Shown here: positions 1 to 64,000 of the stretch, piece by piece
How the letters are laid out: each line of letters starts with the position of its first letter
Numbering within the stretch: the first letter of the stretch is position 1
Origin: Podarcis tiliguerta
Lineage: Eukaryota
NCBI GenBank assembly: GCA_965153285.1
Contig: OZ229129.1
Reading direction: 5' to 3' (one strand)
Length of the DNA stretch: 64,000 nt
Notes under the pieces: generated by a model
The model's database searches: none
Told to the model about the DNA's origin: nothing
The model's input: the letters and a program-made list of their open reading frames with translations, nothing else
Translations under genes and position numbers: made by a program

Positions 1-18
1 ACAGACAGCATCCCTTAC

Positions 19-144
19 CTGCATGAGTCGCTCCAACTGATAAAACTTGCAGTGCAAATCTTCAAAATTCTGTTTGAAAAGCTCCCTGAGTCCGTAGTCA
101 AACATGATTTTGACCAGAACACTAAACGCCTGTTCTTCAGGCAT
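19..144 (-). CDS. RABGAP1: RABGAP1 coding exon (~exon 16), MPEEQAFSVLVKIMFDYGLRELFKQNFEDLHCKFYQLERLMQ, 126 nt, phase 0->0
   Basis: Acceptor ctttgacag|ATG, donor CAG|gtaagg. Confidence 0.96.
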
Positions 145-1297
145 CTGTCAAAGACAAAGAACAAAACCGGCTGTCATTTTTAAAAGGGGGTGGGGTGTGG
201 GGTGGGGAGCTAAGCATGATAATCTAACTTCTTCCTTCAGTCTTTCCTACCAGTATGTTGAGAGAACCACCTTACTTTATTGGCAGCCAAACGTGGGCCA
301 CATTTACACCCTATTTTTAAAGCACTATACCTAGGGGTTGCCATATTTCAAAAAGTGAAAATCCAGACACAAAAGTTGCTTAGTTTTTTTTCTTCGTTGC
401 TAAACTTTTTTTGCCAGATCACAAAAAAGAAAGAAAAGAAAGAAAAGGACGTTTTTGAGCTACTTTTAAGGAAAATTTCCAAAATCTACACTTCCGACAT
501 GGAAGTCTGGATTTTCCTGGACATTTAAGCTATCCCACCCAGACACTGCTGGGGAATTTCGGATGCATGGCAGTCCTAACTATACCACTTTAAACATCCA
601 TTCTGGAAGCTACAGTTTGTTAGGGATGTCAAGAGCTATTAGAAGACCCCCATTTTTCTCACAGGGCTAAGGCTCCCAGAATAGTTTAACAATCAAGCCC
701 TCTTCCCAGGGAACTCTGAGAATTGTAGCTCTGGAAGGCAGGGTCTCCTAACAACTCTCACCTCCTTTAGCAAACCACAGCTTCCGTTATTACTTTGAGG
801 AAGCCATGACTGTTTAAAAGTGGTAAAGGTGTGCATTAAATGTATGGTGTGAATGTGGCCCTACTCTACTCCCACAAGGAAAAGGCAGGAGATTATTGCT
901 CATTCTTTCTGCCACCAATGAACCATAAACCACCACAGGTTGTGTGAGAGTATGACAGCAAGGGAAGGTTTAGCAGCAGTTCAGCAGAAAATGAGGAGTA
1001 AACTGATGGTGTCATATTTACTCTTAGGAACGCAAGAGCCCTGCATCTGGTATTAGGAGGCACCCTCCCTCCAACAGCGAAGGTGGAGCACAGCAATCAT
1101 GGCTAGAGCCCACTGGTAGCCTTATCCACACCATGCCAGTCTTAAGTGGGTATCCTTACCCAGGAAAAGTCTGTCATCTTCCCCTGCTCAAAAACTCACC
1201 CGGGGAATAAAGCTCCTGTTTTCCCACAGTAATGAAGGTTCATGTTCTGGGCCAGGTCAACTGGGCCTTTTACAAGTTGAGGGGGAATAGGTTTTTT

Positions 1298-1665
1298 AAA
1301 AAAGGTAAAGGATCTCTGGACAGTTAAGTCCAGTCAAAGGCAACTCTGGGGTTGCGGCGCTCATCTCGCTTATAGGCCGAGGGAGCCGGTGTTTGTCCAC
1401 AGGCAGCTTTCCAGGTTGTGTGGCCAGCAGGACTAAACCGCTTATGGTGCAACAGGACACTGTGATGGAAGCGAGAGCGCATGGAAACGCCATTTACCTT
1501 CCTGCCACAGCAATACCTATTTTATCTACTTGCACTGGCATGCTTTCGAACTGCTAGGTTGGCAGAAACTGGGACAAAGCCCGGTGACGTGGATCTGAAC
1601 TGCCGACTTTCCAATCAGCAAGCCCAAAGGCTCAGTGGTTTAGAGCACAGTGCCAATCACGTCCC
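1298..1665 (-). mobile_element. Sauria-type SINE
   Basis: Similar to the reverse complement of 20144-20504; aaaggtaaagg tail. Confidence 0.8.
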
Positions 1666-4600
1666 TACTGGGGGGGAAATAAAACTGCTGCAAAGAGGGA
1701 GTCTGTGGTGCTTTTGAAGAATGCACCAGGAAGGCTCATGCACACCTCATGAACATTTGAGAGGTGCACTCACGGAAGTCCAAGACCTCTATCCAAGGGC
1801 CTAGGAAAGCCACCCATTTTGAATGACATTTCCAGCTTCTGCTGCTCTGCAGGCTTCCCTCTCCTAAAGACAAGCAGGTATCACAATTCAAAGGCTTACA
1901 TCTCCGGAATGGGATTTAAGCTCTTAAAAACCCATCACAATCTTCCAAAAGCAACCTCAGAAGCAATTCTGAGATCCAATTTAAGCGCAATTTCATCTTC
2001 ATTTCTTACGAATTGCACAGCTAATGCCTGCTTTGCCTGTGGCGAGGCGAAGAACCGCTAAATTCATTATTCTGCGAGGTCTCAAGTTTTCACAGTGAAT
2101 ATTGGGAGCCGCTGTTCAATCACAACAAAACCACCCGTATGACTGGTGTTCAGAATATCTTTCTACAACTTTCTTGTGTCATTGGGGGGGGGGGGGAGAA
2201 ATACTTTCCTCTCAAACTGACAGGAAGTCTGGTTTTCAGGGACACACCAAGTCTCTTTATATTTAGTATGAGAAGATGGTACAGCCATCATTCAAATAAG
2301 CTGAAGGGTTGCTGGGGGCGGGGGGGGGGGATATTTAAAAAAAAAGGAAAAGGAGCCTGCTGTGGATCAGAACAACAAATGGGCCTGGAAGCTCTGCAGA
2401 GTGTCATTCAGTAACTGACAGCAGAGATAGCTAGTTTGAGGAAGTGGGGGGAGAGCAGAGAAAGAGAACCAACAACATGAATGTGGTTTAAAAATAACTT
2501 TTAGCAGCAGAAAGGGAATTAAGGGTGTCAGAGAGAAGTAACTGCAAAAAATGCTCAGCACTTCGGCATAAGCAACTGCTGGAGTGGGGTGGACAGCCGG
2601 GGAAATGAAGCGAGACAGGGCAGGAATCCCTGGTGGTATTCTGAGTTGGCTGTTTCCAAGGAGCAAGAGAAAACTCGCAACCAGTACCCGAAGGGGTCAT
2701 CCAGACAACTCCTTTTGAATAGATTGTCCAAGATTTCCCCGTGGTGGACTCTGCACAGACCGGTTAGCCCCTCAAAGGCCCACATAACCTCTGAGAGGGA
2801 AAGAAAAGACATTCAGCCTTGGGAGTAGGTGGTCATCTTAAACAACAAAGCCCGCCCCCCACCAGCTTTTATTTGACACCTGCAAGAGACTGCAGCCTCC
2901 CTTCAAGCCTTTCTACAAAGCTCATTCAGTCAAAGGCTACTGGTGTGATGTGGAAATCAGTCCACTCAGGCACCAGAAGAAATCTGTGGCCCAGAGCCCA
3001 AGCTGGTCCCAGGTAGACTTCGAACTGAGCAGCCTGGTAACCTGACTTGACTCCCCGACTGACAAAAGCAGGAAAAGAACATGCCACCCATCTTCCTGGT
3101 AAATGCACAGGACTTATGAAACTTGGACCTGTACCGAAATGCTGCACTGTGGAGTGCTTGTGCTCAGGGTGCCAACCAGCCAGCCATGCCCTTTGCCAGG
3201 ATACTCCATTCAAACACCAACAGATTTCCTGACTGCCCATCCTACTGTCAGGGACTGGGCAGAGGAGGAGGAGGAATAGTGGAAAACACCCCCTCAGCCT
3301 GAACCTTCCAGAGAAGAGGAAGACAGTAGAGATTTACAACAGTGGGTTGCAGGAGGTCACAGCTCAGAGGCTGCAGAAGGGAGAAGCTGGGAAATATTGG
3401 GAGAGGAACAGGAAGAAGCAGCAGCACCAGGGAAGAGGCAGCGGACAGACTCAGTGTTTTTAGAAAGCATTCCAGACCCCCCCTCCCAGAACCCGGTGGG
3501 CGTTGAAAGTAGGAGAACAGAAAGCTCAGAGGCAGAAAGCACAGACCAGCCAACGTAGGGATGGCATATAATGGGAGAGATGGAGGGGGTGGGGTTTCAC
3601 TCGAGCAACACCATTACTACAAGAGGCAGTTTTTCTAAGCTCTCTGTGAATATTGAATAAAAGACTTGGTAAGAACTCTTCTTGTTATCTATCCCTGGCA
3701 GCCTACCGTGGGGGGATCGGATTCCCTGGAGCCTGATACCTACCACCCAGATTCTGCAGCCACAGAGGATGCTCAGTCCTTATTGGGCTATTTTAAAAGT
3801 TTCTTTTCCCCCCACTATGTGTTTTTCCTTTTCCTACTTCTGCAAACCTTGGGCTGCTCCTCCCCACCAGCAAGCATTCTCCCTATCTCAATTTGGGCTG
3901 CAAATCTGCCCTAGCTCTGCAAACAAGTTCACTATTAGCATGTACGAAGAATGAAAAATTTCAGTTCTGTAACATCTCTAGAAGAGACAGCATCCACGTA
4001 TGGAGCAACTGTTTCTGGATGTGAGGAAGTTTTGGGATCTTCACAATGGATCCACCTGCATTACTGCTCAATAGCACAAAGAACAACAAGAAACCAACAG
4101 GCAGCCTGGATGGAGTTTGGATATGTTAACAACCTGATCCAACAGAGCTCTTCTATCTGTTCTTACATATAAATTATACGTACAATTAATTACATATACA
4201 TATAAATTACAGGATAAAATATTGTCCTTTTCTGATGATATAAAAATCACTAGACCTGCAGTGATTCATTGCTAGTTGTTGGTTAGGTAACTGCTGCAAC
4301 CTTTGGTTTGTGGGCAGATAAGAAGGCTTTAATGTATGTTTCAGCAAACAGCATCAAAGGCGATTTAGATAATTAAAAGGGGGAAAGGGAATGAAGGGTG
4401 ACATTACATTCAAGGAAACCAATACAAGACACAGAACATACATGGATGGGTCACATACCAGGGTCTTCTAAACTCTCGGGCACATTTGCCCATCCTACTG
4501 CCAGGTTCAAAGTGCTCACAGATTCTGATGAATTAAACAGGTCTAGGGCAAAGAGGGAGGCGGGGAAGGCAGAGCAACAGGTGTGCTGCAAAGGGAGATT

Positions 4601-4685
4601 GGATTGTGCCTGAGTGTTGCAGAGGACCTCCCACCCCACCCTTTGGAACCTTCTTGCACAGGGCCCTCTCTCAAGAGGAACTCAC

Positions 4686-4760
4686 ATGTAGAAGCAGCAC
4701 AGCAGCAAGGAATGACTGGCCCTGGCAGTAGCCAATCTCTTCATCGTAGACAGAATAGGC
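4686..4760 (-). CDS. RABGAP1: RABGAP1 coding exon (~exon 15), AYSVYDEEIGYCQGQSFLAAVLLLH, TBC glutamine finger (YxQ), 75 nt, phase 0->0
   Basis: Acceptor tcttctag|GCC, donor CAT|gtgagt. Confidence 0.96.
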
Positions 4761-4987
4761 CTAGAAGAAGAATCAGGAAACGGTCAAGACTTCAACAACA
4801 CAAGATACCCCACCTGAATGCTTGCTTGCTTGCTTTATAGCCTGCATTCCCTCCAAGGAGCTCATAGTTCTCCTCCCCACTTTATCCCCACAACAACCCT
4901 GTGAGGTAGGTTAGGTTGAGAGGAAGTGATTGGCCCAAGGGAACCTAGGGTGCCTCATGGCTGAGTGGGGGGGGGGGGTTTGAACCC

Positions 4988-6908
4988 TAGAATCATAGAA
5001 TCATAGAATCATAGAATCATAGAGTTGGAAGAGACCACAAGGGTCATCGAGTCCAACCCCCTGCCAAGCAGGAAACACCATCAGAGCACTCCTGACATAT
5101 GGTTGTCAAGCCTCTGCTTAAAGACCTCCAAAGAAGGAGACTCCACCACACTCCTTGGCAGCAAATTCCACTGTCGAACAGCTCTTACTGTCAGGAAGTT
5201 CTTCCTAATGTTTAGGTGGAATCTTCTTTCTTGTAGTTTGGATCCATTGCTCCGTGTCCGCTTCTCTGGAGCAGCAGAAAACAACCTTTCTCCCTCCTCT
5301 ATGTGACATCCTTTTATATATTTGAACATGGCTATCATATCACCCCTTAACCTCCTCTTCTCCAGGCTAAACATGCCCAGCTCCCTTAGCCGTTCCTCAT
5401 AAGGCATCGTTTCCAGGCCTTTGACCATTTTGGTTGCCCTCCTCTGGACACGTTCCAGTTTGTCAATGTCCTTCTTGAACTGTGGTGCCCAGAACTGGAC
5501 ACAGTACTCCAGGTGAGGTCTGACCAGAGCAGAATACAGTGGCACTATAACTTCCCTTGATCTAGACGCTATACTCCTATTGATGCAGCCCAGAATTGCA
5601 TTGGCTTTTTTAGCTGCCGCGTCACACTGTTGGCTCATGTCAAGTTTGTGGTCAACCAAGACTCCTAGATCCTTTTCACATGTACTGCTCTCAAGCCAGG
5701 TGTCACCCATCTTGTATTTGTGCCTCTCATTTTTTTTGCCCAAGTGCAATACTTTACATTTCTCCCTGTTAAAATTCATCTTGTTTGTTTTGGCCCAGTT
5801 CTCTAATCTGTCAAGGTCGTTTTGAAGTGTGATCCTGTCCTCTGGGGTGTTAGCCACCCCTCCCAGTTTGGTGTCATCTGCAAATTTGATCAGGATGCCC
5901 TTGAGTCCATCATCCAAGTCGTTGATAAAGATGTTGAATAAGACCGGGCCCAAGACAGAACCCTGTGGCACCCCACTAGTCACTCTTCTCCAGGATGAAG
6001 AGGAACCATTGATGAGCACCCTTTGGGTCCGGTCAGTAAGCCAGTTACAAATCCACTGAGTGGTAGCATAGTCAAGACCGCATTTTACCAGCTTCTTTAC
6101 AAGAATATCATGGGGCACCTTGTCAAATGCCTTGCTGAAATCAAGGTAGACTACATCCACTGCGTTCCCTTCATCTACCAGGCTTGTAATTCTGTCAAAA
6201 AATGAGATCAGGTTAGTCTGACATGACTTATTTTTCAGAAATCCATGCTGACTATTGGTGATCACAGCATTCCTTTCTAGGTGCTCACAGATTGTTTGCT
6301 TAATGATCTGCTCCAGAATCTTCCCTGGTATTGATGTCAGACTGACTGGGCGGTAATTATTTGGGTCCTCTCTTTTCCCCTTTTTGAAAATAGGGACAAC
6401 ATTTGCCCTCCTCCAGTCTGCCGGGACTTCGCCTGTTCTCCAGGAATTCTCAAAGATGATTGCCAGTGGTTCTGAGATCACATCTGCCAGTTCTTTTAAT
6501 ACTCTTGGATGCAGTTCATCTGGCCCTGGAGACTTGAATACATCTAAACTAGCCAAGTATTCTTGTACTATCTCCTTAGTTATTCTGGGCTGTGTTTTCT
6601 CTGCTGAATCATTTGCTCCAAATTCTTCAGGTCGGGCATTGTTTTCTTTATCGGAGAAGACTGAGGCAAAGAAGGCATTGAGGAGTTCAGCCCTTTCTGT
6701 GTCCCCTGTTTGCATTTCACCATCTTCTCCTCTGAGTGACCCCACTGTTTCTTTGTTCTTCCTTTTGCTACGAACATACCCATAAAAGCCTTTTTTGTTG
6801 TTTTTAACCTCTCTAGCAAGCCTGAGTTCATTCTGTGCTTTAGCTTTTCTGACTTTGTGTCTACACGTGCTGGCTATTTGTTTGAATTCCTCTTTGGTGG
6901 TTTCCCCC
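4988..6908 (-). mobile_element. 5'-truncated young CR1 LINE with open ORF2 reverse-transcriptase frame and (ATTCTATG)n tail
   Basis: ORF 5081..6745(-) has [35 protein letters not shown] and RPHLEYC; the frame stays open to about 6907; plus-strand (agaatcat)n at 4989-5020. Confidence 0.95.
5081..6907 (-). pseudogene. CR1 ORF2 C-terminal part (RT domain), no endonuclease domain or start codon
   Basis: About 600 uninterrupted codons, truncated at the element's 5' end. Confidence 0.9.
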
Positions 6909-8249
6909 CAGGTCTTAGTCTGACACTATAACCACTACACCACCACCACTGGCTTGGCCACAGCCACCCCTGCTCCATTCAAAACAGCTTCCCAGCTTCA
7001 GTGTGCATCTGTATATTATGGCATGCAGGCTGCTTGTTGTGCAGCAAGAGTGTTGCTGTGGCAGGGGGCAGGTTATGAAGGTCACCACCTTCTGGCTGAA
7101 AACAAGGGCTGCCTCCATCTCAGCCATCCAGAGAACCAACCTTGTGCCAATCGCACAATCTGTCTGCACGTGGAATAGCTTGCTTTGTCCCTCAGCACAG
7201 AAAGGGCTGACAAAGGGAACTTGGAGCAAGTCAGTGAAGGCTGCTAAGGAGGCAATCTGGGGAAAGGGGGCACTTATCCTGATCCTTATTCACAAGAGTC
7301 ACAAGAAAAGCGAAAGGTCTGCAGAGGCTCTGCCCACCAAAGCTTTGGGGCCTTTTGCAGGCAGGGAGCCCAGCACACCTAGCAAGAGGGGCATAATTTC
7401 ACCTTGATGGCATTTTAGAGAGAGAGAGTGGAAAGCTAAGTCCTGGGCTAGGGTCTTGGTTCACTGAGCTGCAAGGGTGGGGGGGAGGGGGGGCTGAAGC
7501 ATAAATGCACACCGTGGGGATCTGGCGTGAACATCCAACTCTCCCAAAATAAGCCAGAGCATGGTTGAGACCCGAAGTAGTAACACAAAAACAAATCTTT
7601 CAAGCTGCGCCTTTAAGTCTTTGATTTGAATATCAATTATACACAGGGAGCGGATAGGAAGCTGCTTGCTCCAGTCCTTGGTCCGCGTCCCACGCAGAGC
7701 TCATCCTTTCTAATGGTGTGCTTTGTCAGAGAGCTTAGGAGGTGGCCAGGAAGCCAAGCTGCTTTCCCAGGCCAAAGAGTCTCTGGAGGAGGAGCAGGCA
7801 GCAATGGCAGCTTTCTAAATGCCAGGTTCAAAGAGCCGGATCCTCCGGTCAAGCAAGGTAAAGGGATCAAACCAGAGTGCGGACATTTTTTATTTTAACC
7901 TGCTAATTGCCTCCCGCATTTTAATGAGTGGCTTGAATGTGTTTGTGGCTTGCCTTATAATGCAAATGAGGAGCTGAATAATCTTCCAGAGTGTTAGAGA
8001 GGAGCAAAGATCCTTTTGCCGAGACTTCCTTTGCTCTCTGCCACACGAAAAGAAATACAGCAGCCGCTCCAGTTGATGCAAGGAGCCCAGAAGATCTGGG
8101 AATGCACTTTGAGGCAAAAGGCTGATTTGCCCAGGCATCCACAAGCACAAACTTACCCACCTTGTGCCCTCTGGATAATTCTGGACTACAATCACAGTAA
8201 GGCTAAGTTAGCAGGCACAACAGGCAATATGTTTCAACAACCTTTTTGC

Positions 8250-8590
8250 TGGGGGTGTTTAGCCTGGAGAAGAGAATATCAAATATCTGAAGGGCTGCCA
8301 CATGGAAGACAAAATAAGCTTGTTTTCTGCTGCTCCAGAGGGTGGGACCCAAGACAATGAATTCTAATGACAAGAAATGAAATCCCAACCAAATGATAGG
8401 AAGAACTTTCTGATGGTAAGAGGTGTTTGACATGGAATAGGCTACCTCAGAAGGTGACAGATTCTCCCTCGATGGAGGTTTATAACCAGAGATTGGAAGG
8501 TCACCTGATGGTATTTAGCTGTGATACTTGTAATGCAGGAGGCTGGGCTAGAAGACCTTTGGGAATCCCAACCCCATAATTCTATTATTA
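8250..8590 (+). mobile_element. Old degenerate CR1 3' fragment
   Basis: tgtttagcctggagaagaga...aggaagaactttctgatggtaagag...ataattctat resembles a CR1 ORF2 end and 3'UTR. Confidence 0.7.
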
Positions 8591-8727
8591 ACACTACCAT
8601 CTCACACTTGGAGGTGCTTTCACGACGAAGAACCCAGGGCTAACCTGGCCTAGCACATTTATTCCCACAAGGAAGCTCCACCATCCTGGTCCACAAGTGA
8701 GCCAAGACAGCATCCCGGTCAGGGTAC

Positions 8728-8841
8728 CTTGCATATTTTGTAGAGGGAGTCCTGGCCATCGCCCCCAGTGTCCTTGAAGTAGTCATGGGCAGGGAACGTC
8801 CGGTTGATGTCGCGTGTGATGGCACTGTCCTGGGGAGACTC
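8728..8841 (-). CDS. RABGAP1: RABGAP1 coding exon (~exon 14), ESPQDSAITRDINRTFPAHDYFKDTGGDGQDSLYKICK, TBC arginine finger (IxxDxxR), 114 nt, phase 0->0
   Basis: Acceptor cttttcag|GAG, donor AAG|gtaccc; translated by hand. Confidence 0.96.
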
Positions 8842-10789
8842 CTGAAAAGCCAAGGAAAGAGAAATTGGGGGAGACTGTTAAGCCCCAGAATTATGGGTGT
8901 GGTTGCAGCTACAATAAGACGCTGGGGGCGGGGGCAGGAGCGTGAATCAGAGATAGCATTTTCCTATTTAAAAGTGAGAGGGCACATGTAAGAGAAAGGC
9001 ACTGTCAATTCACACTCTCATTAAGATTCTTCATTTCTACGTGAAAATCCAGTGCAGAGGAGGAATCTACAGGAGGCAAAGGGTGACCTTAAGCATTAGT
9101 AGGAGTCAAGGGGGAGAAAATAAAAGCTCAAGGTGCCAGATTCCCCCCTTTCTGGGTGCTATTCCAGCTCCAGAAACAGGCTACTCAGGCACCAGCTACT
9201 GAGGTTTCCTGGTCCTGCTTAGTGTCAAGATTTATGCAGACTACTCAATGGAACCAGTTGTGGGAGAAGGGGAGAAAAAAATCACCTTCCCTTGCAGAGT
9301 CAAGAGTGCCACATTTGAATCGATAAAAGAAAACAGACTCCCACTTCATGTGCATAGTTTATGGAAGGTTAACCAAGTTTCTTACCTCTTTCACCCAGGA
9401 AGTTGTAGGAACATAGGAGGGTGCCATACACTGAGTCAGATCATAGATCCATCTGGCTCAGTACTGACTGGCAGCAATGGCCCTGCAGAGTTTCAGGCAG
9501 GGATCTCCCTCAGTCAGGAATTGCAATGGAGATGCTCTTCCACTGAGCTATTCTCTCACCTCCCTCCCACTCCCCAGAGAGCATCCCACCAGTAATTATT
9601 ATCACTATTTATTAGATTTGTATACCGCCCTTCATCTGTAGATCTCAGAGTCGTTCACACACCTTGTACATTTTATACCATCCAACAACCTGTTATGTTT
9701 GCACGGTGAGCAGCTTCCACCATCAGATCTGCACGGATTCACACAGAGGCTCTAGTTTCACTGCAGACTCTCAAAGCCCAAAGCACAGCATTATTCTCCA
9801 GGTTCTGAGCCTGACAGGTGATGGGTGGTGACTACTTTGCACAAGCCGCCTGTCCTCCTTCTCCAACGGGCTCAGTTGGCACTTGCAGGCAGAGTCGTGG
9901 CCATTTCATTGAACTCAAAACTGCACTGGCCATAGCTACAAGAGCCACAATTGCAGAATTCTGACCAGAAAAACTCCCTACTTACTTTTTCTTCAAATGA
10001 AGCTTCTAGTCTTCCAAGGTTGCAGAAACAACATAGGCAACATTTGGTAAAATAACAGACCAGTGGGTCGTGTCAGCATAGGAAGCTTATACCTGGCTAA
10101 ACTGTTTGCCCCTCTAGACTAGTGCTGCTTACTCTGACTGGCAATAGCTCTCCAGGCAGCAGGAGAATTCCCCATCACTTATTACCTGACCCCTTTAGCT
10201 GGAAATGCAGGCAGCTGAATCAGGGATGTTTGCGCTTGAACTCTTCAAAACTCCCCCCTCCCCCCCCAAAAAAAACCCACTATAAGAAGAAAAATGAATT
10301 CTGCAAAAAATTCTGTGCAGACCTGCCAATCTGGTCCTGAACTTATTTATTTAAGGGTGCTTACAAATGTCCTGCTTGATGGGAAATCTGAACATGGTGG
10401 AAACCCGCCCCGCCCCCCAAGCATTATGCCTCCCTGGCCTTGCCAAATTAAAAACCAAACAATATTTGTGGACTTTCCGATACCCTGCTCTCAATTAACA
10501 CCCTAACAATGCAATTACTGTGTATCTGAGTCTTTAAGGTGGAGTTTGCTTGAAGCACAGAACCAGGTAAGCAAAGCTTGCAAAAGGACAACCACAGTTA
10601 CTGTCGACAATCTCCTATCCCCAATGTGTTACTTTAAGCAGAAGCGAATTGTGGAAGCTTTCGAATGGTACTGGCGGGCGGGGGCACGGAAAACCCCTCT
10701 AGAAAAAAGGTGTGATACTATTAAGTGAGACACCAACCTGTTCAGGGGGGTGAGTTTGAGATGACTGGGTTGCTGCGATTCATTTATTT

Positions 10790-11010
10790 ATTGCATTTAT
10801 CTTCCATTTTTTCCTCCATGGAGGACAAAGTGGTGTACACAGTTCTCCCCCTCTCCATTTCTCCCCCCCCCACCCTGTGAGATAGGTTAGGCTGAAAGAG
10901 GCAGTGCCCAGCCCCAAGGTCTCCCAGTGAGCTTCATGGCTGAGTGTGGGGCTTGAACCCTGGTCTCCCAGGTCCTAGTCTGCCACTGCAACCACTACAC
11001 AACATTGGGC
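10790..11010 (-). mobile_element. MIR-like (CORE) tRNA-derived SINE; other copies at about 4840-4987 plus 6905-6952(-), 12530-12735(+), 46035-46245(+), 58515-58720(-), 62770-62940(+)
   Basis: Shared motifs accctgtgag.taggttagg, cccaaggtcacccagtgagcttcatggctgag, gaaccctggtctcccagg and aaccactacac. Confidence 0.7.
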
Positions 11011-11683
11011 CATGGGTGTTATACGCAAGAGCGACATGCTTCTCTCTCCGAAATGTGTAGTGGCACCAAGACTTGGCCGAAGGATTTTGGAACCACTGCC
11101 CTTTTACTGGAACATTCTGTTTAGGGAGTGAAAGGAAGGGGGGTGGGAAATGTACGGAAATGATAACATTTTGAAATGTGTGTTTTGGTGGTACAAACAG
11201 AATGCAGTCACAGCTATTGTGTGAGACCCTTTTCCATCTCCTATTTTTATACCTTTCTGTGAAGAATGGATGTCTGGGTCATTTCTCAGGCTTCTGGTGT
11301 GGGAGTGGGGGCAAGGCAAAGGAAAGCGCATGGAAGTGTGCGCGCACACCCTGGGATTGAAAACAGATGGCGATAAATGGCAGGAAGAGGGCAGGAATGG
11401 CATAGGTGGGAGAGCAGAGCATTCTCCGCTGTGAGAATGGAGGGCGGCTGGCACCGGAGCCATCTCAGCAGTTTTCCAGGCACAGCCAGGCTCAGAAAGG
11501 TACCGTATATTGGGGGGGGGGGCAGAGGCTAAAAGAAGAGGGAGGGCCTAAGTAAGATGCATGTTATAATGCCAAATTATCTGAAACTGACTGCACGTGC
11601 ATCCAAATAAAAGAGGGAAATCTTCAAACAAAAATCATCCTCAACACATGTTTTCTCCAACAGTTCCTGTTCTTTGGCTATGG

Positions 11684-11984
11684 CATGGGTAGGCAAACTA
11701 AGGCCCAGGGGCCAGGATCCGTCCCGCGGACGGTCCGGCAATCAGCGTGTTTTTACATGAGTAGAATGTGTCCTTTCATTTAAAATGCATCTCTGGGTTA
11801 TTTGTGAGGCCTGCATGGTGTTTCTACATGAGTAGAATGTGTCCTTTTATTTAAAATGAATCTCTGGGTTATTTGTGGGGCATAGGAATTCATTCATATA
11901 TTTTTTTCAAAATACAGTCCAGCCCCCCACAAGGTCGGAGAGACTGTGGACCAGCTCCCTGCCGAAAAAGTTTGCCGACTCCTG
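11684..11984. mobile_element. hAT (Charlie/MER30-like) MITE with an internal duplication of about 70 bp
   Basis: TIR catgggtaggcaaact / agtttgccgactcctg; perfect 8-bp TSD ggctatgg at 11676-11683 and 11985-11992. Confidence 0.88.
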
Positions 11985-13143
11985 GGCTATGGCAAAGTAA
12001 ATGATGATGTATTTCTTCCAAGGGGCTCAAAATGGCAGGTAGGCTGGATTGCATCCCACCCGCTGGTCCCCAGATCCCATTGGTGCTGGGGCCCATTCAG
12101 CCAGGTCCCACCTTATTTCTGTGGTTTTAGGATCTCTTAAAGGACTTTTTAATATTGTGTTTCAATCATTGTCGCCTTGGGACTTTAAGAGCAGAGAGTG
12201 GGATAACAAGAATGCAGAGAAGGGAGGGCAAAAGTAAGTAGCTGGAGCCAAAACCAATGGCCAACTAATTCCAGTTTTATGCTCACCCTCTCCTCTGATG
12301 TCCCACACAGCTGGCTGTACCCCCCCTGGGATGCTTGTAAGAAGGCAAGTAGGCAGGCCCCCCAGTGCTGGCTGAGGGCACGCTGACGGTACCCCCATCA
12401 CCTTAATAGGGATACGACCCACCCTCAGAACAGTGCACCTGTATGGAAGGCAAAATTGAGAGAGCCTGACTAGCTTGCAATCACTCTGTGGGCTTCGTGA
12501 CAGAAACTGGGGGCCTAAACTGTGTGGTACTGTGTGGCGCTGTGGCTAGAGCGCCAGACTCTGATCTGGGCAACCAGAGTTCAAATCCCCACACTCGGCC
12601 ATGAAGGTGTGACCCTTGGCTAGTCATGCGCTCTCAGTCTAACCCACCTCACAGGGTTGTTGTGAGGATTAATAACGTGGGGGGTGGGGTTCCACCCTGC
12701 ACTCAGAGGAGAGGCAGGATATAAATCAAATAAATGAATGGTTAATGAAGCCTTAAATATGACTTATGGGGAGGAGGGAGGGCAAGGAAATTTCGTGGGA
12801 TTAATGGGTGGAAGCAGCAAGAGCAGAACTGGGTTCTTCACTACACAGGAGAATACTTGGGCCCCTTAGACCTTTGAGGAGCACAGCTTTGTAAGGATCC
12901 CCATTCCTTCTTGGAACAGCAGCCACCCAGAGATCAGCGCAAGACTGGCTTGACAGAGGAGAATGTGCATTCACCCAAAGCCAACTTACAGAAGTCACTG
13001 CAACACAGTGTGGTGGTCATGGGTATTGGCTTAGATCATAAGCAGCCAACGTGGCACTTTCCAGATGATAACTGAGCCGCATCCTTTGGAGGGCGCCACA
13101 TTGCCTACCCCTGTCTTAAACTGCTTTTTAATTTTGGAAAGGG

Positions 13144-13193
<50 letters not shown>
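13144..13193. repeat. (AAT)n microsatellite, tail of an L2-like fragment
   Basis: Direct reading. Confidence 0.9.
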
Positions 13194-14782
13194 TTATACC
13201 CCAGCCACACTGGGCGGCTTCCAACAAAATATTAAAAATACAATAAAACACCAAACATTAAAAACTTCCCTAAACAGGGCTGCCTTCAGATGCCTTCTAA
13301 AAGTCAGATAGTTGTTTATTTCCTTGACATCTGATAAATTTATTTAAAATAAATCCATGGAGAATGCAGGTGGGCTTGCTAATATCTAAGCAATGATGGC
13401 TAAATGGAACCTCCATGTTAAAGTGGTAGCATATCACTGGCTACCATATGCATGAGCAGAGGAATAAACAACAGAGGAGGGCTACCTCCATCTATTCTTT
13501 GCCATTAGAGAGGATTAGAGAGACCTTGGTCAGATCCACTGAGTAATCCAATTCTGTTTTTTGCCCAACAGCAGAGGAACCTGTGACCCTTCAGATTATG
13601 TTGTCCTGCTTGGAGCAGCCAGCACGGCTAATGGTCAAGGATGAAGGAGGATGAAGATGATGGGAGATGGAGTCCAACAACACCTGGAGGGGCCACCACA
13701 GGTGCCCCAGCCCTGATACTGTAGTCATGCCAATGCTTAATGACTGGGTTGACCATCCACGTGCCAATGGAGGGGGGGGGGCTTTATTATGGCTGCTCCG
13801 ACCTTAAAACTAAATTCAATGGAGAGTCTTAAAGGCAGACTGGGTTTGTGGTGGGGGAAATGCTTCCTGGGAACTCATCCTGCACACAACCCTAGTGAAA
13901 ATGAGAGTGGCTCAAAAGCACTACCACGAATGGAGCATGCTCAAGAGAACCTCCTCTCCTCTGCTGGTGTTGGAAGGCTTCAAAAATTTGTGCTGTATAC
14001 AACATTGAAGTCTCACATCAGACATAACTGATATGTAAAAAGGACTTTATGATCTGAAAATAGAGACAAGGTATGTACTTTTGTAACCCAAGAAAATCTC
14101 TAATAAAAACAAATAAATGGGGGGGAAATTAAAATTCTGCCGGCTTCCATGTCAAGGACTAAATGGGGAGTGCTTTGGTTGTGGGATCTGATGGGGCATC
14201 ACTGTATATTCCTCCTTCTGAATTGCTGTTATCCCCAAGGGGAGGGGAAACTGAATCAATCAAATGTCTATCTCTTCATTCTGTCTTGGAGTGAGCAGCT
14301 GCACTGAGAACCACACCTGGGATTTTTATTTTTTTTAAAAAAAGGTTTTCATCCTGCAAAGCTCAATCTCCCTCATCACCAGAAATTGTTTATGGGAAAT
14401 TCAGGATTCCTGAGCCAACAAACATTTGTTATTACTCATCCTTTTGTCCAGGTTCCACTGATTACCTTGAGCCCAAGTCCAACTGAGATCAGGTGAGAAT
14501 GACTGACCGGCCGGACTACAATAAGCTTCCAGTGTGACATCGTTTCAGGCCAAATATGGAAATATAAATCTGATTCTAAAAATAAGAGTGAATCCCCCAA
14601 GTGATCCCCAGCTGCACTCATTTCCTTTTAGGGATCAAGTTTCCCACAGGAAAAATCATAAATAGGCACTTGGTAAATATATATATATATATATATATTT
14701 GCTTTCGTAGATTTTCACGGGTACAGGAATGCAGGTTTTGGTGTCCTCGGGTGTCTTCCCGTGTAAAAGTTGGGGTGTCTAG

Positions 14783-14820
14783 GCGACGTTTCGACGAGGT
14801 CTCACTCGTCATCTTCAGGC
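14783..14820 (-). ncRNA. Minimal type I hammerhead ribozyme motif, minus copy 1 (sense to RABGAP1 pre-mRNA)
   Basis: Exact reverse complement of 14887-14924. Confidence 0.65.
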
Positions 14821-14886
14821 TGGTGCTTTCGGCTTCTTGTTACTGGAACAGAGGTCTGTTCCAGTAACAAGAAGCCGAAAGCACCA

Positions 14887-14924
14887 GCCTGAAGATGACG
14901 AGTGAGACCTCGTCGAAACGTCGC
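14887..14924 (+). ncRNA. Minimal type I hammerhead ribozyme motif, plus copy 1
   Basis: gc-CTGAAGA-t-GACGAG-tgagac-CTCGTC-GAAA-CG-TC-gc: CUGANGA and GAAA cores, 6-bp stem II closed by G-C, palindromic ACGT stem III, GUC site after 14922. Stem I has only 2 contiguous bp. Confidence 0.65.
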
Positions 14925-15018
14925 CTAGACACCCCAACTTTTACACGGGAAGACACCCGAGGACACCAAAACCTGCATATATATATATATATATATATAT
15001 ATAAGTTGGGGTGTCTAG

Positions 15019-15056
15019 GCGACGTTTCGACGAGGTCTCACTCGTCATCTTCAGGC
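15019..15056 (-). ncRNA. Minimal type I hammerhead ribozyme motif, minus copy 2 (sense to RABGAP1 pre-mRNA)
   Basis: Identical motif, 236 nt from minus copy 1. Confidence 0.65.
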
Positions 15057-15122
15057 TGGTGCTTTCGGCTTCTTGTTACTGGAACAGAGCTCTGTTCCAG
15101 TAACAAGAAGCCGAAAGCACCA

Positions 15123-15160
15123 GCCTGAAGATGACGAGTGAGACCTCGTCGAAACGTCGC
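15123..15160 (+). ncRNA. Minimal type I hammerhead ribozyme motif, plus copy 2
   Basis: Identical motif, 236 nt from plus copy 1. Confidence 0.65.
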
Positions 15161-15209
15161 CTAGACACCCCAACTTTTACACGGGAAGACACCCGAGGAC
15201 ACCAAAACC

Positions 15210-15251
<42 letters not shown>

Positions 15252-16520
15252 AAAAGCTGTATGCTACAATCACATGCGGATCTAGTGCAGCTTTGACAGA
15301 AATGCCCAGACACTGTTTTCGTGCCTGAGGCAAAAACGTGGCAGGCAAAAACTTTTCTCTGAACATACGAGAAAGAAAATGGGTGGGGGTGAGGGAAAAG
15401 AATGAATACACACCCACACACCCAAATAGCTTATCCCGCAATGCAAACAGGCACAAAGTCAGCACCCCACAAAAGGGGGGGGGGGGAATATGAGGGTGTG
15501 TTTATTTTAAATGAGAACCAGCATTTTCAAATCAGGGGTACGTACAGGGAAAGGGACACTCAGGAGAGTCTCTGTATGCAAAAATGAAAGCTGACACAAA
15601 AATTAATTGCAACCATTTCCTAGAACGGCATGCTTCTAGGATGAATACACTGTATGCTGAGAACCCTTTTTCCGAAGCCATCACTTGCTCAGACTCCACA
15701 AATACATCTAGCCACACTTCTTTGAAGCAGTGGTATGCCTCCAAAACAAACAATGGATCATAACAGGCTGTGCCCTGGATGTCTTGCCATTAATATGGGA
15801 ATGCTTTCAAAATGCCTTTAAAAATGCTGCATGGACAAGATGCCAAGAGGACAGGTAAACAAAATTTTGGCGAAACTGTCACTCAACTCATCAGGTGTGT
15901 GCAAATAGAAAGCCTGGGTTCAGCACAGGAGGATCAAAGCCAAGTCACCCTCGCTAAGCCTTGTCCAAGGGTGGGCAGAATGTAGGTCCGAATCTATTAG
16001 TACTGTAGATCCTGATGACTTGCAATAGATCAACAAGAATTCCTGGCTCTTGCTTGTCAAACAATAGCAGCAAAATGACTAGGCATCTGACATGAAGCCG
16101 GTCAGGACTGGGCTTTTGTGAGAAAGCACTGTGAGCTCAATTATGCTCTGATATTGAAAACAAATCCCTGGCTTGCTATTATTTGATTCCAGGTAAATGC
16201 ATTTTGCACCAGGCTCTGGTTGGTGGATTTCTTAGTAGACGCACAAGCATGATGGACATCACTGGGCTAACCCACCTCATTTGGGTGGTTGTAAAAAAGA
16301 AAAACAAGAGGCACATAAAGTGCTTTGTACAATTCAGTGCTAAACAACAGCATCATATTACCCTCTCCAGGAGGAGTCCAGCAAATATGGCTCTCACTCC
16401 ATGTGATCATATTAGGCTCACAAGAGGGCAATAGCTTTTAAGTGCTTTACAACACAGAACAGACTGTGATGAAGGTGCCATCTTCTCTCTTCCAGCACAA
16501 GATCTCATTACACTCTAGCA

Positions 16521-16713
16521 AAGGGCTTTCCAAACTGTGTGTCGCGACGTTAGTGTGTCACCTGCAGTGTGCAGGTGTGTCACGCAAACACTCCTCGGGG
16601 CTAGAAAATGAACAGGCAGCCCACAGGTTTGCTAGTAAAACTCAACTGCTGTGTCACAAAAAGATGTCTGTCTAAAAAGTGTGTCACCAACATGAAGAGT
16701 TTGGAAAACTCTG
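16521..16713. mobile_element. hAT MITE
   Basis: TIR-like agggctttccaaact / agtttggaaaactctg; 8-bp TSD ctctagca at 16513-16520 and 16714-16721. Confidence 0.75.
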
Positions 16714-16849
16714 CTCTAGCAAGACAAAAGCTACAGCAAACAACTGCATTTTTAAGAATAAACAAAAACAACTAGATGCCATCATCAGGCATGCTTCACT
16801 GTATTTTAATGTTTGAAAATGGTTCATCAAAGGGCATTTGCCCCTCCTG

Positions 16850-17265
16850 TAATAATAATAACAACAATAATAATAATAATAAATAATAATAATAAATTTT
16901 ATTTATATCCCTCCCTCCCCAGCCGAAGCCGGGCTCAGGGCAGCTAACAACAATAAAACAGTACAAAAGTACAGCACAAACAACACTCTAAAAACATTCA
17001 TTATAAAATTAATTAATTCAAGCCACTGGCAACCATTGGACCAGAGCTCCGCGAAGATTGCCGAGGGAGGGAGTCAGGCTGTGCCCTGGCCAAAGGCCTG
17101 GTGGAACAGTTCTGTCTTGCAGGCCCTGCGGAAAGATGTCAAGTCCCGCAGGGCCCTGGTCTCTTGTGACAGAGTGTTCCACCAGATTGGAGCCACGGCC
17201 GAAAAAGCCCTGGCTCTAGTTGAGGCCAGCCTAACTTCTCTGTGGCCTGGGACCTTCAAGATGTT
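16850..17265 (-). mobile_element. L2-like LINE 3' end with (TTA)n tail
   Basis: ORF 17074..17259(-) RAFSAVAPIWWNTL...FRRACKTELF, typical of an L2 ORF2 C-terminus. Confidence 0.7.
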
Positions 17266-17617
17266 TTTAACAAAGTCTAGGCATGTGCATCTGAATCAAA
17301 GAATCGGAAGAGACCCAGAGGGACCCATCTAGTCCAACCTCCTGCAATGCAGAAATCCTGCCCACAGCAGTCCCTGGGTGAGCTTGAAGCACCAGCCTCC
17401 TGGTTAACAGCCAGATCCACTGACCCACTGCACCACAGGCTCCCAGGAACGAATGAATCACATATTCTGTCTGTTCACCCCTGCCTCCCTTTCCCTTCAC
17501 TTCCTTTGATGTTTCACTTGTTATCTGCTCGTAGATTGTAAGGACGTTGGGACAAAGACCTGAAAAGCCTGTGCTTTTGTGTATATAGATGGCATAACAT
17601 ACGTGTACATGTGTTGT

Positions 17618-18094
17618 CAGGGACGTGGGTGGCGCTGTGGGTTAAACCACAGAGCCTAGGACTTGCCGATCAGAGGGTCGGCGCTTCAAACCCCGCGACG
17701 GGGTGAGCTCTCGTTGCTCAATCCCTGCTCCTGCCCACTTAACAGTTTGAAAGCACATCAAAGTGCAAGTAGATAAATAGGTACCGCTCTGGCAGGAAGG
17801 TAAATGGTGTTTCCGTGCGCTGCTCTGGTTCGCCAGAAGCGGCTTAGTCATGCTGGCCACATGACCCGGAAGCTGTACGCCGGCTCCTTTGGCCAATAAA
17901 GCGAGATGAGCGCCGCAACCCCAGAGCCGGCCACGACTGGACCTAATGGTCAGGGGTCCCTTTACCTATCTCTTTTCTCAGTGAGAAACGTGGGTGTTCT
18001 TTTATGGTTTGCATGCCTTCCTGGGTACTTGCTAAAAAGCAACTTACATAAGTGAAATATAGAAAGACCTAATGGTCAGGGGTGCCTTTACCTT
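17618..18094 (+). mobile_element. Sauria-type SINE (17620-17967) plus about 98 nt of unrelated sequence plus a second tail copy, all within one 12-bp TSD
   Basis: tRNA-like head gggacgtgggtggcgctgtgg; tail ggtcaggggtccctttacct; TSD tacatgtgttgt at 17606-17617 and 18095-18106. Confidence 0.85.
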
Positions 18095-18941
18095 TACATG
18101 TGTTGTATGCATGTGTGTACTTACAATATTAATTTGTTGCTATGGCTACATTGCCTCCATTCTGCCCTGGTCCTGTCAATATTCAAAGTCTTCATATTAC
18201 TCCTGGCTGTTTATTAATGGCTGGTCTCAAAATAGATTGTTTCAGCTACCTTTTTCAGAGGTCATCTCTACAGCAGCATCACCTCTGAGTGAGAAGCCAA
18301 GAATCCCCAGACTGTCCAAATATTTCCTATTGGGACTTGCACCCATCTGCACGCAATTTGGCTTCAAAGTTTCCCTGCTGCCAAGGCAGCTCATATACAC
18401 CCAAGTATACAGCTTTACATGGAATCACACCCTTGGTCCACTTACCTCAGTATTGGACACACTGACAGGCAGAGTTTCAAGCAGGTGACATTCCTAGCCC
18501 TACCTGGAGATGCTGTGGATTGAACCTGAGGTCTTCTGCATGCAGAGCAAGTTCTCTACCCACTGAGCGAGGGCCCTTCCCTGTCACAAATGTTTGCATT
18601 ATGTGGCCCCGAAATCTAGCTCACAAGCACTAACTTATTCCTAATTCCAAACCTGAAGCGACAGCAGCAGTTTTGCTAGAGCTGGTTATTTTCTAAATGT
18701 TAGAAATCTGTCATCTAAAATAAAGTACACCTGAATGATGCAAAAATGCATCAGCATATGTTGAGAGGCGGATTGAACAAGCATGTCACTATTAGCATAT
18801 AAAATAATTCAGCCGTTATGCAACTTGACAGCGTATACCCTCTTGAGTCACTGGAGGAAAAACATGGCTTGTTTGTGGTTAGAGAGAACACGTACAATGT
18901 TCCCGCAAAACAAGTCACTCCCACTTTGAGATGAGCAGTTG

Positions 18942-19012
18942 CCAGGGAGGTAGCCATGCTAGCCTGTTGCAGCTAAAATAAACAAGAATCTTGTGGCACC
19001 TTAAGAACCACC
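18942..19012 (-). mobile_element. Degenerate fragment of the same Penelope/Neptune-like tail
   Basis: ggtagccatgctagcctg...cttgtggcaccttaag is similar to the reverse complement of 40305-40375. Confidence 0.4.
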
Positions 19013-19023
19013 AACAGTTAGCG

Positions 19024-19345
19024 CATGGGTAGGCAAACTAAGGCCCGGGGGCCAGATCCAGCCCAATCACCTTCTAAATCCAGCCCATGGATGGTCCAGG
19101 AATCAGCGTGTTTTTATATGAGTAGAATGTGTGCTTTTATTTAAAATGCATCTCTGCGTTATTTGTGGGGCCTTCCTGGTGTTTTTACATGAGTAGAATG
19201 TGTGTTTTTATTTAAAATGCATCTCTGGGTTATTTGTGGGGCATAGGAATTCATTCATATATATTTTTCAAAATATAGTCCGGCCCCCCACAACGTCTGT
19301 GGGACAGTGGACCGGCCTCCTGCTGAAAAGGTTTGCTGACCCCTG
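19024..19345. mobile_element. Second copy of the same hAT MITE family
   Basis: High similarity to 11684-11984; TSD agttagcg/agttaagg (6 of 8 match). Confidence 0.85.
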
Positions 19346-19994
19346 AGTTAAGGCATAATCTTCTCTGGCCTACTTAGATTCAACAAACTCACTACAGTCA
19401 TACCTCGGGTTACAGACGCTTCAGGTTGCATGTTTTTGGGTTGCGCACCGTGCTGAACCAGGAAGTACTGGTACGGGTTACGTCCGGGTTTTCGCGCATG
19501 TGCAGTAACACTAAATTGCACTTTGTGCATGCGCAGAAGCACCGTATTGCAACCCGCGCGTGTGCAGACGCGGTGCTGTGGGTTGCGAACGCTGCGGGTT
19601 GCGAACGTGCCTCCCGCACGTGAGACGTGCCTTCTCCTGGTGAGAAGGAGCATGTATTCGTGGAGAGCACAGTTTTCCTTCTTGAAGCTTTTAAAAAGGG
19701 TGCAGAAGTGCCGTGCAGGCAGTTAGACACATTCATGGAGGAGGCGGCTACCAATGGCTGCTAGTCATGATGTCTGTGTTCCGCCTCTAGAGTTAGGGGC
19801 ACAGGTGCTCCTTAGTACCAGTTTCTGAAAACCACAGGAGGGGAGAATATTGCTCTTGCGCTCAGGTGGGTTTCCTAATAGTGGTTGGCCACTGTCAAAA
19901 CAGGATGTTGGATTTAGATGGGGCCCCTTTGGCCTGAAGCAGCAAGCTCTTCTTAGGTTCTTAACTGCCAATCCCACAAAGAAGCCTGCTAGAT

Positions 19995-20131
19995 CAGGCA
20001 TAGGCAACTCGGCCCTCCAGATGTTTTGGGACTACAACTCCCAACATCCCTAGCTAAAAGTACCAGTGGTCAGGGGATTGATGGGAGTTGTAGTCCCAAA
20101 ACATCTGGAGGGCTGAGTTTGCCTATGCCAA
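19995..20131. mobile_element. Palindromic hAT MITE (gactacaactccc...gggagttgtagtc family)
   Basis: Long self-complementary arms; 8-bp TSD tgctagat at 19987-19994 and 20132-20139. Confidence 0.85.
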
Positions 20132-20143
20132 TGCTAGATAGAG

Positions 20144-20504
20144 GGGATGCGGCTGGCACTGTGGGTTAAACCACAGAGCCTAGGACTTGCCTATCAGAAG
20201 GTTGGCGGTTCGAATCCCCGTGACGGGGTGAGCTCCCATTGCTCAGTCCCTGCTCCTGCCAACCTAGCAGTTCGAAAGCACATCAAAGTGCAAGTAGATA
20301 AATAGGGACCGCTCTGGTGGGAAGGTAAACAGCGTTTCCGTGTGTGCTCTGGTTCGCCAGAAGCGGCTTAGTCATGCTGGCCACATGACCCGAAAGCTGT
20401 CTGCGGACAAACGCCAGCTCCCTCAGCCTATAGAGCGAGATGAGCGCACAACCCCAGAATCGGCCACAACTGGACCTAATGGTCAGGGGTCCCTTTACCT
20501 TTAC
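20144..20504 (+). mobile_element. Full-length Sauria-type SINE
   Basis: A/B-box-like head (ggttcgaatcc), (acctttt)-like tail, 11-bp TSD gctagatagag at 20133-20143 and 20505-20515. Confidence 0.9.
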
Positions 20505-22242
20505 GCTAGATAGAGCACACAGGCCTTTTTGTAGGCAAGGTACCTGCTATTTTCCAGCCAATCAGTACAGATCCCATTGTAAAACAAGCTTCCTTGCATG
20601 TCCGATTGTTTCCTGCTCAAGACAAAAACAACAACAAAATAACAAAAATTGTTCAGAAATGTTGAAGCCCTCACCTGCTTTTTAGTAACTGGGCACCGAG
20701 GGACAGTGAAAGATCAAAGGAATACAATTATTGTCAAACACTAAAAGATTAAGCACAGAAAAACTACTGGCACTATAAATATACCAAAAGAAGTTTGTTT
20801 TTACTGCCTTAATGCTCCTGCCAACACACTAAGGCAGCTCTTCCTTTTGGAAATTTTGGCCTTCCTTAGTTCCAGGATTTATTCCGGACCTCCTGATTCT
20901 CCTCTCCACTACCCCTCCTCCGCTTTCCATTTTCCCTAAAATAAATAAGCTCATAAATGAAAATGCTGGTTTCTGTCAAGCTGTCATTACTTATGACACG
21001 TACAAAACTGAGAACAAAGAGAAATACATTATCTGCTCGCATTTGTCATTCCTTTACATGACTAAACCCTCGTTTTATTTAACTAGGCTGCAGTTCTGAT
21101 TCTCCCCCCGACGTTTTGAGGGGACTGACTCTGCTTACAGCACAAGGGATCAACATGGAGGCTCAAAGCTGAGGCGTTCAGCACTCAGATCTGCAGAATC
21201 CCCGATGTGGTCCAAGAAGAACAAAGAATCCATGCCTCTCCCAGGCTCACCTTATGGAAGAGGTCCCCTGGTATAAGGATGCTCCCTCAGAAACAACCCA
21301 CTGATCTCCAGCAGATCTCTCAAGCACCAAACCTGAGGATGCCTCCATTCCTGAGCCAACCAGTTTTGCAGCAACACAACCCCACCACTCGTTGCAGAAT
21401 CTTACAAGCCTCCACAGCTCTCCTTTACAAAGCAGCTCCCGGCCACCAAAAGTGTGATGCCTGCACATGATGCAGAGCAGGGGTGGGGAACCAGGTGTTG
21501 CTAGAATCCCACCTGCCATCGGCTGGCATGTTCAATGGGCGGAGATGGTGGGAGACTGGATCGACAGCAATTTCTGGAAGGCCACAGGTTCCAGGAAGCA
21601 GTGACACCTTAGAATGAAAGGGCAAATTGGGCATGTGGAGAACCTCTGGTGGTGGCCTTTGCAGCTTAAAAAAAATACTTCCATTGTATGTTTATCTGCT
21701 GCCAGATTAACAAAGAGATCTCTTTTTAAAAATGGATTTTAAGTTAATCTAGGTCAGGGGTTCTCATACTGCGGTTCACAACCTCCATTCAGGCAGCCCA
21801 AGGAACAGCTGCAGAAGAGTCAATAATTGATTCTGTGCCCCTGACAACACAGATGAAAACAATTTGCTAAATGGACCAAGGAGGCCCTGGTGCAAGACCT
21901 GAGATTTTAGTAATATGGCAATGGTGCTGTGTCCTATTTTTGCTCTAGGAATTGACAAGCTAAAACAACTCTTTTGTCAATGGCCTAGCCTACGGCTTGT
22001 GATTTTCCTAACATACTAAAACTGGTTTTCACAAAGGTGTTGGTACGAGGGAGGTTTGCTGAGACCCACAGTGAATTATAAGTGGTCCACAAAAAGAAAA
22101 TATGGGAACTGACCTAGATCAGAAAATCTGGAACTACTGGTTAAACTCACTGCTGCAGCCTTAACTTTTAAGCATTTGTTTTATTTGCATCACATATTTC
22201 TTTTGGAGAGCTTATGGGAGTATGCTTGTAGAGTAGCAAGAG

Positions 22243-22420
22243 AAGGGGCCGTTGTTCAGTGGCAGAGCACATGGCCTGCATGCAGAAGAGGTCCCAGGTG
22301 AAACCCCTGGCATCTTCAGATTGAGAAAAGACTCTAGTCTGAAACCCAGGAGAGGTGTAGCCAGCCAGTGAAGACAAAATGAACCAATGGCCGGATGACT
22401 CAGCATGAGGAAATTTCCTA
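22243..22420 (+). mobile_element. tRNA-derived squamate SINE (Squam3-like); other copies at about 34750-34900(+), 53850-54000(-), 18440-18580(-), 9400-9550(-)
   Basis: Head g.tcagtggcagagca...tgcatgcagaag.gtcccaggt..aa.ccctggcatc; tail gactcag.at.agg.a.ttcctat. The family name is from memory. Confidence 0.6.
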
Positions 22421-23352
22421 TAGACTCAAGTTCTTTCACTAGAGCAGGAATCTTGCCTACATATAGTGCCTCCAAAGTGCCATGAGCGCTAGTGGTGTGG
22501 TATGAACACTCCCCACCCACAGGCCATTTGACTTGGGTGGAGGGGGGGGAAGCTGCAGCTCTCCAAATGTTGCTGGAATACAACATCCATCATCCCTGAG
22601 AATGGGGCTGGATGGGGCTGATGGGAACCAGAGTCCAGCAACAGCAGAAGGTAGCAGGTTCCCCAGCCCTGGTTGGAGTCATATAGAGAGACCCAGCGTC
22701 TGCACTGAGCTCTATGGTGAAGTGGGGAATCTGAACTCACGTCCGGCTTACTCCTTCAGTGTCAGCAGACAGAATCAAAACTATTCTAGGGAGTCCTAGT
22801 TCACTGCATCTGAACCCTTCGCAGCCACTGCATGTTCCTTCACGAAGGCCTGCCAAGGAACAGTTAATAACTGGCATATTAAAAAGCCTCCCACTGCGGA
22901 ATGTGAGCCCCCAGGCTGCAGAGCAATCTGAGAACACATTTATATGTCTGCAAAAGCCACATGTCCAAAACAAAGCAATTAAATTAGATATGGCACAAAA
23001 GGCCAATGCCATATTAAGGTTGTGTCATTCACCAGACCCAGCCCTGAGGAGGCATAAGCAATCCAAGCCAGAACAGGAAGGCTCCCCTTCTCTCAAGGGG
23101 GAGTTGGCCAGATAGCCTGGGAGAGGCCCCACCCTCCGGGGCAGTAAGTACGTCTATTGGGGTCTTCCAGAGAGAGGTGGGGCCTTCCCCCCCCAAAAAA
23201 AGGTCCCCAGACCACTTCCTGCTAATTGGTCGATTCTGCAAAAACACCTCCCTCCAGGAGAGTTCAAGAGTCATGAAGGGAGGGGCAAACTGACCTCTTC
23301 CACTTAAAAAGACATAGCAAGTGAGGGCAAGTGAAGGATTTTCATTTTCCAT

Positions 23353-23560
23353 AAAGGTAAAGGTAAAGGACCCCTGGACGGTTAAGTCCAGTCAAAGGCG
23401 ACTATGGGGTTGTGCCATTCATCTCGCTTCAGGCCAAGGGAGCCGGTGTTTGTCCACAGACAACTTTCTGGGTCATGTGGCCAGCAGGACTAAACCACTT
23501 CTGGTGCAACGGAACTCCTTGATGGAAACCAGAGCGCACGGAAACGCTGTTTACCTTTTC
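23353..23560 (-). mobile_element. Sauria-type SINE, 3' part
   Basis: aaaggtaaaggtaaaggacccctggacggttaagtccag...cacggaaacgctgtttacctt. Confidence 0.8.
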
Positions 23561-25272
23561 CATCTACATTCATTCTGCATGTAATTAATCCTGCATGTAC
23601 CACAAGACAACCCTACTCATGTTCTGTCATATTTTGTTGATTAAAGAAACCATTTTGCCAACTAAAAACCTGCCCCGCCCCCAATTCGAACTAGTCAGAA
23701 GAATCTCTTTTAAATGTTTTAAATTATTTTAAAATACTGTCACCTTGTGAAAACGGCAAGATGGCAAGGGCCATCATAGAATAATAACCCCACTTCTATG
23801 GGGTTCTTCTTTGAAAATGCCTCTGACAATACAGGTGAGCACCATCAAAAACCAAGGGATGCTCTCCAGAACTAGGTTTTTCCTCCACATGATTTATTCA
23901 TTAAAGTCCATTTATATCTCACCTTTGCCTTTCAAGCTGGAGCACCCAAGGTGACTAACAACAACAACAAAAAGTTTTAAACCCCACCAAGTTATAAAAC
24001 AATTTTCAAAAGACACTTGAAAGTAGAGCAGTTCAACAACAAGCGAGAGGGGAGAGGAGAGAAGAGAAGGCGTAAGACCTTTCAGCAAATGGCCAAGCCA
24101 AAGGCATCAGGACGCCATCAGAGAGGAAGCTAGGTGGATGCCCATCTCAGGGCAAGGATTTCCACAGCTTAATCACTGCAAGAGAAAAAGCCTTTTCACA
24201 CATTCCTGCCAATCACACATCAAAAAAGGACCATCCTAGTTGAACAAAGCAGAAAGGCAGGATAGGATGGGAGGAGGCAGCCCTGAAAGTAGCCATGTCC
24301 TCAGTTATTTCAAGGGTGTGCAACTATGCACACATTTTAAAAACTGTAAGATTTCTTCCGTCAAGCAACAGCTTGAGGGCTGTCATATTCTTTCTGGGAA
24401 CTCTCATGTGTGCTTTTCTGCACTGAACCATGCCTATGTTTAGTACTACATGCAAACTGGGTCAGAGAGAAAGAACTGCCCCCCCTCCTAACTGCTAAGG
24501 CAGACGAGAGTGTTTGGGCAATAGTTTTGGGGCGAGGGCTAAGTAAGACGAGGGGGCCTGAGTACTGTACACCCTACATGGCTCCTTCTTGCTGCCCCAG
24601 AGTTATTCAAAACAGCAAATACTGCAGAATCAGTTACACAAAATAAAAACAAGGAACTCTGCACAAGCAAAAATATCTGGCTTTCCTTGGTGCAGAATCT
24701 GGGTCACCTGGTGCAGAGGATTTTAAAGTTATCTTATTGTAGAGTTCAAGCAGCCCTGGAAAAAAGGGGTTTCAGAACAGGATAATAAAAAACAGACCTC
24801 ATGTTCTACAGGGAGGCCCTTGGCACTGACGAAAGCTGACGGAAGGGGAAAGGAACATGCTCACAGTTTTCAAGTAATTCAGAAGAGGTTGGAGGGATTC
24901 TGTTGCTCTGAAAACAGAGTAACCTGAACAAAAACTGGTTGGAGCTGATGGGAGTTGTAGTTTAAAATATCAGGAAGACACCAGGTTGGGGGAGGCTGAT
25001 ATAAAACACTACCAAGTGTGCTTTGAGGGTTGTTCCCCTCATCCCCGCTCAGTCAAGCAGCATGTAAGATTTTAGACTGTACACACTTCAGAGCAGAATT
25101 TCTCACTATAATTGCGTATGGAGCCATATGCATTGATGATGCTATATAAATAAATGTTGATAATAATTATAATTATTATTTCAGGAAATAAATAAACAGA
25201 GTAAGAGAAGTGACGCTGGAGATGTGTAATCTATCAAACAGCAAATGCAGAAAAGCAAAGGACACTTTCCAT

Positions 25273-25295
25273 GGTGTGTGTGTGTGTGTGTGTGT
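25273..25295. repeat. (GT)n microsatellite
   Basis: Direct reading. Confidence 0.9.
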
Positions 25296-26529
25296 AGTCA
25301 AACTAAAAGAAGAGGAGAAGCAGCAGCAGTGAACAACCAGTGAACAAGAGTAACATGTTGAAGATCCCACAGAAGCAGGTCAACCTTTGGGGACTCAGCT
25401 ACATTAGCAAAAAAAAAAAAAAGCATGTTATATGTGTTGTATATGCATTATAACACTGTGACACCAGATGGCACTGTGAAGTTTGGTTTTTGCCAACCCA
25501 ATTTGTCATACAAAGTTTACAATGAGTTTAACTGAAACGCTTTTCTGATGTGTCTAGATCCAGTCTTGCCCAATGGACCAGTCATGAGGTTGTCCCAAGT
25601 ACTTCAATGCTACCTAGGGTGACCTCACATCTCAGGACTACTCATTCCAGCCACTTCCTGATCTGCCTTCCTGCCTTTCTTAAATACGCTATTTAAGGCT
25701 TCCCGCCCCCTCTTCAGTTTGTCTGAAGTCTACCTCCCATCAAAAAGGCACTTTTTATGAGCTGGCCCTCTCTTTAATAAACCGCAAAACACTCGTGAAC
25801 ATTCTGTGGCATCACAGGAGCTTAGATCAGTGGCAAAAGAGTTATGATACAACAACAGTTTCTATTTATCATAACCCACAGCATTATAGTACAGTAAAGA
25901 TGGGTGAGTTCATTTGGGGACAGAAGGTCAGAGACACAGGATCTTATGTCTGGCCACAGCTTAATCCAGCAAGAGGAACTTCTGGCCCACAGATGAAACG
26001 GAGCTGCCAGAGCCTTCCCATTTGGCTAGCCAGGTCATTCTGGTGAACGCACAAATACATCTGCCATCATCCCTGACATAAGGTATTGGGCAGGTAAAGG
26101 TAGGGCTTTAAAGGATGGAACAGGCGCTTAAAGAGGGCTCCCAGTGGTTCCACTGCTGGAGAAGGGCACACCCCCCAGTCACCCATCAGCTGATGGGCAA
26201 CACCAGTAGCCTTAGCTTGAGGAGGAAAAAGGGGTTTCTCTTTAATGGAAATTGCTCCCCCCCCCCCCCCGCTGTTCTTTAAAGCCTCCCCACATTCCTG
26301 AAATAAAGAGTGCTACAGAATGGGTGGATGGGTGCACACAGCATGCAAGAGAAAGGCATGTCTCCAAGAAGTGAAAAAGTTGATCCAAAGATCTCTCTCT
26401 AGAACAGGGGTAGCAAATGTGGGACTCACCAGGTTTGGGACTACAGTTCCCACCCAGCCCCACACAGCACTGCCAATGGTCAGGGATGATGGGAGTGTCT
26501 GGAGGGTGCAGGCTGGCTGCTGCTGTTCT

Positions 26530-26623
26530 TGTTCTTGTTGTTTAGTCGTTTAGTTGTGTCCGACTCTTCGTGACCCCATGGACCAGAGCACGCCAGGCAC
26601 CCCTGTCCTCCACCGCCTCCCGC
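26530..26623 (-). mobile_element. BovB 3' terminal fragment
   Basis: Reverse-complement similarity to 33065-33154 (REAVEDRGAWRALVHGVTKSRT). Confidence 0.85.
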
Positions 26624-27446
26624 ACCTCCCGCTTGCTCTTAGGCATCTGGAAAAGCAGGCCTTCATTGAAAATCTGTATCAAGAAGCAGACTGCAAAGAG
26701 CCCACAAACATGATGAACGCTCACTTCGAGACAGCTGTCCCCGTCTTCTTCAGAAGATATCATCATGCAGCAGCTTCAGCATTTACATCTAGCTCTAAAA
26801 AAACAGCACACTGGCTAAAATATATGGAATACTGGTCAGGACCCAGCTGCGGTGGAGGCACCTACAAAAACAAGTTCTCTATCAGGCATGCAAACAAAAA
26901 AGTTACCAGCTCCAGACAATAGGAGCTGGGCTAAGTCCCAGTGGCAGCTCTCTCAGAAGTTTTTTTTTTAAAAAGGGGGCCTTTCAGATCCTGCTGGACT
27001 ACAAACCCCTCTCATCCTGAGCACTGGTCGCTCTGTGTGGGACTGATGGGAGTCCAACAGCTTCTCGGGGCCACAGGCTCACTGTCTCTGTTTTAGAACT
27101 CACCAAAATATGACCGGGGAAGATAAGCTTGAAAAAGTGGGGAGCATAACCAGTAATCCCAGTGAGTGGAAGAGAGGAGGTCACCTGCAGCCACAGAGTG
27201 AGAGTTCAGGTTCTGCACGCCTACTTGTCCCTCCACTAGACAAGGAAAAGAAATTAATAGGAGAGCCTTGATTAATCAACCCAAAGCACCCCATTGCCAT
27301 TTCCAACAGTGGACAAAGGAATGCCCTCTTAGGAAGCCCACAAGGCAGGCATGAAAACAGCCCTCCTGCTCTGTTGCTCCCCTCTGATAACTGGTATTCA
27401 AAGGTTAACTGGCTTTGAACTGGGAGATTCATAACAATAACAATAA

Positions 27447-27452
27447 CTATTA

Positions 27453-27498
<46 letters not shown>
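27447..27498. repeat. (TTA)n microsatellite, tail of an L2-like fragment
   Basis: Direct reading. Confidence 0.9.
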
Positions 27499-27500
<2 letters not shown>

Positions 27501-28220
27501 CAGCCCATCTGGCTGGGTTTCCCCAGCCACTCTGGGTGGCTCCCAACAGAATATTGAAAATACGACAAACAATCAAACATTAAAAACATTTAGGGCTTTA
27601 AAAGTCAGCACCAACACTTTGAATTGTAATCAGAAATGTACTTTATAGCCATCATGGCTTGCAGTGCGCTTTCTGTATATTTCTCCCTCAAAAGAAACTT
27701 ATCATGCCAAGGCAGTGCCAGGGGTGTGATAGGGACAACAGGGAGTGTTGTACCCAGAACACTGATCTGCTTAGAGATTGCTCTGCTTTCCTCAAATGGG
27801 GGCATACAGGACACCCCAGGCAAGTTCACTGAGCCCAACTCCTCTTTCCATTTGGTAAACCAGAAATGCAGTTGGCTCCTGGGGTTTTTGAACAGGTATC
27901 AAGCCCACCTACCCTAACAGGAGGAAGGAGTCCCAACTGGATATCCAAAATATTGCACTTTCTTGAAAATACAAGCTATTTAGGAGTCTGATGCTTCACT
28001 CTTGTTGTGCTACTAAAGCTGTATGTAAAGTATTAGAGGAATTCAATATTTAAAAATAAAGTTTTTTAAAAAGAAATTCCCTCAAAATAACAACAAAAAT
28101 TGAGCACACACTGGTTTCTAATGAGAATGCCTTTGTTCCATTCTCAAGCTGCCGCCTACATATCCAGAGCAATAGGAATGGTCAAAATATTGTCTCCACT
28201 TACTTAGAAAAAGAAAATAC

Positions 28221-28226
28221 TTTATT
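28221..28226 (-). terminator. Putative GPR21 polyadenylation signal AATAAA
   Basis: Plus-strand tttatt about 770 nt after the GPR21 stop, followed on the minus strand by a U-rich tract (gtattttctttttct). A closer ATTAAA lies at 28945-28950. Confidence 0.5.
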
Positions 28227-28993
28227 CAACTGCTAAATTTTGTCTGCTTCAAAGTCATCCCAATTACTACACAAACATTTTTTTAAAAATAAAAATGCAA
28301 ACACTGTACTGTAAATCACATAGGAGCATTCTAACAGGGCACTCAGGATGAGAAGTTTTTGGAAAAAGCATCTGGGGAGGCGGGGAGGTCAGAATACTGA
28401 TTAATCACATGTGGTGTGGCTGTATCACACGACAAAATCAAATGTTCAGGTGTTTACATTATTTGTTTATAGGACTATGGGGGAAATGGGGTTGGGGGGA
28501 AGTCAGGGAGACTATACTTTGGCCCCTTATGTTAAGAATTCTGAAATATACTTTGGCATTTGCACAGAAAAACAAAAGCAAATAATCAGGGAGTATACCA
28601 TCAGACCATTTACACATTCCCACATTGACACGCAAGATCAAAGCTCTCCAAAAATGCCCAAGCTTTAAAGGAAGAACACACATGTCTCTTTTGCCAGAGG
28701 TCTTGTATGGCCACCACTGGCAGGCACTCCAGACAGGAGAGAAAGGGGAGGAGGAGGAGGAGCGCTCAGTTTTGGAAACACAGGTGCCAGGTCACCAAAC
28801 CTGCCTCACACAAGGACATTTGTAAAGTGAAACACTAAAACAGACATGCTTGTGGAAATCTCCAGTTCTTCAGCAGCTTTTCGCAGAGAAAAATTGTGTG
28901 TTCTTGTCAGTTTGTTAGGGGTTTTTTGCAAACTTGGCAATATCTTTAATCTATTTTCTGTTGTTGTTGTTTTTTGACGGAGCAATCTGTATC

Positions 28994-30052
28994 TTACGCA
29001 TGACACCCATTCGAAGGTCTTTTGCTCCTCGAGGCGGAGGACTCCTTTGGCGCCCGGTGCCTGGCGCAAGAGACACAAACAGCGCCAGAGAGGCGCTTCA
29101 AGCCTTTCTGAAAGACGCTGTTGGACAGGCTGTAGATGACACAGTTGCAGAAGCTGTTGCTGATGGCAAGCCAGGTGGTCAGGAAGGAGGCTGCTCGGCT
29201 GTGGTAGACAGAAGAGCTCTCCAGGAGGAAGTAGATTATGTAGGGGAGCCAGAGGATGTAGAAGACGCTGGTGATGCGCAGGAGAACCATGGCGTAGCGC
29301 TTGTCTGGGCACGGTTGGGCATCAGCCGCTTCCCCTTCTTGGGAGCTGAACCGCACGCGCCTCTCATTGATCTCTTTTGTGTGCTGCTGGCAAATGCGGA
29401 AGATGCTGAAGTAGGTGAAGCAGACCACGAAGGCTGCCGGCGCGTACAGCATGATGATGATGAAGAGGGTGAAGATGGCCCAAGTGTCCCAGGAGTCAGC
29501 ACACCACTGAAAAACATCCCCGTGGTAGCCGGGCTTTCCCCAGTCGAAGAAAGCCGGGAGGAACACGGCGCCCGAGTACAGCCAGATGAACAGGATGCAA
29601 ACCCGGAGGCGGCAGGGGGTGACCAGGGTGTTGTAGGACAGCGGCTTGGTGATGGCGATGTACCTGTCCACGCTGATGCAGGCCAGGGAGGTCATGGAGA
29701 CGCTCTTGAGCACGGAGACCACGTAGCCAAAGGCTCTGCAGATCACAGACTCCGGCAAGAAGGTGACCCGGTAGTGCAGCAGGGAGAGTGAAGGCACCAG
29801 GCAGCTCACACCCACCAGGAGGTCAGCGTAGGCCATGGTCTGGATGAAGTAGCTTGTGGTGTGGTGGTTCAGCAGTGGCGCACAGTGGAAGACGAAGATG
29901 ACCACAATGTTGCCCGAGATTATGAGGACGGTGAGGAAGACAATGACGATCAGCTCCAGCAGGCAGATGTCCAAGGCCTCCGGATAGCCGGCATCCAGGA
30001 GGCAGAAGGGCCTGCTGCTGCTGTGGTTGCTACCATCGAAGGAGGCATTCAT
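28994..30052 (-). CDS. GPR21: Orphan class A G protein-coupled receptor 21, 352 aa, uninterrupted CDS nested in the RABGAP1 intron
   Basis: Seven hydrophobic segments with GN (TM1), AYAD (TM2), DRY (TM3), LWLP (TM6) and NCVIY (TM7). ECL2 [14 protein letters not shown] and termini MNASFDG...PFCLL / ...NGCHA match GPR21 as remembered. ATG context aagATG. Confidence 0.96.
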
Positions 30053-30419
30053 CTTGCGTCGGTGGCAGAAACCCCCTCACTCTGCCGCCACTTATGCTGG
30101 ATGCTGCCTGGCTGCTTCTGCTGTCATTGCGGCTGCCACACGTGCCACCCTGTCAAAGCCCAAACAGGAGATGGGGAGGGATGCAGAGGCTTCCTGGAGC
30201 TGCTGGGCATTGTCCGCAGTGGCTCCCTCCTGGAAATATCAGCTCTGTGGGCTGCAGCCTCCACAGCCACCGCCCCCTCCTCCTCCTCCTCTCTCTCTCT
30301 CTGCTGGCAGCTCAGCAACACACCACGCACAGATGCGTGGAAAGGGGGGGGGCGATAGAGAAAAGGGATGGAGGGAAGCTCGCTTGCTTGTGCAATTGGG
30401 GGGGGGGGGGATGCAGCAA

Positions 30420-31130
30420 TAGCCACGCGAGGGCGGGTGCTAGATGAAAAGGAAAGGAGGGAGGGGTGCCTTTACAGCATCCCCCCTCCCATAGATTCAG
30501 GACGCGTACAAGCCGGCCTCCTCACCCACAACGCTGCAGGACTTCGGCTAGCCTCTCCGCAGCCGGCTGGAGAATGGGCGCCGCCGCCGCGCCGGATCCC
30601 GCACCTCTCCGTCGATGCAGGAGTGAGGAAGGAGGAGGAAGAAGAGAGGGTCCGGCCTGCGGGTCCCTCCCCCTCCCCCACGGCTGGGCTAGGCTGAGCT
30701 GCCCTCCTGCCTACCTGCAGCCGGGAGGGACAAAGGCGAAGCGAGCGCCGGGAGCAGACGCAGAGGGACGCGGCAGAGGCTGCTTTTGATGCGCCCAGCC
30801 AGGCAGAGCAGCTGCCGGCCGTAGAAGAGCCTGCGCGGCGCAGGGGGAGGAACCCAGGTGCGAGGGAGGGGGCGGACAAAGGCGGCGGCGGCGGCGGCGA
30901 CAAGAGAGGGTGGGGGCGCAGCCAAGAGCCTCCCTTCCGCGCCCGGATAGCCGCAGCAAAGGCGCGCGCGCCCTCGTTTCCCGGCTCGATCGCCGGTGCG
31001 CCCCCTCATCTCCAAAGAGGAGCGCCCCGCCCTTTAGCAAAGAGGGGCCGCGGCTGAGTCTGCCAGGAGCCGAGCCCACCCGCTTCCTTCTTCTGAAGGG
31101 GCTCTCGGAGGTGCGAAGAGTAATCGTGTG
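30420..31130 (-). promoter_or_regulatory. CpG island, putative GPR21 / internal RABGAP1 promoter and first exon
   Basis: Very high GC and CpG density (ggcggcggcggcggcggcg, cgcgcgcgcc, GC boxes) against a CpG-depleted background, directly 5' of GPR21. Confidence 0.8.
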
Positions 31131-31942
31131 CTCAGAGGTCCAGTTCCCTTACAGCTTTGCAACGCGTCTTTCCTTGGCTGATCACCAAGGCATTAAGTTG
31201 TTGTTTCCCCCCCAAAGCTGTCCTTCTTCACCTAAGATGTGCAGCAAAAATCCTAATATGCCCTTCTGAGTTAGACGCATGGGAGTGGGCTGCGAGGGGG
31301 CGGGGCAGATAGCATGCTTCGCACACATCCCAAAGTGCACGCTCTCTCCCAAGACACACTCTCCACGTGGTTTAAACCATCTGAACCCAACCCAGCTGGC
31401 ACACTCCCATGCCCACTGAGATGTTTAAGCTTGGCAGTTATGCTCTGCCATGCTCTTAACAGGTCCTATACAAAATCGCCACTAAATGATAGTGATCTGG
31501 ACATTATGGGGCAGACACAACTGAAAGATATCTGACTTACAATAAGTAGGAACTGTGCAAGAGCTTCCCTCAGAGGATAGCATCAAAGCCTCTATAGAAG
31601 CAAACACAATGGCTGCAATCCCTTGATCAAATCTTAGCTTAATAAGCCACCATATAAATTAGCTTCAAGCACCTGCATTTAGGCACTTCGCTCGCTCCTC
31701 TGTGTGAATGAATAAACCAGCCAGGAAGTCACAGTTAAGCCATAGTTTCCTGTTATGTCCAAATGGGGAAACTATGGCTTGTGGATCCCGAACAGGCCAG
31801 GACACAAAGACAACTTTAAACGTTTTTCATAGAAGCCACAACCTTGCTTCAGTGACACATACAACAGCCAAAATTGAGGCTAGCAGGTTCACACACAAAC
31901 TCTTTATAGGTAATAAAGGTCCTGGAAAACAAGCCTTATGAG

Positions 31943-32423
31943 CAGGGCTGTCTTTAGCATATGCGCCGCCGGGGTGCAAAGATCCGCCCAGTGCCCCCAA
32001 ATTTAGACTGCCCACGTCTACACCCAAGATATACTTCTCCCTGGTTGCAGGCAAGGCCATGGCGCTGGCGGCCTGCCCTTCTGAGTCTTGCTGCTGTTGC
32101 CCCTCAAGAATCGAGCGCCCGAGCTCCACAAAGGCACACAGCTTCATATCCAGGCACTTTTAAAAGCTCCCCAGGAGGAGGAAGGAGAAGAAGAGGGATG
32201 CAGCAGCCATGCTGATGGTGGGCGAGAAAGCAACGCCTCTCCATGAAGGCAGGACTCTGGGGAGGAGAAAGCGGCCGGGGGGAGGCCAGCTTTGAATGTC
32301 AGCTTGATCAAAATTACTTATTTTTTCATAACAGGTAGTTAAGAGCTTAGGTGGCTTCAGTGGTAGGGCCCCCCCAGAATTCAGCGCCGGGGTGCCCTGG
32401 ACCCCTAAGTAAATACAGCCCTG
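31943..32423. mobile_element. hAT-type non-autonomous DNA transposon
   Basis: TIR cagggctgt/acagccctg; perfect 8-bp TSD cttatgag at 31935-31942 and 32424-32431. Confidence 0.85.
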
Positions 32424-32750
32424 CTTATGAGGAATGGTTGGGGGAGTGGGGTGTGCTTAGGAAAACAGGAGACTGAGAGGAAATATGATCGCCATCTTCA
32501 AATATCTAAAGGGCTGTCGCATAAGATGGAGCAAGCCTGTTTTCTTCTGCTCCAAAGGACAGGACCCAAATCAATGGATTCAAATGACAGGAAAGCATAT
32601 TGTGACTAAACATTAGGAAGAACTTTTTGATGGTTCAACAGTGAAACAGACTGTCTTGGAAGGCTGTGGACTTTCCTCCCCTGGAGGTTTTAAAAGAGAG
32701 GCTGGATGGCCACTTGTCAGGGATTATTTAGTTGCAATTACTGCATTCCA

Positions 32751-33154
32751 GTAATCCCAGTAAGAAGGCTGATCGCCGAAGAATTGATGCTTTTGAATTC
32801 TGGTGCTGGAGGAGACTCTTGAGAGTCCCATGGACTGCAAGAAGATCAAACCTCTCCATTCTGAAGGAAATCAGGCCTGAGTGCTCACTGGAAGGACAGA
32901 TCGTGAAGCTGAGGCTCCAAAACTTTGGCCACCTCATGAGAAGAGAAAAGACTCTGGAAAAGACCCTGATGTTGGGAAAGATGGAGGGCACAAGGAGAAG
33001 GGGACGACAGAGGACGAGATGGTTGGACAGTGTTCTTGAAGCTACCAGCATGAGTTTGACCAAACTGCGGGAGGCAGTGGAAGACAGGAGTGCCTAGCGT
33101 GCTCTGGTCCAGGGGGTCACAAAGAGCCGGACATGACTAAACGACTAAACAACA
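32751..33154 (+). mobile_element. BovB (RTE clade) LINE 3' fragment
   Basis: Encodes KKADRRRIDAFEFWCWRRLLRVPWTARRSN...LEKTLMLGKMEG.RRRGRQR.RWLD; tail gactaaacaacaa; 11-bp TSD actgcattcca at 32740-32750 and 33155-33165. Confidence 0.92.
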
Positions 33155-33218
33155 ACTGCATTCCAAGGGCTTGGACTAGGTGACCCTCAGGGTCCCTTCC
33201 AACTCTACAATTCTACTA

Positions 33219-33468
33219 CAGTCGTACCTCGGAAGTCAAATGGAATCCGTTTCAGAAATCCGTCTGACTTCCAAAACATTCGGAAAGCAAAGCATGGCAT
33301 CCAATTGGCTGCAGGAAACTCCTGCAGTGAATCGGAAGCCGTGGAACCTGTGTCGGATGTTTGGGTTCCAAATAATGTTCGCAAACCGGAACAATCACTT
33401 CTGAGTTTGCGGCATTCAGGAACCAAAACGTTCAACTTGCAAGGCATTCAACTTCCGATGTACGACTG
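33219..33468. mobile_element. Tc1/mariner (Tigger/pogo-like) MITE
   Basis: TIR cagtcgtacctcggaagt / acttccgatgtacgactg; TA on both flanks. Confidence 0.85.
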
Positions 33469-35739
33469 TATTCTATAACCAGTGGTTTGAACTGTACTGA
33501 GAGAGGAATGGAAGCCAGAACTCAACTGATTTAATCCACAAAGAGTTCTGTAAATGGGTGTCAGCACTGCTATTGGGACAATACCCACCTGCCTGTTGGG
33601 GGACGAAGTGCCAATCCCAATCTGTGCTGTTGTGAAGTGACAGCCAGATTTATTTGACACATGCCTGGATATGTATTCTCTGAAAAACTTTCTGACTAGT
33701 TGAACGGAAAGGCAAAAGGGCCAGAAGATTTACTGCAGCAGCTCTCACTTCATCCAGTTCTATTCGCTCCGGAGACATCTGCTGGGGAAATGGCTCCAGA
33801 GCAGCAGCTGCTGCTGCCAACACAGATGGGTGTGTTAACGTAAGGGCCTTCTGCCATGTGGGGCATGGACCCACCAGGGAGGACAGAGGGGCAAAAGTCA
33901 TCAAGGGCAAACTTCTCAAACAAAGGTTTTGAGTCCTAGCTGAGAAAGGGAGTTGGTTTTTAGAGATATCCCAACCGACAGGCCTTTCAGACACTCCACC
34001 AGCTCCTTTTGAAATGCATTTACTCAGCATCTCCAGTGAAAATAGCCAGAGGGCCACCAGAAAGAGGCTTCCCACATTTGATGCATTCAGTGTTTCTGTT
34101 TTGTTCTGCAGAGCTCAACTGGAAGCTACAGGATGAGGGATTGCTCCTGCGCTCAAATCCTGCTTGTTGGTTTCCCAGAGACACCTGGCTTGCCACTGTG
34201 AAAATGGGAGGCTGTGCTGTGTGGGCCCCTGGTCTGCTTTTTCAGGCTCCTCTTATGTGCCCAAAGGACTCCTCTCGACTCCAAGCCTGACAGCAGTTCA
34301 TTAACCTGCCAGGGAAACTAGGCGAGTCCATCAGGGTTGCATTATGGATCTCCTCATTTGTTGCTCCCCTTTTGCTGAGCCAGCACAAGCTGAAGCAGCA
34401 GCTTGCTGGGTCAGTGGAGCAGCTACTCATGCGGAAGGAGAAGCCAAACAGCCATTTGTGGCTCAGTGCAGCCTCTAAAAAGAAACAACACAGAAAAATT
34501 CAGCCTGTTTAAAAATAAAAACGCATAGTGACAGAAGGATGGATGCTGGTCTGGCTATCAAAGTAAAGCAAGAGATCAAAATTCCCAGGGAGAAAAATCA
34601 GACCCTGGTCCTTTGCCCCAACCCTCTCAAAGAAGGGAGAGACCCGGAGGACCAAGCTAGGCTAGAAAGTGCATATCTTGGCTTCTACAACATCCTTCTG
34701 GGTTTCTAGGCATGTAGCCTTTAAAAGCAGGGGCAAGAGAAGATGGAAAAGGTCTATAGCTCAGTGGCAGAGCATCTGGCTTGAAAGCAGATGGTCACAG
34801 GTTCAATTCCAGGCATCACCAGGTAGAGTTGGGAAAGAACCGTGTCTGGAACCCTGGAGAGTCACTGCCAGTCAGCATAAACAATATGGAGATAGATTGA
34901 AATAAAGAACATAAGAATAACCTGGTGGATCAGGCCAATAGCTCATCTAGTTCAGCATCCTGTTCTCACAGTGGCCAGCCAGATGGCTGGAAGCAAGATC
35001 CTGCAAGCAAGATTTGAGCACAAGAGCCCTCTCTCCTCCTGTGGTTTCCAGCAACTGAAGCATCGCTGCCTCCTGTGGAGGCAGAACCTGGTATGACACA
35101 CTATAAAGGAAGCTTCTTCCTATGTTTTTAAAGCCACGAAATTTGGGGGGACAGGAACCTGAAGATTTTGAAAGGGGCTATTTAAGTTCCTATTTAACTT
35201 CCTAAGAATTGGAAGCTGGCACCCAGAAAGCCAGTGGTATTTCTTTTCCTTCTCAGACTGCATTCGCTGTTTCCCAAGTGAATGCAAATTCTACACCAAG
35301 CTCACCCAAAATTCTGAGAGCATTGTTATTCAAAATGCAAATGAGTCTGCAGAAAACCAGTTCTCCTCCTGATGTCCCCCCCCCCAAAGACCAGGAGAGC
35401 AACAGCATGGAGAGAAAGAAAAATCTCCTGCAAATCAAGCACAGTCAGGATGCTGAAGAAGAGTGGAGAGGTGCTGTTTTAGGATAGCAAAAAAAGTAGG
35501 CATGTGAGAGCATCATCTACTTTTGGGCAAGAGAGAACAGAACCACAGCAACCAGACTTCTTGCTTGCTTGTCTGCCTAGCAAACTCCAATCCATCAAAA
35601 CTGGCATTTTTGACAGAATTCTGATTGGAGGCCAGCACCTGCCTGGGAGATGACATTATCTGGAAAACTGATGGTGGCTATTGGGAGAAAGGGGCGGAGA
35701 GGCTGGTGGGTAGCGTGGCCCAATCAAGAAGATCTAGGA

Positions 35740-35876
35740 CAGGCATAGGCAAACTCAGCCCTCCAGATGTTTTGGGACTACAATTCCCATCATCCCTGAC
35801 CACTGGGTCCTGCTAGCTAGGAATCATGGGAGTTATAGGCCAAAAACATCTGGAGGGCCGAGTCTGCCTATGCCTG
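35740..35876. mobile_element. Palindromic hAT MITE, same family as 19995-20131
   Basis: TIR caggcataggca/tgcctatgcctg; TSD atctagga/ctctagga. Confidence 0.85.
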
Positions 35877-37829
35877 CTCTAGGAGGCAGCTAAATCAATA
35901 CTGTGAGCCAATTCAGACAGCAAGTCCCACTGCACCAGTCTCAAAAGGCAGACAGCAACGGCAGGACTTGGCCTGAGGAAACTGGAAGGAGATGCAGGCC
36001 TGGCACAGAACATATAAGCTCCAGCAGCAAGCAAGGAGCAGTGCCTTGCAAAGAAAACTAGGTGTTCGAAACTCTGTGTTTGTGGCATTTCACTAGTATG
36101 TGTGCTTGTGGGGTGGGGAGAGCATGGTTTACAGGTAGGATCAACAGGTACAGGAAGATTAAGTGAATCTCCTATGCAGACCCCACACATTAATACCATG
36201 ATGCAAGCATGTGGGTGAGTAACACTGTCTCCGTCTGGTTCTGAGCAGGCCAGGCAGATTCCCTGGGACCCGAATGCAATTACTGTTTCCCCGTTCCAAA
36301 CAATCATGCTCTTCTTTCAAAGCTGCATCACAACCTTCTCCCAAGCAACCCAGCAGAATAAGCTGCTAATGCCGCCAACTGGAGAGCTTTCCTATATTTC
36401 CTGCTTCTTCGGTACCCTTTACCATGCTAGTTACCACAAAAGGGGGGGGGGGGGTTGCATGCACCTGTCTCCTTCTTTCATTCCACCTCAAATACCACAT
36501 TCATTTGACAGGTTTCTGTGCTGCACAGCTGGCAAGAGCCCCAGCGTGAAATGTGGGTGGCTTTAAGGCGCACAACTGCCACAAATTTAGACTCAGAATA
36601 CATCTTGCAAATGTCTGTTGACATTAAAACTCATTGCCACAGTGCTGCGCTGACAAATGCATCACAGTTTTTACACTCCCAGCATGGACACCAAGTAGGC
36701 TGGTGGATGAGGGATGGAAGAGCCTGTTCCTCTTCTGCCCGCCCACTCACTCGCCTGCATGAAATTCCTGGTCACCTAAGGCTACCAGGTTAGTTGTTAA
36801 ATGCAAGGCTGTAGTAAGACATAAAGAAAATGGATTAGCATCAGTTTAAATATGGAAAGAACAGTGAGATTACAACCATCTTCTCAGCAGTTTTTCAAAC
36901 AGATTTAATTACTTCTGCTGAGCAATCCCAGATTTCTGCCCACCCAGTTCCCAACCTGGTAGATAAGAGCATCCATCATTCATTATACTAATTTGATGTC
37001 CTCCGCAAAACCAGGCCACCATCTATCTGCCCAAATACTCTTCCCCAAGGATTAAGTCACAGACCTAGGACCCAATTCAACTGTACTTTTATTGGCTTTA
37101 ATAAATGTTTTCATAAGGAACAACGAAGATGAAAAGAGCACTGCCAGAAGTTGACGCAATATAATATATGCAATGCATTATAAATAAATACAAACAAGCT
37201 GCATTTTAAAAACCCACTGAGCTAATTTTGCTGACTGACACTTTCAGTGAGCACATACAAGCCAGTGGCAGTAAAAAAGAAGCAACAGAGGCTGTTGTTT
37301 AAACAACAAAAGAAAGGAGGAAACAATTTTTTAAAATGGTAAAGCCGTATTTGTGTTTCTACAAAGGTTGGCACCATAATGAGTGGTGGCCTACAGTTTT
37401 TCCATGCACCCAAGCCCTTCACCACAAGATTATGACCTTAGGCAGCAGCCTTCCCCAACCAGATGTTTTGGACTACAACTCCCCTCAGTCTCAACCTGCA
37501 TCGCGCAGGTTGGAGGAGGCTGCTAGGCATGAACAAAGCATAGGACGCAGCAGACCAAATGGTGCACCTAGTCAACATCCTGCTTTCTATGGTGGGCTGC
37601 AGGAAGCTTCAGGGATACTTACAAGCAACAGCCTTTTGCCCACAGCATCTGCTACTCCATGCACATTCTGCCTCTGAAAATGCAAGCTCCACTCAACTTT
37701 CAATAAAGCCATTTTCCACAAATGTGTCTGATTGCAGACCAACCTTTGCCAACGCTGGTACATGCTGGCTGGGATTGATGAGGGTTGTAGTTCACTTTAC
37801 CACATATATGCCCACTCAACCACTTAATT

Positions 37830-39325
37830 GATTTATTATATTATTTATACCCCACCCATCTGACCAGGTTGCCCCAGCCACTCTGGGCAGCTTCCAGCAT
37901 GTATAAAAACAATAAAACGTCAAACATTAAAAACCTCCCAATACAGGGCTGCCTTCAGATGTCTTCTAAAAGTGATAAAGGAACCCTGGACGGTTAAGTC
38001 ATGTCAAAGGCAACCATGGGGTGCAGCGCTCATTTCGCTTCAAGCCAAGGCAGCTGGCGTTTCTCTGCAGACAGCTTTCTGGGTCATGTAGCCAGCATGA
38101 CTAAACCGCTTCAGTGCAACGGGGCACCATGAGGGAAGCCAGAGCACACGGAAACGTGTTTACCTTCCTGCTGCAGCAGTACCTATTTATCTATTTGTAC
38201 TGACATGCTTTTGAACTGCTAGGTTGGCAGAAGCTGGACAGAGCAATGGGAGCTCACCCCGTCGTGGGGATTCGAACCACTGACCTTCTGATCGACAAGC
38301 ACAAGAGGCTCAGTGGTTTAGACTGAGATGACCACCCACCTCCCTAAAAAGCCTATCCCTAAAAAACCCACCTATACCCTAAAGGTGGTATAGTTCTTTA
38401 TCTCATTGACATGTGATGGAAGGGCATTCCACAGGGAGGGCACCACAGCCAACTGTAACTTCACTTCTTGCAGTGAGGGAACCGCCAGAAGACCCTAGAA
38501 GGTGTCTGGACCTGAGTGTCTGGGCTGAATGATGAGGGTGGAGATGCTTCTTCACGGATACAGGGCCAAGGTCAATTAGGGCTTTAAAGGTCAGCACTAA
38601 CACTTTGAATTGTGCTTGGAAACATACTGGGAGCCAATGTAGGTCTTTCAGGACTGGTGTTATATGCTCCTGGCAGCCATTCCCAGTCACCAGTCTAGCT
38701 GCTGCATTCTGGATGAGTTGTAGTTTCCAAGTCACCGTCAAAGGTAGCCCCACGTAGAGCATGTTGCAGTAGTCCAAGCGGGAGATAAGCAGAGCATGTA
38801 CCACTCTGGCGAGACAGTGCACAGGTAGGTAGGGTCTCAGCCAGCCCTGGACATAGAATTGACCTGCACCTCCATGGACAGCTGTGAGTCCAAAATGACT
38901 CCTAGGCTGTGCACCTGGTCTTATATGGGCTCAGTTATGCCATTCAGGACCAGGTGGTCCCCCACACCTGCCCTCCCCCATTTCCCCCAAATAGTACTTC
39001 TGTCTTGTCAGGATTCAACCTCAATCCGTTAACCATCCTCCACCCACCTCCAGACATTCACACAGGACATTCACCGCCTTAACTGGTTCTGATTTAAAAG
39101 AGAGGTATCATCCGCATACTGATGAACACCCAGCCCAACCCCCCTGATGATCTTGCCCAGCAGCTTCATATAGATGTTAAAAAGCATAGGGGAGAGGACG
39201 GAGCCCAAGTGAGCGCCCAGGGGTCTGAACACTCCTGCCTCAACACCACTTTCTAGACACAACCCAGGAGGAAGGAGTGGACCCACTGCATAACAGTGCC
39301 CCTGGTCCCAACCCCTCTTCAATCT
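37830..39325 (-). mobile_element. Degenerate L2-clade LINE 3' portion
   Basis: ORFs 39071..39322 (GSVLSPMLFNIY...QYADD) and 38403..38822 (SRLDYCN...LQLIQNAAARL...HITPVLKDLHWLP). Confidence 0.85.
37975..38345 (-). mobile_element. Sauria-type SINE inserted in an L2 fragment
   Basis: Same family sequence as 1298-1665 and 23353-23560. Confidence 0.8.
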
Positions 39326-39961
39326 GTGGAACCGGAACTGTTACATGTGCCACATAATACACGTTCTGCACTTATAAGAGTCTTTGTGTAAGGCAGTTTC
39401 CACACTTAAAACTCCCTGACTATTAACATCAGCCAGGTGGCACCGCTTATACACTTTTTAGTGCCTGCTGAAAACATTTCTGTTCAGGCAAGCCTATCCA
39501 GATACACAGAATGCCGACAAGTCCTTTAACTTGTTATTTCAGTTATTATTTGAAAGATTTAAATAGCTGTTTTTAACTGTTTTTACTGATAACTGTTTTA
39601 TTCTTTTTGTGGGCCGCTTTAACATTTTTTCTTTGCAATCAAGCAGTCTATAAATGTTATGACATAAACAAACCCCACTGCTGCCTTAGAATGCATTCCC
39701 AGCTCTGCCACTGCTGCACATTAACAGGGGAGCAGCGGCAGTGAGTCAGTGCCCCCTCAAGGAAGCATCCGCTGTTACTGGTGATCTTACTGAGGAGCCC
39801 CCAATAACCTTCAGAGATGGCTCCAGGATTCCACAGAAACAGACTGAAAGCCATCAGTGCCAAAAAGATGAAAGTGTCAGGCAGGGAAATCTCCTGAAGT
39901 TGCTGTCGGACTAAACCGTTCTCTCCCCACCCCCCACGCACAGACAGTTCCATTGGCCTAC

Positions 39962-40112
39962 CTTTGTGATGAGGATCCGGTACTTCTCCACCAGGTGATC
40001 GTTGTTGTGACATCCCGCAAGCAGCTGCCAAACCTCCCCCCGGAGAGCTTCAGGGACTCCACTTCTCACCAGCGTGGACAAGGTTTTTGGTCGCACACTC
40101 AGATTCAAGTGC
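39962..40112 (-). CDS. RABGAP1: RABGAP1 coding exon (~exon 13), [34 protein letters not shown]...YRILITK, start of TBC domain, 151 nt, phase 2->0
   Basis: Acceptor tcttccag|G, donor AAG|gtaggc; GVP..LR..VW..L TBC N-terminal motif. Confidence 0.96.
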
Positions 40113-40251
40113 CTGGAAGAGAGGAAGGAGACCAGACATCAGACCAGGAAGGGCGTGCAGGATACAGACCATGGACTGAATGGTTTTGGGTGACTCCAAC
40201 ATCCACATTGATGATGCCTCAGGTCCATGATGCAACCATGGGCCTGTCTCA

Positions 40252-40289
40252 GTATCTGAAGAAGTGTACATGAACACGAAACCTTATAC
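40252..40289 (+). ncRNA. Degenerate minimal hammerhead ribozyme motif
   Basis: GTAT-CTGAAGA-a-GTGT-acatga-ACAC-GAAA-cc-TT-ATAC: 4-bp stem I, 4-bp stem II, intact cores; stem III is not palindromic (ACCT). Confidence 0.55.
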
Positions 40290-40381
40290 CAAGAACAAGC
40301 TTAGTTGGTCTCTAAGGTGCTACTGGACAATTTTTATATATATTTCGACTGCGTCAGACCAACACGGCTACCTACCTGAAT
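40252..40381 (+). mobile_element. 130-bp Penelope/Neptune-like 3' fragment with 8-bp TSD, beginning with a hammerhead-like fold
   Basis: TSD ctgtctca at 40244-40251 and 40382-40389. The tail gttggtctctaaggtgctac...cagaccaacacggctacc resembles reptile Penelope-like 3' ends as remembered. Confidence 0.65.
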
Positions 40382-41271
40382 CTGTCTCACACAGTTATGG
40401 GTCCAATGCACAGAAGTAGCCTTTGATCTACGTAGGGAGGGGAGGGGTCTGGAAATGGTGTGTGTTTGATTATCACCCCATTGTCATAGTCAGATTACTT
40501 CCTGGTGAGGTTTGGACTTGCTATGTCTGTCCCTCCTTTCAAGGGTGGGAGACCAGTTGGGATGGTCTGCCACCAGAAACAGATGGAATTGGGTGGATTC
40601 TTGACTCCTCTGGGGAATTTCCCTGTGGACAGAGGGGGTGTTCCTGTTGAGGTCCTAGTTCCACTATGGAATGGTGAGACTCATAGGGCCTTTGACATGA
40701 TCACTTCTGAGCACCCTCTCTGGCCCTGTGGGGTCTGTTTCACGGCTTGGTACATGGAGGAGTTGAGGTCAGTGAGGCAGAATGGGAGAGGGTTGGAGAA
40801 TAAGAGGCACAAATCTCACTAAGGAGCTAACTGAGCACTTGTTCAAGATCACAATCAGGCCTACCATGTGGGAGTGAGGGCAGCAAAGAGATCCTATTTC
40901 ACTGCCTCCATTGCATCCTTGGGAAGCCGCCCAGCAGAACTGTTCTGTGTGGTCTGCAGGTTGCTTACTCCTGACCAGGAGGTGCATCTCTGGAGCACAC
41001 AGCAACTAGCTGTATTCACTTCAAGCGAAACACTTCAAGGATAAAGTTGCTCAGCTCTACAGTGATTTAGAAGCTGCTACTGTGAGAGTACCTGACCAGG
41101 TGTTCAATGCAACATCGAGCTCGGTGTTGTGAGATCATTTCCAATTGCTGTGGTCTGGGAATACGGACAGGACACATGAAGTGATCCTTGTCCATCCTGG
41201 CTTATTAAAACTAGCTGGGCTGGGGTGACTGGACGGGTCAAAGGTGTGATAAGTGCATCCTTGTGTGATAA

Positions 41272-42760
41272 GAGCGGTGCCCACTGCCCTAAAAGAGGCA
41301 GCCGTGTATCTACTCCTCAAAAAGCCAACCCTAGACCCAGCAGAGTATAACAACTACAGGGTGGTGGAGAGCAACTACAGGCATTCCTGGAATAGAATGA
41401 CTATCTAAATCCACTACCATCTGAGTTCAGACTTGGTTTCGGAACTGAACCTTTATCATGACAGGGACATGGGAGTGTGACCCTGTTACTTCTGATAATT
41501 AATTAATTAATTAATTAATTAAAATATTCTGCCTATCTGACTGGATTGCCCCAGCCACTCTGGGTGGCTTGATCTCTGTGACTTTTGATATCATTGATAT
41601 TAAAATATCATTGGCCACTGTATCCTCCTGGACAGACTTAGTGAGATGGGCATCAGAGGTACTGTATTACAGTGGTTCCATTCACATCAAATTCATGTCC
41701 AGAGAGTAGCACTGATTCAGCGCTATTTAATATCTATGTGAAGCTCTTGGGAGCTGCCATTAGGAGTTTTGGGGCAAGGTGTCACCAGTATTCTGAAGAT
41801 ATACAGCTCTACTTCTCTGCAACATCTGAACCAGGAAAGGCTGTGAACACTTTGGACCAGTGTCTAGATACAGCAGTTGAATTCTGGGAAGACAAAGGTT
41901 ATTTGAGTGGGTGGTTCCCACATTCTGGAAATTGGCAAGTTACTTGTCCTGAATGGGGTTGCATCCCCTCTGATGGAGAAAGTGCATAGTTTGAGGGTAC
42001 TCCTGGATACACCTTTATCACTGGGACCTAGGTGTCCTCTGTGGCTAGGAATGCCTTTTACCAGCTTCATCTGGTTCGCCAACTACACCTGTTCTGGGTC
42101 AGAGATAGTCTGACCACTGCAGTCCAGGCACTGGTAACCTCGGGACGAGATGACTGTAATGTGCTCTATATGTGGGGCTGCCCTTGGGTCTGGTTCAGCA
42201 GCTCCAGCTAGTGCAGAATGCTGCAGCCAGATTGCTGATGGGAGCCTCTCCTCAAGAACATGTGACACCATGGTTAATGGCTGCACTGGCTGCCCATCTG
42301 TTACTGACCCAGGTTCAAGGTACTTGAATTGATTTGCAAAGTCCTGAACAACTAGGGTCCAGCATAGCTCAGGAATCGCCTGAACCCTTCTATCCCAGCT
42401 CAATCACTGAGATCAGCTGCAGGAGCATCTTTGGCCATTCCCTGAGTTGGTGAGGCTCATTTCACAACAAGAAGAAATTGAGCCTTTAGTGCCATCAGCC
42501 CAGTCATGAGGAACACCCTGCGACTGCTGATTCTGCAGGAGCCTTCGGTGCCAACTTTTAAAGGCCTGCCGAAAACTTTTCTGTTCCACAAGACCTATGC
42601 AGGCAAATAAGATCTGCTGGTATTTGTTTCTAGTTTCTTTTTGCTTTTAAATTCTTTTTAACTTTTCAAGATGTTATTGTTTGGTTTTATGTTTTTTATT
42701 GTTATAAACCACTGTAACATATTTTTGTATATAAATGTTTTTTTAAAAAATAATTAAACA
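41272..42760 (+). mobile_element. Degenerate L2-clade LINE fragment
   Basis: PTALKEAAV.LLLKKPTLDP...NYR at 41280-41360, LFNIYVK...HQYSED.QLY in ORF 41672..41989, AT-rich tail with aataaa-like end. Confidence 0.75.
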
Positions 42761-43483
42761 AATCCATGCTCTTTTTAAAAAGGATGACAGATCTATCATT
42801 TTAGAAATGTGGAGGAAGCACATTCATGTATTCAGAAAGGTGGGACGGGGACCAGGCCCACATTGGAACATATTTGGCAGGTAGGTCCACAGAAAAAAAC
42901 AGTGTGCATGTAAGTAGAATCACAGATCTGAAGAGTTGGAAGGGACCCTGAGGATCATCTATTGCAACCCTCCAAATTTCAGCTAAAGCCTCCATGACAC
43001 ACAGCCATACAACCTCCCCTTAAAAACTTCCAATGAAGGAGAGTCCACCACCTTCTGAGGCAGTTTGGAAGGCATCAACATCCAAGTGTCCCATGCTCAT
43101 AAATTGAGGGGAGCAGTTCCATTCAACAGAGGCTGATGAATGAGGACTAGCTGGCAGGGCTCATGGCAGCAGGGGACTTCCAGGCAAGGATGCTGGCAAG
43201 AGGAGTCTGCAGCAGCCCAGGTAAGCCTTCCACTCTTAGCTGGCTTGTCTACCATGTGTGGGAAGTGGCAGTGGGTGGAAGTTGACCTCTCTTGCCCAGC
43301 AGCCTTCAAGGGGCATATCAGGTAGCAAGAAGCACAAGCTGGCTAGGACAGAATGGATCCAGTGTATGGCAGCCTCCAGTGCCCTTACCTGCCTGCCTCT
43401 TTGTCATTGTCTTGTCTGCCTTACTCTCAACCATAAGCTTCTTCAAAGAGATTGGTTCACAATAGAGGGGTGAACCTGCTTAC

Positions 43484-43577
43484 CATTTGGACAAGAGGTC
43501 TCCCCATGTCTCAAGGATTTTCTCTGCACACTCTTTGGAAACGTCTCCGGAACCACTCAGGAGAGGCTCGTCATTAT
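43484..43577 (-). CDS. RABGAP1: RABGAP1 coding exon (~exon 12), DNDEPLLSGSGDVSKECAEKILETWGDLLSKW, 94 nt, phase 1->2
   Basis: Acceptor tcttacag|AT, donor AAATG|gtaagc; ORF 43480..43710(-). Confidence 0.96.
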
Positions 43578-44712
43578 CTGTAAGACACAAAACCCACGCA
43601 GAGGAAGGGGACATGAGAGCAAGAAGCACCATTTCTAACCTCCATTTAGAAGGAAATACTAGGATGCGCTGCACCTGTTGGATCCGGCTTAACCAGTGCA
43701 AACATGGCACAGACAGCAGGGTGGTTCAGCCCAAGCCAGAAGGGGGGGGGGGGACACAACACATCCCTATTTTATGCCGCGGAGCAGGAAAAGATGCTGG
43801 GCATGGGGAGCCCTTTCCAGGCGGAAGGCGGCTCTCTTTCCTCATGCGTAGCCTTCTAGGTCTGCGAGCCAGAAACAGAGTTGCAGGGTGCAGCAACATA
43901 TCTGGCTCTTCTTTTGTACTGTATGCTGCATTCCAGCCATGCAAAAGTCAGAGGTTTCTACACACTCATCAAAACAGGCTCACACAAACCTCTATCCCTG
44001 GAAGCAAGTGGGAAAAGCACCTGAGCAGGACGCAGCCTGTGGGGAGCCCCGAGGGCTGGACAGAGACCTGGAGGGTTCAATTCAGCCACCAGGCCTGAGG
44101 TTCCCCACTCACGCTCTACAGTCGTGGTCAATTAACCACACAAACTAGAGAGCAGAAACTGAAAGTCCATAAATATGATCTGACCACCACCCTGACCACA
44201 TACGTGCACGCACACACTGCCTGTGCCCCTCCTAGCCCCACCAGCACTTGCCAGCCCAGAACAAAGGCCTGCGCTGAAAGCACCAGTAAGAGTTCTTAGC
44301 AGATCACTTAGGATGGTGAGCAAGGGCCTGGTACTTCATCCTCCACCATGGCCAACAGCTAAATGCGGCATAAAATCATAGAATTACGTATAGAGTTGGA
44401 AAGGTCCTCAAAGGTCCGCTAGTCCAACCCCCTGCAGTGAAGGGATCACAGCTAGATAGGTATCTGCCAAATACGACTTTTGGCTTCATGAAAGCATTGG
44501 GAATGCTAGTATGGTAGAGGAAAAGGAAAAGCAGATTAAGTCAGCCGAATGCAGCCTTGCCCAACCTGGTGCCCTCCAGATGTTTTAGACTGAAGTTGCA
44601 GTAGCCCCAAGCCTAGGGAAGGCACCCAGGTTGTGCTAAGCTGCTGTAGAAGAACAGTAGTAGTAGTATCTGCAGTTACCTTCAGCTTTGAAGCCTTCAG
44701 TAAAAACACATA

Positions 44713-44972
44713 CAGCGGTACCTCGGGATGCGAACGGGATCCGTTCCAGAGCCCCGTTCACATCCTGAATGGAACGTAAGATGCGACAGCGCGTCTGCGC
44801 ATGCGCGGGTAATGGTTTGCCACTTCCATGCATGCGTGTGACGTCATTTTGAGCATCTGCGCATGCGCGAGCGGCGAAACCCGGAAGTAACGCACTCCGT
44901 TACTTCCGGGTCACTGCGGAGCGCAATCCAAAAGCGCTAATCCTGAAGCACATTCAACCCGAGGTATGACTG
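44713..44972. mobile_element. Tc1/mariner (Tigger-like) MITE; related one-ended fragment at about 19395-19620
   Basis: TIR cagcggtacctcggg / cccgaggtatgactg; TA flanks. Confidence 0.8.
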
Positions 44973-45390
44973 TATAGGGCTGTGCAATATCAGGTTTTCA
45001 ACATCACAATGTATCACCAGCTAAACATCGTGATATAGTGATACATCACCATGTTGATAGGAAGGAGCATCGACCCCAGACCTGCAAGGTGCTGGGATGA
45101 AACAGCTGCCACTAGCACCTGGCGCAGGGAGGAAGCAGGCAGCTGGAGAATGAAGGTTAGGTGCCAGCCAGCAAGCCCCACCCATGATGTACTGCCAGGT
45201 GAAGACGCCATTGCGATCTGGCCCTCAAATCAGTCCTGGGTGATATATCAATACATCGTCCAACCCCAAACACATAACACGTCTGTAACCTTCTCTGCAG
45301 CAAACCTTTAGCTGATTCACAGCAAGAGGCAGTCTTGACAAAGCCATCTGCTTGCTCTGCTTCGGAGGGACACAGCTAGTCCCTTCTTAC

Positions 45391-45565
45391 CTTCCTCTTC
45401 ATCATCCTCTGGTGGGGATGGGATCATGGAGCCCTGAGATCCGGACTGTGGCAGGCGGAGCACTGGGCTCGCGGTGGTTTTTCTCCTCTCCCTTTCTGAC
45501 TCACTCTCCAGGCATATGACTTCATAGAGTGTGTCTGTGCTGTTCTTCCGGTCCTTCTGCTTTAT
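45391..45565 (-). CDS. RABGAP1: RABGAP1 coding exon (~exon 11), IKQKDRKNSTDTLYEVICLESESERERRKTTASP...PPEDDEEE, 175 nt, phase 0->1
   Basis: Acceptor tccttcag|ATA, donor GAAG|gtaaga; ORF 45317..45994(-). Confidence 0.96.
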
Positions 45566-47701
45566 CTGAAGGATACAGGGCAGATCAGGTTTCAGCACTG
45601 TGGAAGAGCTTGACAAGAAATGCCTAGACAGACTCGCAAGCAACTTTCTGTATATATCTGTGAGAAGGCACAGGAGGAAGAAATCATTCCTACTCAGGAA
45701 CCACAAAGGAGGGATAAAGAAAATAATTTTGGTTAGTCTTTCCGGATTCCAAAGAGGCATCTGCCAAAGGCCCTTTGCTCTGTGGCCAAAATGGCAAAAC
45801 TTTATGTTAAAGCGCTTTGCTCTTCCTCTCAGAAAGCCTTGATGCATAGGAGCAAGAGGGCAGGAATGGGGGAGGGGGAGAGGAGGGAGGTATGTGGAAT
45901 TCAGACAACTGCCCCGGATACAGATTCCGCTATGTTCTAGCTCCTTAATGCTTGGGGAGGAGGGGGATTCCAACTGCCTTCTATAAGGCAGCAAGACAAG
46001 ACCTATGGACCTTCTGGGGGAGGCTGAGATGCTTTTTGTGGTTCAAGTGTTGGGACTAGGACCTGGGAGATGAGGGTGCAAGTCCTCACTCAGCTACAGA
46101 GCTCAGCGAGTGACCTTCAGCCAGCCAGGTCTTTCAGCCTAACCTACCTTATAGGGTTGGATGTGAGGATAAATGAGGAGGCAGAGAACCATATATGCCC
46201 CTTTGAACTCCTTGGTGGGATAAAAAGGTAATAATAAATAAATAAAATTAAAATATTTTCATTTCAACCTCTGATTCACTGTTCAGAGTTCCTGCCTTAC
46301 AACCAGGTCCAAGATGGTTCCCCCCCCCCACAGAAACCATTTCCAAAAATTAAGCTCAGGCTTCATTTTTTCTGGAAAAAGTGAGTTATTATTTTCACCA
46401 GGCTGCTGCCACTGGTAAAATTCCAACACCACTGGTAAATAAAGATAAGCATACACCCTTAACCATTTGCAGCATGGCTGCTCAGATGTCTGTAAGAATC
46501 AGGTTCTCTTTGGAGGTTTATCAGGCAAAATCTCTTTAGCACCTCTTCAAAAGAAGTACCCCAAAACAAAGCAGTGCCCCTCCACCCACAACACCCAAGA
46601 TGAGCCTGGTTCTTGTAAAGAGTCAGATTGGGGCTGAGAACAAGCCAAGACCAAATGAGATAACAAGCCTCACAATGAGAGTGGGTGGAGCGAGACAAGA
46701 GCCAACAGAATTAGCTCAGTAAGATAAACTTCCTTAAATTAACAAGGCTTATGCTTTTAGGGCTGAGAAATATTTATAGCCAAGAGAAGCAATTGTTCAA
46801 ACTTCTCCACATTGCACCTTCAAGAGAGGAGAACATAACCTCAAAGACTTCCCACACACCCCTGCCCAACATGCCAAGGCATGAAGTTCCACTTCTCCAG
46901 TGGAACCTCAAATGTGCTGCAATCATCTTCCTTTGATTTACAAGCAACTCCCCATTTGTGTGGGGTTGTATTCTGGGTCACTGTGCGCGTCAGCAGTCGT
47001 GTGTAAGCCCATTCCGCACCCCTTTCCAGGGCTGAAAAGGATGTGTGTGTCAGGGATTGTGTGTCAATCAGATGCCACCTGTACTATTTACTTGATTCAC
47101 ATCCCCCCTTTCCCCCCAGTGAGCTCAAGGTGGCGTACATGATGCTCTTTCTCCCCATTTCATCCTCAAAGCAATCCTGTGAGGTAGGTTAGGTAGGTTA
47201 TTGTCTGGGATCACTGTCATCCTTGGGGTTTATGAGGGAGGGAAGGAGGAGAGGGGCAGAGAGAGACTGAGGCTCCAATGGACACTGCACACTGGCTAGC
47301 CAAGTATCTCCAGAAAGTCATTTCCCATCACTTGAACTTCGAACTTTTAACTGACACACCAGGACACCCACCAACCCAAGAAGCTCAGAGAAGGTTGCAG
47401 CCCCACTTAGCATTCCAAGGAAGGAAGCAACTCTGCCCATCCCTGGGCTGTGTAAGAAGGGGAAAGATGCAAAAACCCAGCCTCTCCCAACCCTCCCAGC
47501 GATAGGTGGGAACAGTACTGCCTGCGCAAGGGCTGGGCTCAAGCCCTCAAACGGCACCAGGTCCAAAAGTTTGGCTTTCTCCTCTATGCGAGACCAGAGT
47601 CCCAGACGAGCATAACTCAAAGGACCACAGAGTTAGGGAAGGAACGAAAGGGCCCGCCCCACAATATCCACACCACTAAGGATGGGACCCACAAGCGTTA
47701 C

Positions 47702-47871
47702 CTGCTTCAGCTTCAGGAAGAAGTTCTCTGTGGAGCTCCGCTTGCTGAAAGGCCAGAAGAGCCTCTCGCTGGCAGGGCACACACGGACTTTGGTCTCCAG
47801 GAGGAACCGCACAGGCTCCTGCACCTCAGTGATCACCAAGTCGACAGCCGTGGTCAGGAACAGCACTTTGT
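47702..47871 (-). CDS. RABGAP1: RABGAP1 coding exon (~exon 10), DKVLFLTTAVDLVITEVQEPVRFLLETKVRV...FFLKLKQ, 170 nt, phase 1->0
   Basis: Acceptor ctccttag|AC, donor CAG|gtaacg; ORF 47633..48052(-). Confidence 0.96.
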
Positions 47872-49726
47872 CTAAGGAGAGGAAGCAGGGAAGCTGGTGT
47901 TTCCCCTTAGGCCATTCAACACAGCCCTTGCCCTGTGCCTGTGGCCCAAATCGACCATGCCAATGTGTCCAAGACACAGGTAGCCAAACCCCAGGTACAT
48001 CCATACCATGGTGACCAAGCGGGGTTATTCCCAGGTTAAGGGTGAACAGCACTGTAGCTGAAAGTTGTTGTTGTAGTAAATTATTATTATTATTTATTAT
48101 TATTATTATTATTATTACATATAAAATACCTCACATTTTCCCCACCTGTTAAAATCACTTTTACTGTGATCTCAAAGCATGTGCACGTCTCCCCATCCCA
48201 TTTAATATCTGACAGAGATTGCAAGGAAAGGGGAGTGGATAGAAAGAGGCTTTTAAAGGTTTCTGTAAGCATCCTCTCTCTTCCCTTTAAAGTCCCTGAG
48301 ATTGGGAATTTAAAAGGGAAGAGGGAGACAATTTGCAAAGGCTTTTTCAGGCCTCTCCCCTATCTCACTTCAATCTTGAAAGTGGGGCGGGGAGCGAAGT
48401 GTGCAAAGCACTTGGCAAGCAAAGGCAATGGAGGGGATTTTTCCAGCACTGTTTCTGCTTCTTTCTTTTTGCTTGCCTTATTTATCTATTGATAAAAAAA
48501 TATTTTAAAATGGATATTCATTAAAAAATATCAAAGTGCCTTGACTGTGTGTGCCTGTTCCCAGCAGAGAACCAGCACGAGCAGCCAAAACTGAGCAGGA
48601 TTTAGCCCCTGCTCTTCAGTTGACTAGGAGTAGGAGGGCTAGATCCTACTTTGGGCTGCAAGTCCCTGTCTGCACAGCCAAAGCAGAATTGAACCCCACC
48701 TTCCTGTCCATCATGAGTCATTTCAGCTGAGGGACAGGTAGGTGTGGTTTGTAGGAAAAGGTCTTGCAGTCCAAACCTCATCTTGGTGGGCCAAGATTGG
48801 CTTGCGGCCTGGAGGTTCCTCAACCCCACCTTAACTAGCCCATGACAGAGAACCTGGTACACTCCATAAACGAGGCAATGTTGTAGCTCACAGCCAGTAT
48901 TTTAAATGGAGTCCAGAAACAAAGTCATCTCCCAGCAAGGGGAATTACATTTCCCAGCATCTGCTTCACATCTTATGTGGGCTGTCCTATTGTTTTGGTG
49001 CTATCCTCCTGCCGTTGCTCCCACCTGAACTGTCTTGAAGGGTTAGAACACAGAGACGTCAATTACGTCTCCATGCCACACACACGCACCCTGACTCAAC
49101 GCCATCTCAGCTTGACAAAACAGGTTGGCAACTTGCTCACTTGGGACCAGGTGAACTCCTGGATTTCACTTTTTTGTGGCCCTCAAACGCTTCTGAAGTT
49201 ACTCTATTATTCCATCCCATCCAAGTTCCTTCCTTCCTATTCTTCCTGATTTTATAAAAGCATGACAACAAACAAGTAGGCTTTAACTAAAGTCAGAAAG
49301 GAATTAATTTCACTTGCTTCGCAGAACAGTAATTGTATCGGTCCACTATAGTACTAACAAGAAATCCTCTGTATGCTTCTTTGAGTGTACTCCAATCCAA
49401 CTCAGTGGAGCTTACACCCACCTAGATCTGCACGGGACTAGCAATTCTAATGTGAAAAAGCCATGGTGAAAACTGATAAAAGGCAGTCTTATTTCAAGGT
49501 TAGTTTATCCAGAAAACTTAAGTCTCCGGCTCCACCCACTGTCAGTATGTGGCTCTGAACAGACGACCCCAGACGGAATGAGGTCCTCGATAGGAAAAAG
49601 ATTCCCTACATTCGACTATCTGGGATTGGCCACTGATCATTGCACACATATCTAGGAAAATATACAGGAAACAACTTACACATCTCAAGCAATCTGACCC
49701 AAACAGAAAAGTCACTGATCACAAAC

Positions 49727-49829
49727 CTTTCGGTGTTTCTTCATTCAGTTTATGGAAGTGTGGAGACTTTGTGTTCCAGCTCCCAGTGATGACATAGGAC
49801 TTCCCATCAGAACTTTTGCCCATAGACTC
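49727..49829 (-). CDS. RABGAP1: RABGAP1 coding exon (~exon 9), [34 protein letters not shown], 103 nt, phase 0->1
   Basis: Acceptor ggttttag|GAG, donor AAAG|gtttgt; follows a 157-nt intron. Confidence 0.94.
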
Positions 49830-49986
49830 CTAAAACCACAGAACAGGGTGAGTTAAAACAAAGCCCATAGGCTCTGCTAGATCACATCACAAAATACACT
49901 TGAAATCACCTGGAAACACACAAGCAACATGTCATTTAGTGGGGCTATTTGAGGGGGAAATCTCTGGAAACTGAAGGGCACCTTAC

Positions 49987-50053
49987 CAGATCCAACAGGT
50001 GCATATTGCCACTCTGCACATCCTTCCCAGGGCTAAGGAGGAGGCCAAAACAC
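49987..50053 (-). CDS. RABGAP1: RABGAP1 coding exon (~exon 8), CFGLLLSPGKDVQSGNMHLLDL, 67 nt, phase 2->0
   Basis: Acceptor aaatcacag|G, donor CTG|gtaagg; translated by hand (too short for the ORF track). Confidence 0.93.
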
Positions 50054-50489
50054 CTGTGATTTAAAAAGAAAAAAAGCCAACCTCTAGCAACCATTTCCAT
50101 GTGGAACAGGTAGTCCTGAAAAAGGTAGTCAGATTTTATGGGGTACTTTGGTGGAGAAAAACCACAGTATGTACTAAACTGTTTAACAACTGCCCCATCA
50201 GCTCTTAGAGAAGAATTGAAATGAGGAACTGGGCAGCAGGGTTAGAGGAAATTTTCAGCTCAATAGTACTTTACAAGTCAGAACATACATTGTACTTATT
50301 TTATAGATTTTATCATGCTTTTCAAGAGAGTCTCATTACAAAGCGGTGAACACAATACAAAAGACACCATTCAAAACTCAACACAACTCCAAACCTTAAA
50401 AATGCCAGCACACACAAAACCCCCTACAATCCACCAAGCACAGTAAGAATAAATGTTAGCAGCATTTCAGCATTCCACATAACATCAAC

Positions 50490-50762
50490 TTTATTATTTG
50501 TACCCCACCTTTCTGGCTGGGTTGCCCCAACCACTCTGGGTGGCTTCCAACAGATATAAAAACGCAATAAAACATCAAACGTTTAAAAACTTCCTTATAC
50601 AGAGCTGCCTTCAGATGTCTTCTAAAAGTTGTGTAGTTCTTTATCTCCTTGACATCTGATGGGAGGGCATTCCACAGGGAGAGCACCACTACCAAGGAGG
50701 CCTTCTGCCTGGTTCCCTGCAACTTCTTGCAGTGAAGGAACCTCAGTGTGTGGGCTGAATGA
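50490..50762 (-). mobile_element. L2-like 3' fragment; related short copies at about 13144-13335 and 27448-27630
   Basis: Shares ccccagccactctgggtggcttccaaca...aaacttcc...gctgccttcagatgtcttctaaaag with 37860-37972. Confidence 0.7.
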
Positions 50763-50877
50763 TAGGGGCAGCAGGGAGGGGGCCTGTCTGATCTTACTTG
50801 GGTGTGGGGCCACCACCAAAGATGCCCCTTCCTGCATGCCCACCAAAGCTCTTCAGAGGAAATAGACACAAAGTTAC

Positions 50878-50988
50878 CTTTCAATTGCCAGTTCTTTGTT
50901 GGTTGTCTGTTGTACGTAAATGACGATCTTCTTGTCGATGCCTTGGCGCAGTTTAAAGCACTGCCGGTCCTTGTCTTTGGGGACAGCA
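50878..50988 (-). CDS. RABGAP1: RABGAP1 coding exon (~exon 7), AVPKDKDRQCFKLRQGIDKKIVIYVQQTTNKELAIER, 111 nt, phase 2->2
   Basis: Acceptor gaccacag|T, donor GAAAG|gtaact; translated by hand. Confidence 0.95.
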
Positions 50989-52816
50989 CTGTGGTCAAAA
51001 AGGGAAATGTTCACACGGTCCTCTTATTTGTAGTCACAAATTTGAGAACAGAATCAGTAGGCAAGTGAGAGTTTTCACAGCCTGGTGAGTCCAGAAATCT
51101 AAGAGAGTTGGTGATTCGACAAGGACAACAGCATGCCCTAAAACAGGAATCACCAATATTTGAAATCTCACACACCTCTCTCTTGCTCTCCATTCCACAC
51201 CTGAAATAAGGCTTGGGGGGGGGGGTCAGTGCTTATAGTTTCTTTCAAGCATATTGAAGGTGGTGGGTAGTTTTAATGGAAAACAGCAGCTAGGGAGGCA
51301 AGAATAAATCTCCAGGACAGATACCACAACAACAATTAGGCTTGAAAAGGCTTTTTAGAGTCTGGTTGTGGCAGGGTGCGGAAGGATGGTAGGAAATAAG
51401 TGTTCCAACCAATATTGGAGAACAAACAGTAAAGTGTAGAGGAATGAAAACATAAGGAACTGGAAGCCCGAGAATGGGGTGAGAAGATCTAAGATTTAGC
51501 TGAGGTGGTAATTAAAGACTGGGTTTTTTAAAAAAACAAAAAACCTAAGATGTACTAGAATTTAGCTTCCTATCAACAACACGCACAGCACTCTCTTTTA
51601 AAAGAGGCACCAAGATTTTAAAAAGGCAATTTCTTTTTACTCAGCCACCAGTCTGTTTGACACATGTAGAGCTGCTATGACAAGAATGAACAGCAGGTGG
51701 CCTCACAGCTCTATGACTCCAAAGGCAGTGCACATCAGAAGAAAAAAAAGGGTGGTCACTAGATAAAGCAAGCTAAGGATACAGGTCTTAAGTTTTCTGG
51801 GCTTGGCATTGGGCGCTCAAATGCAACAAGGTCATGAGACCAGTATCTCCAGCATGTATCCAATGGGGAAAAAACCGCTTTGAGGGAAGGAGGCTGGACA
51901 AGATGGGCCACTGGCCTGATACAACAAGGCTCTTCTGCTCTTTTAAAAAATAATAATATTACATTTTCTATTTTTGTAATCACAATATCCATACATACGT
52001 CAATAAACTCAAACCTCACTCTTGCCAGAGCACCGACCTCCTCCCGCCCCCCTTCCTGACTTCCATATATATTTACTTTAATCTTAGCATTTCTATAAGC
52101 ACTTTTTTACCTCCTCTCTTATTTTTATATTTCCCCTTCCAACAAGGCTCTTCTTATGGTCTTCTCAAGGGAGACCTGGAGGGGCACAGTTCCCCGTTGT
52201 GGTCTTAGGAGGCCCTCCTCTTTAGGCAGCAAGGTATATTACTTCACTTTAAAAATATGGTTGGCTAGCCCTGGTGCCTTTGTGGGGCCTTCCTGCTCCT
52301 TCTGCCGGGAGGGGTCCTGAACTTCTGCCCCGGAGTGTTGCCCTGTCAGGGCCAGGATCCAGCCCCCCTGATCCAGCTGCACGGTGGCTCTTCCCTTCTT
52401 AACAAAAAGGGCCACTACTGAACAAAGTCCAAGCCAGAAGAAAACAGCACATAAAATTCCCATACCTGATTTCGGACAAAGTGCTTCACTTTTATTGGGT
52501 GGTAGCCAACAAAGTCCATATTTATTTCAATGGGTCTACTCTGGGAATAACTTAGTCAGCTATCACCCATTTTAGCTTCCCGTTTACTGACCCCTCATTA
52601 ACCACACCCCCTGCATCATTCATAAAAAAATAAAATACGCCATTTTTAAAAGGTTAACACAATAAAATCAGACTACATCCACATAAAGACCATTTCAAGC
52701 AACATAAAACAATTCTTTAAAAAGCATTTTAAAACCCAGCTAAAAATAACTTGGACCATATTTCATGTTAAAATGGGTTCTGGAGAGAAGCATCAAATGT
52801 GGAGGGGAGAGCACAC

Positions 52817-52974
52817 CTGAAATATCCTTTCCCATCATCTTCTTTTATTTCCAGAGAAACGGAGAAGGTAAATATGTCACTGTCTGGTGTCTGCGGGGCA
52901 GAGGGAGCAGCAAGAGGGGTTTGTTTGGCAGAGCGGCGGAAGGCGGTGGCAAAACTGTACAGGATCCGACTCAC
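52817..52974 (-). CDS. RABGAP1: RABGAP1 coding exon (~exon 6), VSRILYSFATAFRRSAKQ...KEDDGKGYFS, 158 nt, phase 0->2
   Basis: Acceptor ccacag|GTG, donor TTCAG|gtgtgc; ORF 52768..52974(-). Confidence 0.95.
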
Positions 52975-54037
52975 CTGTGGACACGAAGAGCCAGAGAGAA
53001 AGAAAGTCAGTAGCTGGGATTCCTAGTGGGGAGCAGAGTTAGGGAAACGGCTCTTTTGTTATTTCTGAGGGTGGAGTGAGTTCGTGACTGGCTTAGCAGC
53101 TATCCAGTGCACTTTTGAAGTTAATGAGGGTTTCAACACAGGGCTGATGAGACACTCTAATGTAGTTTTCCCAACCTGGTGCCTTCCAGAGGCTTTGGAC
53201 TACAACTCCACCAGCTCCACCTAGAAGAGGTTAATGGCCAGGCATGGCAGAAATTGTAGTCCAGAACCTCTGGAGCACACCAGGTTGAAGGCGGCTCTTG
53301 TAACTGCTACATTACACCCACTCTGTTTGTTTTGATAGGATATGCTTTTCCGCTTTCATTAGGATTCTCCAAACTCCCTTCAGTTGCTCAGCCTCACTCT
53401 TTGAATTTGGTGCCTGAATGGAACACCTCTGCCACGGCTTCCTTTAACAGTGCAATTCTATGCATGGCCTTTCAGAAGGAAGTCCTACTGTATTAAGTGT
53501 ACACAAGGCTGCAGCCCAAGTCTGTGACTATGAGCCAAATCAGAAATTTGTGCCAAAATCTAACAAGTTATTCCATCTTGCAAGTGCGCATCTTGAAATT
53601 CTTCTCAGCAGCACTGCTCGTTATCAACGCAGAGAATAAAGACCTGATCACAGTCAGAGTTTAATGAGCCCAGCACAGAATAACTGAAGCATAGTATGAT
53701 GCTAAACTGTCAGCACAAATAAATGGCTGGAAGCAGAAGATCTGCATCATCAGGGTTACCAAGGATCACTAAGAAGGTACTGACATTATACAAAGGAGAT
53801 TCCTTCTTTGGCAGGAAGAGGAGGACATAAATTTAATTAATAAATGAAATACGCCTAGCTGCCTTAATACTGAGTCAGACCACTGATCCTTCCAGCTCAG
53901 TATTGTCCACACTGATTGGCAGCGACTCTCCAGGGTTTCCAGTACAGGATCTCTCTGGAGATGCCAGGGACAAAACCTGGGATCTTCCACATGCAAGGCA
54001 GGAGAATCAACAAAGGCAAAGCAGATGCTGAACTTAC

Positions 54038-54212
54038 AGCTTCTTGGATTTCACACCGGAAGACATGAATTCTGAAGAGCTCTGAGTTGTAATGGCTTTC
54101 AGTGAAAGCGAAGCAGTCGCTTTCTGGAGTCCCGTCGTGTCCCCGCACACAGAACAGGATCTTGTAAATGGGATAGTTGGCTATTTCGGTGTTCGTTGGG
54201 GGTTCTAGCAGC
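54038..54212 (-). CDS. RABGAP1: RABGAP1 coding exon (~exon 5), LLEPPTNTEIANYPIYKILFCVRGHDGTPESDCFAFTESH...IQEA, 175 nt, phase 2->0
   Basis: Acceptor ctctgcag|G, donor GCT|gtaagt; ORF 53897..54223(-). Confidence 0.96.
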
Positions 54213-54342
54213 CTGCAGAGCAAAAGGGGGAAATGAAGGTGTGAGCTGCAAATGCTTCACCTTGAAGACAGACAAGCTGCAAGTAGTTTAATGATGGATC
54301 CAATCTTTAACTAATTAACTGGTCAATTTAAGTGAGCAAAAT

Positions 54343-54403
54343 CTAAAAAAGGATCCAAATTGAGCAACTTAGGCTAAAAAGGGATCCAAATTGAGCAACT
54401 TAG
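54343..54403. repeat. 31-bp tandem duplication
   Basis: ctaaaaaaggatccaaattgagcaacttagg followed by ctaaaaagggatccaaattgagcaacttag. Confidence 0.85.
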
Positions 54404-55930
54404 CTCCTATTCAGAAGTGCACGTTCTGTGTTTCTGCTTTCTTTCTTACTGAATGCTTTTACAGCTCTCCTTAAAGGAAGCAAGTGTGGTTTTCAAAGGC
54501 ACATGTTTCCCTGATGGAGGACTGTTCATACTTGACGCCCATCATAATCTACGGGATGGCTTTGAAAATATGAATTTATTCCCGACTCTCTTGAATCACT
54601 CTGTACCATCCCAAGAGTATTATATTTGTAAATGCCAGGTTCACTGATTGGAGGGCAGAGAGGACATCACTAGTCCCACACTCCCACTAGCAAAGACTTC
54701 CACTATCTCTGCTCCCACCCCCTATTGGCTTCGGGGGTAGGAGAACCCTCAGAACAGCATGGGATAAGCTGAATTGCTTGCTCTGTTGGAATAACTGCCA
54801 TAGTGCTACACTGAATTCCTTCCACTGGACATTACAGATAATTTTAAAAAGAGTTCTGTTCTTTTGCTGTTTTTAAAATCTTCCGTCCACATAAATCAGA
54901 AGTTGCAGGAGCAGACTAGACAATAATTATGCCTCCATTCTCCCATTTATAGATTTCTTGTTTGAGTTTAACACCTGTTATCTGAAAAATAATAAAATCA
55001 GTGCTAGCACAGAAAAGCCAGCACTAGCCACCAGAACACCTGGGAGGCTGAAGGAGCGAACTTCCCTTCACTGACTCCCCACCCACCCACCTGCCTTTCT
55101 GCTGCTGGCAAATGCCTTTGGACAACAGACCAGAGAGTTGGCGGTGAACCATCTAGCCTGGTGAGAAGATCCCTAGTCCAACTGAACTGCATCTAAGTCA
55201 GGCTGCTGCAGTCACCGTGGAGTGAAGCAAGACCGCACACTTTACCTGCAGTACGGGTTGGCTTTATTTATTTATTTTGCCCATTAACTTAAGATTTTGC
55301 ACTGTACTTGTATCTAGATTCATTTCTTTGCAATACAGTAAGCCCACAACGTTCGCACATTTAACTTGTGTACATTCAGCTTTACAAGCTTCAGAAAATA
55401 ATTTATAAAAATGAAAAAAGGGGTGGGTACTGGGGGAAAAGACGTTTGCAATCCCACCCACCATTTCACCTTGAAGTGTTTTGACTATACGTGATTTTGG
55501 CTTTAGGCATAATGTCAAGAATGTAACCCCTGCGTAAGTTGTGGGCTTGCTGTACTGGCATTTATCCTATGCTTCCTGAAATGTTTTTTGTCTTATTTGA
55601 ATGCCCTGACATATTCCATAGCAGCAAGTTGTGTGTCCCGTCCCCCCACCCCCAACGTTTTGTACTTTGATAAACTGCTTTAGCACTGTGGACAAACAGC
55701 ATAGAAATAAATGAAACTTTTAAAAAAGAAAATAAACAGCCACAATTTACAACCAGTTTATCAAAGAAGACACTTTTCAGAAGATTGTCTTGGTGTTGCC
55801 CCATAGTAACCATGAGGCAACTTAGAAACTATTGCCACAGTATACAAAGCAGGTCCTAAAAAACGCCACTGCCAACGACAGGTGGACCTACAGAGCCTCC
55901 CACAATGCCACCCCACAGGTGGGAAAGTAC

Positions 55931-56135
55931 CTCACAGTTCCCTCCGACACATTAGGAACCGAAAGAGTCACGTCCACGGAAATCTCACACTGGCTTCGCA
56001 AGATGGACATCATCCTCAGGGCCTCCACCTCGCTCCTGGGAGCATTGACCGAGGCACAGCCCAAGTAAGTGAGCTTGCTGAAGACAACGCTGTCCTCATC
56101 AGCAACTGGAGTAAAAGGACTCGACTCCTCGGAAT
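55931..56135 (-). CDS. RABGAP1: RABGAP1 coding exon (~exon 4), DSEESSPFTPVADEDSVVFSKLTYLGCASV...VSEGTVR, start of PTB domain, 205 nt, phase 1->2
   Basis: Acceptor ttttgtag|AT, donor GTGAG|gtactt; translated by hand. Confidence 0.95.
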
Positions 56136-57222
56136 CTACAAAACAGCAGAAAAGCGGAGTCCGTTAATCTGTGTATCGAATTGCTAAATTGGATCAGTAT
56201 CCTCTACCACTCACATTAAGTTAAAATGAGTCTCTCCTGTGTAACCAGTCTGACTCTCAGATATGACTATTTGCACCCTATCTGATTTGCAGAGTTTGGA
56301 ACTGCACCATTAAGCAGGGGTGCCAATGGGAAGCTTTAGTGATATCAATGATTGAAATTGGCCCCTTCCCCCTTAAAAAGCAACCCACCCTTTATGGAAT
56401 GGTTGTGAAAGACCAGCCATGATTGGAAAAACCGGTACTGGAGAGAACAGCTAGGAAGGAGAATGAAGCCCCTTGGCCAGTCTCTGCTCAGGATACACAA
56501 AGGCTGTGCATATTCTGCTCCTCTCCAAGAAAGCACCATGGAAGTGCAAAAGGCTGTATCTGGCAAGGTTCAACCTCAACAAGATCGTCAAGTTCCTAGG
56601 CATTACTGCTGTGCAGGTTAAGACTTAATAACACATTTATATTCTGCACTTTCCATCCTTTAAGCCTAGGGCAGCTCCCAACCAAAATATCTAACCAAAA
56701 TATCAGAACCAAGTAACGAACAACACCAGGGAGGACCAGGAAGAGTCATCGGTCCCAGTTTCATAAAAGACAGGCTTGAACAAGGCCATTTTGACCTGCC
56801 TTGTAAAACACTCCCTATGAAGTGGTCAGGTCTCTTACAGAGCAGGGAATTCTATGTTGTGGATGCCACTGAAAAGTCCCCCCCCCATGTCCCCTGCCTT
56901 CACCATCTGAACCTCAGAGGGTAGATACAAAAGAGAAAGCCTTTGCATGAAATCAGTTGACCAGCTGCTGTCCCTTGCCATTTGTCAGCTGCCTTGAGTG
57001 TTTCTGCTGGCTTTCTCCATTATTGCCCAAGCTAATTGTTCGTTAGCTGCCTTGAGTGTCATTTTGACAGGAAGGCACAATATGAGTGTTTTAAGAAATG
57101 GCTTTCAGAAACTCACCCCAGATATGCTCTGCATCTGTGCTTCCTTCTCTTTCTTTCAGAGGCTTCTCATGAACCGGTTGTGCCCTCTCATTTCCCACCC
57201 ACCTGCCCCAAATTTCTCTCAC

Positions 57223-57463
57223 CTCCCTGCGCTGGCTTCACTGGCAAGCTCATATCAGGTTTCTGGGGTCCCGCCACAGACACAGGGTTAATTGTGGAGG
57301 ATGCAGAAGCCTCGAGGAGGACTGGCTCGTCTCCCTCTCCTCCATCATGATGGCTGTCCTCCTCCTCGTGTCCTCGGTCATTGGATTGGTCTTCCATGGG
57401 GGGATCCATTAGGACGTCTTCAAGCTCTTTCTGCAGTTGCTGCTCACTCCCATTCCCTATAAT
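57223..57463 (-). CDS. RABGAP1: RABGAP1 coding exon (~exon 3), IIGNGSEQQLQKELEDVLMDPP...PVKPAQG, 241 nt, phase 0->1
   Basis: Acceptor tttcacag|ATT, donor GGAG|gtgaga; translation in ORF 57188..57538(-). Confidence 0.93.
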
Positions 57464-60293
57464 CTGTGAAAGCAAGTGGCAAAGGGTGAGCCAAAAGAGG
57501 AGAGATGGGGACTTGACTGAGACCAGACACACATTCACTACAGGAGGCTAAAGAGAGGTTAAAAGCAGTTCAAATAACATTTTCTCAACTCTCTCAAGAG
57601 ACACTGATATCACTAGAAGGTTTCATTGGGTATCTGCAATGTTCATGAAAACAATACATAAGCCTACTAAGATCTCGTCCTTCTGGAGATGCAACAGGTT
57701 TGGCCAAGAAAATGCTGCACTGCTCTCTCCAGCACAAAAGCACAGGAGCAGCCCTACAGACTTCTGAATGTGTAAACTGAACAATAGAGGCACAGAATCA
57801 AGAGCAACAACAGTAGTGGAATTCCGATGGGCATTAATGACAGCAAGGAGCTGAGAACAGTGTGGCTGAGCTTTCCACAGCGGTTAAAGCAGACTGGGAA
57901 GAGGCTGCAGCACCTTCACAACTCATAGATTAGGGCAACTTCTCGCAGGCACCCAAGCTGCCAGGGCTGCCCTTGTGGTCAGCACCATACCTATTTCTAC
58001 CATGGCTTTCTATTCCCCACCTAATCCTTCCACATTTACCAATTTAACTAAAATGCCTGCCTCCTGACAAGTCCCAGCCTGTGAAGTTACACCTAGATCA
58101 AGTAACATCTGACCATCCCAAACGCATTTGTGTCAAAACATTGGAATGATATAGTATTTACTAAGGAGAAAGAATGCAAAGAGGCGCCCACTCAGAAGTC
58201 TTCCCACAGCCTGCTGCATAAGGCAGCACTGCTAGTGTTTAGCCTTTCAGACCTAGAGGCTGGGCCCAAGCCTCTGGTCAAACGTGCTGGGTGACCTTCA
58301 ACTTGTCAATGCCTCTCAAGTCTGACTTGCTTCACAGGGTAGTTGTGAGGGCAAAAAGAGGCACCATGCCACTGATTCCGTTGGAGGAAGACTGGGATAA
58401 AAATGTTGATTACCATTAAGCACTAAAGCCAAAGCCGTATGGTATGCGGCTCCTTGCTCCTGCTTCCCCCTCACAGACAGGGACCAGAGAGGGAGCTCCC
58501 TTGGCACTCCTGACTGCATTTATAACCCCAGCATTTTCTCCATGGAGCTCAAGGTGGCTCACATGGTTCTCCCTCTCCTCATTTATTGTTCACAGTGAAA
58601 TATCTTAGGCTGAGACGCACTGACAGGCCCAAGGTCACCCAGTGAGCTTCATGACTGACTTGGGATTCCAATCTGGTCTCCAAGGTTCTAGTCTGACACC
58701 CTAGCCACTACACTACCCTGCCAACACCAGCCTGCCTCTGAGACCCCACTTCTCCCTCCCATCCTGGTGCCACGGTTCTCCACCACTGCCTGGCCACAAA
58801 CACCCCTCTCCCCCTGCGTACCTTGGCCACCTTCCAGAGTCACAGAGCTGACACTTGGCCAGAGGTAGTTTGTGGCCAGACACATCTTATGGCTGCTTCC
58901 TCCAAGATGCTCAAATGAGAAGTTGAAGGAATGATTCAGAATGCAAGCACTCCCATCCTCCCCAGGAGAAATAACTGGGTACAGCCACCTTTTAAAAGCA
59001 TCCCCCTCCATCTACTCTCCACCTCACTTACCTGATGGCTGCTTCCTTCCAGCAAAGAACACCAGTCACTTAAGCCTCCAGGGAAGTGGAAGTGCAAACA
59101 GTACACAAAACAGGAGTTTTCCTGCCCTGTCAACATGGGAGTAAACTACTAGGTGTGGAGATGCCACCTAGTCACATTCACTTCCATCTCTAGGACAGGA
59201 GGCAACCTCCACAGCCACAAAGTTGGCCAATCCTGGCTCACAGATTCAATGCGACTGAGGCCATTACTGTCTCCACTTGGAAGGAAGTCTTTCATGTATC
59301 GGTACAAGGACAGGCCAAGATGGCCTGAAATCTGGTTAAGCCTGTTGAGCTAAATTAGACAGCAGGTAGCTTTGCCCTGTAATTTGCATCAGAAGAGAAC
59401 GAGCCTTTGGAGAAAAGCTGTAGGCTCAGAGGCAGAGCAGTCGCTTTGTGTACCAAAGAGGGTCCCATTGTGAGTCCCTGGCATCACCAGTTAAGATAAT
59501 CAGAAAGCAGGTGGAGAGGATAGACCTTTGCCCAAGATCCTGGAAACTGTGGACAGGGGAGATGAGGGGTACAGAATCTTTTTTAGCCCAAGGGTTGCAT
59601 TTCATTAATAGGGAACCTTCTGGGAGCCAGAATCAAACATAGGCAGAGCAATGCATGTGACTCTTGCCTTTGAGATGTAGGCTACATTCCAACCATGCAG
59701 CAGCAGCAGCAGCTAGGGATTTCCACACACCTCTCCATCCAGGCAAGCTAGAGGCTTCATCACAGTTCAAAGGCCAATTCCAGCCAGGAAGCAGAGCCCA
59801 AGGAGGATACAGAGCAAGGCCAGTAAGGGGCATGGTCTGTGGAAACTGTGAAGATGGTCCTGGCAGCCGGAAACACAGGACTGGATTCTGCCCTGGGCCT
59901 AAGGTTCCCCACCCCTTGAGTAGACAATGCTGACCAACGCCCATGGTCTGACTCAGTCTAAAGCAGTTTGACATTTCTTTTAAGTGTAGTAAAAGGCTAT
60001 TAACTAGGTTTCTGTGCACAGAGAAGACTCCAGCAGACAGAATGAAGAGACATCCACAAATAATCTGCCCTTAAAAAGTCTAAATCCAAAAGGAGGGAGA
60101 GGAGATCTTTAAGGATATTTAACTGCATAAAAGACCATAGGCAAAGGGGGCATTTCACCTGGAGAGACTTGCTGGTTTCCAGAACAAGAGAAACAAATAC
60201 AGTAGGACTTAATTGATATGTTATAATGCAGGTGTAAGAAACCTGGGGCTGCCCAGATATTATTGGGCCTTCAACCCCAGCCAGCTTGGCCAA

Positions 60294-60500
60294 TAAACAT
60301 TAGGAAGAACTTCCTGACAGTAAGAGCCGTTCGACAGTGGAATTTGCTGCCAAGGAGTGTGGTGGAGTCTCCTTCTTTGGAGGTCTTTAAGCAGAGGCTT
60401 GACAACCATATGTCAGGAGTGCTCTGATGGTGTTTCCTGCTTGGCAGAGGGTTGGACTCGATGGCCCTTGTGGTCTCTTCCAACTCTAGGATTCTATGAT
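60294..60500 (+). mobile_element. Short 3' fragment of the same young CR1 subfamily
   Basis: Reverse complement of about 5008-5214 with 4 mismatches counted by eye; ends in attctatgat. Confidence 0.92.
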
Positions 60501-61137
60501 AATAGTCAAGGATGTTGGGAGTTCTGTCCAGCAACAGCTGGAAGGCTGGAGGTTCCCCATCCCAGCATAATATATGAAGGGATACAAGTAGACATTGGGC
60601 AGCAAGGAGTGTGTCAACATGCCAGCCAGTGGGTTCATCATCACCCATTAACATTACAGGAACCAGGTTGTTAGTCATTGCTATGTACACTGTAGGTGAC
60701 TGCAGCCCCGTTCTTGGGTCTTTGGCTGCCAATGATGAAGCGGAATTTGGCCCACCATAGGTAACAAACTTGCTTCCCTCTAACTCTGGACCTTTTGGGT
60801 GGCCCTAAGCAACATGTGACCCTCACATCCAAGCAAGTCACTGGGCTTTGAGAAGGTGTGAGGTGTGAGAGAAGACCTCTGGAAGGGTCTTAAAGTCCTC
60901 CTGTCTCCTTTCCAAAGCAAAGTTAGTGCTTTCCCAGCTTTGGGAAGAATATGGGAGAGCTCTAGGACCCTGCCAGAGCCTAATACATCTTTCCCAAAGC
61001 CCAGAGCCTTGCTTATCCAGTTTTAAGAAGGCAGCACAAGGGTTGGTGGGGTGGCTTCGCTTCCTCTGCCCCAGCCCCAGCCTCACATGCAACAAGGCAA
61101 TATGCAGCCAGAGTTAGAAACTCAGATATATAAGCTA

Positions 61138-61490
61138 CCGTATTTTTCGCTCTAGAGGACACACTTTTTCCCTTCTAAAAAGTAAGGGAAAATGTGTGTG
61201 TGTCTTATGGAGCGAATGCAGGCTGCGCGGCTAAGCCCAAAGCCAGAACAGAGAGACAGAGCGCTGCGCAGTGCTCCATCTCGCTGTTCTAGCTTGGGGT
61301 TAGCTGCGCAAAGCTTCCGCGGAGGCTTCAAAGGCTGTCCCTGAAGCCAGAACAGCAAGAGGCTATCCCAGAAGCCAGATCCCTCTGGCTGTTCTGGCTT
61401 CTGGGGTTCAGAATTTTTTTATTCTTGTTTCCTCCCCCCAAACTAGGTGCATCTTATCATCCGGTGCATCCTATAGAGCGAAAAATACAG
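61138..61490. mobile_element. Tc1/mariner-pogo-type MITE
   Basis: TIR ccgtatttttcgctcta / tagagcgaaaaatacag; TA flanks. Confidence 0.85.
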
Positions 61491-61727
61491 TAATTGTCAA
61501 ATTGCACCTTGAACCTAAGTTACGGTCATCACAGCAGAATGTCTAGGTACCTTTTTTAAACTGTGAAATTTATTGTTATTGTTATTATTATTATTCATTG
61601 CATTTATACACCACTTTATATTTAAAAAAAAAAAATCTCAAAGTGGTTTACAACATATTAAAACATCAAATAAAACAATCCGGTATAAAACAAATTCAAG
61701 CTTCAAGGAAAATATTTTGGATCCTTC

Positions 61728-62700
61728 CAGGGTGGATTCGATTTAAATTAAATTTCTTTAAATCACGATTTAAATCACTAATCAGTAAGACTTGATTTAA
61801 ATCACTAATCAGTAAGACTTGATTTAAATCATTTTTTTTACAGAAACACTCATTCTTGCTAGTATGATCTTAATATTTACAACCAGATGAAGGTTTCATT
61901 TTTGGAATAAAAAAAATTCAGAGTAGTTTTTACAGTTATATCAAAAATTACTGATTTGGTTATACTATTAGAAATACAGTGGTGCCCCGCAAGACGAATG
62001 CCTCGCAAGACGGAAAACCCGCTAGACAAAAGGGTTTTCTGTTTTGGAGGTGCTTCGCAGGACGAATTTCCTATGGGCTTGCTTCGCAAGACGAAAATGT
62101 CTTGCGATTCCTGGGGTGGTTTTTTTCGCTCCCCACCCCCTTTTTCTAAGGCACTAAGCTGCTAAAAGCCTTTTAGCAGCTAATCCACTAATCCCTTAAG
62201 CCTTTAATAGCCGCTAATAGCTGCTAAACCGCTAATAGCGCTAATCCGCTAATGGGCTTGCTTCGGAAGACGAAAAAACTGCTAGATGAAGAGACTCACG
62301 GAACAGACTCTTTTCGTCTTGCGAGGCACCACTGTACATAGACCATTAATTATGAAATTATAGTGAGGTTTAATAAGTTAACTGTTTGCATTTGGACATC
62401 CTTTCCACTATACTTTATTGGAATGAGAAAAATAATCATTTCCTTAATAACAATTTAAACCATTTATTTAACTAAGACAATACTGTAACATTAAAGCATA
62501 CATATCCATCTTTGTTAACTGATGTGGTTAAACAAAAAAATTTAATTAAAAAAATTTAATTTCAGCACACATGAGAAACTTAAACAAATCCTTATTTCCT
62601 GATGAAAAGCCTTTGGACTATAATGTAACTTAAATAGAAAACTATCTTTAAAAATATTTTTCCTCCAAAAGCATTTTATTTTAAAAATCTCATTTGACAT
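61728..62700. mobile_element. AT-rich probable DNA-transposon remnant with gatttaaatc repeats, host of MITE copy A
   Basis: Starts cagggtggattcgatttaaat; repeated gatttaaatc motifs including a 27-bp tandem at about 61768-61831; very AT-rich body. The right end is unclear. Confidence 0.45.
61977..62334. mobile_element. Tc1/mariner (Tigger-like) MITE, copy A
   Basis: TIR cagtggtgccccgcaagacgaa / ttcgtcttgcgaggcaccactg; TA flanks; internal cgcaagacgaa repeats. Confidence 0.88.
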
Positions 62701-62944
62701 TTTGTTTTCTCCATAGTTATTTACCTACTTAATTTATATAGCTGCCCCTTAGCAAAAGTACTCTAGGAAGCCACCATGGTGTAGTGGTTATCGAGTGTCG
62801 GACCAGGACCTGGGAGATCAACTCCCCACTCAAGTCATGACCTTGGGCTAGTCACAGCCTCTAAACCCACCTCACAGGGTTGTTGTACGAATTAACTGAC
62901 AAGGGGGTGAACCATGTACTCCTTGCAGAATATGGTGGGATATA

Positions 62945-63312
62945 CAGTGGTGCCCCGCAAGACGAATGCCTCGCAAGACGGAAAACCCGCAAGACGAAAG
63001 GGTTTTCCGTTTGCAGAGGCGCTTCGCAAGACGAATTTCCCTATGGGCTTGCTTTGCAAGACGAAAAATGACGAAAATTTTTGAGGGGTTTTTTCCGCTC
63101 CAAAACCCCTTTTTCTGAAGCGCTAAGCTGCTAAAAGCCTTTTAGCAGCAAAACCGCTAATCCCTTAAGCCTTAAAAAGCCGTTTTTAGCCCTTAAACTG
63201 CCAATAGCGCTAATAGCGCTACTCCGCTAATGGGCTTGCTTCGCAAGACAAAAAAACCGCAAGACGAAAAGACTCACGGAACGGATTCTTTTCGTCTTGC
63301 GAGGCACCACTG
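62945..63312. mobile_element. Tc1/mariner (Tigger-like) MITE, copy B
   Basis: Same TIRs and body as copy A, same orientation; TA flanks. Confidence 0.88.
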
Positions 63313-64000
63313 TAAATGCAATAAATAAGCCCTTCTGCTTACCTGCTTAAGAAAGCTGGAGAGGCTAGCCAGATGGAGATATCGGTTGCCAACCTGGCAT
63401 CCAAAGATCTCCATGTGATCGCTAATGGACCTGCACCAGCTGCAAAACTCACATGATGCCTGGCTGTGTGCAGCCTGTGAGTTCAGGGTTGAAGTACTCT
63501 TGAAACCCACTTTGGTATGAAAAGCTGGGTTGCTGGTAACGCAAGAGCATAAGAGGCCTGCTGGAACAGGACAATGACCCCTTTAGTCCAGCATCCTGTT
63601 CTCACAGTGGCCAACCAGATGCTTGTGGTAAACCCACAAGCAAGCACAAAAGCACTCTTCCCTCCTGTGGTTTCCAGCAACTGGTGCCAGGATCAAAGCA
63701 TGTTGGCAAGAGGCCCTTATTTTGCCGGGTGCTGTCAAGTCTTTCAACTCACTTCAACCTCTGATTAGCACCACCCCCCTCCAAATGCGTAGGCAAACGA
63801 AGGGCAAAAGCAAGCACAGAAGTGACTCTCCCAGAACAACACATGTTAGAAGATGTGTGCGCTCAATCAGACACCTCCCAGCCCCATCACTGCTCACATA
63901 ATGTAGGAAGCTGCAGTATACAGAGACCAACTACCTGATCACCTGGGAAAGTATTGTGAGAGGCAGGGTCTCTCAAGGGTCCGAGGCAGATCCTTCTAAC

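What the first reader, a model, noticed from the sequence alone, without database searches (positions are those of the whole stretch)
14677..15248. Four hammerhead-ribozyme motifs, two per strand, in a tandem double palindrome inside the RABGAP1 intron
Seen: four identical copies of CTGAAGA-t-GACGAG-tgagac-CTCGTC-GAAA-CGTC, with cores at 14785-14818(-), 14889-14922(+), 15021-15054(-) and 15125-15158(+). Each has the CUGANGA/GAAA core, a 6-bp stem II, one extra U after A9, a GUC site and a loopless self-complementary ACGT stem III. Same-strand copies are exactly 236 nt apart. Established: Penelope-like elements and animal retrozymes carry minimal type I hammerheads whose palindromic stem III forms only as a dimer of two tandem copies. 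Inference: each strand has the tandem pair needed for dimeric cleavage, and the minus pair lies in the RABGAP1 pre-mRNA downstream of GPR21, so it could cut the nascent transcript. Caveats: stem I has only 2 contiguous bp, and the long hairpins would compete with ribozyme folding.
Basis: partly seen in the sequence, partly recalled or inferred. Interest (0 to 1): 0.85.

Follow-up and report, generated by a model that had tools for sequence, protein, structure and literature searches.

The report
Truncated Penelope-like retrotransposon copies with hammerheads
The four hammerhead motifs are real, but they are one motif copied four times in a very young, dead-on-arrival Penelope-like retrotransposon insertion in a (TA)n microsatellite, a well-described arrangement that is unlikely to cut the host gene's RNA.

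Summary
The 34-nt motif occurs four times, exactly as listed, and nowhere else in the window. The four copies are not independent: one 125-nt arm is inverted into a palindrome, and a 236-nt unit is then repeated in tandem.

The motif fits the "minimal hammerhead" of metazoan Penelope-like elements (Cervera & de la Peña 2014): an extra base after A9, a G10.1-C11.1 pair, a 6-bp helix II and a loopless ACGU helix III.

Its layout matches the tested Poseidon element of Anolis (PAc, Frangieh 2024):
- The element's start codon lies inside the ribozyme.
- Three arms end 84 nt after that ATG.
- One arm carries a further ~31-nt "tail", to about +115. PAc's reverse-transcription start sites bound a tail at nt 85-119.
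- All copies abut (TA)n.
- The encoded 37-aa peptide is 68% identical to the N-terminus of a database protein that, by eye, aligns with the PAc ORF.

The arms are identical and keep their CpGs, so the insertion is very young.

Cleavage of the host pre-mRNA is unlikely: helix I has 2 bp, each ribozyme lies next to its perfect antisense, and PAc's hammerhead cleaves only with its own protein. Reads could not be examined. A follow-up on another locus of this genome (s1-830570) reached the same reading.

The parts
14678..14699 (.). (TA)11, left remnant of the target microsatellite
   Evidence: Sequence; D2 repeat family
14698..14728 (-). Optional PLE 'tail': continuation of the element ORF from +85 to about +115-118 after the ATG. 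Its outer limit is ambiguous inside the AATATA that merges into (TA)n
   Evidence: The frame stays open through it. The tail-encoded TRENLRK is identical in P0002. PAc's tail spans nt 85-119
14729..14853 (-). Arm L1: 5'-truncated PLE copy (-40 to +84 relative to the ATG at 14812-14810), sense on the minus strand
14785..14818 (-). Minimal hammerhead motif, copy 1
14854..14978 (+). Arm R1: 5'-truncated PLE copy (-40 to +84; ATG at 14895-14897), ends at (TA)n without a tail. Its base 14854 is the only difference among the four arms
14889..14922 (+). Minimal hammerhead motif, copy 2 (predicted cut after 14922)
14977..15003 (.). (TA)13 between the two 236-nt units
15004..15089 (-). Arm L2: 86 nt (-40 to +46). 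It lacks its outer 39 nt, so it cannot be an independent target-primed copy
15021..15054 (-). Minimal hammerhead motif, copy 3
15090..15214 (+). Arm R2: full 125-nt arm (-40 to +84; ATG at 15131-15133), ends at (TA)n
15125..15158 (+). Minimal hammerhead motif, copy 4 (predicted cut after 15158)
15213..15248 (.). (TA)18, right remnant of the target microsatellite

Best explanation
The locus is a very young, non-coding ('dead-on-arrival') compound insertion of a Poseidon/Penelope-clade Penelope-like retrotransposon (PLE) into a (TA)n microsatellite in an intron. Each arm is the pLTR/ORF junction of the element: 40 nt of upstream sequence, the family's minimal hammerhead with the ORF start codon embedded in it (A9-U-G10.1 = AUG), and the first 84 nt of the ORF. 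The copies point outward from a shared centre. Their outer ends lie where this class of element is known to start reverse transcription: +84 in three arms and about +115-118 in the one arm with the 'tail'. Inferred: L1 and R1 arose from target-primed reverse transcription on both strands of one break in AT-rich DNA, as the PAc enzyme does in vitro. Inferred: the second unit (truncated L2 + R2) arose secondarily, either as a 236-bp duplication or as a 5'-truncated retro-copy of a hairpin transcript. The hammerhead motif is inherited cargo of the element. At this locus it is most probably inert, and transcripts of either strand should fold into perfect hairpins with stems of about 86-125 bp (about 215 bp if the two units pair with each other).
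For: 1. The motif has every extra hallmark of the PLE min-HHR listed by Cervera & de la Pena: a nucleotide between A9 and G10.1, a G10.1-C11.1 pair, a long helix II, and palindromic 15.2-16.2 with no loop 3. The same paper describes opposed motif pairs 100-700 bp apart and the presence of such motifs in reptiles.
2. The Poseidon_Ac tandem junction reads ...CUCUGAGG|AUGCCUGCCAUAGAUGUGGGCGAAACGUC|A. It has the same architecture and the same GAAACGUC. Helix II stays paired through 3 double-sided changes and 1 single-sided change relative to the window's motif (compared by eye).
3. PAc's ORF starts at stem II. Its RT starts internally in an AC-rich region, its tail spans nt 85-119, it cuts AT-rich DNA, and it cleaves and extends both strands. 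Here the arms end at +84, the tail runs from +85 to about +115-118, and all ends abut (TA)n.
4. The 37-aa peptide read from the embedded ATG through the tail is 68% identical to residues 1-37 of P0002 (E 4e-4 against 1.8 billion proteins; pairwise E 1e-13). P0002 residues ~34-150 align by eye at ~50% with PAc ORF residues ~37-150.
5. The arms are identical, with CpG o/e 0.95 against 0.29 for the window, so the insertion is recent.
6. Craig et al. 2021 describe 5'-truncated, tandem/inverted PLE insertions with a 30-40 bp tail at one end and a microsatellite bias.
7. Scan notes list many similar (TA)n-embedded PLE palindromes in this genome. One follow-up reached the same reading. These are leads, not proof.
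Against: The comparisons with PAc were made by eye from the paper's supplement, not with an alignment tool. The window's reading frame relative to GAAACGUC differs from PAc's by one base, because the loop is 6 nt rather than 7. The equal length of the two arms of each palindrome is not explained by two independent truncations and needs an extra step, such as a common RNA 5' end, a template jump or a snap-back. No read data support the 236-bp repeat or show that the RNA is uncleaved.
Confidence: 0.88

Rival explanations
1. One reading: the same-strand pairs form active double hammerheads that cleave the nascent RABGAP1 pre-mRNA (minus strand) or an antisense transcript.
For: The catalytic core is intact and the ACGU helix III is palindromic. 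Two copies per strand lie 236 nt apart. Related PLE min-HHRs show weak dimer-dependent cleavage in vitro. PAc's HHR cleaves when its protein is present, with a C3G/G8C rescue.
Against: Helix I has 2 bp. The double-HHR fold scores -18.1 kcal/mol against an MFE of -29.4 even for isolated 62-mers. Each ribozyme is transcribed right after its perfect antisense, and the locus folds as a hairpin at about -480 kcal/mol with z about -48. PAc's HHR is inactive without protein and no RNA-seq ends map to its site. The insertion is too young to be a conserved host function. Rfam hammerhead models give no hit, even on an 89-nt slice.
Confidence: 0.05
2. The 236-nt unit is a retrozyme-like, non-autonomous PLE derivative. 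Cleavage at two same-strand sites would release a 236-nt hairpin RNA that is circularised and can be copied back next to itself, which would explain unit 2.
For: The unit length is within the 170-400 nt range of animal non-LTR retrozymes. Retrozymes have been argued to derive from PLE pLTRs. L2 is truncated at its outer end while R2 ends exactly at +84. That is what a 5'-truncated cDNA of a hairpin RNA primed at the normal RT start site would look like.
Against: There are only two units. Retrozymes carry canonical type I hammerheads with loop-loop contacts, not min-HHRs. The unit boundaries are (TA)n, not the ribozyme cut sites. A plain 236-bp duplication at an unstable palindrome/(TA)n explains the same structure. 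Expression data could not be obtained.
Confidence: 0.04
3. It is a fold-back or MITE-type DNA transposon unrelated to PLEs, and its hammerhead-like string is a coincidence.
For: It is a near-perfect palindrome flanked by TA repeats. A single descriptor hit is expected about 0.02 times per 64 kb by chance, which means hundreds of chance hits per vertebrate genome.
Against: The ATG-initiated frame, the peptide homology to a PLE N-terminus, and the end positions at +84 and about +115-118 matching PAc are not expected of a DNA transposon. The arm carries all four extra min-HHR hallmarks.
Confidence: 0.01
4. Sub-claim only: the tandem repeat of the 236-nt unit is an assembly artefact at a palindrome/(TA)n, and the real locus holds one palindrome.
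For: Craig et al. note that complex PLE insertions often cause assembly problems. The two units differ at one base, plus one position at the (TA)n junction.
Against: The units differ in structure (L1 full with tail, L2 truncated) and at the centre base, which a simple collapse or expansion error would not create.
Confidence: 0.1

Closest known systems
Minimal hammerheads (min-HHR) of metazoan Penelope-like elements (Cervera & de la Pena 2014, PMC4209133)
   Same: CUGANGA/GAAA core, one unpaired nucleotide between A9 and G10.1, a G10.1-C11.1 pair, a 6-bp helix II, no loop 3 with palindromic 15.2-16.2 (dimer-only helix III), opposed pairs a few hundred bp apart, and occurrence in reptile genomes.
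   Different: Helix I has only 2 contiguous bp, against the 4-5 bp typical of the consensus. It resembles the 2-bp helix I of the D. virilis variant and the ~3 bp of PAc.
PAc / Poseidon_Ac of Anolis carolinensis (Frangieh et al. 2024, PMC11167929)
   Same: The start codon is embedded in the ribozyme (A9-U-G10.1) and the GAAACGUC is identical. The insertion ends fall at about +84, with an optional ~31-34 nt tail to about +115-119. The target is AT-rich and both DNA strands are used. The N-terminal ORF region is homologous via P0002.
   Different: It is a different family: helix II, loop 2 and the flanks have diverged, loop 2 is 6 nt rather than 7 so the ORF reads the core in another frame, and the locus holds only the first 28-38 codons with no RT or endonuclease.
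Animal non-LTR retrozymes (Cervera & de la Pena 2020, PMC7229834; Li et al. 2026 bioRxiv)
   Same: A tandem unit of a few hundred nt with a type I hammerhead in each unit, and a PLE-related origin.
   Different: Here there are only two units. The hammerhead is the minimal form without loop-loop contacts, the unit is a palindrome with motifs on both strands, and no circular RNA has been shown.

Membership tests
PLE minimal hammerhead (min-HHR) | Conserved core boxes CUGANGA and GAAA with a UH cleavage site | tested here: met
   CUGAAGA ... GAAA ... GUC in all four copies
PLE minimal hammerhead (min-HHR) | Unpaired nucleotide between A9 and G10.1, with a G10.1-C11.1 pair | tested here: met
   Extra U, then GACGAG/CUCGUC. 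The criteria are listed
PLE minimal hammerhead (min-HHR) | Long helix II (6-8 bp) | tested here: met
   6 bp with a 6-nt loop. It forms in the MFE of the isolated arm
PLE minimal hammerhead (min-HHR) | No or minimal helix III, with palindromic 15.2-16.2, so that helix III forms only in a dimer | tested here: met
   A-CG-U with no loop
PLE minimal hammerhead (min-HHR) | Helix I of about 4-5 bp | tested here: not met
   Only 2 contiguous pairs, and adding them raises the computed energy. The D. virilis PLE variant also has 2 bp
PLE minimal hammerhead (min-HHR) | Location in a PLE pLTR / pLTR-ORF junction | tested here: met
   The embedded ATG opens a frame homologous to a PLE-type N-terminus, with the same layout as PAc
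PLE minimal hammerhead (min-HHR) | Self-cleavage as a dimer | not testable with these tools
   Needs in vitro transcription or end-specific RNA sequencing.
Poseidon/Penelope-clade PLE insertion | 3' ends at the internal RT start sites, with an optional 30-40 nt tail at one end | tested here: met
   Ends at +84 (x3) and about +115-118 (x1), against a PAc tail at nt 85-119
Poseidon/Penelope-clade PLE insertion | AT-rich or microsatellite target, 5' truncation, tandem/inverted arrangement | tested here: met
   (TA)n at every outer end, and arms starting at -40 in head-to-head plus tandem order. Described
Poseidon/Penelope-clade PLE insertion | ORF with a telomerase-like RT and a GIY-YIG endonuclease | tested here: not met
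   The locus holds only 28-38 codons, so it is a truncated, non-autonomous remnant. The only RT ORF in the window (5081-6745, minus strand) is LINE-like
Canonical type I hammerhead (Rfam Hammerhead_1 and related models) | Match to the covariance model; helix III hairpin; loop 1-loop 2 contacts | tested here: not met
   No hammerhead hit at E<=10 in 3 kb or in an 89-nt slice, no loop 1, and no helix III hairpin
Animal non-LTR retrozyme | Tandem repeats of about 170-400 bp, each with a canonical type I hammerhead, expressed as circular RNA | tested here: inconclusive
   The unit size fits (236 nt x2). The hammerhead is the minimal rather than the canonical type. Expression could not be tested

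The most novel reading that the evidence does not exclude
The palindromic 236-nt unit is itself a mobile, non-autonomous 'hairpin mini-PLE'. A fold-back RNA would carry the RT entry site at its 3' end and minimal hammerheads in both polarities. It would be copied next to itself by the PLE enzyme, and perhaps processed into a rod-like circular RNA. That would link PLE inverted insertions to retrozyme-like or viroid-like RNA circles in a vertebrate.
Probability: 0.04. Interest if true: 0.6.

Novelty: new member of a known kind. Interest (0 to 1): 0.15.

Why it matters
It matters little for ribozyme biology. This is the expected cargo of a Penelope-like element, in an arrangement already described: inverted and tandem 5'-truncated copies in a microsatellite. 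Its modest value is as a clean natural footprint. The outer ends at +84 and about +115-118, on opposite strands of one (TA)n target, match at near-nucleotide resolution what the purified Anolis PAc enzyme does in vitro (two internal RT start sites, both DNA strands extended). The insertion's youth suggests the family was recently active in this genome. For annotation, such loci should be masked as PLE fragments and not reported as host ribozymes. The perfect intronic hairpin and the palindrome/(TA)n DNA may matter more to the host, as double-stranded RNA and as a site of local instability, than the ribozyme core does.

Tried and rejected
- Rfam scans at E<=10 on 3 kb and on an 89-nt slice, and at gathering thresholds on the whole window, gave no hammerhead family. 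The only hits were spurious miRNA/sok matches caused by the long hairpin.
No runs were obtained and read laying could not be used.
No nucleotide-level covariation within the family could be tested.
- The search of protein representatives gave two hits. P0001 (830 aa) is spurious: a repetitive protein with weak internal matches and a Neuraminidase-like repeat. P0002 is the real hit.
- The protein-atlas search on P0002 gave no usable hit. The listing of cluster members showed a singleton from a Logan contig with no name.
- A BLAST of the arm and the tail against the rest of the window found no other copies.
- The search of earlier findings by sequence was blank, which per the operators means nothing.
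- Six ORFs near 40 kb were scanned in Pfam to verify RABGAP1 exons, with no hits. The host-gene assignment therefore rests on the confirmed GPR21 orthologue and on general knowledge that GPR21 is nested in RABGAP1.
- The post-cleavage 85-nt 3' region shows no significant fold (z -0.55).
- The PAc sequences from the paper's supplement were compared by eye only. I did not type them into alignment tools, because they have no reference id.
- The prokaryote-type promoter/terminator scan is irrelevant here.

Full report
OBSERVATION. The region reads as follows:
- (TA)11 at 14678-14699
- a 29-31 nt non-palindromic stretch at about 14698-14728
- a 125-nt arm at 14729-14853
- its inverted copy at 14854-14978
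- (TA)13
- an 86-nt arm at 15004-15089
- a full 125-nt inverted arm at 15090-15214
- (TA)18 up to 15248.

There is no further copy at up to 3 mismatches. Same-strand copies are 236 nt apart.

I wrote a descriptor for the minimal hammerhead: CUGANGA, 0-1 extra nt, a 4-9 bp helix II, GAAA, a palindromic insert, then U and H. It finds only these four sites in the 64 kb, against 0.02 per window in shuffles. The same scan confirms the 6-bp helix II, the extra U, the loopless ACGU helix III, the GUC site and the 2-bp helix I.

The four arms are identical except for base 14854 at one palindrome centre. The real count is therefore one motif, inverted and then repeated.

WHAT THE MOTIF IS. Rfam's hammerhead models do not recognise it, even on an 89-nt slice at E<=10. 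That is expected for a motif with no helix III hairpin and no loop 1.

It fits the "min-HHR" that Cervera & de la Pena (2014) defined in the pseudo-LTRs of metazoan Penelope-like elements (PLEs). That paper lists features that were not part of its search descriptor but recur in the hits:
- a G10.1-C11.1 pair
- a larger helix II
- palindromic 15.2-16.2.

It also reports pairs of motifs 100-700 bp apart on opposite strands, and families of such motifs in reptiles. All of these features are met here. Only helix I is shorter (2 bp) than the 4-5 bp consensus. The D. virilis PLE variant also has 2 bp.

WHAT THE LOCUS IS. The closest experimentally studied relative is PAc, the Poseidon element of Anolis carolinensis (Frangieh et al. 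2024).

In its Repbase consensus, given in the paper's supplement, the tandem junction reads ...CUCUGAGG|AUGCCUGCCAUAGAUGUGGGCGAAACGUC|A. It has a CUGANGA box, and the ORF start codon supplies A9, the extra U and G10.1. A 6-bp helix II and the same GAAACGUC follow.

Compared by eye with the window's GACGAG/CUCGUC, PAc's GCCUGC/GUGGGC keeps all six pairs, through three double-sided changes and one single-sided change.

The paper reports the following about PAc:
- The ORF begins at stem II.
- Reverse transcription starts internally, in an AC-rich region.
- The optional "tail" of genomic copies spans about nt 85-119 from the AUG.
- The endonuclease prefers AT-rich DNA.
- Both DNA strands are cleaved and extended.

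In the window, the ATG inside each motif opens a frame. Three arms end at +84, directly against (TA)n. The leftmost, minus-strand arm continues for about 31 more nt, to about +115-118, before (TA)n, and the frame stays open.

This 37-aa peptide was searched against 1.84 billion representative proteins. It hit residues 1-37 of P0002, a 189-aa protein, at 68% identity. The ten HHR-encoded residues and the tail-encoded TRENLRK are identical.

Beyond residue 34, P0002 aligns by eye at roughly 50% with PAc ORF residues ~37-150, for example LYGE..FQ.TR..EKL...LC..FL..CRD..IP. The arms are therefore the pLTR/ORF junction of a Poseidon-type PLE.

The 29-31 nt "unique" stretch is the PLE tail, not host DNA.

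Craig et al. (2021) describe this anatomy for PLEs in general: strong 5' truncation, partial tandems, an adjacent inverted 5'-truncated copy, a 30-40 bp tail at one end, and a microsatellite bias.

AGE AND ORIGIN OF THE REPEAT. The arms have CpG o/e 0.95, against 0.29 for the window, and are identical to one another. The insertion is therefore very recent and cannot be a conserved feature of the host gene.

L1 (with tail) and R1 (without tail) have different 3' ends. This points to two separate RT initiations on opposite strands of one break. That step is an inference from PAc's in vitro behaviour.

L2 lacks its outer 39 nt. It cannot be an independent target-primed copy, because such copies are complete at their 3' end. 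Both palindromes also share the same centre. Unit 2 is therefore secondary. It is either a 236-bp duplication at an unstable palindrome/(TA)n, or a 5'-truncated retro-copy of a hairpin transcript primed at R's normal start site. I cannot tell these apart.

WILL IT CLEAVE? The evidence argues against it.
- For isolated 62-nt dimers, the domain-swapped double-hammerhead fold scores -18.1 kcal/mol against an MFE of -29.4, and the 2-bp helix I is destabilising.
- In transcripts of either strand, each ribozyme is synthesised directly after its perfect antisense. The locus folds into perfect hairpins at about -480 kcal/mol, z about -48.
- Published min-HHRs cleave poorly even as dimers.
- PAc's hammerhead is inactive without PAc protein and is dispensable for insertion in vitro. 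It leaves no RNA-seq ends at its site in Anolis.

I therefore rate cleavage of the host pre-mRNA at about 5%.

HOST CONTEXT. A GPR21 orthologue lies at 28994-30052 on the minus strand (E 3e-178 to solved GPR21 structures). The locus is about 13.7 kb downstream of it on that strand. RABGAP1 exons were not verified. That GPR21 is nested in RABGAP1 is general knowledge and was not tested here.

COMPARISON WITH KNOWN SYSTEMS AND NOVELTY. The locus works like, and passes the membership tests for, a PLE min-HHR within a truncated Poseidon-type PLE insertion. It fails the tests for a canonical type I hammerhead. It is at best an incomplete match to animal non-LTR retrozymes: the unit size fits, but the ribozyme is of the wrong type, there are only two units, and no circle has been shown.

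Scan notes list many similar (TA)n-embedded PLE palindromes in this genome. A follow-up agent on another locus (s1-830570) reached the same reading. I treat these as leads. My conclusion rests.

LIMITS.
- The PAc comparisons were made by eye, because the supplement's sequences have no reference id and were not typed into tools.
- No public-collection DNA scan was run with letters of this stretch.

VERDICT. This is an ordinary, very young remnant of a Penelope-like element that carries its family's known minimal hammerhead. Interest is low.

Noticed in passing
window 5081-6745 (-): A 554-aa ORF with an RVT_1 domain. Its closest solved relatives are LINE-1 ORF2 and R2 proteins, so it is a LINE-type reverse transcriptase and not the PLE that produced the palindrome. 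Neighbouring ORFs gave no Pfam hits.
   Followed up: partly
window 28994-30052 (-): An intact 352-aa single-exon GPCR. Its best match is solved human GPR21 (E 3e-178), ahead of GPR52, so it is the GPR21 orthologue.
   Followed up: yes
window 40244-40389 (+): A second hammerhead-like string, CTGAAGA-A-GTGT-ACATGA-ACAC-GAAAC, noted by another reader. It has the extra base after A9 and a G-C closing pair, but it is followed by CTTATACC (no GUH, no palindromic helix III). It failed my min-HHR descriptor and Rfam. It is probably a decayed motif from another retroelement family.
   Followed up: partly
window 34751-34821 (+) and 17369-17442 (-): Two weak tRNA-model matches at about the Rfam gathering score (31.6 and 29.0 bits) with several mispairs. 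They look like tRNA-derived SINE heads rather than tRNA genes.
   Followed up: no
window 30001-32000: GC rises to 0.58 just upstream of GPR21 on the minus strand, against about 0.47 elsewhere. This is consistent with the CpG island noted by another reader.
   Followed up: no
window 14854 vs 15090: The only difference between the two 236-nt units outside (TA)n is the central base of the palindrome (G vs C). Unit 2 is a perfect palindrome (AGAGCTCT), while unit 1 is off by one base (AGAGGTCT).
   Followed up: yes
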